From contig JBMZIJ010000001.1 of the NCBI GenBank assembly GCA_049616955.1, positions 66,797 to 130,796 of the forward strand: 64,000 bases of DNA, read 5' to 3'. The stretch comes from Candidatus Poseidoniaceae archaeon. GTDB lineage: Archaea; Thermoplasmatota; Poseidoniia; Poseidoniales; Poseidoniaceae. The position numbers and the translations under genes were made by a program. How positions within the stretch are numbered: position 1 is the stretch's first letter; every line of letters begins with the position of its first letter. The notes beneath the pieces are model-generated. The model saw only the letters and a list, made by a program, of their open reading frames with translations. It ran no database searches and was not told where the DNA came from. Positions 1 through 64,000 of this stretch are shown piece by piece.

Positions 1-518
1 AGACCGTTTCGTACGATTGTGGCAGCATCCTTCTCGTCCGGCTCTCCGTACACCATAACGCTTGAATCTTCAAGCAATTGTGAAAGTTGAGCATAGGCGC
101 CAGGACGATGGACGTCGGCTTCAATCACCGCAACGCGCAATCCGTGCTTTTTTCGATACCATTCTGCGAGTTTGGCGGTCGTGGTCGTCTTACCTTGACC
201 GTACAATCCAACGAGAAGAAGCGTTGCACCACGTGGCTGGAATTCGTGGCTGCTGCCAAGAATTCGAACCAGTTCGAGATAGAGAATATTCATCGCATGC
301 GTCTGGAGATCGATGCCTGGACGTGGTTCCTCTTCTCGCATTCTTTCCTCGAGGCGATCAACGATTTCCTTCGTTTGACGAACGTTAAAATCTGCCTCTT
401 GCAAAGCGCGACGAAGACTCTTGGTCATTTCTTTGAGTTCTTCTTCATTCAATCGACGCTTGCTACGGAGAAGTCCGAGTGAACGGAAAATTCCACGTGA
501 TAGGCCTTCAAGCGCCAT
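1..518 (-). CDS. srp54: Signal recognition particle protein SRP54, N-terminal part (gene continues beyond the left window edge)
   Basis: Own translation of the minus strand from the ATG (complement of 516-518): MALEGLSRGIFRSLGLLRSKRRLNEEELKEMTKSLRRALQEADFNVRQTKEIV...LLLVGLYGQGKTTTTAKLAEWYRKKHGLRVAVIEADVHRPGAYAQLSQLL...VMVYGEPDEKDAATIV. This gives an N domain, a G-domain P-loop and the ADxxRPxAxxQL block. It is absent from the ORF track because no stop lies inside the window. Confidence 0.85.
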   Translation of the reverse strand, partial: MALEGLSRGIFRSLGLLRSKRRLNEEELKEMTKSLRRALQEADFNVRQTKEIVDRLEERMREEEPRPGIDLQTHAMNILYLELVRILGSSHEFQPRGATLLLVGLYGQGKTTTTAKLAEWYRKKHGLRVAVIEADVHRPGAYAQLSQLLEDSSVMVYGEPDEKDAATIVRNG

Positions 519-559
519 GAATTAGCCACCAAGCCTTCTCCTTTCAATCCAACGGATGT

Positions 560-1810
560 TCATTCATCGAGAGGAACTTCAAGCCGAAGGACATCGTCCT
601 CAAGTTTTGCCTTGACCTGTGTCGATTTTGCTGGAGACGTTGTTGGAATTGCATGTTCTCGACCATTGACACCGACGTAGAGTATACCATCCTCGCTACG
701 CAACGAGAGATCTTCTCGTTCTAAACCAGGGAAATGCAAGTGGATAATTTCAACACCATCCCCCATCTCTGTAAATGTTCCACGATGGATGGAATGATGC
801 AATCGCTCACCAACAGAGTACGGGCCAAGTTCCTCGCCTAGGGGCTGTGGTTCTCCGTACAAAAGAGAACCATACGTTCGTAACCGCTCCAATCCTTGTA
901 CTTCAGAGTCAAACAAATCCATCGTTGTAACAGGAATATTTAGCGAGTCTTTCAACTCAGCAATGTGGCCTTGTTCTTCAGTGCGGCGTCTCTGGAGGAA
1001 AGGATGATCCAGTTCGGGCGTTACGCGATTGACCAGACATCCGGTCACAGGCAATTCGTATTCATTCAGTGAAGCGTTTGCACGTACAGTTTCGTTCACA
1101 CCCATGCGTTCGGGAATGGTCACAAGGGTAAACGAAGTTGTAGAGGGATCGCTCAATACTCGGCGTACATGAAGGACGCGACGGCGGAATCGCTCAAGTT
1201 CTTCTTTCATGGCATCGCTTTGCTTCCGTCCAAAAAGCATCGAACGAAGCCCTCCAGAGACACGCATCATTCGAAGCAAACGTCCTGACCAGGCCTCAAT
1301 AAGTTCTGGCAAGGAAAGGAAGCGAAGTGTATGACCGGTCGGAGCCGTATCGAATACAATCACATCCCATGCTGGATTTTCAACATGTTTGAGCAATTCA
1401 TCAAAGGCTATCGCCTCATCGAGTCCAGGAAGGACTAATTCACTCGAATCCACTTCTTCTTTGATGGATTCCATCTCTTCTTTTGCTGATTGATCAAACA
1501 TTCCACCAAGACCGCCAAAAGCTGCAAGCGGAGAAGTTGACATACCCGAGAGACTTTCACCAAGTTTAGGCATAAAGGTCGATAACTTCGCTTCAGGGTT
1601 TAATTCCAAGCCAAAGAGACCGGGTACACCATCAACGGGTGTTGGTTCGGAGGATAATTCAACGCCAAGCGAATCAGAAGTGGAGTGAGCAGGATCGCTC
1701 GATACGAGAAGGACTTTCAGACCAGAGTCTGCGAGCCATACTGCGGTTGATGCTGAGGTTGTTGTTTTCCCAACACCACCCTTTCCTCCGAACAACAACA
1801 ATCTCGCCAT
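560..1810 (-). CDS. ArsA/Get3-family ATPase with C-terminal HSP20-like beta-sandwich domain
   Basis: P-loop 'GGKGGVGKTTTSAS', 'SSDPAHSTSD' and 'DTAPTGHTLRFL' motifs of ArsA/Get3 ATPases. The C-terminal ~70 aa ('VEIIHLHFPGLEREDLSLRSEDGILYVGVNG...DDVLRLEVPL') look alpha-crystallin/HSP20-like. Confidence 0.8.
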   Translation of the reverse strand: MARLLLFGGKGGVGKTTTSASTAVWLADSGLKVLLVSSDPAHSTSDSLGVELSSEPTPVDGVPGLFGLELNPEAKLSTFMPKLGESLSGMSTSPLAAFGGLGGMFDQSAKEEMESIKEEVDSSELVLPGLDEAIAFDELLKHVENPAWDVIVFDTAPTGHTLRFLSLPELIEAWSGRLLRMMRVSGGLRSMLFGRKQSDAMKEELERFRRRVLHVRRVLSDPSTTSFTLVTIPERMGVNETVRANASLNEYELPVTGCLVNRVTPELDHPFLQRRRTEEQGHIAELKDSLNIPVTTMDLFDSEVQGLERLRTYGSLLYGEPQPLGEELGPYSVGERLHHSIHRGTFTEMGDGVEIIHLHFPGLEREDLSLRSEDGILYVGVNGREHAIPTTSPAKSTQVKAKLEDDVLRLEVPLDE

Positions 1811-1878
1811 GGGCTTGACACTTTGTGGTGGTGTTTGAACTCATTGCTCACGTTTACTCCTAACCAACTTATGTATGC

Positions 1879-2679
1879 GTGTCATCACGAGATGTTGTGG
1901 TCAATGATTTTGTCACGTTCCAAATTGCCGCAATATGTGGCCTCATCGGTATGACGTTGGGCTGGCGCGGTGTGATGACAAAATATTCTGGATTCTATGA
2001 CTTGCCAACAGCATGGAATCAGGTGTTCTGGGGAATTCTTCTTGGAGGGGCGTTTGCATCGTATGCAGATAGTTCGCTGTTTCTGCCTTATTATGAGGCT
2101 CAAGTAACAGGGACTCGAACAGCGGAATTAAATGTCATTCGCCTCATTCTTGTTCCACTCATTGCAACGATTGGTATGCATTTTTTGCTTCGTCGAAAAC
2201 GAGTTCGTAAAGGCGGTTCACAAGCAACCAGTGGTTGGGCGCTCGGTCTTGCGGTTGGAGGAATGCTGGCCATCGTTTTGATCACGAGAAAAGTACAAAC
2301 CGGTATCGATGGATTCCAGGATGTCCTTACTGTTTTGCTCATCGGGTTTTTCGCACCACGAGTTGAAGCCATCATCACCGCATTTCATGGAACCCTTATG
2401 TTGAGAGGAAAACGATGGGGTGCTATTTTCAGAGCCACATTTTGGAGAGCATCCTCCCTCACGATGTTCTATTTCGCTTGGTTTAGTCCTTTGGCTTGGG
2501 TTTTCATCATTCCACCGATCTTGCTGGTGCAAGATTCAGCAGAGAAATGGGTTTGGGATTCAGTACCCAAGGAAGGTCGAAGGCGATGGCGAAGAATGCA
2601 AGCGGACAAAAAGCGCGAAAAACAAGTCGCTGCGAGACTTATTCATGAACCAAACTCTCTTCGAACAGAAGAGGAGTGA
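1879..2679 (+). CDS. Multi-pass membrane protein, unknown function
   Basis: 266-aa ORF with GTG start, about 6-7 hydrophobic helices and a strongly basic C-terminal tail (KEGRRRWRRMQADKKREKQ). No family recognised. Confidence 0.55.
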   Translation: MSSRDVVVNDFVTFQIAAICGLIGMTLGWRGVMTKYSGFYDLPTAWNQVFWGILLGGAFASYADSSLFLPYYEAQVTGTRTAELNVIRLILVPLIATIGMHFLLRRKRVRKGGSQATSGWALGLAVGGMLAIVLITRKVQTGIDGFQDVLTVLLIGFFAPRVEAIITAFHGTLMLRGKRWGAIFRATFWRASSLTMFYFAWFSPLAWVFIIPPILLVQDSAEKWVWDSVPKEGRRRWRRMQADKKREKQVAARLIHEPNSLRTEEE

Positions 2680-2765
2680 TTTCGCGCCCCCAAGACCTCC
2701 CGTATCAATGGTTTGGTCGGTCATCTCACACAACCATTAAACCATGACTGCTCAACCAAGAGGCC

Positions 2766-4373
2766 ATGGGTTCTTGCCCGTACTGTGCTGCGACCACGCT
2801 GGATGGTGATACCATCTGCTACTCCTGTGGGAGGGTTTTAGCCAACAGTTCGATTATGGAACATCGTATCCACCTCCAAAAAGACCGTCACAACAACGTC
2901 TCTGCATATAAGATGACGACGACACCTCAGCGAAGAGGGCTTGTCCAAACCGATCGTGGAAGAACAAAGAATATCCTCAAAGGTCGAAAGAATCGATTTC
3001 GCAGCCTCATCATGCTCGGACTTGTTGCATTCATCATGCTTTCACCACAGGCGAGAGAAATGACCATGGGCAAAATTTCTGAAGTTAAAGAATTCATTAT
3101 GAATCCTACTTCAGGTTATTTGGTGTATGATATCGAGGCGGATTACACCCTTAATCGAATTGTTTCATTTGAGAATATGGACAGTGACATGAGCGAGTAC
3201 TTTAACGAGACATTGCCGATTTCACCGGATATTTACGCCCTCGAAGGCAGCAACTCGATGTATACGTATACCGACGGAACACAAGATGTTCCGAATCAGA
3301 AAATACAGGACGTTACATCGATTGAGTTACGAATCGATGGCCAGTCAATCAACATTCCACTTGAAAACTCCGCAATACGAACCTATGCTGAAGCCATCAC
3401 GACTGCGAGTGGCCACAAAGTATGGTGGCCTGGAACATCGGGTACTGGAAGCCAGTACTGCATTGGCGGTCCTTGTGTCAAGGTGACCATCAATCTTGGC
3501 CCAAACCAGGCTACATCGTTTGAGTATCTTGTGACCATCAGTTCGAAATCGTATACGTGGTGGTCTGATGCAGATGAGGGCGTTGATCCTCGAATTCCTG
3601 GTTTTGCATCCGGTATACTTGAGCAGAACAGTGGCACGTTCGATGATTTTGAAAATCGCGGCGGAGGTGAACGCGTTGACGAATTTACAGCCATTCGATG
3701 GTACAACAAAAACCGGGGAGACCCAGATAATTACGCCATCGACGCAACAGGTGCAACCGTTATTGCTGCTGTTTCAGCCATTGATTCAAATCTTCCAGAA
3801 AATAACCAGAACGCGTTCAAGTTTGCAAAGGCTGCTTTTGATTACATTCGAGAAAACATCGAGTATTACACCTGCCCACCCAATGACCCCACTTGTGCAG
3901 GATTACCTGCTCTAAGTGGACCTGCTTGTTTAGCAGCGGGTCAAGGCGATTGTGACGAACAAACGAACGCCTTCCTCAGTTTATTGCGAGCAAAAGGTAT
4001 TCCAGGATGGTATGTCTTTGGTATTCTTTCGAGTCAATCATACACAAAGTGGGAAGCTCACGCGTGGGGCTACATTCAACTACCAATGTCAACGGAATGG
4101 TGCAATGAGAACAACATAGAATTGGATAGTTGCTACATCGAGGCATCTGTTGATGTAACGAACAACAAATGGCTTCTGCATACCGCATCTGCACTCATTG
4201 ATTGGATTGAACAGCCGGATCCAAACAGAGATGGCACCTACATCAATGCCTACTATCGCCCACTCGCCTATTCCGACAAAGACAACGATTTTGAGCGCGT
4301 CCAAAGAGACCGTGTCTTTGCATTAGAGGGGCCTGTTAGTTACGGTGGTGGCAAGTTCCCAGTATACAGTTGA
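2766..4373 (+). CDS. Zinc-ribbon / single-TM / transglutaminase-like cysteine protease superfamily protein
   Basis: N-terminal 'CPYCAATTLDGDTICYSCG' (CxxC-x10-CxxC) and a hydrophobic helix 'LIMLGLVAFIMLS'. The C-terminal transglutaminase core has 'GQGDCDEQTNAFLSLLRAKGIPGWYV' (catalytic Cys) and 'WEAHAWGYIQ' (His). Confidence 0.7.
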   Translation: MGSCPYCAATTLDGDTICYSCGRVLANSSIMEHRIHLQKDRHNNVSAYKMTTTPQRRGLVQTDRGRTKNILKGRKNRFRSLIMLGLVAFIMLSPQAREMTMGKISEVKEFIMNPTSGYLVYDIEADYTLNRIVSFENMDSDMSEYFNETLPISPDIYALEGSNSMYTYTDGTQDVPNQKIQDVTSIELRIDGQSINIPLENSAIRTYAEAITTASGHKVWWPGTSGTGSQYCIGGPCVKVTINLGPNQATSFEYLVTISSKSYTWWSDADEGVDPRIPGFASGILEQNSGTFDDFENRGGGERVDEFTAIRWYNKNRGDPDNYAIDATGATVIAAVSAIDSNLPENNQNAFKFAKAAFDYIRENIEYYTCPPNDPTCAGLPALSGPACLAAGQGDCDEQTNAFLSLLRAKGIPGWYVFGILSSQSYTKWEAHAWGYIQLPMSTEWCNENNIELDSCYIEASVDVTNNKWLLHTASALIDWIEQPDPNRDGTYINAYYRPLAYSDKDNDFERVQRDRVFALEGPVSYGGGKFPVYS

Positions 4374-4384
4374 GGTGATGAACA

Positions 4385-5806
4385 ATGCGAGTAATCATTG
4401 GAGGTGCTGGCCGAGTTGGTTCAGAATTAGCTCGAGCCATGCGTGCAGAAACAATGGACGTTGTCTTGATTGACAATGATTCAAGGGCAGTCAAAAATGC
4501 TCAATCGTTGGACGCTTTAGTGATTCATGGTGATATCACTTCTCGAGAATCACTCCAAGAAGCAGGAATCGGCGAGGCTACTGTTTTCGTTGCCGTTACA
4601 GATTCCGATGACCGAAATCTCATTGCATGTGCCCTTGCCGAAGATGAGTATAAACGACAGAATGGTGTGTCCATTAAACAGAATCTCTTGTCCATAGGTC
4701 GCTTCCGAAACAGAACCTATGTCAAAGAGCATGAACAAGGCCACCTTTCACGATGGGCTGCAGTCGATTATGCCATCGATCCTGTCGATGGAGCCATTCA
4801 ACGACTTGCAACGGGTTTGCGTTCTTCGGCGATTGAAGAAGTGATACCGTTTGGGCACGAGGCATTCATCATTGAATTGAACGTAACGAAAGATGCAGAA
4901 CAAGTAATCTACCAAACTTTGGCAGAAGCCAGTCTCGGAATTGAAGGCGGATTGCCTCTCATTGTTGGAGTAAAGCGTGATGGTGAGCCGAGCACCGTTC
5001 CGAACAAGGATTTCACATTGATGCCGAAAGATCGAATCGCAGTCGCAACAAGTGGTTTAGGATCATTCAGTCGTATTCTGACCGCATTTGGTCACGAATC
5101 CATTGATTTTCCAGCACAACCTCGTGTTGCTATCATCGGAGCAACGAATGTTGGTCGCAGAATTGCGGAGAATTGGCTCAAGAATGGTGCTTATGTAACT
5201 GTGATTGAGCGAAATTTGAACACCGCAAACAATCTCTCTGGTTCCGATATTGGGGCTCACGCCAATCTTGATGTGATTCATGGAGATTTCCTCGACCGAA
5301 ATATCTTGACCGAAATTGGGATCAAAGAGCATCACATTGCAATTGCGGCTCTCGAAGATGACCACATTTCCATTGCGGCTGCACTCCTTGCAAACGACAT
5401 GGGCGTTACAAGAACTGGGTTGATTCTCAAGGATTCCGACCTTGTCACTGTCACACAGCGAATGGGAATTACCTTCGCTGTCGACATCAAGCGTGTTGCA
5501 GTCGACAATATTCTTGCTCACATTCACACCAAGGCATCAGGTGCTTATGCTATTCTTTCCAACATACCCGATGTTGTAGGAATTAGCCAAACCGTTTCAA
5601 AGGAATCGAAATTTGCCGGCAAAAAGATTGGAAATTCGGGATTGCCTGAATGGTCTCGAATCGCTTTCATTCAACGCAGAAACACAGCAGGATTTTGGGA
5701 AACACTTCGTCCTGCTCGTGAAAAAACCATTGTTGAAGGCGATCGACTCATCTTGTTCTGTCGGCCGGATCGAGTCGCAGATCTTGAGAAGCGATTCAAG
5801 GTGTAA
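4385..5806 (+). CDS. trkA: Trk potassium uptake system, NAD-binding subunit TrkA
   Basis: Two Rossmann/RCK modules ('MRVIIGGAGRVGSELA', 'VAIIGATNVGRRIA'), 473 aa, immediately upstream of trkH. Confidence 0.85.
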   Translation: MRVIIGGAGRVGSELARAMRAETMDVVLIDNDSRAVKNAQSLDALVIHGDITSRESLQEAGIGEATVFVAVTDSDDRNLIACALAEDEYKRQNGVSIKQNLLSIGRFRNRTYVKEHEQGHLSRWAAVDYAIDPVDGAIQRLATGLRSSAIEEVIPFGHEAFIIELNVTKDAEQVIYQTLAEASLGIEGGLPLIVGVKRDGEPSTVPNKDFTLMPKDRIAVATSGLGSFSRILTAFGHESIDFPAQPRVAIIGATNVGRRIAENWLKNGAYVTVIERNLNTANNLSGSDIGAHANLDVIHGDFLDRNILTEIGIKEHHIAIAALEDDHISIAAALLANDMGVTRTGLILKDSDLVTVTQRMGITFAVDIKRVAVDNILAHIHTKASGAYAILSNIPDVVGISQTVSKESKFAGKKIGNSGLPEWSRIAFIQRRNTAGFWETLRPAREKTIVEGDRLILFCRPDRVADLEKRFKV

Positions 5807-5808
5807 AC

Positions 5809-7449
5809 ATGCGGTTTGACGTACTCAACCTAATTCTGGGGTGGACGCTTGTTGCGTTGACCATTCCACTACTGTTGTGTGTTGTAGCAACTGGCTACCT
5901 TGACAATTGGGAACTCGCAATTCGAGCCTTTTCAATTCCAGCAGGACTTTCACTCTTCATTGGTTCAATGATGCTTCGATTTGGAACCAAACGTAACACG
6001 CACATGCGTCTTCGAGATCGAGAAGCATTTGCTGCAGTAGCTCTGGTGTGGCCACTCGCCGTCTTCATCGGAGCACTCCCTTACTGGCTCGGAGGTATGT
6101 TTCATGGACCATTTACAGATGGATCCGATGTTGCAGATATTGCACGAGGTGCAGTCAATGCATGGTTTGAATCGATGTCAGGATTTTCAACAACTGGAGC
6201 AACGGTTATTTCCACTTCGATGAGTCCAAACTGCTTGCCAGGCATGGATTGCATTAATTCACAACCGCGTGGACTTCTCTTTTGGAGATCTTTGACGCAG
6301 TGGTTTGGTGGAATGGGAATCATCATGCTTGGAATGATGATTCTCTCACGAGTTATTGGTGGTGGAATGGCGCTTGCTCGAGCTGAGTTAACAGGACCGT
6401 CATTGTCTCGTTTGAAGCCAAAACTGCAAGAAACCGCTTTGGCCTTGTGGGGACTCTATTTTGCCTTAACACTCCTCGAATTCGGTTTGTTATGGTCTAT
6501 CGGTGGCATGGATTGGTTTGATTCGATCAATCACGCATTGACAACAATGCCAACTGGTGGATTCTCAACATACGATGCCAGTATTGGGCATTTTGAATCC
6601 TACACTGTGGAATTGATCATCATCCTGTTCATGTTTATCGGCGGAATTAACTTTACACTCCTATGGTTCATTCGCGAAGGTCAATTCCGTAAAGCGACCC
6701 AAGATGAGGAATTCAAGAATTACATTGTCTACATTCTCACAACGTTCTTGTTCATTACCATCGCACTCCTTGCGACGAGGGATTACACAACTGTTGACTC
6801 CTTCATTGATTCACTGTTCCATGTTGTATCCTTGGGTACGTCCACGGGATATACCTCAACGGATTACATGCAATGGCCTGTCGTTACCCATCTGTTCTTG
6901 TTCGTGTTGATGATTGTTGGAGCATCTGCAGGAAGCACAAGCGGTGGATTGAAACTCCTTCGAATTAATCTTGCTTTCAAGGTAGCCATGCGAGAGTTGG
7001 TTCGAATTGCACAACCACGTAAAGTGCAGACGATTCGAATGAATGGAGAGGTTGTTGGAAATCAACAACTTGGGCTCATCGTTGGGATGTTGTTCGTTTG
7101 GATCGGTCTGTTTGCCATATCATCCATTCTACTCGCCTTTATCGTTCCAGGTGAAGATTTTGAATCGATTTTGGCACTTGTTGCCTCAAGTCTTGGTAAT
7201 ACAGGACCAACAATTGGTAATTACGGGCCAACAGAAACATGGGCAGGTCTCAATTCTGGTGCCTTGTTGTTAACATCTATTCTCATGTGGTTTGGACGTT
7301 TGGAATTGTTAACCGCCGTTATTCTCTTGCATCCACATACATGGCGATCTGAATCGAAAGATCAAGCACCTCGAGGAGCATTGGCTCGTCTCAAGCGCAT
7401 GATCTCAAGAGAACCGCATGAAGAATCAGAACAGGGTCCTTTGAGCTGA
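5809..7449 (+). CDS. trkH: Trk potassium uptake system, membrane subunit TrkH
   Basis: 546-aa polytopic protein with TrkH-type pore motifs ('MSGFSTTGATVIS', 'TTMPTGGFST', 'LGTSTGYTSTD', 'SLGNTGPT'). Starts 3 nt after trkA. Confidence 0.85.
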   Translation: MRFDVLNLILGWTLVALTIPLLLCVVATGYLDNWELAIRAFSIPAGLSLFIGSMMLRFGTKRNTHMRLRDREAFAAVALVWPLAVFIGALPYWLGGMFHGPFTDGSDVADIARGAVNAWFESMSGFSTTGATVISTSMSPNCLPGMDCINSQPRGLLFWRSLTQWFGGMGIIMLGMMILSRVIGGGMALARAELTGPSLSRLKPKLQETALALWGLYFALTLLEFGLLWSIGGMDWFDSINHALTTMPTGGFSTYDASIGHFESYTVELIIILFMFIGGINFTLLWFIREGQFRKATQDEEFKNYIVYILTTFLFITIALLATRDYTTVDSFIDSLFHVVSLGTSTGYTSTDYMQWPVVTHLFLFVLMIVGASAGSTSGGLKLLRINLAFKVAMRELVRIAQPRKVQTIRMNGEVVGNQQLGLIVGMLFVWIGLFAISSILLAFIVPGEDFESILALVASSLGNTGPTIGNYGPTETWAGLNSGALLLTSILMWFGRLELLTAVILLHPHTWRSESKDQAPRGALARLKRMISREPHEESEQGPLS

Positions 7450-8952
7450 GTCTCGCTTTGGCTCAGGTTCCTCTTCAATCTCTGATTCAGGTTCAGCAAC
7501 GTCCACATGGAGCTCCTCGAGTACAGAATCGATAACTGGATCTTTCCATTGCTCCTCTGCCTGTTCATACGCCTGAATCAATGCCTTTGTGGATTTACGA
7601 GAGACTGGTAGATTGCACAATGCTGCATGTTCATCAGCACTTAGCCCTAGCGCCAGTGAAATCTCGAACCGATTCGGATCACCAAAAACAGGATTCTCTT
7701 GATGAAGTGCACTCAGCAATGGCATGAATTCTCGACGGACTGTGGATTTGCTGGTTTTGGAAACGTTTGCGAGATGCGTAATGATGGCAGGTCGTGCCCA
7801 CGAGCCTGACCGTCTCAGATAATTCGGATAGCTTGGATAAATTCTGGCAGGTAAGGGTTGATTGTTGGCAACACTTGCGGATAAGGACGCTAAATGGAGT
7901 GTCCAATACGAGGAATGATGAGCAAGATCACGATAACGACTCTCGACCGAACGATCAGCGAGAACGAGGGCTTTCGAACCTCGACGCATGGCAACAACAT
8001 CAAACAATGACGAATTGTTCCAATGCACCCAATTCATCAAATCGGAGGGTTGTTTATCGATACTGCGCCCAATCGTAACTGCGTCGGTTGCAGATTCTGA
8101 CCGATACAAGGATTCCATCCCAGGAAACACTTCCGTTGTCATGTCACGCACGCCGGCTGCAAGATGCTCTCTCACCATCTCTGGATTGAGTGCATCCATG
8201 TCTCCAGATGAAAGCACTTGCAAATCTCGAACCAGTGCACGCAAGTCCCCATGATTTCCATCAACAAGCGTATCGATTGCATCGTTTGTGTAGCCTATGC
8301 CTTCCTCACGAAGAACCCGACGAGCAATTCTGCGAAGCGCCTCATCAGAAACACGATCGAATGTAACCGTAATGAGGTGACGATTAAATCGATCTTTGGT
8401 GTTTCTCCATGTCGATGATGAGCGACCCCAGAGTCCCATCACATCGTTGCATGCTAAGATAACAGGTTGTTTTGTTGATTCAAGAAGTCGCAACAATTCT
8501 GCTTTACCCCCTGAATCACCAGCGAGCGTTACCGATTCATCGTCCTCAATGCCTTTCCGGATACGATCTTCACTCACAGCCCGTAGACCGCCCCCAATAT
8601 GATCAACCTCATCCAAAAGAATGAGCGTACGTTGTTGAGGTTTGTTTGGATCGTGAAACAGCGAACGGTGTGTAGATGATTGTGTCGCAGCCTTTCGTAT
8701 AGCAATCGCATTTCGAGCATCGCTCGCATTGAGTTCAATGACCGTCCAACCCATATCCTGAGCTATTGCACGAGCAACCGTTGTTTTTCCAACACCAGGA
8801 GGTCCGACGAGAAGAATCCCTTTCTTTTTTGGTTGACCTTTGACCCAGTCATCGAGCCATTCTCGGATTTTACGTCGCTGACCTTCATTGCCTTCGAGTT
8901 GGTGTTCCGAAGTGGGGCGGTGCCGTTCAGTCCAATCTGAAGCACCGGTCAT
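7426..8952 (-). CDS. rfcL: Replication factor C large subunit
   Basis: 'WTERHRPTS', Walker A 'LLVGPPGVGKTTVA', Walker B 'LILLDEVDHI', acidic C-terminal tail; 508 aa. Confidence 0.85.
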   Translation of the reverse strand: MTGASDWTERHRPTSEHQLEGNEGQRRKIREWLDDWVKGQPKKKGILLVGPPGVGKTTVARAIAQDMGWTVIELNASDARNAIAIRKAATQSSTHRSLFHDPNKPQQRTLILLDEVDHIGGGLRAVSEDRIRKGIEDDESVTLAGDSGGKAELLRLLESTKQPVILACNDVMGLWGRSSSTWRNTKDRFNRHLITVTFDRVSDEALRRIARRVLREEGIGYTNDAIDTLVDGNHGDLRALVRDLQVLSSGDMDALNPEMVREHLAAGVRDMTTEVFPGMESLYRSESATDAVTIGRSIDKQPSDLMNWVHWNNSSLFDVVAMRRGSKALVLADRSVESRYRDLAHHSSYWTLHLASLSASVANNQPLPARIYPSYPNYLRRSGSWARPAIITHLANVSKTSKSTVRREFMPLLSALHQENPVFGDPNRFEISLALGLSADEHAALCNLPVSRKSTKALIQAYEQAEEQWKDPVIDSVLEELHVDVAEPESEIEEEPEPKRDSAQRTLF

Positions 8953-8994
8953 AGTTTTCCAACCTAACGACGGTTCTTGAAGATGTTTCTACTC

Positions 8995-10671
8995 TCAAAA
9001 GAAAGGGAGTTCATCGATTGCCATTCGTGTTTGCGAACCATCGTTTCGATGTCGAATCGTAACCGTCCCGTCTTCAATGGATTGGTGATCGACCGTGACA
9101 CAAATCGGAACACCAATTTCATCAGCACGAGCGTATCGTTTCCCAATTGATCCACTTCCATCGTAAAGAGAAACAATCCCCGAAGTTTGACAACAACGTT
9201 GATGAATTTGACTCGCTAAATCTCCCATACCATCCTTCTCAAAAAGTGGTAGAATAGCTACATCGATCGGTGCAATCAAGTTTGATAATTTGAGCATACG
9301 ATAAGGTTCGCCACTCTTTTCTGTCTCAACAAAGGCATGATCAAGAACGTGCCACAAAATTCGGTCAATTCCAAATGCAGGTTCAACGACATGGGGAATG
9401 AACCATTCGCCCGTTTCCTTAACGGTCTTCTGAACTCGCTTAACGTGCTCTGCCTCTACGGTCAATGTACGGCCATCTGAGAGGGTAACGTCAACAGGGA
9501 AGTTCACATCTGAATCAAGTGTTTCAACGATGCTCTTGACCTGTCCTGCATCAGCACGAAAGGCAGGCCCTGCAACCCCGCCGTCAATCGTCCATCCGTC
9601 AATTTCGACAATTTTAGGCTCCGAGAATTCGCGTCGTGCTCGAAGCGTTTTTCCAGTCGCTTTTTCGTGTGCCTCTAAATCATAACATCCCCGATGGGCA
9701 ATACCGACGCATTCAATCCAACCATAGGAACCTTCAATTTCTGCATCCCAACAGTCCGTTGCGTAATGTGCCATCTCATCCGATGCATGTTGACGGAATC
9801 GCAAACGAGCAGAGTCGATACCAATTCCAGTAAGAAAATCATAGGTCTTACCCATGAAAAAACCAACCGTAGCATGTCGAACCAAGTTCTTTTCAACAGC
9901 AGTTGCAAGTGTCATTTGGTGTGTACTACCATCACCATCGATGAGATTAAACTCAGTTGACATCCATGAGGAGAAATCATGAGTGATGGGTTGGTTGGGA
10001 TCGATGAAATATTCCAATTCAGCCATATTGAATTCACGAAGACGAATCATTCCCTGGCGTGGAGAAATTTCATTCCTGTAGCCCTTTCCAATCTGCACAG
10101 CACCGAACGGAAGTCGCTCTCTGAAATGTCGATACAATGATGGGAACGAGGTAAACATACCTTGAGCTGTCTCCGGCCGCATAAATCCTTGACGGCCGGA
10201 CGAACCAGCGCCGATCGTCGTTGAAAACATCAAATTTTGAGCGACGATTTCACTCCAATCGGATGAAGAACAAGACGGACACGAAGGGTTGCTTATGGTC
10301 AACAATTCCTGCAATTCTGATTTGGATAAGGCATCTGGATTTGGGTGATGTTCTTCCAAGAGGGTATCCGCACGACTCGCCTCTTCGCAATGATTGCAAA
10401 CAGTCATGAAATCTGAAAATTCACCCACATGCCCACTCGCTTCGAGAACTTCATATGGCGTCACGGTTGGACAAGAAATCTCGACGATGTCACCCATAGA
10501 GAGCCAATGGTCGAGCCATACCTGATTCAATCGAGATCGAAGTCGGCCACCAACTGGACCAAAATCGTACAATCCTTTTGCACCGCCGTACATATCGAAT
10601 GCAGGCAGAAGGATACCACGCTGACGCAACATTCCTTGCAACCGTTCAAGGCGTGCATCATCTTTGGACAA
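8995..10671 (-). CDS. glyS: Glycine--tRNA ligase (archaeal/eukaryotic type)
   Basis: 'AFDMYGGAKGLYDFGPVGGRL' and class II motif 2 'GKGYRNEISPRQGMIRLREFNMAELEYF'. 558 aa with a TTG start. Confidence 0.9.
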   Translation of the reverse strand: MSKDDARLERLQGMLRQRGILLPAFDMYGGAKGLYDFGPVGGRLRSRLNQVWLDHWLSMGDIVEISCPTVTPYEVLEASGHVGEFSDFMTVCNHCEEASRADTLLEEHHPNPDALSKSELQELLTISNPSCPSCSSSDWSEIVAQNLMFSTTIGAGSSGRQGFMRPETAQGMFTSFPSLYRHFRERLPFGAVQIGKGYRNEISPRQGMIRLREFNMAELEYFIDPNQPITHDFSSWMSTEFNLIDGDGSTHQMTLATAVEKNLVRHATVGFFMGKTYDFLTGIGIDSARLRFRQHASDEMAHYATDCWDAEIEGSYGWIECVGIAHRGCYDLEAHEKATGKTLRARREFSEPKIVEIDGWTIDGGVAGPAFRADAGQVKSIVETLDSDVNFPVDVTLSDGRTLTVEAEHVKRVQKTVKETGEWFIPHVVEPAFGIDRILWHVLDHAFVETEKSGEPYRMLKLSNLIAPIDVAILPLFEKDGMGDLASQIHQRCCQTSGIVSLYDGSGSIGKRYARADEIGVPICVTVDHQSIEDGTVTIRHRNDGSQTRMAIDELPFF

Positions 10672-10766
10672 GAAATCCCCTCATCTCTTCCTGATGGAGA
10701 TGGCATTTCAACTTGACCTCTGGAACAAAGGCTTGGATTCAAAAACCTGAACAGATACGATACCGC

Positions 10767-11081
10767 ATGGGACAGTCCATGGTTGCAATTACCGAGGCGG
10801 ATTGTACAGGATGTGATTTGTGCATACCGCATTGCCCATTTGAAGCACTTCTCCCATTGACAGAGAATCCAGTAGAACGTAAACACAAGAAGCGACCCGT
10901 TGTTGTTGTTGCTTCTCAATGCGTAGGTTGTCTTTCATGCATTGGCTCTTGTCCTACAAAAGCACTCCATGAGATTCTCATGCCCCCTCTTTCAACACAA
11001 TCACCATTGTTGCTCGAAACGGAAGATCCAGAAACGGCAACCGTGCAACGATGGGGCAAAAAGGGTCTCGGTTGGGCGTAA
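10767..11081 (+). CDS. 2x[4Fe-4S] ferredoxin-domain protein
   Basis: Two clusters, 'CTGCDLCIPHCP' and 'CVGCLSCIGSCP'. Start placed at the in-frame ATG at 10767; the track ORF begins at a TTG at 10713. Confidence 0.7.
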   Translation: MGQSMVAITEADCTGCDLCIPHCPFEALLPLTENPVERKHKKRPVVVVASQCVGCLSCIGSCPTKALHEILMPPLSTQSPLLLETEDPETATVQRWGKKGLGWA

Positions 11082-11147
11082 GGGAAAAACGAAACATACA
11101 TATGTATCGTACCTTGCCTCCAAACCACTGAGATTGGTGAAAAAAAT

Positions 11148-14100
11148 ATGCCTGAGATTACATATCTGGAACATCCGACCGAAACGGATGCTCTGATGGA
11201 CAAATTGTGTCCGCCAGTCCGGAATTGGTTCAAGGATAAATTTCCTGATTTTACTCGACCACAAAAACTTGCTATTCCAACCATTATGGACGGTGGTCAC
11301 CTTTTGTTGTGTTCTCCAACAGGGTCGGGAAAAACATTGACCGCTTTCCTTACAATTATCGATCAATTGGTACGGAAAGCACTTGATGGGAAATTGGAGA
11401 AGCGAATTCATTGTGTGTATATTTCTCCAATTAAAGCGCTCGCAAATGATATTCAGAAAAACCTCATTGGCCCACTGAATGAAATCTCTGAGCGCTTTTT
11501 ACCAGACCGGGCACAAGAAATACGGGTTGGATTGCGTACAGGAGATACACCGCAATCAGAACGTCAAAAGATGCTTCGAAATCCCCCTCATATTCTCATA
11601 ACAACACCGGAAAGCCTCGCAATTGCAATTACTTCACCAAAGTTTCAACCAATCATAAGTGATGTTGAATACATGATTATCGATGAATTGCATTCACTGG
11701 TACCAACCAAACGTGGTGTCCACCTTGCACTCACCCTTGCTTATCTTGACACACTCCTCGAACGACCCGTGCAACGTATCGGTATTTCTGCCACCATGGA
11801 ACCTCTTGAAACCGTTGCAGAGTATTTGGTAGCAAGTGATGATCGGGAATCACGAGGCGAGGGACAACAAGTCCACATCGCAAAAGTTTCTGGTTCAAGA
11901 GAACTCGATCTCGATATTTTACTGCCTCATCCGAAATTTAGCGATCTACCTGTACTGAAAGTTTTGGATGAAAACATCAGTGTCATTGCCGATCTTATCG
12001 CAGCACACACAACAACACTGGTCTTTGCAAACACTCGAAAGATGACAGAGACCCTTGTTCAGCGACTCCGACGTCCTGAATTTGGCTTGGGTGAATTGGT
12101 TGCTGGCCACCATGGTTCAATGGATAAAAAGATTCGACTTAACGTTGAGCAACAACTGAAAAATGGCCACCTTAGGGCTGTCGTCACATCCTCATCGTTG
12201 GAAATGGGTATTGACATTGGTACGGTGGACATGGTGATTCAACTTGGATCGCCTGGTGACATCGCTACTGCACTGCAGCGAATTGGACGTGCTGGACACC
12301 ATGTAGGAGGTATTCCTCGTGCCCGATTTTTACCTTCCAGTGTCGATGATTTGATTGAGCTTGCTGCCTTGCAAGCGGCCATTCAATCCGGTGATATGGA
12401 TCGTCTTGACTTCCCAGAAAATTGTCTCGATGTTGTCGCACAATTCCTCATTGGTTTGGTGATTATTAATGAAATTGATATTGATGAGGCCTTTGAAATC
12501 GTCTCCAGTGCCTGGAATTATAGAAATTTCGAATACGATGATTTCATTGAAGTATTGGATATGCTAGAGGAAGAGCGTCGCGTATGGATTGATTGGGAAG
12601 ACAACACATACGGAAAACGAGGCTATTCTCGAATGATCTATTACACCAACATCGGAACGATTGCTCCTGATAATTCCTACCTTGTCTTCAATGCAGAAGG
12701 ATCGATTCTTGGACAACTTTCAGGTTCCTTCGTTTCGAATTTGCGGGGAGGTGACGTCATCCTCCTCGGTGGTTCCACCTATCGAGTTACCAACATTCAG
12801 GGAACTCGTGTCAATGTTTCAAGTGTCACCGGTTACAGACCAACAGTACCATCGTGGTCAGGTGAAGCAAGGTCAAGGAGTCGGGAATTGTCATCGTCGC
12901 TTCTCTCGTTGATTCGGCACTGCATGATCTCACTACGAAGGGAAGAAGATCCGCGGGTCGTTCTTCGTGATGCATACGGCCTCTCTACGCCCGTTTCGAA
13001 TGCAATCGCCCGCCACCTAGAGGAACACACAATCGATACCTTCCAGGTTCCTGAGGCAAATCGTATCCTCATCGAACAAATCATTGGCACAGGACATCCT
13101 GCGTACTTGATTACGACATGTAGGGGACGTGCATTCAATACTGCACTTGGTTATTTTATGGCAGGAATAGCAGAAACTTCTGGCGTGAGTGTCATCGAAT
13201 TGTCCTTTGATGAAAATGGTTTGCTGATTCGAACAGCTCAAGAAGTCGACCCCGGTCAATTGTACGAAGCATTCCGTTCAAACAACCACATCGAAGTAAT
13301 TGAACGATACATCATTAACACACAAATTTTTGCGAAGCGGTTTCGAGAAGTTGCTGGGCGTTCGATGATTATTCCAAAACGTGTTGGTGCAGAAGAAATC
13401 AGTCCACAACAATTCCAACAAAAGGCTGAGGCTTTGCTGACGAGACATCGAACAATGGAAAATTCGCTGCTCATGAGGGAAGCCAAGAATGAAGTGTTGT
13501 TCGGAGACATTGACGTCTTTGGACTCAACCAATTCCTCGAATCATGCATCGAAGGTGATGCTCGAATTGTACACACCAAGGTAACCATTCCTTCACGACT
13601 CGGTATGAGTCTCTACATGTCCGCATTTGAGGATCTTATGTCCATGAAAACCCGTGCTTTCCTTGTCAAAGACATCGATCCTGAAGTGCTTCGACGGTTG
13701 ATGGGGACACGAAGCCTTGCGACAGAAATGACCAAGGAACAATTGGACAAGTACTACAGCGATAAAGCTCCTGTACCTCATAACCCTGAAACACTCTACG
13801 AACTCATGCAACATGGAGGTGGACTTGACCGAGAGTTCAACAATCCATTGTATCGAGAAAAGTTGGAAGGCATCGATTTAGACCTCATTCGAACGTGGGT
13901 TGAAGAGCTTTGCAAGGGAGGAAAAATTACCAAAATTGATGGCACGGGTGAACCAGAAATTGATGGGAAATGGTTCAACCCATTCATGGCTGAAATTCAC
14001 GGTACACTCGCTTGCCTTGCTTCAAGTGATTCGAAATCAATTGTTGATTTACGAGATTACGATACAAAAGGAATGTCCTTCAACATCGCAACCGAGTTTG

Positions 14101-16439
14101 ACAAGACAACGCCTACCAAGTGGAAGACCGAATCGGTAGGTGATCCACATGAAGCACTCCGAGTCAAAGTCCTCGAAATTCTCGGTTCTGAAGGACCGAA
14201 AACAACCGAAATTTTGCATCAACGGCTTCCATTCTCTGAGAAATCTGTGGATCGCATCGTTCATGAACTCGAAACCCGAAACGTCCTTTCCGTTGGCTTC
14301 TTTACCCAAACAGATGAGGCTGAACTAATCCTGAAGGTTGATGAACATCGTATCACTGGTGGAAAAGAAGATATTGTTGAATATCGATGGATTCAAAATC
14401 TTGTTCTCGACAAGTCGTTCAAAAAATACGATGATGTATTCGAGGCATTTAACGAACATGTCCTGGTACAGAAACAACAAGAATTGCTCTACCGAATTGA
14501 AGATTTCAGATTCAAAGATTGGAAAGATTTGCAACTCGATTCCGACGTCGTCAGCGGTCGATTGCTTCACAATCGCATGGGGTATACGACCAAGAACAAC
14601 ATCCCAATGCTTCTCGGACTCAAACCAGAACCATGGATTGGAGCTATGGAAGAGGTCGTTCTCTCCAAACTTGACCCGGAAGAAAACATCACTCGACAAG
14701 AATTGGTTCAAGATTTCCCGAAAGGAGAAGAACATCGCCAAATGGAGCGAGATGTCAAGAATGCGATTTCAAATCTAGATCGACAAATGCTGTTTGTAAA
14801 GCAATTCGAAGAGGTCATTGGGCGTCGGCGTCGATTATCGTTGTTCCACAAGGTACATGGCGTCTATGAGCCAATGGATTTCGAAGATGCTCTGGAAGAA
14901 GTTGTTCGTCGGATGGGGCCTGTAAAGGCGAGCACGTTGCGATTTTATGTGTCGAGAAATTATGAGGATCTGCTCGTTGCATTGCACAACTTGGAAACAA
15001 GTGGTCGCATTTCAAAGGTTACTGCCTTGGTTCCCGATACTGAGGACTTCTACTGTACACCAACCGAAGTTGAAATGTTGAAGGTTCCACGACGTGAAGA
15101 TCGTTCAATTCGGATTTTAACACAATCCGACCCGTACGTTTCTCGGTTTATTTGGGAAGTACGATCAGCATTGGATCGAGGCTGGTATCTTCCTGTCTTC
15201 AAAGGGGTCGATCCTGTTGGCAAGGTGTTGATGTTCCGAGTCAACGATTATCTCGAAATCAAAGACATGCATGTTCCGACGGCTTATTTTGAAGAATTTT
15301 GTGATGCGTTCTTGATATTACTCGAAAATCATGCCGATCAGTTGGTTGATGTCGCTGTGCTTACAAATGTAAACAGTGAGCCAATTTCTGAACTCAGCAA
15401 ACCAATGCGTGACGGCTTAGAACGAATAGGATTCAAGCAGGTCGGAGAACGAATGATACGAGGAGGTGTCGTCGACCCACAGCCTCGTGAAATCGCCGAA
15501 CGTGCCCTGTTCCATCAACATCATCTGCATCAAGAAACCCGTCACGAGAATGAGACGTTAGCTCTTCGGAAAATCAAGGAAATTCGTGATGATTTTGCCT
15601 TGCGTGGTCGCTGTGAAGTGTTCCGAACAAATCTCAAGTCGATGGCCAGCGCAAACCGGTTGCACAAAGGCGTCAACATGCGAGGACATCAGGTCTGGGC
15701 ACCGTACGAATACTTCGAAACCTTGCTTACCATTCGCGGTATCCCTCCCGAAGAAGATTTGGTTGATATTATCGATTTCTTCAGTTCACAAACCGATCCG
15801 AACATCTTCAAAGAACGTCATGCACTCACCCAATCTGAATTTAGGAAACTTGTTCAACCGCTTATCCGAACTGGACATATTGTTGAGGATTTCCGAGGCG
15901 GATTCCGTGCCGTTCATCCAAGAACCGACGAAGACCCAGTACACCTTCGACGTGAATATTTACGAAACCTCGTTAAGGATTATCCGGTCATCACCATCAA
16001 ACAATTACTGCGATTATCTGGCACACCATTCAAACCTGAGGAACTCAAAGCCGTTCTCAATGAATTTGAGGAAGATGGTACGCTCGTCAAAGGATTCCTG
16101 ATTGAGAATTTGCATGAAGTTTGTTGGGGGCGAAAAGAACTACTTGAATCTGCCAAATCGATCAATCCAATCCGAGATTTTGTCTTACCACCGACAGACC
16201 CTATTGCACCGTACTTTGGAGATGTTCTAAAAGAAAAATTTGGTTTTGGAAGCGCCTATCTTGTGTTCCGAAATGCTGAACCAGTTGCCGCCTTCAAAGC
16301 AAACACTCGAAACAAAACGATTGATGTGACGGACTACGAAGGTAGCGAAAAGGGCTGGCGTGTTGTGAAAGAATTTGCTTGGGAACATCAAATGCCACTC
16401 TATACTGAATTACGTATCGGCGGGAAGAAGATCCAATAA
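11148..16439 (+). CDS. lhr: Lhr-family superfamily-2 DNA/RNA helicase, very long form (1763 aa)
   Basis: Motif I 'LLCSPTGSGKT', II 'IIDELHSL', III 'GISATME', VI 'LQRIGRAGHH', followed by a DEAD/H-associated-like region and ~850 extra C-terminal residues. Confidence 0.85.
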   Translation: MPEITYLEHPTETDALMDKLCPPVRNWFKDKFPDFTRPQKLAIPTIMDGGHLLLCSPTGSGKTLTAFLTIIDQLVRKALDGKLEKRIHCVYISPIKALANDIQKNLIGPLNEISERFLPDRAQEIRVGLRTGDTPQSERQKMLRNPPHILITTPESLAIAITSPKFQPIISDVEYMIIDELHSLVPTKRGVHLALTLAYLDTLLERPVQRIGISATMEPLETVAEYLVASDDRESRGEGQQVHIAKVSGSRELDLDILLPHPKFSDLPVLKVLDENISVIADLIAAHTTTLVFANTRKMTETLVQRLRRPEFGLGELVAGHHGSMDKKIRLNVEQQLKNGHLRAVVTSSSLEMGIDIGTVDMVIQLGSPGDIATALQRIGRAGHHVGGIPRARFLPSSVDDLIELAALQAAIQSGDMDRLDFPENCLDVVAQFLIGLVIINEIDIDEAFEIVSSAWNYRNFEYDDFIEVLDMLEEERRVWIDWEDNTYGKRGYSRMIYYTNIGTIAPDNSYLVFNAEGSILGQLSGSFVSNLRGGDVILLGGSTYRVTNIQGTRVNVSSVTGYRPTVPSWSGEARSRSRELSSSLLSLIRHCMISLRREEDPRVVLRDAYGLSTPVSNAIARHLEEHTIDTFQVPEANRILIEQIIGTGHPAYLITTCRGRAFNTALGYFMAGIAETSGVSVIELSFDENGLLIRTAQEVDPGQLYEAFRSNNHIEVIERYIINTQIFAKRFREVAGRSMIIPKRVGAEEISPQQFQQKAEALLTRHRTMENSLLMREAKNEVLFGDIDVFGLNQFLESCIEGDARIVHTKVTIPSRLGMSLYMSAFEDLMSMKTRAFLVKDIDPEVLRRLMGTRSLATEMTKEQLDKYYSDKAPVPHNPETLYELMQHGGGLDREFNNPLYREKLEGIDLDLIRTWVEELCKGGKITKIDGTGEPEIDGKWFNPFMAEIHGTLACLASSDSKSIVDLRDYDTKGMSFNIATEFDKTTPTKWKTESVGDPHEALRVKVLEILGSEGPKTTEILHQRLPFSEKSVDRIVHELETRNVLSVGFFTQTDEAELILKVDEHRITGGKEDIVEYRWIQNLVLDKSFKKYDDVFEAFNEHVLVQKQQELLYRIEDFRFKDWKDLQLDSDVVSGRLLHNRMGYTTKNNIPMLLGLKPEPWIGAMEEVVLSKLDPEENITRQELVQDFPKGEEHRQMERDVKNAISNLDRQMLFVKQFEEVIGRRRRLSLFHKVHGVYEPMDFEDALEEVVRRMGPVKASTLRFYVSRNYEDLLVALHNLETSGRISKVTALVPDTEDFYCTPTEVEMLKVPRREDRSIRILTQSDPYVSRFIWEVRSALDRGWYLPVFKGVDPVGKVLMFRVNDYLEIKDMHVPTAYFEEFCDAFLILLENHADQLVDVAVLTNVNSEPISELSKPMRDGLERIGFKQVGERMIRGGVVDPQPREIAERALFHQHHLHQETRHENETLALRKIKEIRDDFALRGRCEVFRTNLKSMASANRLHKGVNMRGHQVWAPYEYFETLLTIRGIPPEEDLVDIIDFFSSQTDPNIFKERHALTQSEFRKLVQPLIRTGHIVEDFRGGFRAVHPRTDEDPVHLRREYLRNLVKDYPVITIKQLLRLSGTPFKPEELKAVLNEFEEDGTLVKGFLIENLHEVCWGRKELLESAKSINPIRDFVLPPTDPIAPYFGDVLKEKFGFGSAYLVFRNAEPVAAFKANTRNKTIDVTDYEGSEKGWRVVKEFAWEHQMPLYTELRIGGKKIQ

Positions 16440-16465
16440 TCGTCAAATCACCTTACCAAGTTCTT

Positions 16466-16473
16466 GATATAAT
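16466..16473 (+). promoter_or_regulatory. TATA-like element upstream of the large surface protein gene
   Basis: 'GATATAAT' is centred ~24 nt upstream of the ATG at 16494, the spacing expected for a leaderless archaeal transcript. Function is inferred from position only. Confidence 0.3.
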
Positions 16474-16493
16474 TCTTGAACGAAATTCGAAGC

Positions 16494-19400
16494 ATGACCA
16501 AGAATATCGCTCCTCCTCGCAGGCAATGGAGTTATGAACGACCAACCAATGAACAGAACATGGCCAAAGGCTCGCCCATGGTTGCTTCTGTTTTGATATT
16601 GATGATGCTTGCATCGACATGCATGGTTGCTTCGACACAAGCAGACTCAAGCGTTCTTGATGAAATTGATATCATGCATACTGCTGTTAATCCTGACAAC
16701 AACAAGACGTATCACCTCCTTTCTGCTTCCTCTTGGGAGGATGCGGCGTTCAAGGCGAGGTCACTTGATGGATACTTGACAACAATCGATGATGATGATG
16801 AGAACACGTGGGTGTTTGACACCTTCGCAAGCTTTGGAGATCAAAGCCGCCATTTGTGGATTGGATTGAACGATGTTCAAGATGAAGGCATTTACCGATG
16901 GCACGATGGTACACCATTCCTGTACCGTAATTGGGGTGTCGACCAACCAACCGGAGGAGATGATTCGGACTACGTACACATTGCTTCAACCAACATGGGC
17001 AACATTGATCCTCAAACATGGAACGATTTGGAAAACAATCCAGAATACTTCCCCGTCTACGGTGTTGTTGAAGTTGGCCCCGGTGCAGATTTTTCTCTCC
17101 GATTTGACGGTGTTGAAGACCATATTGTCATCGACCACGACGAGGGTTTGATCGCAAATGGGACGCTGAACATTGAAGCGACCATCAAAGCAAGCAGTCT
17201 TGATGGGATTCGATTTATCACCATGAAAGGGGATTATGGGTGGGGCATGTACCTCTCCAACGGCGCCATTGGATACGCATCCGAATACAGTCTCTCCAAG
17301 CATCCGACATCCAACATGAGCATTACTGAAGACACCTGGCATACGATTGGTGTTCAACTCATTGAAGGAGTTGGAGGATTTTTCACCATTGATGGTGTTC
17401 CTGCAGGAAATATTTCTGCCGAGGATGCCAACATTCCAGAAGGAGATTTTGGCTCCAATGACTGTTTCACCTCAGGCGACGCATGCGATGAATTGTACAT
17501 CGCTCGCATGGGTGCTGGTTGCGACTGCTATCACTTCGAAGGAATCATTGATGATCTTACCATCTCATTTGTTGAAGAGAACATGTGGGAGCCTGTCAGT
17601 CGATGGACGTTCTGGGAAGGTGAAGGAGGCGATACAGGGGATGCATTGAACGATGCTACAATGAATCGTATCGGTATCATTCATGGTGCAGATTGGGTCA
17701 TGCCAGATGGTTCCATCGTTGCGCAAGCTGTCGAACTACCCAACGATGAATTTCTTGTCTTGGAAAACATTCAGGAAGGCGATACCCTCCTCTTCTATGC
17801 AGAACTTGATGAATATACATTCATGACCGACATTGCCATTTATTCCTGGTCCGAACTGTTTTACGACGATTGGGAGTATGATGACGAAGAGAACATGCTC
17901 TTCGACGCATATGTTGGTTACGATCGCATACCTGCGCCTTGGGATTACGATATGGAGTTGACCAGTTACTGGGGTTCAGTCTTCAATTCATGGACATGGC
18001 CAGAATACGACATCATGTGGTACTCCATCGTTGCCAAGCAAGACATCGAGGAATTGGAAATCATCGCCTCTTGGGAAGTTGCAGAAGAGCCACCAAGTCT
18101 TGATGAAATGACCCAGTTGTTCAATGGTGTTCCTATCACCTCACAAACTGTAGAATCCGATCGTGATAGTTGGGATGCGGCTTTGGAATACTATTACGTC
18201 AATGTCACCGATTCTCTCACTGAATTGAAGATTGAAACGTACGGAGGAAAAGGAAACATCAACCTCATTCTTTCATCGGGAGGACCAATCGACCCCAATT
18301 ACTACTACTATTACGAAGAACCATACTTTGATGAGTATTCTGAGGGAGAATACCAGCAAAGCAACATTGCTTGGTCTACCAATGATGGTAATGGTGAAGA
18401 AGTCAATCTGTTTGATGTTGAACCCGGAATCTACTATGTTACAGCCTTCACCTATCGCAAGTCGTCTGATTTCACGATCGTTGCTGATTTCACCTATGCA
18501 CCAGCCAATGCAGATCCATCAACCGCTGTCGAATTGCAACCTGGTGTTGCATATGGACCGATGAGCGGTTACAACGGTCTTGACCAATATTTCTTCATTG
18601 AAGTACCAACTGGAACCGAGCGACTTGAGGTTGACCTCGACGGTGGCTTTGGTGAAGCCACGCTCCACATGCGCTATGAGAACACACCTACAGCAAGCGA
18701 AGCAGATCACCATTCAGGAGCGCCGGGTGCAGGTGACAAGATTGGATTTAACAACCCAACGCCAGGCAAGTGGCAGATTCTCCTCGACTCTGAAAGTGTG
18801 TTTAGCGGAGTATCGATCACAGCGTCCTTCGAAGACCTCTACATTTGGGAATACGATGGTACGCCGATTGAGTTGTTCAATGATGAAGACGTTGACGGAC
18901 TCTCTGCACCTGCTGGAGAAGAACTCTATTTCTATGTCGATCTGGAGTCTCGTGCAGAAGAACTCATCATCACCACGTATGGTGGTGAAGGCTCCCTATA
19001 CATCACCGCTGATGGTGAAGTGGACTACGGTGATTTCTTTGGATTCGATGATTTCGGTGAGTTTGAATTCCTCGAAGAGGACATCTTTGAAGAGGAATTC
19101 ACATCGTACGGTGAAGGAACCTATCAAGAGTTGTACATCTACTCACCTGCAGCAGGACGATTCGATATCACAGTTCTTGCAGAAGACGATTTTTCCGATG
19201 TTTCCATCGTCGCCTATTGGAAGGAAGACACTCGACCGGGGCCAGATCCAGAACCTCCACTTGTTATCGATCCTGAAGACATCTATGCTTGCGATGATGG
19301 ACTCGAAGAATTCTTCATGGATGCTGACCTCAACGGAAATGGCTTGTTGAATGCTGATGAATTCCGACGAACTGGGGCACCAGAAGAAACACAATTCTCG

Positions 19401-20180
19401 GACGTTGATACAAATGAAGATGGGATGATAGAATTCAACGAGATTGTTGCCATTGCTTGCACGTGTGAGAATGAACTTTATTCGATGATTGATCAACTTC
19501 CGTACAAGACATCCACTGAATTCTTTGATTCTTTGGCGTTGAAGAACGCATACGATTCAAAGGCATTGGACGTGAACAAGGATGATTTCGTAACTCATGA
19601 TGAACTTGAGAAGGCTGTTCAAACATGCAAAACGACGTTCAATCCATTCGATAGCGATGGCGACGGCGTTCCCGATATTGACGATCAGTTCCCGAACGAC
19701 CCGAGCGAATCGAAGGATGCGGATGGCGATGGAATCGGAGACAATGCTGACTTTGCACCAAGTGTAGCCAACGATATGCTCTATGGCGCAGGTGGTGCCA
19801 TCTTCATCGTCCTCATTGGTCTACTCGTTCTCTTCGCTCGAGGAGGTGGGGGTTCTGGTCAAAGCATGGATCAGGAATGGAACAAAACAGATGCGTTCGC
19901 TGAACAGATGTTGAACATGAGCAATAATCCTACCGAACCTTCACCGATTCCAAATGCACCACAACTGGATGTTACTAGCGATAGGCTACCAGATTATGCG
20001 CCTTCAAGCGTACCAATCTATGATTTTGGGCAAGCTAATCTCGAAACGGATTCTGACCAACCCGCATCAAGTTTGATGGGAATGATGGATTCAAACGGTC
20101 GAGAGCACATTGAATATCCACCGAACAGTGGACGACTATGGCATCGTGATGATCCTGATTCGCCTTGGACTAAGGACTAA
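16494..20180 (+). CDS. Large secreted/membrane-anchored adhesin-like protein (C-type lectin, LamG-like, PPC-like, EF-hand and thrombospondin type-3 modules; C-proximal TM)
   Basis: Signal-like 'MVASVLILMMLASTCMVASTQA'. CTLD 'HLWIGLNDVQDEGIYRWHDGTPFLYRNWGVDQPTGG...TWNDLEN'. Three pre-peptidase-C-terminal-like modules ('YYYVNVTDSLTELKIETYGGKGNINLIL', 'YFFIEVPTGTERLEVDLDGGFGEATLHM', 'LYFYVDLESRAEELIITTYGGEGSLYI'). EF-hand pair 'DADLNGNGLLNADEF'/'DVDTNEDGMIEFNEI'. TSP3 'DSDGDGVPDIDDQFPNDPSESKDADGDGIGDNAD'. TM 'GAIFIVLIGLLVLFA' plus a ~170-aa tail. Alternative start at 16560; the track ORF starts at a TTG at 16476. Confidence 0.8.
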   Translation: MTKNIAPPRRQWSYERPTNEQNMAKGSPMVASVLILMMLASTCMVASTQADSSVLDEIDIMHTAVNPDNNKTYHLLSASSWEDAAFKARSLDGYLTTIDDDDENTWVFDTFASFGDQSRHLWIGLNDVQDEGIYRWHDGTPFLYRNWGVDQPTGGDDSDYVHIASTNMGNIDPQTWNDLENNPEYFPVYGVVEVGPGADFSLRFDGVEDHIVIDHDEGLIANGTLNIEATIKASSLDGIRFITMKGDYGWGMYLSNGAIGYASEYSLSKHPTSNMSITEDTWHTIGVQLIEGVGGFFTIDGVPAGNISAEDANIPEGDFGSNDCFTSGDACDELYIARMGAGCDCYHFEGIIDDLTISFVEENMWEPVSRWTFWEGEGGDTGDALNDATMNRIGIIHGADWVMPDGSIVAQAVELPNDEFLVLENIQEGDTLLFYAELDEYTFMTDIAIYSWSELFYDDWEYDDEENMLFDAYVGYDRIPAPWDYDMELTSYWGSVFNSWTWPEYDIMWYSIVAKQDIEELEIIASWEVAEEPPSLDEMTQLFNGVPITSQTVESDRDSWDAALEYYYVNVTDSLTELKIETYGGKGNINLILSSGGPIDPNYYYYYEEPYFDEYSEGEYQQSNIAWSTNDGNGEEVNLFDVEPGIYYVTAFTYRKSSDFTIVADFTYAPANADPSTAVELQPGVAYGPMSGYNGLDQYFFIEVPTGTERLEVDLDGGFGEATLHMRYENTPTASEADHHSGAPGAGDKIGFNNPTPGKWQILLDSESVFSGVSITASFEDLYIWEYDGTPIELFNDEDVDGLSAPAGEELYFYVDLESRAEELIITTYGGEGSLYITADGEVDYGDFFGFDDFGEFEFLEEDIFEEEFTSYGEGTYQELYIYSPAAGRFDITVLAEDDFSDVSIVAYWKEDTRPGPDPEPPLVIDPEDIYACDDGLEEFFMDADLNGNGLLNADEFRRTGAPEETQFSDVDTNEDGMIEFNEIVAIACTCENELYSMIDQLPYKTSTEFFDSLALKNAYDSKALDVNKDDFVTHDELEKAVQTCKTTFNPFDSDGDGVPDIDDQFPNDPSESKDADGDGIGDNADFAPSVANDMLYGAGGAIFIVLIGLLVLFARGGGGSGQSMDQEWNKTDAFAEQMLNMSNNPTEPSPIPNAPQLDVTSDRLPDYAPSSVPIYDFGQANLETDSDQPASSLMGMMDSNGREHIEYPPNSGRLWHRDDPDSPWTKD

Positions 20181-21096
20181 TCTTCGTCTTTTTCTTGCGC
20201 AGTCCAGATGCATCCATCAATCGAAGGATGTGTCGATGCAATTCAGGAAGGAGTTCGAACATCGCAATTGCCATTACAAACATCGCAAAGAGCGATACGA
20301 CTCGAGCAGCGTAAGAATGTCCAAATTCAAACATGCTCAAACCAAGGTATTCCCATCCCTCGTAGGAGAGATGCATCCACACAAGCCCTGCATTTCGGAA
20401 CAGATTGAGAATGTGAATGATTGGTACAGTGAAGAGCAGGGCTCGAATTCGTCGCTTTCGGTCGACATCAAGGACTGAAATCGCTCCAATGAAAACGATC
20501 ATCGATTGAAGCGCAGTACATGCCAATACGAAATTGATGCCGATAAATCCACCATCGGCCATGATCAATTCTGTTTGGAACGGGTGTTCTGCGAAACCAT
20601 CGGTCATGAACCACTTGTTGCCATCCCAATCGTCCCACAAGAATCGACCTTCGGATGTATTGACATACGTTTCACCGAGTTTGATATCCACTGTCCCGGT
20701 GAAAGAAAGGAACATAGCGACTTGAGAAGCAACGAACCAAATCGCCAAAACAGAAAGCCATGGAATGTGAGCGACAAGAAGGTAGGGGCCTCCTGCATAA
20801 GCAACGCATCCACGTGCCCAGTTGAGGGCTGCTCGATCACGATCGGTCAACGAGCGGGCTTCTGCAATCACCAATGCTACCGCAATTGGCAGTGCAAGTG
20901 CTGTCATGATGGTGAGTACAAGGTCTTCAAGCTCGAAGTAATACAAGGAGTCGTTGAAGAAATACAAGCCGACCAAAATCCAACCACATTGAGCCAGGCG
21001 TGAAACACCCTCATTGTGACGTCTGTGCCATGATATGGCGAGAAAAACCATTCCAAGAGCGCCTGCGATTGTGGCAACCTCTTTGGAAAGGAACAT
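20170..21096 (-). CDS. artA: Archaeosortase (exosortase/archaeosortase family, ArtA-like)
   Basis: 308-aa polytopic protein with the family Cys motif 'FVLACTALQSMIVF'. About 40 residues later comes 'ILNLFRNAGLV' (conserved Arg). Size is similar to what I recall for Haloferax ArtA. Confidence 0.65.
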   Translation of the reverse strand: MFLSKEVATIAGALGMVFLAISWHRRHNEGVSRLAQCGWILVGLYFFNDSLYYFELEDLVLTIMTALALPIAVALVIAEARSLTDRDRAALNWARGCVAYAGGPYLLVAHIPWLSVLAIWFVASQVAMFLSFTGTVDIKLGETYVNTSEGRFLWDDWDGNKWFMTDGFAEHPFQTELIMADGGFIGINFVLACTALQSMIVFIGAISVLDVDRKRRIRALLFTVPIIHILNLFRNAGLVWMHLSYEGWEYLGLSMFEFGHSYAARVVSLFAMFVMAIAMFELLPELHRHILRLMDASGLRKKKTKISP

Positions 21097-21169
21097 ACCA
21101 TTCCCAGAACTCCTCCAAATAGAAACGTTTGCCCACTAAGTCCAACAACTGGCTTGATATCGAACGGTT

Positions 21170-21784
21170 ATGGATGGCCCCATTGTCGATGGTTCTGGTT
21201 TGGCCAAAGGGCCAATTGCCTTCATCGATCGTGATGGTGTTCTCAATTATGGGCGAAACGGTTACGTCAACCATCCACATGAGCTGAAAATTATTCCAGG
21301 TAGTGGAAAAGCGATTGCACGATTACGCTCGAAAGGATACGCCATTTGTGTCGTCACAAATCAATCACCAATAATGCGGAAACTTTGGTCTGTTGAGCGG
21401 CTGCATACCATTCACGCAGCATTACGTGAACAACTTCTCGATGAACACCCTGAAGCGCTGATTGATGTCATCATAACTTGCCCGCACAGAAACAGAGATC
21501 GTTGCGGTTGTCGAAAGCCATGGCCAGGAATGCTGGTCAAGGGGAACAATCTCCTTCGCAATGAACGAAGAACCAACGGGAGCATTCATTGGGCAGGTGC
21601 AAAACCAAAACCGTGGCATCAACTTGATGCCATGATTGGTGACCGCAAATCCGATATGGGGGCTGGCTGGGCAGTAGGAGCGAGAACATTCGAGGTGTCC
21701 GATCAATTGGGCTTGCCACAAGTGATTGAGCGAGTACTGGATGACAGCGATCAGGGTGATGATTACGACCCCATGAGGTGGTAG
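21170..21784 (+). CDS. HAD-IIIA phosphatase, GmhB (D,D-heptose 1,7-bisphosphate phosphatase)/histidinol-phosphatase-like
   Basis: 'IAFIDRDGVLN', 'ICVVTNQSPI', Zn-binding 'CPHRNRDRCGCRKPWPGM', 'MIGDRKSDMGAG'. Confidence 0.7.
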   Translation: MDGPIVDGSGLAKGPIAFIDRDGVLNYGRNGYVNHPHELKIIPGSGKAIARLRSKGYAICVVTNQSPIMRKLWSVERLHTIHAALREQLLDEHPEALIDVIITCPHRNRDRCGCRKPWPGMLVKGNNLLRNERRTNGSIHWAGAKPKPWHQLDAMIGDRKSDMGAGWAVGARTFEVSDQLGLPQVIERVLDDSDQGDDYDPMRW

Positions 21785-21785
21785 T

Positions 21786-22988
21786 ATGGGATGGCTAGGA
21801 CTCGATGATACTGATTCTCTCAAAGGAGGCTGTACTACAGAAGTCCTCTACCGCCTCATTCGATCTCTTCCGCAACATGTTGGAGTTGGACAAGCACGGC
21901 TTGTTCGTCTCTGGCCATTCGCTCGACGACGAACTCGTGGTAATGCCGCAGTGGCTGTTGAATTGACAACCACAGATGAACCCGCATTGCTCGAATTCCT
22001 CGATGAGTATTGGTTCAACCATCTTCTGCCTCTCAAGGGCACAGTAGAAGTGAGTGAACACAGTGAACGAGAACAGTATCCTTCAGATCCAGGAATGGTA
22101 TGGTTCAGAGATAAAATCAATGATGAAGATTTCTATAGAAGAGGTCTAAGGGAAGAGTTATTTCTTGAACAATTGCCAATTCCAAAACAATCTTGGGGAG
22201 GTCATGGCAGAATTGGAGCTACACTGGCAGTCCTATGGCCTGCGGAGAGGAAAACCTTCGAAGCCATTGCATGGAGAGAATCCACCAACAAGAGTCCACG
22301 ACAATTGGATCAAAATGCAGTGAAACACATAGAAGAAATGGCAGAGTCATTCCTATGTCGCGATGATCGACTTGGCACGAGTATGTTGGCGCCAAGGGGT
22401 GCCTCTCCCGTTCTGTTTGGGATTCGCACCTGGACGCAGGACGCTGCAAACGAAGCACTGAAACTTCTTCTTGATGCACCCGGGACTGAAGAAACTTCAG
22501 GTTCGTTGGTGTTTGAAACAAATCATGCAACCAACGACCATTTGGACGAACCAATCGAGATTTGTGTTGAGAAGGTTGAGATTCTCAAGGGCGGTCACAC
22601 GCTGATTCATGCCGAGAAGCATCGTTTTGTGGCCTTCAAGGAATCAGGCGAAATTGCAAAAATTTGTCAACAATTGCAACCAAATGACATCCTTGAGTGC
22701 AATGGGCTCATGTCACCAGATCATTCAATCCACATCGAAGTTTTACGGATTCGACACCTCGTCGCCGATCAGAATCGCCCTTCTTGCCCCACATGTCAAA
22801 AAGCCCTTTCATCCATGGGAGCGGATCAGGGGCTTCGATGCAAAAAGTGTGGATTTAAGTCTGAAGATGAATGGGTAGAAACACATCGCAATTTGCCCCT
22901 GAACCAGTGGATTCAACCTCCTGCCTCATCACGTCGGCATTTGGCGAAACCCCTCGATGAGTCGCCAACAGTGCAAAACAATCTTTAG
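21786..22988 (+). CDS. tiaS: tRNA(Ile2) 2-agmatinylcytidine synthetase TiaS
   Basis: N-terminal 'MGWLGLDDTDSLKGGCTTEV' and a C-terminal zinc ribbon 'CPTCQKALSSMGADQGLRCKKCG'; 400 aa. Confidence 0.75.
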   Translation: MGWLGLDDTDSLKGGCTTEVLYRLIRSLPQHVGVGQARLVRLWPFARRRTRGNAAVAVELTTTDEPALLEFLDEYWFNHLLPLKGTVEVSEHSEREQYPSDPGMVWFRDKINDEDFYRRGLREELFLEQLPIPKQSWGGHGRIGATLAVLWPAERKTFEAIAWRESTNKSPRQLDQNAVKHIEEMAESFLCRDDRLGTSMLAPRGASPVLFGIRTWTQDAANEALKLLLDAPGTEETSGSLVFETNHATNDHLDEPIEICVEKVEILKGGHTLIHAEKHRFVAFKESGEIAKICQQLQPNDILECNGLMSPDHSIHIEVLRIRHLVADQNRPSCPTCQKALSSMGADQGLRCKKCGFKSEDEWVETHRNLPLNQWIQPPASSRRHLAKPLDESPTVQNNL

Positions 22989-23009
22989 CGGTGAGTTCGA
23001 GAAGGCCTC

Positions 23010-23261
23010 ATGGCAGAAGACAGCACCAAGACCATCACCACCGTGATTCTCATTCTAGCCTTTCTTGGAATGATGATTTTTGTTGCCATGCGTGCACGAA
23101 AAAATCGAGAAGAGATGCTGAAAAATCATGCACCAAAGGTTGCTGGTGAAGATACGTTGGAAGGTGGTGCTCGACACCCTCAACGATTCGATGAGCCTGA
23201 TGATGAAGCCCTTGAAGAAATGGCCAAACTTCTTGGTGAAGATTCAGAAGACGAAGCCTGA
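23010..23261 (+). CDS. Small single-TM protein with acidic C-terminus
   Basis: 83 aa. TM 'ITTVILILAFLGMMIFVAM' followed by RARKNREE and an acidic tail. No family recognised. Confidence 0.5.
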   Translation: MAEDSTKTITTVILILAFLGMMIFVAMRARKNREEMLKNHAPKVAGEDTLEGGARHPQRFDEPDDEALEEMAKLLGEDSEDEA

Positions 23262-23831
23262 TTCTTCGATTTTTCCTTCGTCGACAAGCCCCGAAATGTC
23301 GAGATGAATTGTCTTTTTCGGGTTGGAGTACAACCCCCAAATCTCAAATCCATTTTGTTCGAAATCTGATTTTGAACGCGGCCGGTATGCTTCTTCAGCG
23401 CCTGTTACGTCTGTACCTGACTTGGAAATAAGCAGGAGTGTCGTATCTGGCTTCATTCTCTTTGCAAGGTCGAAGACAGCATCGAGATTATCTTTCTCAA
23501 TTCGACCGGTTGGAGCACACCAATCATCGAGGACAACCAAACCAACCCTTGGCAAACTGCGTTCAGCTTCGACAATAGCATCCACGCATCGATCCATGGC
23601 GCCGATGAGATTGAGGGCGTGAAAGCGACTCGATTCAACGATGTTCAACGATGCAAAGAGTTGAGAAAAACGGGTAGCATTAGGCATTTCAGGTGAAGCC
23701 CACAAGACCCGTCGACCCGATTGAATCTCATTGACTGCACAATGAAGACCGAATGTTGTTCCACCGCATCCACCTTCGACCGAGAGATGGATACGCTTTC
23801 CGCCCATGTCCATCGACCATCGCTCCGCCAT
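23244..23831 (-). CDS. RecA/KaiC/RadB-superfamily protein with lysine-less P-loop
   Basis: 'IHLSVEGGCGGTTFGLHCA' sits in the Walker A position but lacks Lys. Walker B-like 'VGLVVLDDW'. Start set at the ATG at 23831; the longest ORF runs to 23987, but that extension is very Arg-rich with AGG/CGG codons that look atypical here. Confidence 0.6.
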   Translation of the reverse strand: MAERWSMDMGGKRIHLSVEGGCGGTTFGLHCAVNEIQSGRRVLWASPEMPNATRFSQLFASLNIVESSRFHALNLIGAMDRCVDAIVEAERSLPRVGLVVLDDWCAPTGRIEKDNLDAVFDLAKRMKPDTTLLLISKSGTDVTGAEEAYRPRSKSDFEQNGFEIWGLYSNPKKTIHLDISGLVDEGKIEESGFVF

Positions 23832-23867
23832 ATTCCACCGTGAGAGTCTTAGGATTTGATTGCGTTC

Positions 23868-24122
23868 ATGCAAAATGCTCTTGACCTCCCTCCGGATGGT
23901 TCCAACATGGCGGGAGATGTACGGAAGGGTGAACGGATTCCTCGGAGAGACCCGCCTCCTTACGAAGAAGCAGAAAGTTTTGGGCAAGCCATAACACGTG
24001 ACGGTTTCTTCAACACCTCGATCAATGATGCCAATCAGTATGGCCCAATTGGTATGATGATTCTGCTGTTCATCGTTGCAACCATTACAGGTGCAGCCAT
24101 CAAACTGCTTGAATCACTTTGA
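23868..24122 (+). CDS. Possible small tail-anchored membrane protein
   Basis: 84-aa ORF ending in the TM 'GPIGMMILLFIVATITGAAIKLL'. The 3' half has codon third positions typical of neighbouring genes. It competes with the N-terminal extension of the opposite-strand ORF. Tentative. Confidence 0.35.
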   Translation: MQNALDLPPDGSNMAGDVRKGERIPRRDPPPYEEAESFGQAITRDGFFNTSINDANQYGPIGMMILLFIVATITGAAIKLLESL

Positions 24123-24207
24123 TGGACTTTTGAGGCAACCATCAAAACTGCCTTCAAATCACTGTGAAAGGCGATATATTCAAACCCGTTTTTGCAAGGT
24201 CTTGCTC

Positions 24208-24672
24208 ATGAGTGATGGATCTGTCAATGTTGAGAGCAGAACCTCATCGCAAGACAAACGTTGGACAATTATGGCCGCATTGTTAGGAACAAACACAGCA
24301 GTGATGCTTTTCCAGGGAATGGAGCAAGAGGCAAATCCAACACAAATCCGCGAAGTAGCCTTGACCATCATTGCCGCAACGCTTCCATTCCAAGCGATTT
24401 ATTTCCTGATTTACACCTTCATGTTGGAAAACAACGGAAGATTAAGCCATCACATGGTGAAGAAACTAACGATTGCTTCGAACATTTGCCAAATGTTCGC
24501 CTATGTTTCCTTGGTTGGCGTAGCCATGTTGTGGTACAACCTTTCGATTTTCGTCGGCGTTGCCTTCCTTACATCCACTGCATTTGCAATGATTTTGGTG
24601 CGTTATGCCATGACAACCGATGAAGAAACACGCGAAGAAATGAACCCAAATGCCACTGAGCAAGGTTCATGA
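24208..24672 (+). CDS. Four-TM membrane protein, unknown function
   Basis: 154 aa from the ATG at 24208. A TATA-like 'GATATATT' lies ~30 nt upstream. Four hydrophobic helices. The track ORF starts further upstream at 24076. Confidence 0.55.
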   Translation: MSDGSVNVESRTSSQDKRWTIMAALLGTNTAVMLFQGMEQEANPTQIREVALTIIAATLPFQAIYFLIYTFMLENNGRLSHHMVKKLTIASNICQMFAYVSLVGVAMLWYNLSIFVGVAFLTSTAFAMILVRYAMTTDEETREEMNPNATEQGS

Positions 24673-24694
24673 AGCCTCTTCTCAACCACGAAAT

Positions 24695-26053
24695 ATGGCC
24701 TTCTGTCCACTCGATTACCGATACGGCTGCCAAGATTTCAAACACATCTGGTCTGAATCTGGCCGTCATGAACGTCAACTCGAAGTTGAACGTGCGCTCA
24801 TCTGGGCGCATTGGCAACTTGGACGCGTCTCCGAAGAGGACTACAATGCTGTAGCCGCTATTGCAAACCCTGAATCTGTGCGAAAGGAGCGCGTTTCAGA
24901 AATTGAAGCAGAGACTCGTCACGATATCATGGCACTCACAAAAGCCATGGCTGAGGCTGCTGGGGAAGCCGGATGGTGCATTCACCTTGGTGCCACATCC
25001 AACGACATCGTCGATACTGCTGTCGCCCTTCAACTGCGTGACAGCATCGTTCTTCTGCGTGAACAACTCTGTCTTTTGATCGGCGTTTGTGCTGATGTTG
25101 CAGAACGAGAGCGTGACACCGTCATGCTTGGACGAACACATGGACAGGCAGCTGTTCCGATTACTTTTGGACTCAAGGCAGCCGTATGGCTTGATGAAAT
25201 GAGAAGGCAACTTATCCGACTCGATGAGGCTACGCCTCGTATTGCGGTAGGCAAATTCCTCGGTGCTGTTGGCACAGGTGCTGCTCAAGGTGAGAATGCT
25301 CGTGAACTTCAACGACTCATCCTTACGCACCTGGGTCTTGGCGTCCCACTTGCAACGACGCAAGTTGTAGGACGAGACCGGTATGTCGAATACGTGTCTT
25401 GGCTTGCGAATGTAGCAACAACGTGTGAGAAAGTGCTTCAGGAAATTCGGAATCTGCAACGTTCTGAACTTTCAGAAGCAGGTGAAGGCTTTGACGTCAA
25501 AAAGCAAGTTGGTTCCTCAACAATGGCGCACAAGAAGAATCCAATCAAGTCAGAGAACGCTTCGGGATTGGCCAGAATCGTTCGTTCATTCATCATTCCA
25601 ACTTACGAAAATGCACTCCTTTGGCATGAACGAGATCTCGCGAACTCGAGCAGTGAACGGTTCACATTGTCTCACGGAAGTGCACTTTGTGAAGATGTCA
25701 TCGCCAAAACCCGACAAGTGTTGACAAACATGTGGGTTGATGCTGAACGATGTATGGAAAACATTCGAGCACAACGCGGTTTGGTCATGGCTGAAAAGGT
25801 TATGATCGACCTTGTTGAACATGGGATTCCTCGTGATGAGGCACACGAAATTCTTCGTGAGGCTTCTTTTACTGCTGTTGCAAACAAAGAGGAACTCATC
25901 GATGTCTGCAGCCGAACACCTGCAATTTCGGCAGCGTTTAGTGCGGAAGAATTGGAAGCGATGTTTGAACCAAGCAATCACATTGGTGTATCAGGAGAAA
26001 TCGTTGATGAAGCGGTTGCGCTCGCTCGTGCAGCCATTCATTCAACGGAATGA
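24695..26053 (+). CDS. purB: Adenylosuccinate lyase
   Basis: 'CPLDYRYG' N-terminus and fumarate-lyase signature 'GSSTMAHKKNP'. Start placed at the ATG at 24695; 24650 is an alternative. Confidence 0.9.
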   Translation: MAFCPLDYRYGCQDFKHIWSESGRHERQLEVERALIWAHWQLGRVSEEDYNAVAAIANPESVRKERVSEIEAETRHDIMALTKAMAEAAGEAGWCIHLGATSNDIVDTAVALQLRDSIVLLREQLCLLIGVCADVAERERDTVMLGRTHGQAAVPITFGLKAAVWLDEMRRQLIRLDEATPRIAVGKFLGAVGTGAAQGENARELQRLILTHLGLGVPLATTQVVGRDRYVEYVSWLANVATTCEKVLQEIRNLQRSELSEAGEGFDVKKQVGSSTMAHKKNPIKSENASGLARIVRSFIIPTYENALLWHERDLANSSSERFTLSHGSALCEDVIAKTRQVLTNMWVDAERCMENIRAQRGLVMAEKVMIDLVEHGIPRDEAHEILREASFTAVANKEELIDVCSRTPAISAAFSAEELEAMFEPSNHIGVSGEIVDEAVALARAAIHSTE

Positions 26054-26694
26054 ATCGCAAAGATACCACGACTCGCTGTATGCTGCATCGAGCCCTCCAC
26101 TCGCAAGGCTCTTGACCAGATAGGACCGCCGAGAACAAAGGTTTCGTATTCTCCACCCTCACCATCAACATTGAACCGGTGTTGTTTCGACAATGCATGG
26201 AGTTCCAATAGAGATGATTCTGTCAAGACATGCCCCAGCCAAGTATGGTCTAATCCTTCACACGATACAGAAGTGAGCATGATCTGAAATCCTGCTTCAA
26301 CCATTCCTTTCAGGTGATCGATTGGTGTTTGATGCCATAGAGGTGAAAAGGAATGGATGTTCAATCGTTGGGACATGCATTCAAGCCGCTGTTTTTGGAA
26401 GTCTGAACGCAAGGCACCACTCACAATTCCATCGATTTCGAGTTTCGATAAAGCCTGTTCAAGAGCCTCAATTTCATCTTCGACTGATCCTGAAGCTGGA
26501 ACGTTCACCCACGGCACTTTTGCCAGAAGTGCTTGACGCTCAACCCAATTCGTCGATGGCACTTGGAACATATGTGAATCACCGTCTTGTATGTCCACGG
26601 TGACAACGGCAACAATCTCCCACCCGCGACACATCGCCCACCACCATGCTGCTGAGGAGTCCTTGCCTCCCGAGCTGAGAACGGCGATTCGCAT
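26038..26694 (-). CDS. dph6: Diphthine--ammonia ligase-like ATP pyrophosphatase (Dph6/MJ0570 family)
   Basis: PP-loop 'MRIAVLSSGGKDSSAA'; 218 aa; 'GEGGEYETFVL' near the C-terminus. Confidence 0.75.
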   Translation of the reverse strand: MRIAVLSSGGKDSSAAWWWAMCRGWEIVAVVTVDIQDGDSHMFQVPSTNWVERQALLAKVPWVNVPASGSVEDEIEALEQALSKLEIDGIVSGALRSDFQKQRLECMSQRLNIHSFSPLWHQTPIDHLKGMVEAGFQIMLTSVSCEGLDHTWLGHVLTESSLLELHALSKQHRFNVDGEGGEYETFVLGGPIWSRALRVEGSMQHTASRGIFAIHSVE

Positions 26695-26833
26695 AATCCA
26701 CCCATGAACTTCAACTTCATGAGATTAAGGGAAAACAAGCCAAGTGTTCAAATGGGTCGTTCAAGTGGATAGCATAGGGTGGTGAAGCATCACCCTCATA
26801 AAGCGTCGAGGACGAGAAGGAATTGGTGAGAAA

Positions 26834-27556
26834 ATGCAACCGAGTGGAAGAGGATACGATCACGGAATTACAACGTTTAGCCCAGATGGACGCCTGTTCC
26901 AGGTAGAATACGCTCGTGAATCTGTTAAGCGAGGTACAACAACAGCAGGATTGAAGTTCAAAGAAGGTGTTGTTCTTGTCTGTGACAAGCGTATTGCTTC
27001 ACGATTGATTATTCCCGAGTCCATCGAAAAGATGTTCAAAATCGATGAGCACGTTGGCGTTGCTACATCAGGTCTCGTAGCCGACGCACGACAACTCGTT
27101 GCTCGTGCCCGAGTCGAGTCTCAAATCAACAGAATCACCTATGCGGATACGGTCCCAGTCGATGTCTTGGTCAAGAAAATCTGTGACTTCAAGCAATCGT
27201 TTACCCAATACGGCGGATCACGTCCATTTGGTACAGCCCTACTTATCGGCGGCGTGGATGACGAAGGAATTCATCTCTACGAGACCGACCCTTCAGGTGC
27301 CTACCAATCCTACCATGCTGGAGCAATTGGAAGCAACAGAAACACCGTCATCGAGTACTTCGAAAAGAATTGGAAGAGTGGAATGACACTCAATGCTGCA
27401 ATGAAGATGGGACTTGAAGCCCTTCGCTCAGCCAATGATACTGAATTGAACCGTGAAGCGGTCGAAGTCGTCGTCGTTGATGGTGACGGATATCGTATTC
27501 TCGACCGAGGAGAAGTGAACAAACAACTTGACCGACTCAAGCCTCTTGAGGACTGA
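26834..27556 (+). CDS. psmA: Proteasome alpha subunit
   Basis: 'YDHGITTFSPDGRLFQVEYA', 240 aa, first gene of the conserved exosome/proteasome superoperon. Confidence 0.95.
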   Translation: MQPSGRGYDHGITTFSPDGRLFQVEYARESVKRGTTTAGLKFKEGVVLVCDKRIASRLIIPESIEKMFKIDEHVGVATSGLVADARQLVARARVESQINRITYADTVPVDVLVKKICDFKQSFTQYGGSRPFGTALLIGGVDDEGIHLYETDPSGAYQSYHAGAIGSNRNTVIEYFEKNWKSGMTLNAAMKMGLEALRSANDTELNREAVEVVVVDGDGYRILDRGEVNKQLDRLKPLED

Positions 27557-27593
27557 GCAGCAAGCGAACCGTTCACAAGCGTGAGGTGACCAT

Positions 27594-28286
27594 ATGGTCA
27601 GTCTCGATGATGCTGTTCTCGCACGACTCGAGAAGGGTGGAAAGCGTTACGAAGTTCTCGTTGACCCTGACCTTGTTGATCAATGGAAGAGCGATTCATC
27701 AACCATCGAGTTGGACGACTTCATGGCCATGGACGAGATTTTTCACGATGCACGTGCTGGTGAACGCCCCACTGAGGAAGCTTTGATGAATACATTTCAA
27801 ACACTTGATGTTGAGGCAATTCTCAACATCATTCTGGAAAAAGGTTCCATCCAGTTAACAACGGCTCAGCGCAAAGCACGTGTTGAACACATGCGGCAAC
27901 AAATCATCCATCACATCCACAGTCAAGCCATCGATCCCAAAAGCAAGTCGCCACATCCACGGACGCGTATCGAACTGGCATTGGAAGAGTCAAAGTATTC
28001 CGTAGATCCGTTCAAACGCCTTGAAGACCAAGTCAAAGATGCCATTGCCAAACTCAAACCGCTCATTCCTCTCAGTTTTGAATCCGTACGACTCGCTTTC
28101 CGTATTCCAGGAAGTGCCTATGGAAGTGTGAGTCAATTGCTCCGCACGCATCAGCAAAAAGAAGGCTGGCTTGAAAACGGAGACTGGGCTTGCGTGATTG
28201 AGATCCCAGCAGGTATGAAGGGTGATGTAATCGGTCAAGTTTTGAAGCGTGCAAACGACGCTGAAGTCAAGGAATTATCCTCGTGA
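27594..28286 (+). CDS. sdo1: Ribosome maturation protein SBDS/Sdo1
   Basis: 'ARLEKGGKRYEVLVDPDLV' FYSH domain; position between psmA and rrp4. Confidence 0.85.
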   Translation: MVSLDDAVLARLEKGGKRYEVLVDPDLVDQWKSDSSTIELDDFMAMDEIFHDARAGERPTEEALMNTFQTLDVEAILNIILEKGSIQLTTAQRKARVEHMRQQIIHHIHSQAIDPKSKSPHPRTRIELALEESKYSVDPFKRLEDQVKDAIAKLKPLIPLSFESVRLAFRIPGSAYGSVSQLLRTHQQKEGWLENGDWACVIEIPAGMKGDVIGQVLKRANDAEVKELSS

Positions 28287-28310
28287 CAAAAGGGTGTCCT
28301 TTATCATGGG

Positions 28311-29027
28311 ATGTCGAGTGGGCGGGTCGGAGAGAAAAGTATGTCCGAAGGTCAAGTTGGCGCCGAGCAGCGCCTCGTGACCCCGGGAATGGTCATCGGA
28401 CCATCATCCGGGAAGCGAGCAGGTTCTGGTACGATTGCCGAAAACAACGAATTCATCGCCACCCGATTGGGATGGCTCAACGAACAGAACGATGTTGTTT
28501 CTGTTCTACCAATCAACAGCGCCTACATGCCACGTTCAGGCGACCTCATCATCGGGTTTGTTGCCGAGGTTCGAAACAACCTCTGGTTCTTCGATGTGAA
28601 CGGGCCTTTCCAAGCACTTCTTCCAATGTCATTGGCACCGTGGAAGGTGGAATTCGGTTCAACGCGTCAACATCTCGGTATTGGAGATGCTGCTCTTGCA
28701 CGTATCCAAGAAGTCGATGAAACCCATAACATGGTCTTGACGATGAAAGGCGTTGGACTTCGACGATTGAACGAAGGAGCAGTTGTATCCATTCCAGTGA
28801 ATTTGATCGACACACTCCGCGGACACAACAACGGCACATTGAGTCGAATACGCGATGCAACGGATTGCAGAATCATTGTCGCTGACAATGGACGTGTTTG
28901 GATTCATGGCGATGCCGAGAATATGCGTGTTGCACGCAATTTGATACAGACCCTCAACGAAGAAGGGCATAAGAAAACATTCGAAGGTGCTGTAGAAGCA
29001 CTTGAAAACGAACGAGGTGAACACTGA
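28311..29027 (+). CDS. rrp4: Exosome complex RNA-binding subunit Rrp4 (S1 + KH)
   Basis: 'VTPGMVIG', S1 'PRSGDLIIGFVAEVRNNLWFFDVNGP' and a KH region 'IRDATDCRIIVADNGRVWIHG'. Alternative start at 28341. Confidence 0.9.
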   Translation: MSSGRVGEKSMSEGQVGAEQRLVTPGMVIGPSSGKRAGSGTIAENNEFIATRLGWLNEQNDVVSVLPINSAYMPRSGDLIIGFVAEVRNNLWFFDVNGPFQALLPMSLAPWKVEFGSTRQHLGIGDAALARIQEVDETHNMVLTMKGVGLRRLNEGAVVSIPVNLIDTLRGHNNGTLSRIRDATDCRIIVADNGRVWIHGDAENMRVARNLIQTLNEEGHKKTFEGAVEALENERGEH

Positions 29028-29755
29028 TGGGTGGATATGGAGACGTAAAACTACTACGCGAAGATGGAAAGAGACTTGATGGTCGAGCAATCGATGAGAT
29101 GCGACCGGTAACTATTGAGGCAGGGGTACTTCCTGCCGCTGATGGATCCGCAATGGTCACACACGGACTCAATGTTGCAGTTGCTGCTGTGTATGGGCCG
29201 ATGGAAGCTCATCCTCGAAAGATTCAGCGACAAGATCGTGCTGTCATCGATGTTCGTTACAACATGGCGCCGTTCTCAACGGGTGACCGAATTCGACCAG
29301 GATTCAATCGACGTAGTCGAGAGATTTCCAAGGTTACGGCCGAATCCCTTGAATCGGTTGTTCTTGTCGAGCGATACCCTCGCTCAAAGATTCGAGTTGA
29401 AATCGAAATTCTTGCTGCTGAGGCTGGAACACGATGTGCGGGTATCACTGCTGCATCTGTTGCACTCGCAGACGCTGGAATTCCAATGCGTGACATGATC
29501 GTTGGTGTTGCCTCTGGTAAGATCGAAGACACAGTAGTCCTTGACCTCGACAAGGCAGAGGACAATTACGGTCAAGCAGATCTTCCTGTTGGTATTCTCC
29601 CGAACACGGGTGAAATCGCCTTCCTTCAGATGGATGGTGACCTTTCCATCGAAGAATACAATCTTGCTATGGAATACAATCACAAGGCTGCTAAGGAGAT
29701 TCACGAAATCATGGTCGACGCCCTCAAGCGTCGATATGAAGGAGGTGAAGCCTGA
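29027..29755 (+). CDS. rrp41: Exosome complex exonuclease Rrp41 (RNase PH)
   Basis: 'REDGKRLDGRAIDEMRPVTIEAGVLPAADGSA'. ATGA overlap with rrp4. Confidence 0.9.
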   Translation: MGGYGDVKLLREDGKRLDGRAIDEMRPVTIEAGVLPAADGSAMVTHGLNVAVAAVYGPMEAHPRKIQRQDRAVIDVRYNMAPFSTGDRIRPGFNRRSREISKVTAESLESVVLVERYPRSKIRVEIEILAAEAGTRCAGITAASVALADAGIPMRDMIVGVASGKIEDTVVLDLDKAEDNYGQADLPVGILPNTGEIAFLQMDGDLSIEEYNLAMEYNHKAAKEIHEIMVDALKRRYEGGEA

Positions 29756-30540
29756 TGGTTGAGTTGGTACCTTCCCTCTTGCGACAAGAACTTGAGCGCC
29801 TTGCAGCTGACGGCCAGCGACTCGACGGTCGTGGGCAATTTGACGGACGAGAAGTCCATCTTGAGGTCGACTGCCTCTACAACGCCGAAGGATCTGCAAA
29901 GGTCGTTTGGGGCGACACGATCATCTATGCAGGTGTTAAATTCGAAATTCGAACCCCATGGCCTGACCGACCAACACAAGGTTCGCTCATGTGTGGTGCA
30001 GAACTACGACCGGTCGCTCATCGAAAGTATGAGCCAGGTCCACCTTCTCCAGAATCCATTGAACTCGGCCGTGTGGTTGACCGAGGAATCCGTGAATCTG
30101 GTTGCATCGATATGGATGAATTGTGCATTGTTCCTGGCGAGAAAGTCTGGGGAGTCATGATTGATATCCACGTTCTTTCTGATGGAGGCAACATCTTCGA
30201 TGCTGCAGGACTCGCAGCTATTGCTGCTCTACGAACAGCCGTTGTTCCAGCAGAGCGTTTCGATGTTGGTGAAGATCACACGTTGAAGGTCAATGGCACA
30301 CCGATTATGGCATCGTTCAAGCGGGCTGGTGGACGCTTTGTTTACGACCCAAGTGAAGAAGAAGAACTCGGTGGAGACGAGAGAATTCACATCACACTTG
30401 GTGATGAAGGGCACCTCCACTCATTACAGAAGGGGCTAAAAGGAGTCTTCACTCCGGACGAATTTGCCGAGATTCTTGCGGTCGCCGAACAAAAGTGCAG
30501 TGAACTACGAGAAATGGTAGCAGAAAAGGAGGGGAACTGA
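29755..30540 (+). CDS. rrp42: Exosome complex subunit Rrp42 (RNase PH-like)
   Basis: 'RLDGRGQFDGREVHLEV...EGSAKVVWGDT'. ATGA overlap with rrp41. Confidence 0.9.
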   Translation: MVELVPSLLRQELERLAADGQRLDGRGQFDGREVHLEVDCLYNAEGSAKVVWGDTIIYAGVKFEIRTPWPDRPTQGSLMCGAELRPVAHRKYEPGPPSPESIELGRVVDRGIRESGCIDMDELCIVPGEKVWGVMIDIHVLSDGGNIFDAAGLAAIAALRTAVVPAERFDVGEDHTLKVNGTPIMASFKRAGGRFVYDPSEEEELGGDERIHITLGDEGHLHSLQKGLKGVFTPDEFAEILAVAEQKCSELREMVAEKEGN

Positions 30541-30897
30541 TTGGCAAAGCGAACCCAGAAAGCAAAGGCAACAGCACGATTTGGTGCACGATATGGTGTA
30601 AGCGTTCGACGAAACGCTGGCAGTGCATTGGCAAAGAAGAATGCGAAGTACACATGTCCAGTCTGCCATTACCGTAAGGTTGCTCGACAATCCGTCGGCA
30701 TCTGGTCCTGCGGCAAGTGTGGCCACACATTCGCTGGCGGTGCTTGGGAACCATTCACTCGTGCAAGCGATGCAAACTCTCGTATTCTTCGACGATCCGT
30801 TGAAGGTGCAACCACCGCTGATATGGCATTCATTGCACAGCAAGCCGCTCTCGACTTTGAGCGAAAGGCTGCTGAAGACACCTCTGAAGAGGAGTGA
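30541..30897 (+). CDS. rpl37ae: Ribosomal protein L37Ae (eL43) with acidic C-terminal extension
   Basis: 'RFGARYGVSVRR...YTCPVCHYRKVARQSVGIWSCGKCGHTFAGGAW'. TTG start directly after the rrp42 stop. About 25 extra acidic residues. Confidence 0.9.
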   Translation: MAKRTQKAKATARFGARYGVSVRRNAGSALAKKNAKYTCPVCHYRKVARQSVGIWSCGKCGHTFAGGAWEPFTRASDANSRILRRSVEGATTADMAFIAQQAALDFERKAAEDTSEEE

Positions 30898-31169
30898 GCA
30901 CATTGGCGGAGACGCCTTTTTCACTTGTTTGTACGATTAAGCGAGCCGATGCTTCAGACATTCAGGCCATGCGTGACTCCCTCATTTCAGAAACAGAAAG
31001 CCGAGCATCCGATGAACACACGTTTTCATTCCGTTTGGATGAAGCAAATGCCAAAGATTTGCGCGCTATGTGGAACACACGCATTCGCGGATTGATTGCC
31101 GCTGACGAAATTCTACAGGCGATTGAATCCGCAGGTTCTTCAACCAAAGACGATTCGAAGGAAGCATGA
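30894..31169 (+). CDS. pcc1: KEOPS complex subunit Pcc1-like
   Basis: 91 aa. 'FSFRLDEANAKDLRAMWNTRIRGLIAADEIL' matches the Pcc1 C-terminal strand/helix pattern (xxLRAxxNSxLRxxxxAxE). Sits in the superoperon just before prefoldin beta. GTGA overlap start. Confidence 0.6.
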   Translation: MSTLAETPFSLVCTIKRADASDIQAMRDSLISETESRASDEHTFSFRLDEANAKDLRAMWNTRIRGLIAADEILQAIESAGSSTKDDSKEA

Positions 31170-31480
31170 GCACCGTCGAGCAACTCCAAGTCGTCGTCTC
31201 CGAAGTCCAGAATGCACGTCATCAGGTTGCAACCGTTCGTGCACAATTGCAAGAACTGGAAACAACCATTACTGCTGTTGAAAAACATCCTGAAGGGATG
31301 GCTCTTCATCGACAACTCGGTGGCGTCTTGGTTGAGGTTGACAACAAAGATGAGTTGATTGAAGAACTGAAAACCACGCATTCAACGCTGTCAGAACATG
31401 CTGTGCGACTCTCTGAGCATGAAGCAAAACTTGTCGCAGCCTATGAAGAACTCAAGAAATCACTTGAGGGAGAAGCTTGA
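31166..31480 (+). CDS. pfdB: Prefoldin beta subunit
   Basis: 104-aa coiled-coil protein with a central beta-hairpin region, 'HRQLGGVLVEVDNKDELIEEL'. Confidence 0.8.
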   Translation: MSTVEQLQVVVSEVQNARHQVATVRAQLQELETTITAVEKHPEGMALHRQLGGVLVEVDNKDELIEELKTTHSTLSEHAVRLSEHEAKLVAAYEELKKSLEGEA

Positions 31481-32469
31481 GTTCGCACCAAGAAGACATT
31501 GCTGCAATGAAGCAGTGGATCGATTCGGCCATTGAACGTGGTGCAGTACCGGTCGTAGCAGGTCAAAATGGGGATATGGATACAATTGGATCTGCAATCG
31601 CTCTTGCCTCCATTCATCCTTCGCTCCTTGCTTGTGGCTTGCATCTGGGACGAATTGCAAAACGCCTCGTCAAAGACATGCAAGCACCATTTCGCAAAGT
31701 GACTGCACAAGGAACGGCTTTTCCAGAAAAACTTGGAGGTATCATCATTGTTGATGCTGCTGCACCAGACCAAGTAGGTATCGACTTACCTGATGTTCCT
31801 CGTTTGATTCTCGATCATCATGCGACAAACGGCTGGACGCTACGTGACGGCGATCATATGTTACAATGGGATGTTCGTGCAACAACCGAAATGGTTGCGA
31901 CCTACATGTTTGAACACGCCTTAGAGGCGCTAACTCCACCAGTTCGCAAAATGTTACTCGCTGGAATGATCACGGACACGGCTCGATTCAAACATGCCAA
32001 CACAACATCGTTTGATGTGACCACGAAACTCCTCCATGGAACCAACATCGACTATGCCCAATTTTGCGAATACATCGAACGAGAAGAAACCTCGCCGTCC
32101 GAACGAGGGAGTTTATTGCGAGGACTCGGAAGAGCGAAATCTCACGATGCTGGAGATTGGAGTCTCGTAACGACCTATGCAGGTACACTTGAAGGACGAC
32201 TCGCATCCATGTTGCTCGGTACAGGTTTCGATGTATCCCTTGTTTCAAGGCATCGTGAAGGTGAGACACGACTCACTGCAAGGGCGACACGCAAAGCAAC
32301 ATTGCGTGGCGTCCATCTTGGTACCATTATGCAAACCATCGCTGAACAACATGGAGGTGATGGTGGAGGTCATGATGGGGCTGCAGGGTGGACGGGGCAA
32401 GTTGATCGTATCCGAGCCGAATCTGCTTTCATTGCTCAACTTACACTCCAAAGAGAGGTGAACCAATGA
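31477..32469 (+). CDS. DHH/DHHA1 phosphoesterase (NrnA-like)
   Basis: 'NGDMDTIGSAIAL', 'IIIVDAA', 'ILDHHATN', 'GMITDTARFKH', 'GGDGGGHDGAAG'. Confidence 0.8.
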   Translation: MSSHQEDIAAMKQWIDSAIERGAVPVVAGQNGDMDTIGSAIALASIHPSLLACGLHLGRIAKRLVKDMQAPFRKVTAQGTAFPEKLGGIIIVDAAAPDQVGIDLPDVPRLILDHHATNGWTLRDGDHMLQWDVRATTEMVATYMFEHALEALTPPVRKMLLAGMITDTARFKHANTTSFDVTTKLLHGTNIDYAQFCEYIEREETSPSERGSLLRGLGRAKSHDAGDWSLVTTYAGTLEGRLASMLLGTGFDVSLVSRHREGETRLTARATRKATLRGVHLGTIMQTIAEQHGGDGGGHDGAAGWTGQVDRIRAESAFIAQLTLQREVNQ

Positions 32470-33515
32470 GACCAACAGCCCCTGGATTGTACATTTCCAA
32501 ATGGAGAGAAGAAGGACCTGTATCCCTCGATGTTGCTGAAACCTGGCGTGAAGAAAGCGGTTGGAAGGATTGGATGGCCATCATTGAAGCGGCGCTTTAC
32601 CTCGATGCTGCAGAATTGGTCGAACTTCTTCTGCCAGAGTTAACACCTGCACAACGTGCAACATTTGATCTGGTTCGACGAAGAATGCTCGGTGATCAGC
32701 GACTTGAAGATGCCATCGATCAAGCCTTGGAGATTTGTCGACATCCTGAAACTCGAGATTTGGCTCTTGAAGGGCGTTTGCGTATGGAACGTGGCTTGCA
32801 ACGCTTCGAAAAAGGAGATTCAGCAGGAGCTGAAGAGGATCTCACTTGGGCGGAAACTCGATTGAAATCTGTTGCAAAAGCAAGTCGCGACCACGACCTT
32901 TCCTTGCTCAACAAAGCAGCGTATCACATGGCATCTGGTGAAGATTTGATGGCTTTGCAAGTCTATGGTGACATCTCCCGAAAGGAAAACCATGCACATG
33001 AAACAATTGCAATTTCTCGCATTGGCGCTTCACGGATCCATGCTCGATACGGGAAGATGTTCGATGCTGCCCGTAATGCTTGGAACGGGCATGCTCATGC
33101 CATACTTGCAAGTCAAGTGACCATGGCCATCGAGGCAGGAAGCCTGTTCCTCGATTTGTCCATTGATGAACAAGACGAAGAAGCTGTCAGATTCCAAGAA
33201 CAAGTCGATGAATCAAAACCACGAGATGCAGGAGAACAGGCACCAGAATTACGGGTTCATCCCGCTGATGTCTCCGGTGTTTTCGATTGGTGCATGCAAC
33301 ACTTGAATCGAGAACTCTCTGGACACGATCGCCCAGATCTTCGGGCAATGGTCATGATGGGGCATCGACTCGACCGATTGAATGAATTCGATTGGCTCTT
33401 GAATGAGCCAGGTCAAATTGACGATTCGATGTTGGTTGCTGTTGTTCTTGGTTGCTCATTGGATGATGCTCAACATTTGGCATGGACGGAGCGAATGCAA
33501 TCACTCATGCCCTGA
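32466..33515 (+). CDS. Alpha-helical (TPR-like) protein, unknown function
   Basis: 349-aa acidic, helix-rich ORF that overlaps the stop of the DHH gene. No motif recognised. Confidence 0.55.
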   Translation: MRPTAPGLYISKWREEGPVSLDVAETWREESGWKDWMAIIEAALYLDAAELVELLLPELTPAQRATFDLVRRRMLGDQRLEDAIDQALEICRHPETRDLALEGRLRMERGLQRFEKGDSAGAEEDLTWAETRLKSVAKASRDHDLSLLNKAAYHMASGEDLMALQVYGDISRKENHAHETIAISRIGASRIHARYGKMFDAARNAWNGHAHAILASQVTMAIEAGSLFLDLSIDEQDEEAVRFQEQVDESKPRDAGEQAPELRVHPADVSGVFDWCMQHLNRELSGHDRPDLRAMVMMGHRLDRLNEFDWLLNEPGQIDDSMLVAVVLGCSLDDAQHLAWTERMQSLMP

Positions 33516-33944
33516 TTCTATAGAATGAACCCAGTTGCTCAAGTCAATGACTTCTTGCACATCCCAATGGGTAAATCGTGGTAAATCTGTGAACCATTGG
33601 ACAGTGGAAACATGTTGATCGTTGACGTTCCACATCGGTTCTGAAAATGGTTCATCCTCGTCATTGACTTGAATCAATCCGACCCAACCCTTCGGATAGT
33701 ACGTCTTGTTCCAAGCGATAAGAGTGCCAGTACCTCCGACTTCTTCCATCAATTCTCGATGCAAAGCTTGCTCTGGACGCTCGCCTTGTTCAACATGACC
33801 ACCTGGGAATTCCCATCCTCGCTCAGGATGGCAAACCATGAGGATAGAACCTGAATGCAATACCGACTTTGGATTGCTCTTCGGAACAACATAGGCTAAG
33901 ACGAATGTTGGAACCATACGAACACCTACATGAGCGAACGACAT
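33501..33944 (-). CDS. NUDIX hydrolase
   Basis: Nudix box 'GGHVEQGERPEQALHRELMEEVG'; 147 aa. Confidence 0.85.
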   Translation of the reverse strand: MSFAHVGVRMVPTFVLAYVVPKSNPKSVLHSGSILMVCHPERGWEFPGGHVEQGERPEQALHRELMEEVGGTGTLIAWNKTYYPKGWVGLIQVNDEDEPFSEPMWNVNDQHVSTVQWFTDLPRFTHWDVQEVIDLSNWVHSIESGHE

Positions 33945-34960
33945 TGCTCGAGATAGGGTTCAGCCCACGATTCTCCGGACGCTACAAGACGTCGTGCTAA
34001 GAAGAAGGCTTCAGAAATATTTGCTGATTCAATCAGTGCGATGAGTTTCTTTTCATCCAGATGTAGTTCTTGTGCATCCTCATCTTGATCTTGTTTTGGA
34101 ATGCTTGCAGGGATTTCTTGACGCACACGTTTGTTGAGTTGTTCCATCTGTTCAAGGAAAGCCGTCCTATGCTCGAGTTTCGGTCCGCTCCATGGGGTCT
34201 TCTCCCCACCATCCATTCGTTCTGTTAAGCGATTCAAAAATTCGTCACGCACCACTAAATGAGGCATCAGCGTTTGGACATGGTCGTAACACAACCAAGC
34301 AGAATCAATTTCTTGTCGACGTTCGTGCAAACGACCCAGTTGCATCCATAGTTCATGATTCACAGGTCGATGGGCAAGTAGATGTCGACTCAATTCAATG
34401 AAGAGATCTTCGAACCCTTGCAAACGCAAATGCTCAATTCTGCGACCATAGACAATGTTTGCACGCTGATCTCGGAAATCCAATTCACGACAGCGATCTG
34501 CAAAATCAGCGATTTCCAAGAGGACTGCATCGCTCTGTTCATCTCCTCCACCTCGGGCAACAAGGGCTTCCCACCATGCTTCAGCTGTAAGCGGGTCACG
34601 GGCAAAGGCAGCCTCAAGGAGTTCTAAACCAAATTCAAGGTAGTTCAACTGTTTCAATTTTTCAAATTGTTCCGTGTCGCGCCCGAGGACTGTAAACACG
34701 TCCTCCAAGACGATACCAAGGCCGTCATTGTCTTTCAAGCCCACTTTAATATCGGCTAAGCAACGCCAATTGCGTTCGTCTGTAAAATCGTGTAAAAGCG
34801 CTTGTCGAGCGTTTTGTTCAGCCCATTGCATATTGGATTCTTTTCGCTCAGGATCGGCTTTTGCAAGTCGAACAAATTTCTGTGCTTGCGTGCGGTAGCG
34901 ATTGCCAAGATTTCGCCTTGGATGCTGCAAATCATCATGAGAAGATTGACGCATGACCAT
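33926..34960 (-). CDS. Alpha-helical (TPR-like) protein, unknown function
   Basis: 344-aa helix-rich ORF packed between the UbiD-like gene (2-nt gap) and the NUDIX gene (19-nt overlap). Confidence 0.55.
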   Translation of the reverse strand: MVMRQSSHDDLQHPRRNLGNRYRTQAQKFVRLAKADPERKESNMQWAEQNARQALLHDFTDERNWRCLADIKVGLKDNDGLGIVLEDVFTVLGRDTEQFEKLKQLNYLEFGLELLEAAFARDPLTAEAWWEALVARGGGDEQSDAVLLEIADFADRCRELDFRDQRANIVYGRRIEHLRLQGFEDLFIELSRHLLAHRPVNHELWMQLGRLHERRQEIDSAWLCYDHVQTLMPHLVVRDEFLNRLTERMDGGEKTPWSGPKLEHRTAFLEQMEQLNKRVRQEIPASIPKQDQDEDAQELHLDEKKLIALIESANISEAFFLARRLVASGESWAEPYLEQCRSLM

Positions 34961-34962
34961 CC

Positions 34963-36234
34963 CTACTGGACGCTCATGTACCCTTCTGGGTTATCTGAAT
35001 GATGGATGGTTGCATCAAATCCAACCTTCGAGGTGAGACCATCTTCGTATCGTGAAGGATCGAGGCTGGATCCTTTCTGATTCGGGAAAATGTGTGTATC
35101 TCGGTCAGGTTGCCAGCGAGTGACCATCGCCCATTCGACTCGCACAGGATTGCTGATATCAATGTCCTCGTCAACGACCGTGACCATCTTCATCGATCGG
35201 TGTCCTGCAAGAGCGGCTTCGATGGCCTTGCGTCCATCTTCTTCGGATGTCTTTCGAATCTTCACAACGGCTGCAAGCCATCCACATCCACCCTCTGTCA
35301 TGTGAACATCAATGCAGTCAACAACCTGAGCAACTGCTTCTTTGATGGTTGGCGAACGTGGCAGTCCCATCAGCGTCTTGTGCTCTGCTTCTCCTGGAAT
35401 AAGCGCATGGAAGATTGGTTGATCTCGATGAAGGACACCATCGACTTCGATGACTGGTTCTTGACGTACATCATCGACTGTACCCGTAATGTCCACGTAA
35501 GGACCTTCATCATCGTCTTCCAACGTAATACGCCCCCACATTGCATATTCTGCATCAGCCGGAACTTGGATACCATTCGGCAACTCGACCAATTGCAGTG
35601 GCTTGTCGTAGAGTTTCTCATGCAATGCTGCAGCGATGGTGAGTTCATCGATTGGTTCGTCAAACGACATTGCACCAGCAAGCAAGACAACGGGATCAGG
35701 GGCGTTCACGATAGCGATGTTGACTTCTTCACCACGTTCTCGTGCTTGATCGACCATGGTTCGCAGATGACGAGGTACGAGCCGTACAACAAGGTGGTTC
35801 TTGTCACGAAGGAATTGCCTGTGGAAACTCATGTTTCGTTGACCATTGATTTCTGCAATGATCACACTAGCAGACATGTAACGACCACGGTCTTGTGGCC
35901 AATGGTAAGGAATTGCAATCGAATGCAAATCGACCTCTTCTTGCATATGATCGAAGACCGGCGATTCAGCAGGTGAAACAAGTTCTGGTGTTGATGGATT
36001 CTTCATCGCCCACGCCAGTGTATCGATGTAGACCTCCGGTTTGATTCCTATGGCTTCACAAAGTCTGTCGCGTGTTAGCATGTTGACCGAAATTCGTTGC
36101 CCAGGCACTTCTTTGATGTTCTCAAACAATAAATTTGAGTGTGATCGGGACGTGCTAAACTCCCAAATCCCATGGATGAGACTCATCTCATCTTCGATAC
36201 GTTCAGCGTGGGATAGGTGGTCTCGAAACGCCAA
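34963..36234 (-). CDS. UbiD-family (prFMN-dependent) decarboxylase, candidate anhydromevalonate phosphate decarboxylase
   Basis: 'MKMVTVVDEDIDISNPVRVEWAMVTRWQPDRD' and 'GGCGWLAAVVKIRKT' match the UbiD family pattern. 423 aa with a TTG start. The specific substrate is inference from archaeal mevalonate-pathway knowledge. Confidence 0.75.
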   Translation of the reverse strand: MAFRDHLSHAERIEDEMSLIHGIWEFSTSRSHSNLLFENIKEVPGQRISVNMLTRDRLCEAIGIKPEVYIDTLAWAMKNPSTPELVSPAESPVFDHMQEEVDLHSIAIPYHWPQDRGRYMSASVIIAEINGQRNMSFHRQFLRDKNHLVVRLVPRHLRTMVDQARERGEEVNIAIVNAPDPVVLLAGAMSFDEPIDELTIAAALHEKLYDKPLQLVELPNGIQVPADAEYAMWGRITLEDDDEGPYVDITGTVDDVRQEPVIEVDGVLHRDQPIFHALIPGEAEHKTLMGLPRSPTIKEAVAQVVDCIDVHMTEGGCGWLAAVVKIRKTSEEDGRKAIEAALAGHRSMKMVTVVDEDIDISNPVRVEWAMVTRWQPDRDTHIFPNQKGSSLDPSRYEDGLTSKVGFDATIHHSDNPEGYMSVQ

Positions 36235-36246
36235 ACTATCACGTCC

Positions 36247-36477
36247 TCAGAACTTTGTCTGAGTATCTTCGAGGTAACGTGGGCGATCTTCTTCCATCGG
36301 CTCTCCACTGGCAGACATCATATTCATGCCGGAGAAGACTCCGATGAGACCAACTGCGTGCGCCGTAAGAATGTCCACATCAGATTCAACAAGTCCAATC
36401 CAGTGATTGACAATGACCAACAATCCAAGGAGCATGGTCAGCAGTGCCACGATTGGTCGCATACTTTGTGGAATCAT
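36247..36477 (-). CDS. Small two-TM membrane protein
   Basis: 76 aa with two hydrophobic helices, 12 nt upstream of the UbiD-like gene on the same strand. Confidence 0.5.
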   Translation of the reverse strand: MIPQSMRPIVALLTMLLGLLVIVNHWIGLVESDVDILTAHAVGLIGVFSGMNMMSASGEPMEEDRPRYLEDTQTKF

Positions 36478-36550
36478 GTTTTTACTAACAACAACTTGTT
36501 TATGATGTTATTCTTCCCTGCGGACGGTGGAATCCTTACTTCGATGAAAC

Positions 36551-36580
36551 GGCGACTTGATATATGAAAGCAAAGTCGCC
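36551..36580. promoter_or_regulatory. Perfect 8-bp inverted repeat bracketing a TATA-like box upstream of the S12-S7-EF-2 operon
   Basis: GGCGACTT (36551-36558) and AAGTCGCC (36573-36580) flank 'GATATATGAAAGC'. The TATA centre is ~43 nt upstream of the S12 ATG (36605). A GAGGT Shine-Dalgarno-like element lies at 36594-36598. Confidence 0.4.
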
Positions 36581-36604
36581 AAAACGCTCGAATGAGGTTT
36601 GAAC

Positions 36605-37033
36605 ATGGGTAGAGGACTCTTTGCAGGTGCAAAAATGGCCAAGGACCGTCAGAAGTTTCGTTGGTCTGACCGACGATACAAGAAGCGTATGCTCAAGTCT
36701 CGCGCCAAGCACGATCCTCTCGCAGGTTCCACCCAAGCAAAGGGTATCGTTGTCGAGAAAGTCGGTATCGAAGCCAAGCAACCAAATTCCGGAATTCGTA
36801 AGGCTGTCAAAATTTCACTCATCAAGAACGGTAACAAATTGACCGCTTTCGCACCTGGTGACGGTGCGATCAACTTCATCGACGAACACGATGAGGTCAT
36901 GGTCGAAGGTATCGGTGGACGCATGGGTCGTTCCTACGGAGATATTCCAGGAGTCCGTTACAAGGTCATTCAAGTCAACGGCGTATCCCTCGACGAAATG
37001 GTTCGAGGACGCAAGGAGAAGCCAGTCCGCTGA
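36605..37033 (+). CDS. rps12: Ribosomal protein S12 (uS12)
   Basis: '[30 protein letters not shown]'. Start at the ATG at 36605; the track ORF begins at a TTG at 36599. Confidence 0.95.
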
Positions 37034-37043
37034 GGTGTTTGTG

Positions 37044-37649
37044 ATGTCAGAAGAAGCAGTAGTCGACGAACGCCCTATCGCTGGTATCGGAACACTTGTT
37101 TTCGGCAAGTGGGATGCAGCTGAAGTTGTTTGCAATGACCCTGGTCTTGCACCATACGTTAACCTCACAACCGTCGGTGTACCACACACTGGAGGACGTC
37201 ACGCCAACATGTGGTTTGGAAAGTCCAAACTCAGTGTCGTTGAGCGTTACATCAACAAACTCATGCGAACAGGAGCTTACACTGGTAAGAAACAATCCGC
37301 AATGAAGGCGTTCGAAAGCGCTCTTGATGTTCTCGCTGAGCGACGCAAGATGAATCCACTCCAAATCTTCGTCGATGCGATCTGCAATGCGGCTCCAATG
37401 GAAGAAATCACACGAATTAAGTTCGGTGCTGTTTCTCAGCCAAAGGCGGTAGACTCCTCACCATCTCGACGACTCGATGTTGCACTGAAGAACCTCGCAA
37501 AGGGTGCTCAGCAAGGCACACACAAGTCCAAGCGAACCCTCCAACAATGCATCGTCAATGAGCTCAACAAAGCATCTGAAGGCGATGCAACTTCGTTTGC
37601 TGTTGCAAAGAAAGAAGAAGTTGAGCGAATCGCAGCATCCGCTCGATGA
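37044..37649 (+). CDS. rps7: Ribosomal protein S7 (uS7)
   Basis: 'LMRTGAYTGKKQSAMKAFESAL' and the usual C-terminal block. Start at the ATG at 37044, after the S12 stop; the track ORF (36858) over-extends into S12. Confidence 0.9.
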   Translation: MSEEAVVDERPIAGIGTLVFGKWDAAEVVCNDPGLAPYVNLTTVGVPHTGGRHANMWFGKSKLSVVERYINKLMRTGAYTGKKQSAMKAFESALDVLAERRKMNPLQIFVDAICNAAPMEEITRIKFGAVSQPKAVDSSPSRRLDVALKNLAKGAQQGTHKSKRTLQQCIVNELNKASEGDATSFAVAKKEEVERIAASAR

Positions 37650-37740
37650 AACCGCATACGGCGACGAATTTCGTCGAACTTTTGCGACTCACTTAAGAAC
37701 CCCATTCAAGTGGGCGAATTGAACCAGACAGGTGGATACC

Positions 37741-39948
37741 ATGGGACGAAAAGAAGACAACATCAAAAAGGCTACAGAAGTTATGCACGTTCTTCCACAG
37801 ATTCGAAATCTGTGCATTGCTGCGCACATTGATCACGGCAAGACAACACTCTCTGACAACTTGATTGCTGGAGCAGGAATGATGTCCAGCGATTTGGCTG
37901 GTGCTGCCCGTGTTCTCGACTTTGACGAGCAAGAATCTGCTCGTGGAATTACCATCAACGCTGCATCCGCTTCCATGGTTCACGCTGTTGAAGGAACTGA
38001 TTACCTCATCAATCTCATCGACACACCTGGTCACGTCGACTTTGGTGGCGACGTTACTCGTGCCATGCGTGCTGTTGACGGTTGTTTCATTCTTGCCTGT
38101 GCTGTTGAAGGCCCAATGCCTCAAACTGAGACTGTTGTCCGTCAAGCACTCAAGGAGAAGGTGAAGCCTGTTCTCTTCATCAACAAGGTCGACCGACTCA
38201 TCAACGAACTTCAGGTTACCCCTGAAGACATGATGAACCGATTCCAAGAAACCATTACCAAGGTCAACAAACTGATCAAGCAATTCGCTCCTGAAGAATT
38301 CAAGAAAGAATGGCAAGTCAGTGTCATGGACGGTACTGTAGCATTCGGTAGTGCTTACCACAACTGGGGTATTACCATCCCTTACATGAAGAAGTCTGGC
38401 GTAACCATGACCGACATTTTCCAGTACTGTAACGATGAGAAGCAGAAGGAACTTGCACAGGCTGCACCAGTTCACGAAGTTCTTCTTGACATGGCTGTAA
38501 CTAAGCTGCCAAGCCCAGTTGAGGCTCAGCCCTACCGTATCCCGAACATTTGGACTGGTGACCTTGAATCCTCGATTGGTAAGGCCATGATGGCTTGTGA
38601 CCCTGAAGCAGAACTTGCTATGATGATCACAAAGATTTGGATGGATCCGCACGCTGGTGAAGTTGCTGTCGGTCGTATTTACTCCGGTGCAATCTCTCAA
38701 GGTGAATCCGTCTTCGCCATCGGTGCTGCAAAGCCAGAACGTGTTCAACAAGTCAGCATGATGGTTGGTGGTGATCGAATCACTGTACCAAAGGTCGTAG
38801 CTGGAAACATTGCGGCAATCACCGGTATCCGAAGCGCTGCCGCTGGTGTAACGCTCTCTCGTGACAAAGACTTCACTCCATTCGAAGCCATTCGACACTA
38901 CTCAGACCCTGTCGTTACTGTTGCTGTCGAGCCAAAGAGCATGAAGGATCTTCCAAAGTTCATTGACGCACTTCGCTCTCTTGCAAAGTCTGATGCTTCA
39001 CTCCAAGTGACAACCAACCAGGAAACTGGTGAAGCGTTGCTCGCTGGAATGGGAGAACTTCACCTTGAGATCACAGTGTACCGAATTGAAGAGGAACAGA
39101 ACATCAAGGTCAGTGTTAGCCCACCAATCGTCGTCTACCGTGAAGGTGTTCAAGGAAGCAACCGTGGAAATGCGTTTGAAGGAAAGTCTCCAAACCGCCA
39201 CAACCGTTTCTTCTTTGAAATTGAAGCACTTCCTGCTGAAGTCGTCAGCGCTCTACGCAACGGTGACCTTGGCGATGGTCCAGTTCGAAGCAGTGATGCA
39301 AAGGAAACTGGAAACAAATTCGGCGAACTTGGTATGGATAAGGATTTGATGCGAAAGATCTACGCCATTAACGGAACAAACGTTCTCGTAAACGACACAA
39401 AAGGTATCCAAGGACTTCACGAAACTCGTGAATTGATCATTGAAGCATTCAATGAAGTCTGTAAGAAGGGTCCAATCGCTGATGAGCCTGTACAAGGTAT
39501 GTTCGTTCGATTGACGGACGCAAAACTTCACGAAGACGCTATCCACCGTGGACCTGCACAAACCATCCCTGCTGTTCGTAACGGAATCAAGGGTGCTATG
39601 ATGCGTGCGAAGACGGTTCTTCTTGAACCAATGCAGAAGGCATTCGTATCCGTTCCAAACGACTGGCTTGGTCAAGTCACACGTGAGGTCACAAACCGAC
39701 GTGGAATCATTGAGGACATGCCAAGTGAAGGCGATGTGACAACCGTTGTTGGTGTCCTACCAATCGCTGAGACCTTTGGTTTCTCCAACGATATCCGTGC
39801 TGCTTCGCAAGGACGAGCTGTCTGGAACACGGAGAACCTTGGATTCGAAATGCTCCCACCACAACTCTTCGACAAGGTTGTCGGTGAAATTCGAACCCGT
39901 AAGGGATTGAAGCCTGAGCCTAACCCTGAATCCTACTATGCTGATTGA
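37741..39948 (+). CDS. fusA: Translation elongation factor 2 (aEF-2)
   Basis: 'MGRKEDNIKK', G1 'AAHIDHGKTTLSD', G3 'DTPGHVDFGG', diphthamide loop 'HEDAIHRGPAQ'. Confidence 0.95.
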   Translation: MGRKEDNIKKATEVMHVLPQIRNLCIAAHIDHGKTTLSDNLIAGAGMMSSDLAGAARVLDFDEQESARGITINAASASMVHAVEGTDYLINLIDTPGHVDFGGDVTRAMRAVDGCFILACAVEGPMPQTETVVRQALKEKVKPVLFINKVDRLINELQVTPEDMMNRFQETITKVNKLIKQFAPEEFKKEWQVSVMDGTVAFGSAYHNWGITIPYMKKSGVTMTDIFQYCNDEKQKELAQAAPVHEVLLDMAVTKLPSPVEAQPYRIPNIWTGDLESSIGKAMMACDPEAELAMMITKIWMDPHAGEVAVGRIYSGAISQGESVFAIGAAKPERVQQVSMMVGGDRITVPKVVAGNIAAITGIRSAAAGVTLSRDKDFTPFEAIRHYSDPVVTVAVEPKSMKDLPKFIDALRSLAKSDASLQVTTNQETGEALLAGMGELHLEITVYRIEEEQNIKVSVSPPIVVYREGVQGSNRGNAFEGKSPNRHNRFFFEIEALPAEVVSALRNGDLGDGPVRSSDAKETGNKFGELGMDKDLMRKIYAINGTNVLVNDTKGIQGLHETRELIIEAFNEVCKKGPIADEPVQGMFVRLTDAKLHEDAIHRGPAQTIPAVRNGIKGAMMRAKTVLLEPMQKAFVSVPNDWLGQVTREVTNRRGIIEDMPSEGDVTTVVGVLPIAETFGFSNDIRAASQGRAVWNTENLGFEMLPPQLFDKVVGEIRTRKGLKPEPNPESYYAD

Positions 39949-40421
39949 GCATGGTTTCAGGATCCATTGCAGGCCTGTTTGCTACAACAAAGGGTGGTGT
40001 ACCCAAACCACGTGTTGAGTTTCTGGAAGTCACAACACTTGGCATTCGAAACGAGGTTATCCGCGATACGAAGCACCATGGTGGTTCTGAAAAAGCAGTA
40101 TGTCTCATCAGTTCTGAAACGATCGAGTATTTGCAATCTCTTGGCCATCCGATCTCAGGGGGTTCAACAGGCGAGAATCTCCTCTTGACCGTCCCGCAAG
40201 AATCACTTTATCCAGGCGTTCAGGTTTCATTCGAAAACGTGCAACTCGAAATTACGATGGCTGCTTCACCATGCAAGACCATTCAAGATTCGTTTACAGG
40301 TGGTGATTTCAATCAACTCTCTGATAAGAAGTACCCTGGCCAAACACGTTGGTATGCGCGAGTTCTCGTAGAAGGTACCATCCATGAGGGAGAACAAGTA
40401 ACAATCAACTCAGACGCTTGA
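39945..40421 (+). CDS. MOSC domain protein (YiiM-like)
   Basis: 'KHHGGSEKAVCLIS' and 'GENLLL' motifs; 158 aa; ATGA overlap with the EF-2 stop. Confidence 0.7.
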   Translation: MSMVSGSIAGLFATTKGGVPKPRVEFLEVTTLGIRNEVIRDTKHHGGSEKAVCLISSETIEYLQSLGHPISGGSTGENLLLTVPQESLYPGVQVSFENVQLEITMAASPCKTIQDSFTGGDFNQLSDKKYPGQTRWYARVLVEGTIHEGEQVTINSDA

Positions 40422-42159
40422 GTTGAAGGTCTGTTAATTCACGCAATGCGATCATTGCTGGTCCATCCGGCAATCGGTCTAAGCACGCATGTGCATGCTG
40501 ATGATATTCGTTGGCTTTTCCACGTGCATAAGCGATTGAACCGAGTTCATCGAGGGCAGCAATACCATCTTGAATCATCGATTCTGTCGCATCCTCACAC
40601 GTTCCAAGTACGGAAAGCAAACGTGATTTTGCATCCGAATCGGGTTGCGAAAGGGCATGAATGACCATCAGTGTTTGCTTCCCTTGAGCAACATCGGAAC
40701 CCGTTGGTTTACCAAGCGTTGCCGAATCGGAGAGAACATCGATGAGATCGTCCATCAATTGGAAGCAAAGTCCTACAGAGAGACCCCATTCGGCGAGACA
40801 TTGGACAACTTCTTCATCCGCACCTGCAACTCGTGCACCGAGTTCTGCACAGATGAGGAACATGACTGCTGTTTTTCCTTCAATCATCTCCAAGTATTCT
40901 TCTTCTGAAACCCGATCCCGTGTTTCGAATTCAATATCCAATTGTTGTCCTTCAGAAACGCGTCGAACCATCCATGCTATTCGATTGACGAGTGATGGAA
41001 TGTCATGCAGTTCAATGTTTGCTGACATGACCAATCGTTCGAAAGCAATAGCAAGCATTGCATCGCCTGCGTTGATGGCTGTCGGCATATCGTATTCGAT
41101 ATGCACTGCGTTTCGGCCACGACGAATCTCGTCATCGTCCATGATGTCATCATGTACCAACGTAAAGTTGTGAATTGTTTCAATGGCCGCACCAATATCA
41201 AGGAGACCTGAATGCGTGTCGCCTACTGCACGACCAACCAGCCATGGAAGTGTTGCTCGCATTCGCTTTCCTCCTCCATGAATCAAGTGCATCATCGCAC
41301 CAGCCAAACGTTCGTGTCGTGAAGCTGTCAAACTCTCAATGATACGTTGTTCAATGAACGGTTTGACTTCGTTGATGCTCGTGAGCAAGTCAGCGCCTTC
41401 TGCATTAGGCAACATATGCGTCACATCACCCATGTCATGAATCAATCCATCTTGAAGGGCTTCACAAGCAGTTTGATTGCCGATTGCTTTCCACCAATCG
41501 TCGTTCATCAAGCGTGCAGCAATGCAACGGAACCAAGGAGCGATGATTTCTTCACTTTCGGCATCGACCAACATCGCATCCAATTCTTCAGCATTCACCC
41601 ACTTGATTGCGGCCACCTCATTCGGATTTGGATCGACGTCGACATCAGCCTGAATCATCAAAATGTGATCGATTTCCCGTTCAATCCAATCCGCATTCAT
41701 TCGCGCAGAATAACGCATTTTCGTAATGAAGTGAAAATCGTTGATGTCGACAGAATCTGGTGAAATACCGAGTTCCTGTTCGAGTTTCCGGATTGCTGCA
41801 ATCTTGACTCCACGAGCGTTTGCTTCATCCATTTCATCCTCACTTGCAAGAGGATGTGAGCAACACGAGTTTGCCCAAACGCTTGGGAATGTGATCTTGT
41901 CATGTGCTCGTTGTTGGAGAAGCAAACGTCCTTCAGAATTGAACAACAGCACACTAAACGCACGATGAAGCGAGCCAGATTGGTAGTGACTGTCTGCTTT
42001 ACTTATTTGACCGACAACAACATCGTTCTCATCAACTTGCAAAACCGCCTCTGCCATCATGCTGGCTTGGGTCGAATCTGAGGATTCTGATGCCAACAAT
42101 TCCGTAACATCGGAATCGATATTCGCCTCGGGAACACCTCCGCTTGCATAGTTCGTCAT
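40405..42159 (-). CDS. Fusion protein: type 1 isopentenyl-diphosphate isomerase (N-terminal) + trans-polyprenyl (GGPP-type) diphosphate synthase (C-terminal)
   Basis: The IDI1 part has 'LHRAFSVLLFNSEGRLLLQQRAHDKITFPSVWANSCCSHPL' and 'WIEREIDHILMI'. The synthase part has FARM 'LVHDDIMDDDEIRRGR' and SARM 'FQLMDDLIDV...GKPTGSD'. Single 584-aa ORF. Confidence 0.85.
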   Translation of the reverse strand: MTNYASGGVPEANIDSDVTELLASESSDSTQASMMAEAVLQVDENDVVVGQISKADSHYQSGSLHRAFSVLLFNSEGRLLLQQRAHDKITFPSVWANSCCSHPLASEDEMDEANARGVKIAAIRKLEQELGISPDSVDINDFHFITKMRYSARMNADWIEREIDHILMIQADVDVDPNPNEVAAIKWVNAEELDAMLVDAESEEIIAPWFRCIAARLMNDDWWKAIGNQTACEALQDGLIHDMGDVTHMLPNAEGADLLTSINEVKPFIEQRIIESLTASRHERLAGAMMHLIHGGGKRMRATLPWLVGRAVGDTHSGLLDIGAAIETIHNFTLVHDDIMDDDEIRRGRNAVHIEYDMPTAINAGDAMLAIAFERLVMSANIELHDIPSLVNRIAWMVRRVSEGQQLDIEFETRDRVSEEEYLEMIEGKTAVMFLICAELGARVAGADEEVVQCLAEWGLSVGLCFQLMDDLIDVLSDSATLGKPTGSDVAQGKQTLMVIHALSQPDSDAKSRLLSVLGTCEDATESMIQDGIAALDELGSIAYARGKANEYHQHAHACLDRLPDGPAMIALRELTDLQLKRLS

Positions 42160-42227
42160 ATGAGCCCCGAACTTTCTCTCGGCAGGCGCTACATAGAGAG
42201 TTCGCCTCGAAGGACAGGGAATTGACC

Positions 42228-42479
42228 CTACTTACGTCGAATCGACCAGTTCTTGCGGCCTAGACCTTCAAGAGCCATACCCGTCATCCCACCCCAAAGC
42301 AAAGGAGATTGAATCTGGAAATAGAACATTGGGACCATCACAAGGAAAGCAATGATCCAATGATGGAGCCAAATCGAATTTGTTCGAATATGGAATTTGG
42401 TGTTCTCAGTAGCCCACCGAACAATTGCAAATCCAACAACGATACCGAGTGAATACAATCCAAAGTCCACGGTAGACAC
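42228..42479 (-). CDS. Small three-TM membrane protein
   Basis: Hydrophobic ORF between ipk and the IDI-GGPPS gene on the same strand. Start placed at the GTG at 42479, directly after the ipk stop. The ATG at 42554 would overlap ipk by 74 nt. Confidence 0.5.
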   Translation of the reverse strand: MSTVDFGLYSLGIVVGFAIVRWATENTKFHIRTNSIWLHHWIIAFLVMVPMFYFQIQSPLLWGGMTGMALEGLGRKNWSIRRK

Positions 42480-42480
42480 C

Positions 42481-43296
42481 TCAAGGTAAAATCGTCGTAC
42501 CTCTCCAAGGCTCACCTCGAACAAGAGCAGCAATTCTCGTTGGATGTTCCCCATTGATGAGGTACACTCCGACTCCTGATTGCGCTACCAAGTGACCTCG
42601 ATTGATTTTCAAACCAATACCTCCAGTTACATCAATGTCAGATTGGTGCAACCCCTCATACTCAATATCTGGTGACCATTGGTCGATTAAATCATGTTCA
42701 TCGGCGAGGTGAGGTGGTACTTTGAGGAGACCATCGACGCCACCCATTGCAAAAATGAGCGACTCAATCTCTGGAAGTTCGAGTGAAAGCCTTGCCACGA
42801 GATCGTCGCCAGAAAGAATTCCAAATTGATCTTCACCATCAACATCAACAACATCACCAAACGATATGTGCACATGGTTTGGTTTGGAGTGTGAAAACCT
42901 CTCAAGTGAACCGTTGAAGTTTGGACCAAGGTTTGTTGCCCATTCATGAGGTGGGTGCGATTGTGTATGCAATCCAACACGTTCCAATTCCGATACGATG
43001 ATTGAGTTGAGTTCCAACATGTCTTTTCGGACATGTTCAACGGCTTCGGTTTGGGATGAACATGCGTCATTTTCTACTGCAAATCCAGGTAAATGACCCT
43101 CGTGAAGACGCCAACGTTTTGCCTTCAAGTGACCAAACGAACCTGCACCATGCACAATAATGACGTGAACGTCTTGTTGAGTTATGGAATGAACGGTGGA
43201 GCATAGATTCCGAATGATTTCGATGTTTGCAACACATTCCTCATCTTTTTTGGTAATGAGCGCACCTCCAAATTTGATGATAATGCGCCTCACCAT
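42481..43296 (-). CDS. ipk: Isopentenyl phosphate kinase
   Basis: 'MVRRIIIKFGGALITKK' and 'VIIVHGAGSFGH' (amino-acid kinase fold, IPK pattern). Start at the ATG at 43296; the track ORF (to 43623) is an upstream extension. Confidence 0.8.
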   Translation of the reverse strand: MVRRIIIKFGGALITKKDEECVANIEIIRNLCSTVHSITQQDVHVIIVHGAGSFGHLKAKRWRLHEGHLPGFAVENDACSSQTEAVEHVRKDMLELNSIIVSELERVGLHTQSHPPHEWATNLGPNFNGSLERFSHSKPNHVHISFGDVVDVDGEDQFGILSGDDLVARLSLELPEIESLIFAMGGVDGLLKVPPHLADEHDLIDQWSPDIEYEGLHQSDIDVTGGIGLKINRGHLVAQSGVGVYLINGEHPTRIAALVRGEPWRGTTILP

Positions 43297-43374
43297 GCCA
43301 TGGCCAAGAATCTGACCTTCATGAGTATGCCTACAAAACACAGGATTCAATAGTCTGCGTTGTTTGAGAACACC

Positions 43375-43716
43375 ATGACCGATGAAGGCCCAAGCCTCGA
43401 TTCCTTCCTTCGACACCTCCAAACAGAGGTTGAGGCGGCCAATGAGATTGCCGACAAATCTGAGCGAAACATTCGATTGTTGCAACTTGAATCGTCCATT
43501 CAAGAAGCAATCATCTTCGCAAATCGATACAAAGAATTGCAAAATCAAGGGGTTGACCCACTTCTCTTGGTCGATCCAAAGGTTCAGCAGGAACGTCCTG
43601 CTCCACCTGCAACGAAAGGACAAGCGATTCTACTTGGAACATCAACCTGCTCAACATGTGGTAAGCTTCTCGAAAACGATCTCGACTTTTGCCCGGCTTG
43701 CGGAGCAACGAAGTGA
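43375..43716 (+). CDS. Small coiled-coil protein with C-terminal zinc ribbon
   Basis: 113 aa, 'CSTCGKLLENDLDFCPACG' (CxxC-x10-CxxC). Divergent from ipk. Its stop abuts the kptA stop. Confidence 0.5.
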   Translation: MTDEGPSLDSFLRHLQTEVEAANEIADKSERNIRLLQLESSIQEAIIFANRYKELQNQGVDPLLLVDPKVQQERPAPPATKGQAILLGTSTCSTCGKLLENDLDFCPACGATK

Positions 43717-44406
43717 TCACTCTTCTTCTTCTCGAGTCCAGCGTGCAACGGTATCGACAATCATCGGATCGTCATCGCCAACGCGATAGAGGTATTCAGG
43801 AGGAACTTCGTCCGTTAAGAAGACAGTCTTCCCTGCACGATAGATGGTGTGACCATCAGCAACTGCACGTACAGTATCGACCTCGATGATGGCAGGACGA
43901 TCGATTCGAACATGACCTGCCTCCAATGCGTTAACGATTGTCTTGGAGAGGTGGATGTGGTTTCGAGTACCTGAGGTTATTCCAAGTTGAACGATGGCAT
44001 CAGCCTCGTTCGGTTCACATGGCCAGTACAGTGCCTCTGGAATTTCATCGGTCGGCAAGTCAAGTTCAATTTCGATGGAATGACCATAGGTGGCTCGAAT
44101 CATTTCACCTTCGACCTGATATCGACCCTTTTCATCAGCATTAGCAATGGCTTCAAAGTGCCATCCACGTAGCCAATGATAGTGGCGTCGCTGACCAGAA
44201 ATTGAGTCAGCAAGTTCTCGTGTGCTTACCCATCCGTTGATGTCCATTTCAACATTGAACTTCTCCGGTGCGTGTCGCAAAACAAGGGCGAGCATTCGGC
44301 CGAGGCTACCTGCTTCTCGGTCGCTCATGATGAATTTTCCTTCCTCGTTACAGACAGGACAGTTGGTGCCACTAAAGTGACCGTGCTTTCTACATTGGCG
44401 CAGCAT
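43717..44406 (-). CDS. kptA: RNA 2'-phosphotransferase Tpt1/KptA with N-terminal zinc-ribbon-like extension
   Basis: 'LGRMLALVLRHAPEKFNVEMDINGWVSTRELA', 'YGHSI', 'HIHLS' Tpt1 blocks, preceded by 'CRKHGHFSGTNCPVC'. Confidence 0.8.
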   Translation of the reverse strand: MLRQCRKHGHFSGTNCPVCNEEGKFIMSDREAGSLGRMLALVLRHAPEKFNVEMDINGWVSTRELADSISGQRRHYHWLRGWHFEAIANADEKGRYQVEGEMIRATYGHSIEIELDLPTDEIPEALYWPCEPNEADAIVQLGITSGTRNHIHLSKTIVNALEAGHVRIDRPAIIEVDTVRAVADGHTIYRAGKTVFLTDEVPPEYLYRVGDDDPMIVDTVARWTREEEE

Positions 44407-44490
44407 GTTCGTGGCCTATCGACACCCATTCATGAACCCTGCGGGTGTTTTGACCGACTCTATCAAATGCTTGATTCATCTGGAGAGAAC

Positions 44491-45660
44491 ATGGTCGATG
44501 TTGCAATGGTCGGTGCAGGCCAAACAAAATTCGGCAACCATCCTCTCGGATTGAAAGGAATGTGGGCAGAAGCAATCCAGAAGGCCATTCACAGCGTCGA
44601 TAACGGGTTCGATTCAACCGATGTCGAGGAAGCCTTCATCGGAAGCATTGCTTTTGGAGGATCGCAATTAGGGAACACGGCCGCCCTTCTCACCGAACAT
44701 TCAGGTATGGAAGGCGTAAGCGTACGTCGCGTCGAGAATGCTTGCGCTTCGTCTGGTTTTGCTCTTCGAGACGCTTGGATGGCCATCAAGAGTGGTCAAG
44801 CCGATGTTGTGGTTGCAGGTGGAATTGAGAAAATGAACGACTTGTCAGCCTCACGGAAACGCTACTGGCTCGGAGTTTCGGGTGATACGGAATGGGAGCG
44901 TCTCGCAGGCTTGACGTTTCCTGGAACCTATGCGCTGACAGCTCGAAGATACTTTCACGAATTTGATTCAACACACGATGACTTGGTGCATGTTTCCGTC
45001 AAGAACCATATGCACGGTTTTGAGAACGAAGTTGCGCATCTCAGGAAACAAGTCTCGTTTGAGAAAGCCCAATCAGGATTCATGGTTGCAGACCCACTCA
45101 CACTCTATGACTGCTGCCCAACGTCCGATGGAGCATCTGCTGTAATTCTGGTCGCGGATCACCTAGCACACAAGTTCACCGATACACCTGTTTGGGTCAA
45201 GGGATCTGGTGCAGGTTCCGACCATTTGGCGCTCCATGATAGGCCAAGCATCACCCAACTAAGGGCAACGCAATCGGCTGCAGCAAAGGCCTACAAGACT
45301 GCAGGTATCTCCGCATCAGATGTTGACCTCGCCGAAGTTCACGATTGTTTTACGATCGCTGAAGTGTTAGCCACAGAAGATCTTGGATTCGCAGGGCGTG
45401 GTCTTGGAGGAACGTTCGCTCGAGAGGGTGAAGGTCGGAGAAATGAAGGCAGCGTCACTATCAATGCCAGTGGAGGACTCAAATCGAAAGGGCACCCTCT
45501 TGGGGCTACTGGAACTGGTCAAGCCGTTGAAATGTTCAAGCAACTTCGACACCAAGTCGAGCCTGAGAGGCAGGTACGTGACGCAGAAATCGGTTTGACA
45601 CACAACGTTGGTGGTTCAGGGGCGACATGCGCAGTCCACATTTTCGGGAGAGAGAGATGA
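44491..45660 (+). CDS. Acetyl-CoA C-acetyltransferase (archaeal thiolase)
   Basis: 'MVDVAMVGAGQTKFG', active-site 'VENACASSG', 'GHPLGATG', 'NVGGSGA'. Start at the ATG at 44491; the track ORF (44272) extends antisense into kptA. Confidence 0.85.
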   Translation: MVDVAMVGAGQTKFGNHPLGLKGMWAEAIQKAIHSVDNGFDSTDVEEAFIGSIAFGGSQLGNTAALLTEHSGMEGVSVRRVENACASSGFALRDAWMAIKSGQADVVVAGGIEKMNDLSASRKRYWLGVSGDTEWERLAGLTFPGTYALTARRYFHEFDSTHDDLVHVSVKNHMHGFENEVAHLRKQVSFEKAQSGFMVADPLTLYDCCPTSDGASAVILVADHLAHKFTDTPVWVKGSGAGSDHLALHDRPSITQLRATQSAAAKAYKTAGISASDVDLAEVHDCFTIAEVLATEDLGFAGRGLGGTFAREGEGRRNEGSVTINASGGLKSKGHPLGATGTGQAVEMFKQLRHQVEPERQVRDAEIGLTHNVGGSGATCAVHIFGRER

Positions 45661-46463
45661 TGTCCATTCAAATCATTTCGAACGGCAGTCAACACATGGC
45701 TTGTAGCCAATACGGGTCGAACTGGGCGGGACCAGACGGCGATAGGTTGACTGTTCTCATTGCCTTATTGAAGGAAATACCTGCAGCGTCCATCAATCTG
45801 AATGGTTTCGAAGAGCATCTCGAATTTTCGCCAAGCGTGAATGTTCAAGCGATCATTGAAGAAAGTACTTCTTGGATGGTTGATGAAAGTGCAAACAATT
45901 ACTTACATACAGACAAAGAAGCCTATTGTGTTGCAATCAGTCAATCCACAGATGTGCCAAATTGGCCTGATTTTGCAACAAAAGAATACGACAAAACCAT
46001 GCAAGATGATCTCAAGGTTCAATGGAAAATTGAGGTTGAAGGCGTTAGTCAAGGAGCTTACGTTTCCCAAGCGCAGCACACGATTTCAGCCCCATCAAGA
46101 CTGGGATTAAGAGCCCAAATCGATGGAGAGCGATTGATCTGGCCTCCACGACAACTCAATGCTATGGGACAGAGAATCGATAGCGAAGGGAAGCAACTGT
46201 CTGAAACGGCCACAATTCTCACATGGACGCGTCTCAGTGCTGCTGGTGCACCTTCTGAATTTTCAAACAGAGCACCAATTTTGGATGGTGTAGCAACCGT
46301 CCTTGTGGAATTTGATGAAGGTCCAAAGGGCGTCTTCATGTTGGCAGATGATGAATCAGGGAAACCTGAGATTGATGAAAGAGTCCATTTTGTTCTTCGA
46401 AGATTGTACGGGCAAGATGGTATGATGCATTATGGTCTCAAAGCCATGCTTTCAAAATCCTAA
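45657..46463 (+). CDS. DUF35-type OB-fold (acyl-CoA-associated) protein with cysteine-less ribbon region and ~170-aa N-terminal extension
   Basis: ATGA overlap with the thiolase stop. C-terminal 'ILTWTRLSAAGAPSEF...GVATVLVEFDEGPKGVFMLAD...RVHFVLRRLY' fits the DUF35 OB fold. 'ERLIWPPRQLNAMGQRIDSEG' occupies the position of the usual CxxC...PPR...CxxC ribbon. Confidence 0.6.
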   Translation: MMSIQIISNGSQHMACSQYGSNWAGPDGDRLTVLIALLKEIPAASINLNGFEEHLEFSPSVNVQAIIEESTSWMVDESANNYLHTDKEAYCVAISQSTDVPNWPDFATKEYDKTMQDDLKVQWKIEVEGVSQGAYVSQAQHTISAPSRLGLRAQIDGERLIWPPRQLNAMGQRIDSEGKQLSETATILTWTRLSAAGAPSEFSNRAPILDGVATVLVEFDEGPKGVFMLADDESGKPEIDERVHFVLRRLYGQDGMMHYGLKAMLSKS

Positions 46464-46510
46464 AGTTTCGGATAGAAGCCTTCATAGAAAGTCTGTCTCG
46501 TGGCGAATCC

Positions 46511-47527
46511 ATGGCTGGGTTTGGTGGCATTCGGAAAGGAAGAAAAGAAGCGGCTGATAATCTATCGATTCAGGAAGACGGAGATTGCGCTCGATGCGGA
46601 GGAGAAAGTCAGCCATCCACAATGGAAGGCTATCTTTCATGCAGTCGTTGTTCTTACGAGTGGGCGGATCCATCCTATGTTTCTCGAAAGGTCAGAGGAC
46701 CTCCTCCAAACCATCGACGTGATTCTGAATTAATTCAAGAATTCAAAGCAGAAATGGAACGAGGTGACCTCAAGGGTGTCTTGGGGGTTGATTCGAACCT
46801 TTCCGACGAACAGGAACAATCACTCAAGCGATTAGAAGATAAGTGGATGAGTGGGATGCAAGGACATTACAACGCAGCATCTGAAGATCGAAAGCCACTC
46901 ATGATTAGTTTTGATGACGACGATAATCTCGTTTCAACCGAAGTTGCTGCACTGACCATTGTCTCCAATGGATTCGATGGTGGTGAAGAAATTCGACTCG
47001 AATATCCAGGCATTGGTACCGAATTCTATGCTTACAACGAGCGCAGCCCAACGGGATGGAAACGTGGTCGGAACAGCGAGGATACAGCACGCTCCATTAC
47101 CAATGTTATCAACCGCTCATCGCGTCTTGTCTATGCCAATCTCGAAGGAAATCGAATTTCGTTTGAACTACGAGATGACAAGTTGAAAGCCGAATCGCTT
47201 GTTCTCTTCGTTGATGACCCTGGTGGTCAAGACATTGTCGCAGAAAAAGGCGGTGTCATCCTTGACTTCCGAGATGTCAATGTCTTGGATGATTACCGCA
47301 ACGTTATCGCTCTGGTTCTCGAAGATGGTATCATCTCACCAAGCGAAGATCAGATGATGTGGGTCATGCGCCAACAACTCGGGGTCACTGAAGAGCAGCA
47401 TGTTGCACTCGTTCAGGAAATCTTCGGCGGCAATGCACTCAAGGAATGTCCAAATTGCAATCAGATGGCAGAACTCTATCCTGAGTACTCAGCATGGTAT
47501 TGTCAACCTTGTGAAAGTTGGCTCTAA
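46511..47527 (+). CDS. Acidic protein bracketed by two zinc ribbons, unknown function
   Basis: N-terminal 'CARCGGESQPSTMEGYLSCSRCSYEW' and C-terminal 'CPNCNQMAELYPEYSAWYCQPCESW', both CxxC-x14-CxxC. 338 aa. Confidence 0.6.
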   Translation: MAGFGGIRKGRKEAADNLSIQEDGDCARCGGESQPSTMEGYLSCSRCSYEWADPSYVSRKVRGPPPNHRRDSELIQEFKAEMERGDLKGVLGVDSNLSDEQEQSLKRLEDKWMSGMQGHYNAASEDRKPLMISFDDDDNLVSTEVAALTIVSNGFDGGEEIRLEYPGIGTEFYAYNERSPTGWKRGRNSEDTARSITNVINRSSRLVYANLEGNRISFELRDDKLKAESLVLFVDDPGGQDIVAEKGGVILDFRDVNVLDDYRNVIALVLEDGIISPSEDQMMWVMRQQLGVTEEQHVALVQEIFGGNALKECPNCNQMAELYPEYSAWYCQPCESWL

Positions 47528-47543
47528 ACCTGATTCTATAGAA

Positions 47544-47550
47544 TTTTTTT
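47544..47550 (+). terminator. Oligo-T tract (T7) downstream of the double zinc-ribbon gene
   Basis: 'GAATTTTTTTG' lies 17 nt after the stop at 47527. Archaeal RNA polymerase commonly terminates at oligo-T. Positional inference only. Confidence 0.35.
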
Positions 47551-47635
47551 GTTCCTTAATTACGAGGAAAAATTGCGAACGTGAGCGAGGGATGCTTCAT
47601 AAAGTGGACGGTGTTCCGTAGAACTGGCGAACGCT

Positions 47636-48661
47636 ATGGCAGAAGATGTATTGTATATTGGAATTGATTTGGGAACGTTTCGTTCGGTTATGGTCTCCTC
47701 AGGGAACCACGAAGAAGAAGAGCTCACAGTGATTGGTACTCCAAAGGATCCAATTGCTCGCAACTTCCTCAAGCGAGATGTTCTCTTTGGCGAGGATGCG
47801 TTGAAGAACAGGCTAGCACTGAATCTCTTCCGTCCCCTCGAACTCGGTGTCATTAAGGATACTGTTGAAGACCGCCAATTCATCGCTCACTTCATTACCC
47901 ACCTGATTGGTCTAGCAGACCCAGAAGAACACGACCGTGTTGTCGCCGTTATCGGTGCACCTGCAGAAGCCAGCCACGTCGACAAGACCGCTATCTTCGA
48001 TGCAGCTGCAGGAAGCGTCAACGCTGCCATGATCATCTCTGAGCCGTTTGCTGTTGCTTACGCTCTTGACATGATTGAGCACACACTCGTCATCGACATC
48101 GGTGCAGGAACAACGGATCTTTGCCGTGTTTACGGTACTATCCCAGGACCAGGTGACCAAATGCACACTGGATACGCTGGTGACTATGTTGATGCTCAAA
48201 TCATCAAAGAAGTTCAATCCAAGTACAACGGTGCTCAGATTACCAAAGACATGGCTCGACGATGGAAGGAACAGTACTCCTTCGTCTCCACATCCACTCC
48301 GGATGACCCAGTCATGGTCGACTTCTCAATTGAAGGAAAGGCAATGAATCTCGATATCACGGATTGCATTCAGCGAGCTTGTGAGTCGATTGTTGACCCA
48401 ATCGTTGAGAATGTGAAACAACTCATTGCAGACTCCAACCCAGAGTACCACGACCAGTTCCGTCGAAACATGGTTCTCGCTGGTGGCGGATCCGGTATCC
48501 GTGGACTTGGTGCACTTATCGAGCGTCGACTCTCCGACATGGGCGATGTGAACGTTCACGTTGTTGATGACCCTGTTCGACTCGGTGCAATGGGTGGCCT
48601 TCGCTTGGCTATGGAAGTTCCAGAAGACATGTGGAAGAACCTCACCCTTGCATCTCGCTGA
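47636..48661 (+). CDS. Actin-like ATPase, MamK/MreB family (MamK-like)
   Basis: Phosphate-1 'LYIGIDLGTFRS', 'VAVIGAPAEAS', 'IISEPFAVAYAL', phosphate-2 'LVIDIGAGTTDL', adenosine 'MVLAGGGSGIRGL'. MamK-like blocks 'GTIPGPGDQ', 'AGDYVD', 'KEQYSFV', 'NPEY', 'GGLRLAMEVPEDMW'. Confidence 0.8.
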   Translation: MAEDVLYIGIDLGTFRSVMVSSGNHEEEELTVIGTPKDPIARNFLKRDVLFGEDALKNRLALNLFRPLELGVIKDTVEDRQFIAHFITHLIGLADPEEHDRVVAVIGAPAEASHVDKTAIFDAAAGSVNAAMIISEPFAVAYALDMIEHTLVIDIGAGTTDLCRVYGTIPGPGDQMHTGYAGDYVDAQIIKEVQSKYNGAQITKDMARRWKEQYSFVSTSTPDDPVMVDFSIEGKAMNLDITDCIQRACESIVDPIVENVKQLIADSNPEYHDQFRRNMVLAGGGSGIRGLGALIERRLSDMGDVNVHVVDDPVRLGAMGGLRLAMEVPEDMWKNLTLASR

Positions 48662-48670
48662 GTTGTTCAC

Positions 48671-49375
48671 ATGAACAAAGGGCTCGCCATTTCAGGTGGA
48701 GTTCTGATTCTGTTGTCTTTGTTCAGTTTGGTGTTCTCACTTGTCGTGATGGACTCGTACGAGCCCAACAGTGATAACATTCTGCATGATACGGAAACCG
48801 ACGGTATGGTCTTCAATTTCGATGGTTCATCGAGCTGGCTTGAAGTCTATGCAAAAGGCGAAGTCGATTGTTACAGTTATTCCATTTCAGTAACGGATGA
48901 CATGTTTGAGTATTTTTACCCAAATTGTGATGCTGGAACGGAGATTGCTGGCTATACATACCTTGGTGATCTTGAAATCTACGATGCTGGAAGTTACAAC
49001 ATCGATGCTGAAGGCAATGTCGTCATCGTTGATGCAGACGACCTCATCGGCCCATTGTTTGCATTCTGTGGTGGTGGAGTTTGTTGCCTCTTGGGCGTTA
49101 TTCTTTTGATTGTTGGATTCTCAAGAGGTGGAAAGGCTCCACAGATGGTTGTTTACCAACAACCGGATGGAACCATCTATCAACCCAACCAAACGACAAT
49201 CCAGCAATACATCCCTCCTTCCGCAGAACAACCAAATCAGCAACAAATTGTTTCTCAGGATCAAGTCCAGCAATCGCAGAACATTCCTCCGGCATTTGAT
49301 GAAGATCCTAACAAAGCCCCTGTGTATCAAACAGATTTTGATGGATTTTCATTTGAACACAAAAAATCAGATTGA
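48671..49375 (+). CDS. Two-TM membrane protein with Gln/Pro-rich C-terminal tail
   Basis: TM1 'ISGGVLILLSLFSLVFSLVV', a ~100-aa Cys-containing domain and TM2 'LFAFCGGGVCCLLGVILLIVGF'. The tail reads 'QQPDGTIYQPNQTTIQQYIPPSAEQPNQQQIVSQDQVQQSQNIPP...'. Nine nt after the actin-like gene. Confidence 0.65.
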   Translation: MNKGLAISGGVLILLSLFSLVFSLVVMDSYEPNSDNILHDTETDGMVFNFDGSSSWLEVYAKGEVDCYSYSISVTDDMFEYFYPNCDAGTEIAGYTYLGDLEIYDAGSYNIDAEGNVVIVDADDLIGPLFAFCGGGVCCLLGVILLIVGFSRGGKAPQMVVYQQPDGTIYQPNQTTIQQYIPPSAEQPNQQQIVSQDQVQQSQNIPPAFDEDPNKAPVYQTDFDGFSFEHKKSD

Positions 49376-49382
49376 TGATAGC

Positions 49383-50090
49383 ATGATTACGAAACAATCG
49401 AGAGTAGTGATCTTGACAGGCGCTGGAATCAGTGCCGAATCTGGGATTCGAACATTTCGAGATTCAGACGGATTGTGGGAGAACCATCGAATCGAAGAAG
49501 TTGCAACACCAGAAGGTTGGAGAGAGAATCCAGAACTCGTTTGGAATTTTTACCAGCAACGACGTCGGCAACTGTTGAACGTTGAACCAAATCAAGGGCA
49601 TTTGGCACTCGAAGAACTTGAAAACCACTTGGAAAACTTTCTCTTAGTCACGCAAAATGTGGATGATTTGCATGAACGTGCTGGTTCAAAAAATCTGATT
49701 CACATGCATGGAGAACTTGCAAAACTTCGTTGTGAAGAGTGCCACCATGTTGAGACGTTGATGGATGATCAACACCTCTTGGAAGCGTTCCTCTATTGTA
49801 GCCAGTGCGATGGACGTTTGCGCCCCCACATCGTTTGGTTCAATGAGATGCCTATGCAGATGCCTGAAATTGAAAAAGCGCTTTCGGAATGCGATGTGTT
49901 CGTGGCAATTGGAACAAGTGGACATGTCTATCCCGCAGCCAACTTTCTCCATATGGCACGAAATCATGGCGCCTATACCATTGGCGTCAATCTCGATCCA
50001 CCAGAGAACGTGTACTTTTTTGATGAGTTTATTCAAGGTAAAGCAGGAGAAGTACTCCCCTTCCTTGTTCAAAAATGGATCCACGAGTAG
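49383..50090 (+). CDS. cobB: NAD-dependent protein deacylase, class III sirtuin (CobB/Sir2)
   Basis: 'VVILTGAGISAESGIRTFRDSDGLW', 'FYQQRRR' (YxxR), 'TQNVDDLHERAG', Zn site 'CEEC...CSQC', 'IGTSGHVYPAA'. Start at the ATG at 49383. Confidence 0.85.
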   Translation: MITKQSRVVILTGAGISAESGIRTFRDSDGLWENHRIEEVATPEGWRENPELVWNFYQQRRRQLLNVEPNQGHLALEELENHLENFLLVTQNVDDLHERAGSKNLIHMHGELAKLRCEECHHVETLMDDQHLLEAFLYCSQCDGRLRPHIVWFNEMPMQMPEIEKALSECDVFVAIGTSGHVYPAANFLHMARNHGAYTIGVNLDPPENVYFFDEFIQGKAGEVLPFLVQKWIHE

Positions 50091-50159
50091 AGTGAAAAGT
50101 ACTCGCCAATCTAAGGGTTGAAAGGGAATCTTTTTGCAAGGCCTGTTCGAGTTGACAAC

Positions 50160-52322
50160 ATGCGAATGCGACCACTGCTCACCTTGCTTTGTGTCGGCAT
50201 GATGGTCTGTTTGTTCTCTTCCCCATTTGTTGCCGCAGAAAGTGAAGAGGAAGATCAGATGATTCGTATCATTATGCTCCCTCCTGAAGCAGAAGCAACA
50301 GGCATGTATGTCGACGAAAACGGGCGTTTCTTTGTCAACGCAATGCATCCTGACCCGGACAATTACGATGCCACAATTGGCGTCATCAATGGTGTGGATT
50401 GGAACAACCTTCCAGAAGACGTCCCATCGCTTTCTTCATCGAGCAGTGCTTCAGACATTTGGCATGGTATTCGAACCGGTTATGGTGACTACCAGGTTCT
50501 TCTGCAAGCAGGCGATTCAATGAATGATGGTACAATCGCTGGAGGAATTTATTCTGCACACGATGGTCAGCAAATTTTGTTGAGTCAAAAACCCGATTAC
50601 AATGCATTTATTCCAACAAATTCCGATGGAACCGCTGGATATCTCTACACTGCATGGGAGGATCGTCCAGCAGGCATCAGTCAAGTCGGACTCGAATGGA
50701 ATCCATCTTCAAACCAATGGGATGTTCTCTCAAAGCATATGTTGAATCTATCAGAGATCAATGGAGCTTGGGTTCTCTGTTTTGGAAGCGTCAGTCCTTG
50801 GGGTACACCGTTGTTCTCCGAAGAATTGTACTTTGATGATACAGAGGATTGGAACAACGATGGATATCGATATCATTCCGACCAACTCCGTCTAGAGCAG
50901 TATCTTGGGCATTACCCAAATCCATACGATTACGGTTACATCATCGAGATGGAACAAGCGACGTCGACAACACCTGAATTGGTACGTCACCTTACAATGG
51001 GTCGTTTTTCACATGAGAATGCTTTGGTCATGCCCGATAACAAGACGGTCTATTTGACCGACGACGGCTATGATACAGTCTTCTTCAAGTTCGAAGCAGA
51101 TGTGGCTGGTGATTTGAGTGAAGGTACGCTTTATGCTGCAATAGTTACACAGGATTCCACATACGATTCTGCTTCCACTGGATTTGACGTCGAATGGTTG
51201 GAACTTGGATCTTCATCAAATGAAGAAATCCAAGGTTGGATTGATGATTACGATGGCATCACAACTGCTGATTACATCCAGGGAGAAAACTCCTACATTA
51301 CTGATGAAGACATTAACAATTGGGCAGAGGATTATTTGGATCAGGATTTGAACAACGATGGAACCATTGGTTACGCTTTGGATGACCGGGTAGCATTCCT
51401 TGAAACCCGTAAAGCAGCTGCAGCAATAGGCGCTACAGATGAGTGGAACAAAATGGAAGGGGTTGGGTTTAATCCAAACGCTCCGGACAATCTGTACCTC
51501 GCCATGTCCAGTATCGACAATGCAATGACCGACGGACAAGGTGATATCGATGTTTCCGACAACCTTTGCGGTATTGTCTACCAGATGACGATGAACGATT
51601 TGTGGAATGTCAACAGGATTCACCCCGCCATCATCGGAGGACCATACATTTCCTCAAATCAATACGAATGTGACATAAACAACCTCGCTGGACCGGATAA
51701 TCTGGTTGTCCTTGATGATGGAAGTGTCCTCGTTGGTGAGGACACTCGTCGCCATGAGAGCAACATGGTTTGGCTATGGAGAGAATACATTCCTCCTGTT
51801 ATCGAAGTTGATGAAGAGATTCAATTGAACCATCTCCGTCCTTCAAACACACCTGAGGATTTGGATGCAGCGTGGACGTATGAATACCAAGCCGAAGTCA
51901 AGGATCTTGCCCAAGATATGACCTACACTGCTATTATCGTTGCCAAGAACATGAGCAGTGGCGAATGGAATGGAATATGGTGGTGGGAAGACATTCAATC
52001 GAGTGGTGAACAATACGATTTGATGCTGTCAATGAACCGTGGATGTTATTCCATTGAGACATCATTGTACGAGAAAGAAGATTTGAATTCAGACCCAGGT
52101 ACGGCCGTTGTGTTATCCTCCAATCAATCGGAATTGGTCGTTGGGGATGGTACATGTTTGAATGGAGTGTATACAGAAGCTGTCAAAACCGTCACTACTG
52201 AAGAAAATCAAACGAAACAAGAGAGTGAGTCGACTCCAGGGGTTGGGGTGCTGTCAACCATTCTAACCATGACCGTAGCCATGATGGTTGCTTTAAGGAA
52301 GAATCGAACAACGGGGATTTGA
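50160..52322 (+). CDS. Secreted PhoX/DUF839-family beta-propeller protein (putative alkaline phosphatase) with PGF-CTERM-like anchor
   Basis: Signal peptide 'MRMRPLLTLLCVGMMVCLFSSPFVAAES'. PhoX-like blocks 'GSVSPWGTPLFSEE', 'MGRFSHENALVMPDNKTVYLTDDG', 'GPDNLVVLDDGSVLVGEDT'. Family call is from remembered motifs. Confidence 0.6.
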   Translation: MRMRPLLTLLCVGMMVCLFSSPFVAAESEEEDQMIRIIMLPPEAEATGMYVDENGRFFVNAMHPDPDNYDATIGVINGVDWNNLPEDVPSLSSSSSASDIWHGIRTGYGDYQVLLQAGDSMNDGTIAGGIYSAHDGQQILLSQKPDYNAFIPTNSDGTAGYLYTAWEDRPAGISQVGLEWNPSSNQWDVLSKHMLNLSEINGAWVLCFGSVSPWGTPLFSEELYFDDTEDWNNDGYRYHSDQLRLEQYLGHYPNPYDYGYIIEMEQATSTTPELVRHLTMGRFSHENALVMPDNKTVYLTDDGYDTVFFKFEADVAGDLSEGTLYAAIVTQDSTYDSASTGFDVEWLELGSSSNEEIQGWIDDYDGITTADYIQGENSYITDEDINNWAEDYLDQDLNNDGTIGYALDDRVAFLETRKAAAAIGATDEWNKMEGVGFNPNAPDNLYLAMSSIDNAMTDGQGDIDVSDNLCGIVYQMTMNDLWNVNRIHPAIIGGPYISSNQYECDINNLAGPDNLVVLDDGSVLVGEDTRRHESNMVWLWREYIPPVIEVDEEIQLNHLRPSNTPEDLDAAWTYEYQAEVKDLAQDMTYTAIIVAKNMSSGEWNGIWWWEDIQSSGEQYDLMLSMNRGCYSIETSLYEKEDLNSDPGTAVVLSSNQSELVVGDGTCLNGVYTEAVKTVTTEENQTKQESESTPGVGVLSTILTMTVAMMVALRKNRTTGI
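52233..52319 (+). other. PGF-CTERM-like archaeosortase sorting signal (variant 'PGV')
   Basis: A Thr/Ser/Glu-rich linker 'TEENQTKQESES' is followed by 'TPGVGVLSTILTMTVAMMVALRKNRTTGI', i.e. PG(F/V), a hydrophobic helix and a basic end at the extreme C-terminus. Confidence 0.55.
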
Positions 52323-52357
52323 ATCAAGTTCAATAGGCATCGCCTTCTGAAGCACAT

Positions 52358-53887
52358 GTGGGAACCGATTCGTTTACTGAACTGAAGTGGTTCAATCACT
52401 TTTTGCAAGGTACACCTGGCGATCAAGAAATTGGTGGAAAGCCGAGGCAAGTTCCTCATGCATGTTGGTCTCGTGTTAAACCTACTCAGGTTCCAGATCC
52501 AGTCCTTCGTTTGTGGTCTAAAGAAATGGCAACGGAATTAAACGTCAACCCGGATGCAGCGGACATTCTTGGCGGGAATCGAATCGTCGATGGAATGGAT
52601 CCCTATGCACAACGGTATGGTGGACACCAATTCGGTAATTGGGCGAATCAACTTGGAGATGGACGTGCAATTACATTAGGTGAGGTTGACACTGGAAGGG
52701 AACGTCTCGAGTTGCAATTGAAAGGGCCAGGGATAACACCATATTCACGATTTGCGGATGGCAAGGCAGTACTCCGATCATCGATTCGTGAGTTTTTGTG
52801 CAGCGAAGCAATGCATCATCTCGGAATCCCAACCACGCGGGCACTCTCGCTGGTCACAACTGGAGAGGAGGTGGTTCGAGATGTCATGTACGATGGGAAT
52901 CCTGCTCCGGAACAGGGAGCCATCGTCTGTCGAATCGCTCCAAGTTTCCTCAGATTTGGTTCGTACCAAATCCACTCAATGAATGGGGATCTCAACACGT
53001 TGCGAACCTTGGTTGATTTTTCGGTCAAGCAACACTTCCCAAACCATACGACCACCAGTGATGAAGGATTAGTGAATTGGTTGAAGCACGTTGGTGAAGA
53101 AACTGCTCACATGATCTCGGAATGGATGCGGGTTGGATTTGTTCATGGTGTCATGAACACCGACAACATGTCCATCCATGGATTGACCATCGATTATGGT
53201 CCGTACGGTTGGATTGAAGATTTTAATCCAAATTGGACTCCAAACACCACTGACGCACGAACAGGAAGGTACAGATTTGGCCAACAGGCACAGATTGGTG
53301 CCTGGAATTTTGCTCGTTTGTTGGAATCGATTTCCCCACTTATGGAAGAACCAGAGCGGTTGTATGAGTGTCTCGACTCTTACTACACTGCATATGAACT
53401 TGCAAACAATCGAATGTGGTCGAAGAAACTCGGTTTCGATGAATTCAAAGAAGGTGATGAACTTCTTGTCAAGGAACTCACTGCAAACCTTCAGTTGGTC
53501 GAAACGGACATGACTATTTTCTTCAGATTACTCTCGAAACTTGAAGAACCTGTCATTGATCATCTTTCGTTCGCATTTTATGATGCAACAACCATTCCAA
53601 ATGATGAATGGAATCAATGGTTGCAGAAATGGTGGAATCGAACAAACGGTCTACCAAACCGAGAAGCAATGCTTGCATCAAATCCAAAGTTCGTCCTTCG
53701 TAACTGGATGGCACAACTTGCGATTGATGCTGCAGAGAAAGAGGATTATTCCATTGCTGAATCACTGTACGAATTACTCAAGAAGCCATACGACGAGCAA
53801 ATGGAACATCAAGAACAATGGTTCCAAAAACGACCTGAGTGGGCACGACATCGTGTTGGATGCTCGATGCTCTCGTGCTCAAGTTGA
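52358..53887 (+). CDS. selO: Protein adenylyltransferase SelO (YdiU/UPF0061 pseudokinase-fold AMPylase)
   Basis: 'YGGHQFGNWANQLGDGRAITLGE', 'LQLKGPGITPYSRFADGKAVLRSSIREFLCSEAMHHLGIPTTRALSLV', 'GFVHGVMNTDNMSIHGLTIDYGPYGW' and the C-terminal 'SCSS'. GTG start. Confidence 0.9.
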   Translation: MGTDSFTELKWFNHFLQGTPGDQEIGGKPRQVPHACWSRVKPTQVPDPVLRLWSKEMATELNVNPDAADILGGNRIVDGMDPYAQRYGGHQFGNWANQLGDGRAITLGEVDTGRERLELQLKGPGITPYSRFADGKAVLRSSIREFLCSEAMHHLGIPTTRALSLVTTGEEVVRDVMYDGNPAPEQGAIVCRIAPSFLRFGSYQIHSMNGDLNTLRTLVDFSVKQHFPNHTTTSDEGLVNWLKHVGEETAHMISEWMRVGFVHGVMNTDNMSIHGLTIDYGPYGWIEDFNPNWTPNTTDARTGRYRFGQQAQIGAWNFARLLESISPLMEEPERLYECLDSYYTAYELANNRMWSKKLGFDEFKEGDELLVKELTANLQLVETDMTIFFRLLSKLEEPVIDHLSFAFYDATTIPNDEWNQWLQKWWNRTNGLPNREAMLASNPKFVLRNWMAQLAIDAAEKEDYSIAESLYELLKKPYDEQMEHQEQWFQKRPEWARHRVGCSMLSCSS

Positions 53888-53890
53888 ACC

Positions 53891-54595
53891 TTATTCCTCT
53901 TCCCAACCATGACGTTTTGCAAGTTCCTTACTGACAAGCGGTTTGTTGCAGTGAGGACATGAATCCGAAGGTGAAAGAAGATCGGGTCGGATGGCGAGGA
54001 CTGCCATACAACTTGGACAAGCTGCTAACATTTCTCCATCCTCGAGATCGGCCTCAGGTGTTGGAATAAACGTTGTATACCCTTGTCTATAGAGTGGAGA
54101 GAAATGATATCGAACACGTTGAAATGAACTGTAAGCCGCATAACCCATAATCAGCATGAACAGAAGACCACCCGCTGCTCCCGAAATGACAGCGAATAAA
54201 TTGACCAAAAAGAAGAGGAAGAAAATAACCGATGCAAAGGCAATAATGAGTGCTGCTGGCCAATATGCCCAACTACGTCGAGAACGATACGAGAACCACG
54301 TCGAGGTTGTTATGAACAAAGGTATAGCCCAGATGAGTATTGCGACTCGTCCAAAATAGTCCTGTGCGAGTGTTGAAAATTCCAATGCTAACAGAACGAT
54401 GATGAGGCTATCAATCGCTAGAATCAGGGACGTGCTTCGATGTGTTTGATCGAAGATGGCTGAAAGCGTTGCAGAAGCACGCTGCCCCCCCGAACCAGCA
54501 AGGACAATATCGTCCCCTCGATTCCCTGCCATACATCGACGAATCATCGCCCGCTCATGAAGGCTTGTGAACAGCGAAGAAGTCTTGATGGTCAA
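53891..54595 (-). CDS. Multi-pass membrane protein with C-terminal zinc ribbon
   Basis: 234 aa with ~4 hydrophobic helices, then 'CPSCMAVLAIRPDLLSPSDSCPHC'. No family recognised. Confidence 0.55.
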   Translation of the reverse strand: MTIKTSSLFTSLHERAMIRRCMAGNRGDDIVLAGSGGQRASATLSAIFDQTHRSTSLILAIDSLIIVLLALEFSTLAQDYFGRVAILIWAIPLFITTSTWFSYRSRRSWAYWPAALIIAFASVIFFLFFLVNLFAVISGAAGGLLFMLIMGYAAYSSFQRVRYHFSPLYRQGYTTFIPTPEADLEDGEMLAACPSCMAVLAIRPDLLSPSDSCPHCNKPLVSKELAKRHGWEEE

Positions 54596-54610
54596 TACGC
54601 TCGCAAGGTC

Positions 54611-55807
54611 ATGAGCGTCCGTGATACCGACGTTGAGTTGCGTGGCTCCAGCCTTGCGGGCAAACGTATTCTCGTTGGCGTCACAGGTGGAATCGCAGCA
54701 GTTGATTCTGTTCGGCTTCTACGTGAAATGCGCAGGCATGGTGCGGAAATGCTGGTGATTATGACGGAAAGTGCACGACGTGTCATTACACCACTCGCCA
54801 TTGAATGGGCAAGCCAATGCCAGGTCATTACTGATTGGGATGGCGACATGAAACAACTTGAGGATGTGGATGCGATTCTTGTAGCTCCAGCAACACGGAA
54901 CACAATTGCCGCTCACTTGCATGGCATGCAACAAGGACCACTGTTAATGGCACTCAGTGCTGCACGATCACGAAACACCCACGTACTGATGGTTCCAAGC
55001 ATGCATGCAGACCTTGCCGATGATCCGGTCACCGATGACATCGTTGACCGTTTGCGTGAAGAAGGCATTGATGTGATGTGGGGTGACCTTGAGGAAGGAA
55101 AACGAAAGACGCCAAGTCATGAACACATCGTTGCCAGGTTTGCTCATGGAATCAATTCAAGATTATCACATCGAAAGAGCGTCGTGATTACACTTGGTGG
55201 GACTTACTCACCAATCGATGATGTACGTGGCGTGCAGAACACAAGTTCAGGAGCAACAGGTTATGCCCTTGCAGATGAGTTGTATCGATATGGACACGAT
55301 GTGACATGTGTTGTTGGAAGAACAAGTATTGCCCAGCCCACATGGTTACCCCTTTGCATTAAGGCTGAACAGCCCGATGAAATGCTTGCAGAATTGAAAG
55401 CGCTAGCAAACGATGAGATTCATGCATGGGTTCACGCCGCTGCTGTTCTTGATTACGTTGTTGAAGCGCCTGCTGAAGGAAAGTTAGCCAGTCAACAAGG
55501 GCCGCTACAAGTCAATCTCGTTGAAGGTGCAAAACACATTCAAGAATTGAAGGAAAAGGTTCGAGGTTCAACACGAATTGGATTCAAATTAGAAACTGGA
55601 ATCAAGCAACGAGATTTAATTCACAGGGCAACAGCTCAAATCGAACATTCTGAAATGACCGCTGTCGTTGCAAATCGATTGGAAGATCTAGGTGACCAAT
55701 CAAAACCGCGTGGATACCTTGTCGACAAGCAAGGAAGTCATTTTGTCCTTCAGACACAAGATGACCTCAATGATGCATTGCGAACCATCATCGAACGAGG
55801 CGATTGA
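54611..55807 (+). CDS. coaBC: Bifunctional phosphopantothenoylcysteine decarboxylase / phosphopantothenate-cysteine ligase (CoaBC)
   Basis: Flavoprotein part 'GKRILVGVTGGIAAVDSVRLLREMRRHG', 'VAPATRNTIA'. Ligase part 'ITLGGTYSPIDDVRGVQNTSSG', 'AAAVLDY'. Start at the ATG at 54611. Confidence 0.85.
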   Translation: MSVRDTDVELRGSSLAGKRILVGVTGGIAAVDSVRLLREMRRHGAEMLVIMTESARRVITPLAIEWASQCQVITDWDGDMKQLEDVDAILVAPATRNTIAAHLHGMQQGPLLMALSAARSRNTHVLMVPSMHADLADDPVTDDIVDRLREEGIDVMWGDLEEGKRKTPSHEHIVARFAHGINSRLSHRKSVVITLGGTYSPIDDVRGVQNTSSGATGYALADELYRYGHDVTCVVGRTSIAQPTWLPLCIKAEQPDEMLAELKALANDEIHAWVHAAAVLDYVVEAPAEGKLASQQGPLQVNLVEGAKHIQELKEKVRGSTRIGFKLETGIKQRDLIHRATAQIEHSEMTAVVANRLEDLGDQSKPRGYLVDKQGSHFVLQTQDDLNDALRTIIERGD

Positions 55808-55808
55808 T

Positions 55809-56414
55809 GTGCGACGCTTTGCTGTCATTGGCCATCGTGCGATGAGCAAAGGGAAATTGCCCCTGAACGATCTTGCAGGAGGTGCTGGACGAATGGATGT
55901 TCTCATTCGTGCCGTTATGTCTGCCTTGTTGACTTCGCATGGGCTACGGGATGATGTCGAAGTTGTCCTCCATCTCCAAGGGGGCCCAGGACCGCATCGT
56001 CGATTGAAATTTGTTGGTTCCGAACTTCGAGGGTTTCATGCTGAGGAGCGAAGCGTTGCTGGATTAATCGCCAAAGCCATTCGAGAACCTCTGCCAGCCA
56101 TTGGTCACTGGGTTGAGCGTACACCGGGTCTTTACGATGGAGGTGGCAAGTTGTCCCATACCATTGCTGAATGGAACGATTCGAAATTGATTCGACTCGA
56201 TGCGGATGCTGAACGACTCTGGAAACAAGAGAGTACGATTCCAATTCAATCAACACCGAATGAGGATTCGATCGCCTTCTTACTTTCAGACGACCAACCA
56301 TTAGAGATGGAAGTAGGCATTGCCAGGTCCCTCGGAACAACTTGGTTGCAAGGACATCATGCAATAGCGATTTGTCATTTCCTACTTGATGAAGGCGTTC
56401 AACTCAACCTTTGA
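55809..56414 (+). CDS. trmY: tRNA (pseudouridine54-N1)-methyltransferase TrmY (SPOUT, DUF358)
   Basis: 'RRFAVIGHRAMSKGKLPLNDLAGGAGRMDVLIRAVMSALLTSHGLRDDVEVVLHL...RRLKFVGSELRGFHAEERSVAGLI'. GTG start 2 nt after the coaBC stop. Confidence 0.75.
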   Translation: MRRFAVIGHRAMSKGKLPLNDLAGGAGRMDVLIRAVMSALLTSHGLRDDVEVVLHLQGGPGPHRRLKFVGSELRGFHAEERSVAGLIAKAIREPLPAIGHWVERTPGLYDGGGKLSHTIAEWNDSKLIRLDADAERLWKQESTIPIQSTPNEDSIAFLLSDDQPLEMEVGIARSLGTTWLQGHHAIAICHFLLDEGVQLNL

Positions 56415-57381
56415 ACCAAGTCGGATGTCCAGTCTCGTCAGCACGAAGTGCATGTGCGAGTAATTCGTCATCAAGTGCAAGCGGATGCGTCTGTGGCCAA
56501 GTTGGTAGTGAGGAAATACTTGCATGACCAGTTCCGACTGAATCACAATCGCCTTTCTCGACTGTTTCCGTATCGATATAAGCAGCTCCAATGGTAAAAG
56601 TTGATTCGACTGAACCTGCTTTACCCTCTCCAAATTGAACAGCGTTTCGGTACCATCGCATTCCTAATCGGGTTGTTTGATAGGCTCCATTCCATTCTGG
56701 TGGAACATTCAGATTCAGCATAAGTTCTCCATGATGGAATGCACTCATGAGTTGTTGATCTGCTTCACGCTGAGAACGTTTGGCTGCAGGTTTCGGCCAC
56801 GATGAGACGTGTTTTGAACGAGCATCGATATGAGGACGACAAAGGTTCTGAGGTGTCTTTGGAACGAGGGGAAGAACGCGTTGCACAAGTTCAACGGTCG
56901 CATCAATACCAACATGCATCCCTTCGGGGTCAAATGAAGTATAGGAACTTGCAATTGCTGGAATGCCATACAAACCCGCTTCACGGGCAGCACCCATCGT
57001 CCCACTGTGATAAGAATCCTGAGACAGATTTGGTCCGAGATTGACCCCAGAAAGAACGAGGGAGGGTTGAATGTCTGGAAGTACATGATTGAGGCCTCCA
57101 TCAAGAGCAACAATCATCGTATCACATGGTGTACCATCAAGTGCAAACAAATGAACGCCAATCGATTCATCAAGCCCCCATCGATGAATCAATTCATTTC
57201 GATTGTGAAGATCGATCGGTGTGCCAAGATTCAATTGCATACTGCAAGCAGATTTGTTACCAGATGGTGCAAAAGCGACGATTGGAATCCCTGCCTTGTT
57301 CATGGCTTTGACAAGAAGTTCGAAGCCTGGGGCTTCAATTCCGTCATCGTTGGTCAAAAGAACCCATTTTGCTTCCATCAT
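56404..57381 (-). CDS. surE: 5'/3'-nucleotidase SurE (long form)
   Basis: 'VLLTNDDGIEAPGFELL', 'LVLSGVNLGPNL', 'SGTMGAAREA'. 325 aa, longer than the usual ~250 aa. Confidence 0.85.
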   Translation of the reverse strand: MMEAKWVLLTNDDGIEAPGFELLVKAMNKAGIPIVAFAPSGNKSACSMQLNLGTPIDLHNRNELIHRWGLDESIGVHLFALDGTPCDTMIVALDGGLNHVLPDIQPSLVLSGVNLGPNLSQDSYHSGTMGAAREAGLYGIPAIASSYTSFDPEGMHVGIDATVELVQRVLPLVPKTPQNLCRPHIDARSKHVSSWPKPAAKRSQREADQQLMSAFHHGELMLNLNVPPEWNGAYQTTRLGMRWYRNAVQFGEGKAGSVESTFTIGAAYIDTETVEKGDCDSVGTGHASISSLPTWPQTHPLALDDELLAHALRADETGHPTWFKG

Positions 57382-58358
57382 TCAGCCCCCTCTCTTGCAC
57401 CCTTGTTATCAAGTAATGTTTGATTCGTAAGGTGTTCTCCATAGACAATGGAAATGATTCCAAGCATCAGAATTGGACCACCAATCCATGTCCACATACC
57501 TGGGATTCCTGTCGAGAAAAACATCCAACCGATGAGCGAACCAAGCACAGGTTCGAGCGTTACACTGATCGAAATCAAGAGCGGAGAAACATACTTCAGA
57601 CAATAATTCAAACCCGTGTGGCCAAGAATTCCAGCAATGAAAGCAAGTAAAACAAACCAAACCAGCGTTTCATGACCGAGGTATCCAAACGCTCCAAACT
57701 CGGAATAATCGGATTCAAGCAGATATGAGGCAGGAACAAGAAGGAGACCTCCGATGAGTGTCACTGGGAAGGCATACAGGAACAATGGCATCCATTCCCG
57801 GAGAATTCGTCCACAGACGATGTAACCTACAACAAAAACTGCACCTAGAAAGGCCAACTGATCGCCAAAGAAGGTTACTGAACGATCACCCTGGACATCA
57901 CCAGCATCCAGCATTGAAATGGCTGCACCTGTAAAGGCAGCAATTCCTCCAACCAATTCCAATCGATTTGGTCTCCGAACAAAGACGAACATTCCTATCA
58001 AAATAACGAGGGGGTGTGCCGTTACGAACAACAGAGAGTGTGTTAGGGATGTGTAATCAAGTGAAGTTACCCAGAAACCAAAATGCAATGCTAGGAAGAT
58101 TCCACTTGCCACAATGATTTTTGCCGTGGACAGATCAAACAATTTTGACTTTATCTCCGAATCAATTTGGTTGAATTGCCAAAGTGCAAGAGGTGCAAGG
58201 ATCAAGGCAGTCAGTTGTAGACGCCATGAAGCACGCAACAGGGGCGGAATATCGTCAACATGCGTAAAGATCGCACCTGCACTTGAAACACCACAAATCG
58301 CAACACCGAGAACCAGCCAGACATGTGCTGGGACTGTGCCGCTACTCATGACGGTCAC
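57378..58358 (-). CDS. EamA/DMT-family transporter
   Basis: 326 aa with ten hydrophobic helices in two EamA-like halves. Overlaps the surE start and the OPT stop by 4 nt each. Confidence 0.7.
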   Translation of the reverse strand: MTVMSSGTVPAHVWLVLGVAICGVSSAGAIFTHVDDIPPLLRASWRLQLTALILAPLALWQFNQIDSEIKSKLFDLSTAKIIVASGIFLALHFGFWVTSLDYTSLTHSLLFVTAHPLVILIGMFVFVRRPNRLELVGGIAAFTGAAISMLDAGDVQGDRSVTFFGDQLAFLGAVFVVGYIVCGRILREWMPLFLYAFPVTLIGGLLLVPASYLLESDYSEFGAFGYLGHETLVWFVLLAFIAGILGHTGLNYCLKYVSPLLISISVTLEPVLGSLIGWMFFSTGIPGMWTWIGGPILMLGIISIVYGEHLTNQTLLDNKGAREGAE

Positions 58359-60712
58359 GACTCGTTGACCAATTCAGCATCCATAACCGGTGGAGCACCG
58401 ATAACACCTGCTCGCTTGAAGAGAGCATAGATGATCCATCCAATTCCAACGTTGAGTCCGATGAATCCTGCCATTCGACCAATGTACCACCCTGAACTGT
58501 TTGGATCAGGAACAAGTGTGTCGATAAACGAGAGAATACTGGATTCCGTTCCAAAGAATGCCTCACCAGTCAAGAGACCAGCAGCGACCATGAAGGTGCT
58601 TAAGAGAATCAACGCACGCTTCTTCTCAGCAGCTGTTGCTCCTTCCTCAGCCTTGATCGCCTCAATCTTTGGCTTGAGTTTCTTCTCTTCCCACTTGTCA
58701 CGACTGTATCCACCGATGAGCATTGGGAGCGTGTGTGGGACGTCGAGGTACATGCCGAGACCGAAGGAGGTACCCATACCAGTGACCCATTCAACAAACA
58801 TTCCCAAGAGGAAGCCAAGTCCGAGGAGGTACAAGTCACCCTGACCTTCAGCGAAAATAACCGAGAAGGTTGCGAAGGCGTTTGCTTGTGGAGCAATCAG
58901 ATCAATTCGACCCTCAGCAAGTTGAATCGAGAGGAAGATAGCAACGGCAGCACCGATGATTGCTCCGGGAACAACACCCATGATGTTCCCCTTCGAAATG
59001 TGGTACGGACGGTTACCGATGTAGAGGCTGTTCTTGTAGTCTCCAATAACCGTTCCAGACATTGAAATTGCTGATCCAAAGACGGTTGTTCCAACAAGTC
59101 CGAGAAGTACAGCATCCTGTTTATTCAGTCCAAGGGCAGTATCGAAGTTGAGGAAGATACCAAGAAGCATGAGCAAGACAATGAACGAGGTACCAGAAAC
59201 CGGTTCGATACCCGTCTCACCCATAACACGGACTGCAATCGCACCCAAAAGGAACGTTGTCATGATGAGGACTGTTGCAAAGATGACTGCTGCAGCAATC
59301 GGGAAACCACCAACCCAGAAGATGAGAATCATGGAGAGGAAGGTCAATCCCATGAAGATTGGAATGTGCATCAATGGCCACTCGTACCAGCCTTTGCCTT
59401 CCATGTATTCTTGCGAACCTTCACCCTTGAAGGCTGCTCCAATGTCCTTGAAGATGTTCGCAAACGTTCGCCACATCTTTGCGAGACCAAACATACCACC
59501 ACCCACAATGGAGCCGATAGCGATGGTTCGAACCGTCTTTGAAAAGGCGATCATCTGCAACGCTTGACCACCTTCGCTCGCATAGGCTTGGATAGGTACG
59601 TTGGCTTGCATGGTTGCATCGTAGACAGGGAAATTCGCAAACACAGCGAGTGGAACAAGGAAGAACCAACCCACAAGTGTACCGAGGTTCACCAAGAACG
59701 CAACACGTGTTTTCATGAACCAACCAATGGCGAACATCGATGGTGTTAATGCAACACCAACATAGGTGTAAGCAAAAGGATTCCATGCGCTATCTTCCGA
59801 CCATTGTGTGTACTTCTTCGACGATCCGTCTTCATAAATTCCAGATGGTTGGTGGATTTTTCCTGCACTGTAAAACGAGGCGAGTCCAACATCACCAACG
59901 TGCAACGTTTCTGCAAGATAATCCATGACGGAGAGTTTCTTATCGGAAAGCCAAATCAGAGGATATTCGATGAGGAACATACCAATCATGGTGATTCCAG
60001 TCCATAACCCAATGGTTTTCAGCGACTCACGAGCGTGTTCGACAGCACCGGTGTTGACGTCAGAGGCAATATCCAACATCTTCAGGGTCGCTTCAAATCC
60101 AGGTAGTGGAAGAGGATCTTCTACCAACCAAACACGTCTGAAGATGATGAAATACATCACGCCAAGGAAACCTGCGAACATGGATGCGACAATGGCAATG
60201 AAAGCAAGCCTGAACGCTTCACCATCCTCCAATGTGATCAACGGCCCATCAGCGAGTGAATACTGAGCTTTGGATGCTAACAGGAAAATTGCGGGGAAGG
60301 TGAAAATGAACCCCGTCGATGCGTGTGTTGCACCTGTCGTGGCAGAAGTCGCAATGTTCACTTCGGAAGGTGACCACTTGAGTGCCATACCCAACAGGTA
60401 CGCAATGTACCACGCTGCGGAGATAGCAAGTCCGAGCTTCAATCCAATGTATGCGGTAACACCGGAGAAGATTGCACCAATGGCAATCCCGATCATGACT
60501 TTGGATGGCGACCAATGCGATACTTCGAAGGATTCATCGAGGTTTTTCTCTTCGAGATATTGTTCCAAAACACCTGTGTTGAGGTTGTTGTACATCTCGT
60601 CATCAAGCCATGTCAATGTCCCGTCCTCAATCGCTTTGAGTCCTTTTGCAGTAACCGGCTGACGGTATGCTGAGCGTTGAACTGTTGAATCCGATGAAGA
60701 TTTCTCGTCCAT
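58355..60712 (-). CDS. OPT-family oligopeptide transporter
   Basis: About 785 aa and polytopic. 'VMIGIAIGAIFSGVTAYIGLKLGLAISAA' resembles the OPT N-terminal signature. Start at the ATG at 60712; the track ORF extends to 60877. Confidence 0.7.
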   Translation of the reverse strand: MDEKSSSDSTVQRSAYRQPVTAKGLKAIEDGTLTWLDDEMYNNLNTGVLEQYLEEKNLDESFEVSHWSPSKVMIGIAIGAIFSGVTAYIGLKLGLAISAAWYIAYLLGMALKWSPSEVNIATSATTGATHASTGFIFTFPAIFLLASKAQYSLADGPLITLEDGEAFRLAFIAIVASMFAGFLGVMYFIIFRRVWLVEDPLPLPGFEATLKMLDIASDVNTGAVEHARESLKTIGLWTGITMIGMFLIEYPLIWLSDKKLSVMDYLAETLHVGDVGLASFYSAGKIHQPSGIYEDGSSKKYTQWSEDSAWNPFAYTYVGVALTPSMFAIGWFMKTRVAFLVNLGTLVGWFFLVPLAVFANFPVYDATMQANVPIQAYASEGGQALQMIAFSKTVRTIAIGSIVGGGMFGLAKMWRTFANIFKDIGAAFKGEGSQEYMEGKGWYEWPLMHIPIFMGLTFLSMILIFWVGGFPIAAAVIFATVLIMTTFLLGAIAVRVMGETGIEPVSGTSFIVLLMLLGIFLNFDTALGLNKQDAVLLGLVGTTVFGSAISMSGTVIGDYKNSLYIGNRPYHISKGNIMGVVPGAIIGAAVAIFLSIQLAEGRIDLIAPQANAFATFSVIFAEGQGDLYLLGLGFLLGMFVEWVTGMGTSFGLGMYLDVPHTLPMLIGGYSRDKWEEKKLKPKIEAIKAEEGATAAEKKRALILLSTFMVAAGLLTGEAFFGTESSILSFIDTLVPDPNSSGWYIGRMAGFIGLNVGIGWIIYALFKRAGVIGAPPVMDAELVNES

Positions 60713-60829
60713 AGTGTCCACTCCCAATATAATGCTGGTGACGCGGGCACTTGAATACAGTTGCCCTCGGGAATTTCGAATACGCTCACAAAACGTAGGG
60801 TTTATTCGTACGGATTGTGATGCAACTAC

Positions 60830-61288
60830 ATGAGCGGAACAACTGGTGAGGCGAAACTTTTGCGACTTGGGGCACAAGATTTGAACAACGATGGTCGAAT
60901 CATCAACCTCGTTATTGCAGGTTCAAGTCGGTTCTACGACTACTCTGTCATCGAAGAAATTCTGGATCAATGGATTGAGATTGAGGGCTATCCTGATCTC
61001 ATTATTGTTGGTGGTGCAAGTGGTGTTGACTACCTTGCGGAACGCTGGGCAACCAACAATCACATCGAGTTCATCATGTTCAATGAATTCTGGGACAATC
61101 CACGTCCAGGACTCGAAGATTCAGGACGAGATGAGGCACCACTGGAATTGACCAAAAAACTCCTCGAAGCAGCAACACACGTCCTTGCATTCCTTGGCGA
61201 AGGCAGCAAGTGGACGAAGGTTGTCGCCGATGAGGCACATCAACGAGGCATTCCTACGTACGTGCATCACTTGGATGAGTCTGATTGA
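60830..61288 (+). CDS. DUF2493 / SLOG-superfamily Rossmann-like protein
   Basis: 'LVIAGSSRFYDYSVIEEILDQWIEIEGYPDLIIVGGASGVDYLAERWA' matches the DUF2493 pattern (GSR..D, then hGGa.GaD.lAe.WA). 152 aa. Confidence 0.65.
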   Translation: MSGTTGEAKLLRLGAQDLNNDGRIINLVIAGSSRFYDYSVIEEILDQWIEIEGYPDLIIVGGASGVDYLAERWATNNHIEFIMFNEFWDNPRPGLEDSGRDEAPLELTKKLLEAATHVLAFLGEGSKWTKVVADEAHQRGIPTYVHHLDESD

Positions 61289-61998
61289 GAATGTTTGATG
61301 AAGCGTGCAGGGATCCCCGCCCATACTTCGCCATCTGGAATGACCTTCCGCTTCGGAAGTACAGCCCGACTACCTAAGATGCAATTCTCACCAATTCGAG
61401 AACCTGGCCCAACCATGGTTGCACCACCAACGGTGGAATTCGCTCCAACGATGACCTTCTCAAGCACGATGTTACCATTCTCGACAAGGTGTCCATTGAT
61501 GGTTGCCCCTCCTCCGACAACCACATTATCGCCCAACTCAACCAGTGAAGGATCGTTGATTGTCGAAGAATTGATGTTCACATTCTTTCCAATTTTGCAT
61601 CCAGCCAAACGGTAGTATGCATTCGCGAAAAATGACGGAACAATATGGTTCAAGAACGGTTGGGTGGAACGGTGAAGTTGGCCACAAATAGCCCATCGGA
61701 TGGTTGTCATAGAGGCTAAAGGCGCTACTCTTCGATCCTTAAATCGTAGTTGAATAATGGCTTGTAAGGTGCCCGAAAGGAGCAAGAGAAACATGCCCCA
61801 TGTCAGAAATGCAATCGAGGCCGAGAAGCCAATGAGGAACAAGTCTGGCCAACTTTTGTCCCCCGGTCCAAAGGATGTCATCCAATCAAAAACGTAGATG
61901 GCTGGGGCAATCGGTAAGCCCCATACAATTCCCATGAGGAGAATCATCACGATGGAAAGCACGGCTTGTATCTGTGTGAAGCCACGCATGGCGTTCAC
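61267..61998 (-). CDS. Membrane-anchored hexapeptide-repeat (left-handed beta-helix) transferase
   Basis: N-terminal hydrophobic helices followed by LbH repeats 'IGKNVNINSSTI...LGDNVVVGGGATINGHLVENGNIVLEKVIVGANSTVGGATMVGPGSRIGENCILGSRAVL'. Confidence 0.7.
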   Translation of the reverse strand: MNAMRGFTQIQAVLSIVMILLMGIVWGLPIAPAIYVFDWMTSFGPGDKSWPDLFLIGFSASIAFLTWGMFLLLLSGTLQAIIQLRFKDRRVAPLASMTTIRWAICGQLHRSTQPFLNHIVPSFFANAYYRLAGCKIGKNVNINSSTINDPSLVELGDNVVVGGGATINGHLVENGNIVLEKVIVGANSTVGGATMVGPGSRIGENCILGSRAVLPKRKVIPDGEVWAGIPARFIKHSQSDSSK

Positions 61999-62001
61999 CC
62001 A

Positions 62002-63993
62002 TCATGCATCGCTCTTCGCTGCAGCTTCAGCACGTGCGTCCTCTTCTTCTGCAACACGGATTCCTTCCTCGAGGTCAACCCGACTGGTAAGGTAAGTACC
62101 TGCAAGAATAACAATCGTGATGGACAAAATCGCAACACGACTATCGAAGGTTGTACTTGCGATTGCATACAATGCCGTTCCGATCATGGCAGCCGATTTT
62201 CCAAGGAAACCAAAGAATCCATAGAACTCAGATGCTCGAGATTTCGGGGTTAACATGGAAAACATCGAACGTGCTTGTGCACCTGCTGATCCCATTGCAC
62301 AACCAACAAACATTCCGAGAATAATCCACTGGAGTGAAACACCTAGGTTGAGAGGTTTCCAAACATTGTCACGCATAAGTTCTGCCCAGCCATCGACCAT
62401 CCCGCCTTGATCAAGCATGGTTGGATGGCGATCGCCGATTTCATCAGAACCTGCGATTGTTTCATTTCCTCCGAGGACGATAATGGAAAATCGGTGATCG
62501 CTTGTGTTGTCAAAGGCGGTTACCAGAGCAACAGCATCTTCTTCAGAAATCGATTTCACATCTTTCTCCTCAACGGTTGCTTGGTCTGCAAGGAAGGACG
62601 CTCCAAATACACCGACTCCGACAAGCAAAAACGCTGCGAAGAGTCCCATTAGCCCCATCTCCTTGTCCTGAATAAACTTAATTCCAAAACCGAGTAATCC
62701 GACCATAGCCAGAATGAACAGACAGACGACGAGACCCTTGCCAAGCGTACTGTCTCCTGCCTCTTCGACAGAATAATCTGTTGCAGGGAAGTGGGCTTGG
62801 AAGTTATCTCTGAAGGCCGCATCACCTGCAGAATCCTCTCCAATCCAACCTTCATAGCCTCGATCGTAAAGGGTTGTCATCTCGTACATGCCGGTTTCAT
62901 CATTCCATTCAAATTGGAAATCATACCGTTCTGCATCGTCCTGGCCTTCCAATTCTAGCGGAGCAAAGCCAGCAGCGGTAACTGAAACTGCACAATAAAT
63001 TAGCAAAGCTACCATCAAAGCAAATTTGGTTCCTTTCTTTGCTGCGAGTTTACCAAAGACGAACGTCATAGGAACGGCAACGATGTTGACGGTCAACAAC
63101 AGCATGATGTTCATGCTCGGATCGATTCTCAAAACCGATTCACCAAATGCACTTGCCATGCTTGCAATGGTGTTGACACCATCGTAGAACAACAAATACG
63201 CGATGAGGAAAAAGGCGAGAACCTTGAACTTACGAATTTCTTTTGCTGTTTGGAACACTTGACCATATGCAATCTTCGTGGCGCTCACAACACGAGCAAC
63301 ATTGTTTTTGCCAAGTCCATGCCATTCCATTTCCGTTGGAATGTCTGGCTCAGGCGTCCATTTGAAAATCAGTGCGCCGAAGCCCCACCACCACAATGCT
63401 GAGGTGACAAAGATGACGGCGAGTTTGAAATCAGTATCCCAATTAAAAGGTCCAAGAAGGAGAATCAAGTGGAATACCAAGAGGAGTGAACCACCAGCAA
63501 ATCCGTAGATGTAACCCCATGTAGACAACTTATCCTGCTCATCTCGAGAACCGAGGTACGGCATGAAAGAATAGTAAATGACGTTACCACCGGTAAACCC
63601 AATCGTACCGATCGTGAACATCATGGCGAGAATAATGTAACCGTCCGAGCCAAAATACGGTGCTGCTCCCATCAGGGCACAAAAGATGATACCTGCTGCA
63701 GTATACCATTTGAGCAATTTTTTCTTGATAGGCATCTTATCAGCAATCACCCCGAGGGCGGGTGCAGTAAGGACAACAAAGAGCATCGAAATGGTCAACA
63801 CCGTTGCGTAAAATGAATCACCAGATTGCGTACCAGTAGCCTTATTGTACAAATTTGCCATCAATGCTGGAGCGATAACGGTCATCACGGTAAGTGCATA
63901 GGCTTGGTTTGCCCAATCAAAGAAATACCATCCCTTGATTGCTTTTTGGTCATCATCGCTCATCGATGAAATCATGTCTTTTGCTGAGTGCAT
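62002..63993 (-). CDS. MFS transporter, UMF1 (Atg22-like) family, with large central insertion
   Basis: 'KGWYFFDWANQAYALTVMTVIAP' is the UMF1-type N-terminus. 663 aa. A central ~170-aa segment has acidic soluble stretches and extra helices. Confidence 0.7.
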   Translation of the reverse strand: MHSAKDMISSMSDDDQKAIKGWYFFDWANQAYALTVMTVIAPALMANLYNKATGTQSGDSFYATVLTISMLFVVLTAPALGVIADKMPIKKKLLKWYTAAGIIFCALMGAAPYFGSDGYIILAMMFTIGTIGFTGGNVIYYSFMPYLGSRDEQDKLSTWGYIYGFAGGSLLLVFHLILLLGPFNWDTDFKLAVIFVTSALWWWGFGALIFKWTPEPDIPTEMEWHGLGKNNVARVVSATKIAYGQVFQTAKEIRKFKVLAFFLIAYLLFYDGVNTIASMASAFGESVLRIDPSMNIMLLLTVNIVAVPMTFVFGKLAAKKGTKFALMVALLIYCAVSVTAAGFAPLELEGQDDAERYDFQFEWNDETGMYEMTTLYDRGYEGWIGEDSAGDAAFRDNFQAHFPATDYSVEEAGDSTLGKGLVVCLFILAMVGLLGFGIKFIQDKEMGLMGLFAAFLLVGVGVFGASFLADQATVEEKDVKSISEEDAVALVTAFDNTSDHRFSIIVLGGNETIAGSDEIGDRHPTMLDQGGMVDGWAELMRDNVWKPLNLGVSLQWIILGMFVGCAMGSAGAQARSMFSMLTPKSRASEFYGFFGFLGKSAAMIGTALYAIASTTFDSRVAILSITIVILAGTYLTSRVDLEEGIRVAEEEDARAEAAAKSDA

Positions 63994-64000
63994 ATCGTCT

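Follow-up and report, generated by a model that had tools for sequence, protein, structure and literature searches.

The 64,000-nucleotide stretch of Poseidoniales (MGII) DNA analysed here, hereafter the window, carries a gene for a putative filament actin of the MamK/BeeR/saltatorellin type that appears to have a core role in MGII. The gene immediately downstream codes for a membrane protein that seems to be a clade-specific accessory factor, brought in with an inserted block of genes. We place the probability of this reading at about 0.7. Poseidoniales rank among the most abundant archaea of the surface ocean and are uncultured, and to our knowledge nothing is known of their cell biology. 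No paper tying MGII to an MreB- or MamK-type actin was found in the literature searched. Assignment of the protein to the MamK type instead of 'MreB' gives a concrete in vitro handle on the Poseidoniales cytoskeleton.

A MamK-type actin gene

A first-pass annotation, made from the letters of the window alone, had described an actin-fold ORF of 341 residues in an archaeal host. The ORF lies where it was placed, all 12 of the quoted actin motifs are found (residues 6, 34, 105, 134, 152, 167, 181, 211, 268, 280, 307 and 320), and the host is indeed an archaeon of the Poseidoniales. The annotation had also suggested profile searches, and these were run. MamK is the best-scoring family with NCBIfam models (359.5 bits, compared with 216 for BeeR, 95 for MreB and 66 for salactin), which bears out a MamK-like protein that is not of the MreB, ParM, crenactin or salactin kind. 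The match to the MamK model (NF040964) has an E-value of 1.5e-107 and spans model positions 1-331 of 335, with a score that lies below the curated cut-off of 400 bits. The same model gives 425 bits for a relative from Nitrospira, 414 for a KSB1 fusion protein, 412 for Gemmatimonadota, 371 for ANME-2, and 330 for the P0337 type.

The top PDB matches are three MamK structures (5ljw, 5jyg and 5ljv, E ~1e-75; 1.2e-75 for 5ljw), aligned end to end over 335 residues at ~38% identity, and weaker matches include BeeR (E 6e-43) and MreB (E 2e-15). Pairwise identity is 38% with MamK, 33% with BeeR and 28% with the MreB of T. maritima. Models of archaeal actins reach 58-66 bits (salactin) and 32 bits (volactin). 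Given the MamK profile and PDB matches and 3923 database homologues at E<=1e-10, the ORF is not a chance reading frame.

The ATPase-site motifs are intact, including phosphate-1 (GIDLGT, residues 9-14), phosphate-2 (DIGAGTTD) and adenosine (AGGGS, residues 282-286). In addition, E136 of SEPF and D154 of DIGAGTTD are the aligned equivalents of MamK E143 and D161, which matter, together with the nucleotide-site motifs, for ATPase function. The actin is MamK-like.

Public databases (JGI, NCBI) name the protein 'rod shape-determining protein MreB', and the Pfam MreB_Mbl model is passed with 95.7 bits over a gathering threshold of 27. Even so, it is very improbable that we are dealing with an ordinary MreB that determines rod shape. 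MreB_Mbl is the sole MreB model that is passed, whereas the NCBIfam MreB models give only 85-95 bits against cut-offs of 293-366 (PRK13927, 95.2 versus 293; TIGR00904, 84.8 versus 365.75), far short of the MamK score. The PDB E-values and pairwise identities likewise favour MamK, MreB falls outside in a neighbour-joining (NJ) tree with weak deep nodes, and no peptidoglycan-elongasome genes are present among the neighbours scanned.

Weak matches to a PHROG 'partition protein' (E 4.6e-8) and to HSP70 (E 1e-4) would be the starting point for viewing the protein as a mobile-element segregation actin (ParM/Alp-like) or a non-polymerising ASKHA ATPase (Hsp70/sugar-kinase-like). We find this scarcely credible, as the MamK match surpasses these by tens of orders of magnitude, the gene lies in every genome within a conserved housekeeping region of the chromosome, and no ParR- or centromere-like partner is seen. 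The neighbourhood includes genes for thiolase, KptA, CoaBC, aEF-2 and Lhr. No other magnetosome-type gene had been noted from the letters, and in the scan of the neighbours no domain of the mam, mms or mad type was detected.

Table 1. Features of the actin locus, numbered by position in the window
Feature	Position	Strand	Basis or remark
up338, orphan 338-aa protein	46511-47527	+	order-wide conserved neighbour upstream of actin
Perfect 10-bp palindrome TTCTATAGAA	47534-47543	.	6 nt past the up338 stop codon
Conserved non-coding element GGGATGCTTCATAAAGTGG	47589-47607	+	29-47 nt before the actin ATG
MamK-like actin-family ATPase, 341 aa	47636-48661	+	ATG start; NCBIfam MamK and PDB MamK matches
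Clade-specific inserted block (membrane gene, Sir2, PhoX, SelO)	48671-53887	+	Pfam; locus comparison
Orphan membrane protein, 234 aa	48671-49375	+	ATG start; begins 9 nt after actin
TM1 of the membrane protein	48677-48754 (residues 3-28)	+	AF2 helix
Acidic Cys-containing beta ectodomain	48755-49036 (residues 29-122)	+	AF2
Cys-rich TM2	49037-49123 (residues 123-151)	+	AF2 helix
Disordered cytoplasmic tail (predicted)	49124-49372 (residues 152-234)	+	AF2
Juxtamembrane tail block KAPQ-vvvYQQPDGt-YQPNQTT-QQYiPP	49133-49222 (residues 155-184)	+	family alignment
C-terminal peptide FSFEHK	49346-49363 (residues 226-231)	+	invariant in 26/26 aligned members
Sir2	49385-50090		block member; Pfam; 9 nt after the membrane gene
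PhoX	~50160-52322		block member; Pfam
SelO	52358-53887		block member; Pfam
Multi-TM protein with C-terminal CPSC...CPHC zinc ribbon	53891-54595	-	ancestral convergent downstream neighbour of actin
CoaBC	54557-55807		next after the multi-TM gene

Phylogeny and conservation

An NJ tree with 200 bootstraps places the MGII actins in a monophyletic group (100% bootstrap) inside the MamK-like radiation, apart from BeeR and MreB, although the node that separates this radiation from BeeR and MreB has a bootstrap of only 54% and deep nodes are weak (52-60%). A MamK-like protein of the ANME-2/Methanosarcinales cluster, the one scoring 371 bits, is 41% identical to the window actin. The nearest bacterial relatives are the KSB1 fusion proteins, which carry N-terminal extensions of 180-890 residues composed of coiled coil and disordered K/S/P-rich sequence. 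Two clusters of the long fusion relatives have a taxonomic name, in both cases KSB1.

Actin identity is 89-100% across 80 species-level Poseidoniales genomes and 76-81% in the most divergent (MGIIb-type) lineages, giving an order-wide range of 76-100%. At the same loci, thiolase is 70-98% identical and KptA 72-100%. The difference is clearest for loci outside the window's clade, where actin retains 89-94% identity compared with ~70-81% for thiolase, 72-79% for KptA and 66-74% for the product of the upstream gene, up338. Judged by these identities, actin is the most conserved gene of its neighbourhood, and it is under unusually strong constraint throughout the order.

Separately, Poseidoniaceae-type contigs carry a second MamK-like lineage, in which the actin is paired with a coiled-coil protein. 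Comparison of P0513, the coiled-coil protein that accompanies the paralogous actin, with the KSB1 extension and with up338 detected no homology to either. The idea that the KSB1 extension is a fused up338 homologue (a Rosetta-stone relationship) was rejected, with an hhalign probability of <1%. We also rejected a 'Y-x-x-Q-P' motif shared by KSB1 linkers (YIKKQPV) and the tail of the window's membrane protein (YQQPDG), which is present in only 4 of 14 fusions and whose Tyr is unconserved in the tail family.

The upstream gene and two non-coding elements

The up338 protein has zinc ribbons at its N-terminus (C26, C29, C44, C47) and C-terminus (C313, C316, C331, C334), which surround an alpha/beta domain. 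Its family comprises 274 clusters, all of the Poseidoniales type. No Pfam domain was found in up338, and a profile search of the PDB returned an L37ae-like zinc ribbon alone (E 0.002). The AF2 model has a pLDDT of 72, and Foldseek finds no PDB structure similar to it at E<=0.001. A PHROG search gave no match for up338 or for the 234-residue membrane protein.

Two conserved elements lie between up338 and actin. In the element GGGATGCTTCATAAAGTGG, the core GG.A..TTCATAA(A/G)GTG could be aligned in every one of 19 sequences drawn from across the order. The element is a candidate archaeal TATA/BRE-type promoter of actin. In the 64-kb window TTCATAARG has a single occurrence, and we therefore rejected it as a generic promoter box. 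Exact copies of the palindrome TTCTATAGAA number 34 in related loci totalling 0.79 Mb, where ~1 would be expected, and nearly all occur at the homologous position. In the window it is followed directly by a run of seven T nucleotides (47544-47550), which is unconserved across loci. The palindrome could be a terminator or an operator.

The true partners of the actin might be the products of its order-wide flanking genes, namely up338, the convergent multi-TM zinc-ribbon protein, or both. The up338 gene adjoins actin in all 78 loci that extend upstream (66-98% identity), and likewise in MGIIb-type loci; like this actin clade, it is confined to Poseidoniales. Moreover, in many loci (see below) the convergent membrane gene immediately adjoins the actin stop codon, and the two conserved non-coding elements are located between up338 and actin. 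However, KptA, thiolase, up338, actin and CoaBC are all syntenic order-wide, and because the whole region is syntenic, the adjacency of up338 and actin is not specific. Actin is preceded by a promoter-like element of its own, and up338 is followed by the T-run in the window. In addition, neither up338 nor the convergent zinc-ribbon gene lies near the closest actin relative (P0337 type) in 80 loci, and no fold or family points to a cytoskeletal function. On balance we consider partnership with the flanking genes unlikely.

An orphan membrane protein downstream of actin

The gene that follows actin had been described by the first-pass annotation as coding for a 234-residue protein with a TM segment, a Cys-containing ectodomain, a second TM segment and a Q/P-rich tail, and the AF2 model and composition agree. 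The core of the beta ectodomain (residues 37-121) is modelled with a pLDDT of ~90 and holds Cys67 and Cys86; the domain is probably disulfide-bonded. The remaining cysteines of the protein are at positions 133, 138 and 139, and the ectodomain has a net charge of -19. The sequence 'SRGGK' starts at residue 151, and from there the tail extends over 84 residues (20% Gln, 12% Pro). The tail peptide of the protein is ...DFDGFSFEHKKSD.

The family consists of 90 homologous clusters, fewer than the 274 of up338 and the thousands of actin, and an alignment of 26 members has 38 invariant columns. Thus, the ORF is a real gene. No relatives were found among Pfam, NCBIfam, PHROG or PDB profiles, and a Foldseek search of the PDB with the model gave a best match of E 0.06 and nothing at E<=0.001.

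Two regions of the tail are well conserved. The juxtamembrane block has invariant columns at P157, Q158, P165, G167, Q171, T175, T176, Q179, Y180 and P182. The C-terminal FSFEHK, which the most divergent orthologues carry as FRFEHK or YSFEHK, is a candidate short linear docking motif. Its use as a docking motif common to several proteins was rejected, as it occurs in no other coding sequence in 1.8 Mb of Poseidoniales DNA.

A topology like that of RodZ or MamJ had been proposed, but the order of TM segment, ectodomain, TM segment and tail fits neither protein. RodZ has a cytoplasmic HTH domain, one TM segment and a periplasmic C-terminal domain, and MamJ is a soluble acidic protein. Searches of Pfam, NCBIfam, PHROG and PDB profiles gave no match in the membrane protein to the RodZ HTH, the acidic repeats of MamJ, or the VWA domain and '530 region' of McaA. 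A similar 'F[AS]RGG' sequence had also been taken as a possible sign that a 1234-residue adhesin is coupled to the filament. FARGG is present after the TM anchor of the adhesin (19833-19847), but the proposed coupling is unsupported because the RGG position varies within the membrane-protein family (STGKK, SVGSK and VSGRK in relatives) and the conserved tail motifs of the family are missing from the adhesin tail.

Distribution of the membrane gene and the inserted block

Of the 27 informative loci in the window's sub-clade, in which actin is at least 96% identical, 26 carry the membrane gene. It is absent from ~48 other informative species-level GTDB loci, from MGIIb-type loci and from loci L168-L173, a count to be read with the proviso that very divergent analogues in other genomes would escape sequence searches. 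Every sampled member of the family sits between actin and Sir2, and the spacing to actin is 9-15 nt in all 26 carrying loci.

The content of the inserted block varies among close relatives. Loci L018-L026 have the membrane gene and Sir2 only, L008 is without PhoX, L015 is without Sir2 and keeps the membrane gene, and L007 is without the membrane gene. In the window, the block displaces the convergent zinc-ribbon gene from actin by 5.2 kb. In 28 GTDB loci and in L168-L173, a homologue of this gene (29-43% identity) lies directly against the actin stop codon, with CoaBC as the following gene in every case. As judged from these loci, the ancestral order is actin, convergent zinc-ribbon membrane gene and CoaBC, with a variable block inserted in the window's clade.

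These observations weigh against the earlier proposal of a two-gene cytoskeletal module, for which synteny in related archaeal genomes had been suggested as a check. The pair is confined to the window's sub-clade and to a variable block, and outside this sub-clade the orthologous actins stand without a homologue of this membrane gene beside them. Since the insertion occurred in one sub-lineage only, the membrane gene is not a conserved actin partner. The 9-nt gap is itself uninformative, because half of the same-strand gaps in the window (15 of 30) are no longer than 15 nt, and Sir2, an unrelated gene, begins another 9 nt on. This serves as a caution that a 9-nt gap in a genome that is 94% coding is no evidence of a functional module.

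Could the pair still be a dedicated membrane-tethered filament module in which the tail attaches to the filament, by its FSFEHK end for instance, much as the cytoplasmic region of McaA binds MamK? The short spacing and the consistent adjacency of all sampled family members to actin are in its favour, as are the predicted cytoplasmic disordered tail with its invariant C-terminal peptide and conserved juxtamembrane block. Inspection of the actin sequence reveals no obvious membrane-binding amphipathic segment at either terminus, and there is precedent in McaA and McaB, which bind MamK directly (PMC13170167). However, the actin is found order-wide and is little changed where the membrane gene is absent. 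The membrane gene came with the inserted block and is equally tightly linked to Sir2, it has been lost from L007, and genes in this genome are usually separated by short gaps. The protein also has no Pfam domain and no homology to RodZ, MamJ, McaA or McaB. We thus regard a tether module as improbable.

A proposed core actin with a clade-specific accessory protein

Our preferred reading is that of a core MGII actin joined in one clade by an accessory membrane protein. The 341-residue protein would be an actin that hydrolyses ATP and forms filaments, polymerisation being inferred. It would serve a core cytoskeletal function in Poseidoniales that is unrelated to magnetosomes, and candidate roles include cell shape, division, and the placement of DNA or of other cargo. 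Its gene would start its own transcription unit from the conserved upstream element, for which promoter function is likewise inferred.

The 234-residue gene is a fast-evolving, lineage-specific orphan that arrived in one Poseidoniaceae sub-clade with the variable block. Because only 9 nt separate the two genes, it is probably co-transcribed with actin, and a promoter for it may also lie inside the actin coding region. In the predicted topology, a small acidic beta domain faces the outside of the cell, and the disordered, Q/P-rich tail and its two conserved linear motifs remain in the cytoplasm. Even where other members of the block vary (L015), the membrane gene keeps its place immediately downstream of actin. 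Both this fixed position and the invariant C-terminal peptide would be compatible with a functional link to so highly conserved an actin. At most, however, the protein would be an accessory, clade-specific factor and not the defining partner of the filament.

A long shot is that in one Poseidoniaceae lineage the recently acquired orphan is a minimal McaA-like tether, whose invariant C-terminal peptide (aromatic-x-F-E-H-K) would attach to a MamK-type filament and couple an acidic surface beta domain to the cytoskeleton. If true, such a tether would be the first link between membrane and actin to be described for a planktonic euryarchaeon. On this view, two lineages of MamK-type actin, each provided with a partner of its own, would underlie the cytoskeleton of Poseidoniales.

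Comparison with known systems

MamK filaments assemble in an ATP-dependent manner and are two-stranded, parallel and non-staggered. MamK of Magnetospirillum (PDB 5LJW, 5JYG, 5LJV) and the window actin have nucleotide-binding motifs and catalytic-residue equivalents in common and align end to end. The window actin differs in its archaeal host, with no magnetosome genes in the window and no MamJ, MamY or Mca partners found.

The pairs MreB-RodZ and ParM-ParR follow the same general logic of a filament and a nearby adaptor gene, but their topology and sequence are unlike those of the window pair; ParR, for example, is a soluble DNA-binding protein. McaA is a nearer precedent than RodZ or MamJ. 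McaA combines an extracytoplasmic domain and a TM segment with a long cytoplasmic region, and through this region it binds MamK directly; the membrane protein McaB is likewise a direct MamK binder (PMC13170167). The window protein likewise is predicted to have an ectodomain, TM helices and a cytoplasmic tail, but it lacks homology to McaA and McaB, a VWA domain, a coiled coil and any Pfam match, and its two TM helices flank the ectodomain.

Other archaeal actin-fold cytoskeletal proteins are salactin, volactin, crenactin, archaeal MreB and the MamK-like proteins of ANME-2/Methanosarcinales; for salactin, the closest relationship reported is that to MamK (PMC10746226). The window actin scores low on the salactin and volactin models and establishes a Poseidoniales clade of its own.

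BeeR from Verrucomicrobiota (PDB 8R2N; PMC11929497) and saltatorellin from Saltatorellota (bioRxiv 10.1101/817700) are MamK-like actins that occur in bacterial hosts without magnetosomes. BeeR is more distant from the window actin, which lacks the disordered N-terminal extension of BeeR, and the MGII protein is nearer to MamK proper than BeeR is. Both BeeR and saltatorellin polymerise, indicating that the MamK family functions outside magnetotaxis, and the strongly constrained MGII actin adds to the evidence for such MamK-like roles.

MamK-like actin of the Poseidoniales

The 341-aa ORF is clearly a real gene because it matches the NCBIfam MamK model (E 1.5e-107) and the PDB MamK chains 5ljw, 5jyg and 5ljv (E ~1e-75, spanning residues 2-336), and has 3923 database homologues with E<=1e-10. 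All 12 actin motifs quoted in the first-pass annotation are present, and its positions for this ORF and the next, including the 9-nt gap, are exact. The phosphate-1, phosphate-2 and adenosine motifs are intact. Two functionally important MamK residues, E143 and D161, are kept as E136 and D154.

The protein had been judged closer to MamK than to MreB, and these comparisons bear this out. NCBIfam MamK gives 359.5 bits, although this falls below the curated cut-off of 400, followed by BeeR (216 bits, cut-off 530), MreB (PRK13927; 95 bits, cut-off 293), salactin (66 bits, cut-off 400) and Pfam volactin (32 bits, cut-off 35). Over aligned columns, M. magneticum MamK shares 38% identity with the protein, BeeR 33% and T. 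maritima MreB 28%. In a neighbor-joining tree (200 bootstraps), the Marine Group II (MGII, or Poseidoniales) actins are monophyletic (100%), group with the 335-aa protein P0337 (88%) and fall inside the MamK-like radiation, from which BeeR and MreB are separate, although the deep nodes are weak (52-60%). Together, bit scores, identities and tree support assignment as a MamK-like actin on the periphery of the curated MamK family. The name MreB, used in public sources, is rejected given the MreB score and the 28% identity.

When 1.84 billion cluster representatives were searched exhaustively, 1277 relatives were recovered. Those nearest to the protein outside the MGII clade include P0337 (46% identity). 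Other near relatives include Nitrospira proteins named 'MamK family', Gemmatimonadota proteins, an archaeal ANME-2/Methanosarcinales cluster (41% identity) and a clade of 520-1230-aa proteins (44-48% identity) with a C-terminal MamK-like domain. The latter, the nearest bacterial relatives (P0334-P0349), have named members solely from candidate division KSB1. In these proteins a coiled coil at the N-terminus is joined to the MamK-like domain by a long, disordered linker rich in K, S and P, and YIKKQPV occurs in 4 of 14 linkers.

All named homologues, and likewise the loci from 80 species-level genomes, come from Poseidoniales MAGs. Two contigs carrying the actin at 99% identity have the bacterial bin labels 'uncultured Rhodobiaceae bacterium' (L002) and 'Salipiger bermudensis' (L027), which are probably binning contamination. 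The window is 94% coding and includes housekeeping genes for aEF-2, Lhr helicase, a class II aminoacyl-tRNA synthetase, TrkAH, thiolase with a DUF35-type protein, KptA and CoaBC. A domain scan of the neighbouring genes found none of magnetosome type, as had been noted earlier.

Actin identity is 89-100% in the 80 species-level genomes and 76-81% in the most divergent lineages, one of which is labelled Thalassarchaeaceae. At loci outside the window's clade, the actin retains 89-94% identity, whereas thiolase (~70-81%), KptA (72-79%) and the upstream 338-aa double-zinc-ribbon protein (66-74%) retain less, and therefore the actin is the most constrained gene in the neighbourhood. Such constraint would fit selection acting on the entire surface of a polymer.

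Coordinates of features in the window and in contig L088
Feature	Position	Strand	Description
Surface protein	16476-20180		1234 aa; C-type lectin, PPC and EF-hand-like domains; C-terminal TM anchor
Palindrome TTCTATAGAA	22131-22140		exact copy
Palindrome TTCTATAGAA	33516-33525		exact copy
Zinc-ribbon orphan	46511-47527	+	338 aa
Palindrome TTCTATAGAA	47534-47543		exact copy
Actin	47636-48661	+	341 aa
Membrane protein	48671-49375	+	234 aa; 9 nt from actin ORF
Inserted block	48671-53887		membrane gene, Sir2, PhoX, SelO
Sir2-family deacetylase	49385-50090		starts 9 nt after membrane gene
PhoX-family phosphatase	50118-52322		C-terminus 52230-52322
Multi-TM zinc-ribbon protein	53891-54595	-	C-terminal CPSC...CPHC
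CoaBC	54557-55807
P0337-type actin (contig L088)	7995-9008
Coiled-coil partner (contig L088)	9101-10381

The adjacent membrane protein

The 234-aa ORF is also a real gene, since its family comprises 90 homologous clusters and a 26-member alignment has 38 invariant columns. An AF2 model from 26 sequences predicts helices at residues 3-28 and 123-151, a confident beta ectodomain at residues 37-121 (pLDDT ~90) and a disordered tail (152-234), in agreement with the layout of TM, Cys-containing ectodomain, TM and Q-rich tail proposed from sequence. The ectodomain is acidic (net charge -19) and contains two invariant Cys residues, and TM2 bears CGGGVCC. Lys and Arg flank both helices at their predicted cytoplasmic ends, and thus by the positive-inside rule both termini are predicted to be cytoplasmic. 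The tail is more than low-complexity sequence. In it, a conserved block next to the membrane is followed by a variable Q-rich spacer and then, at the C-terminus, by FSFEHK, which is invariant in the family alignment. The most divergent orthologues keep this peptide as FRFEHK or YSFEHK, and it is absent from other proteins in 1.8 Mb of Poseidoniales DNA. Pfam, NCBIfam, Foldseek, PDB profiles and PHROGs gave no family or fold match.

Juxtaposition by insertion

The first-pass annotation treated the two genes as a cytoskeletal module, which synteny contradicts. Among the 27 informative loci with an actin at >=96% identity to that of the window, 26 have the membrane gene (L007 has lost it), but it is absent from the other ~48 informative species-level loci and from MGIIb-type loci of divergent lineages. 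Within this one sub-clade the protein evolves fast (38-82% identity), and every sampled family member sits between actin and Sir2. The widespread gene order, found in 28 GTDB loci and in contigs L168-L173 and taken as ancestral, is the 338-aa gene, actin, a convergent multi-TM zinc-ribbon gene and CoaBC, and in most other Poseidoniales lineages the convergent gene abuts the actin stop codon. Because actin directly precedes the zinc-ribbon gene and CoaBC in this order, the block beginning with the membrane gene is an insertion, and its content differs between close relatives. Sir2 accompanies the membrane gene within the block in most relatives. The 9-nt gap means little, since half of the window's same-strand gaps (15 of 30) are no longer than 15 nt and the unrelated Sir2 gene follows at the same distance. 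Thus, the pairing is a lineage-specific juxtaposition produced by insertion. Tethering of a filament by the membrane-protein tail is possible, and we consider it unlikely.

Coupling of the filament to a surface adhesin through a shared F[AS]RGG motif had also been suggested. The 1234-aa protein does have FARGG directly after its TM anchor, within a cytoplasmic tail of ~130 aa, yet RGG varies within the membrane-protein family and none of that family's conserved motifs was detected in the adhesin tail, which leaves the idea unsupported. The PhoX-family phosphatase in the inserted block ends in ...ESTPGVGVLSTILTMTVAMMVALRKNRTTGI, which resembles a PGF-CTERM/archaeosortase-type C-terminal anchor signal.

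Other candidate partners and non-coding elements

All 78 informative loci have the 338-aa gene next to actin, and its family is confined to Poseidoniales. However, the entire region is syntenic and a promoter-like element of its own precedes the actin, which argues against a specific partnership. No similar neighbour accompanies the P0337-type actin in 80 loci, and an AF2 model, Foldseek and PDB profiles gave no significant fold match. The JGI name for family members, 'ribosomal protein L37AE/L43A', is probably wrong because the resemblance to L37ae is restricted to the N-terminal zinc ribbon (E 0.002) and the rest of the 338 aa is unrelated. In the ancestral arrangement, zinc-ribbon proteins lie on both sides of actin.

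An element, GG.A..TTCATAA(A/G)GTG, is located ~30-45 nt upstream of the actin ATG, and all 19 sequences sampled from across the order conserve it; the TTCATAA(A/G)G type occurs once in the window. Archaeal TATA boxes lie ~26 nt before the transcription start, and we read the element as a candidate promoter for actin with a short leader. In many Poseidoniales loci the 338-aa gene is followed, after its stop codon, by the perfect palindrome TTCTATAGAA, with 34 exact copies in 0.79 Mb of related loci versus ~1 expected. Of the three copies in the window, two lie no more than 7 nt past the stop codon of a (+)-strand gene. The palindrome may serve as a terminator, operator or TATA element.

The P0337-type actin, a second MamK-like lineage, occurs on marine contigs with archaeal markers (L081-L160), and a gene beside it belongs to a cluster with the name Poseidoniaceae. 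In all 69 informative loci, a gene for a soluble 426-aa coiled-coil protein follows it after ~100 nt, a pairing far tighter than any seen for the window's actin.

Comparison with known systems

No paper connecting an MreB- or MamK-type actin with MGII/Poseidoniales was found in the searchable literature. Organisms other than magnetotactic bacteria are already known to have MamK-like actins, namely BeeR (PMC11929497) and saltatorellin (bioRxiv 10.1101/817700), and the closest relative reported for salactin is MamK (PMC10746226). Membrane proteins that directly bind MamK are represented by McaA and McaB (PMC13170167).
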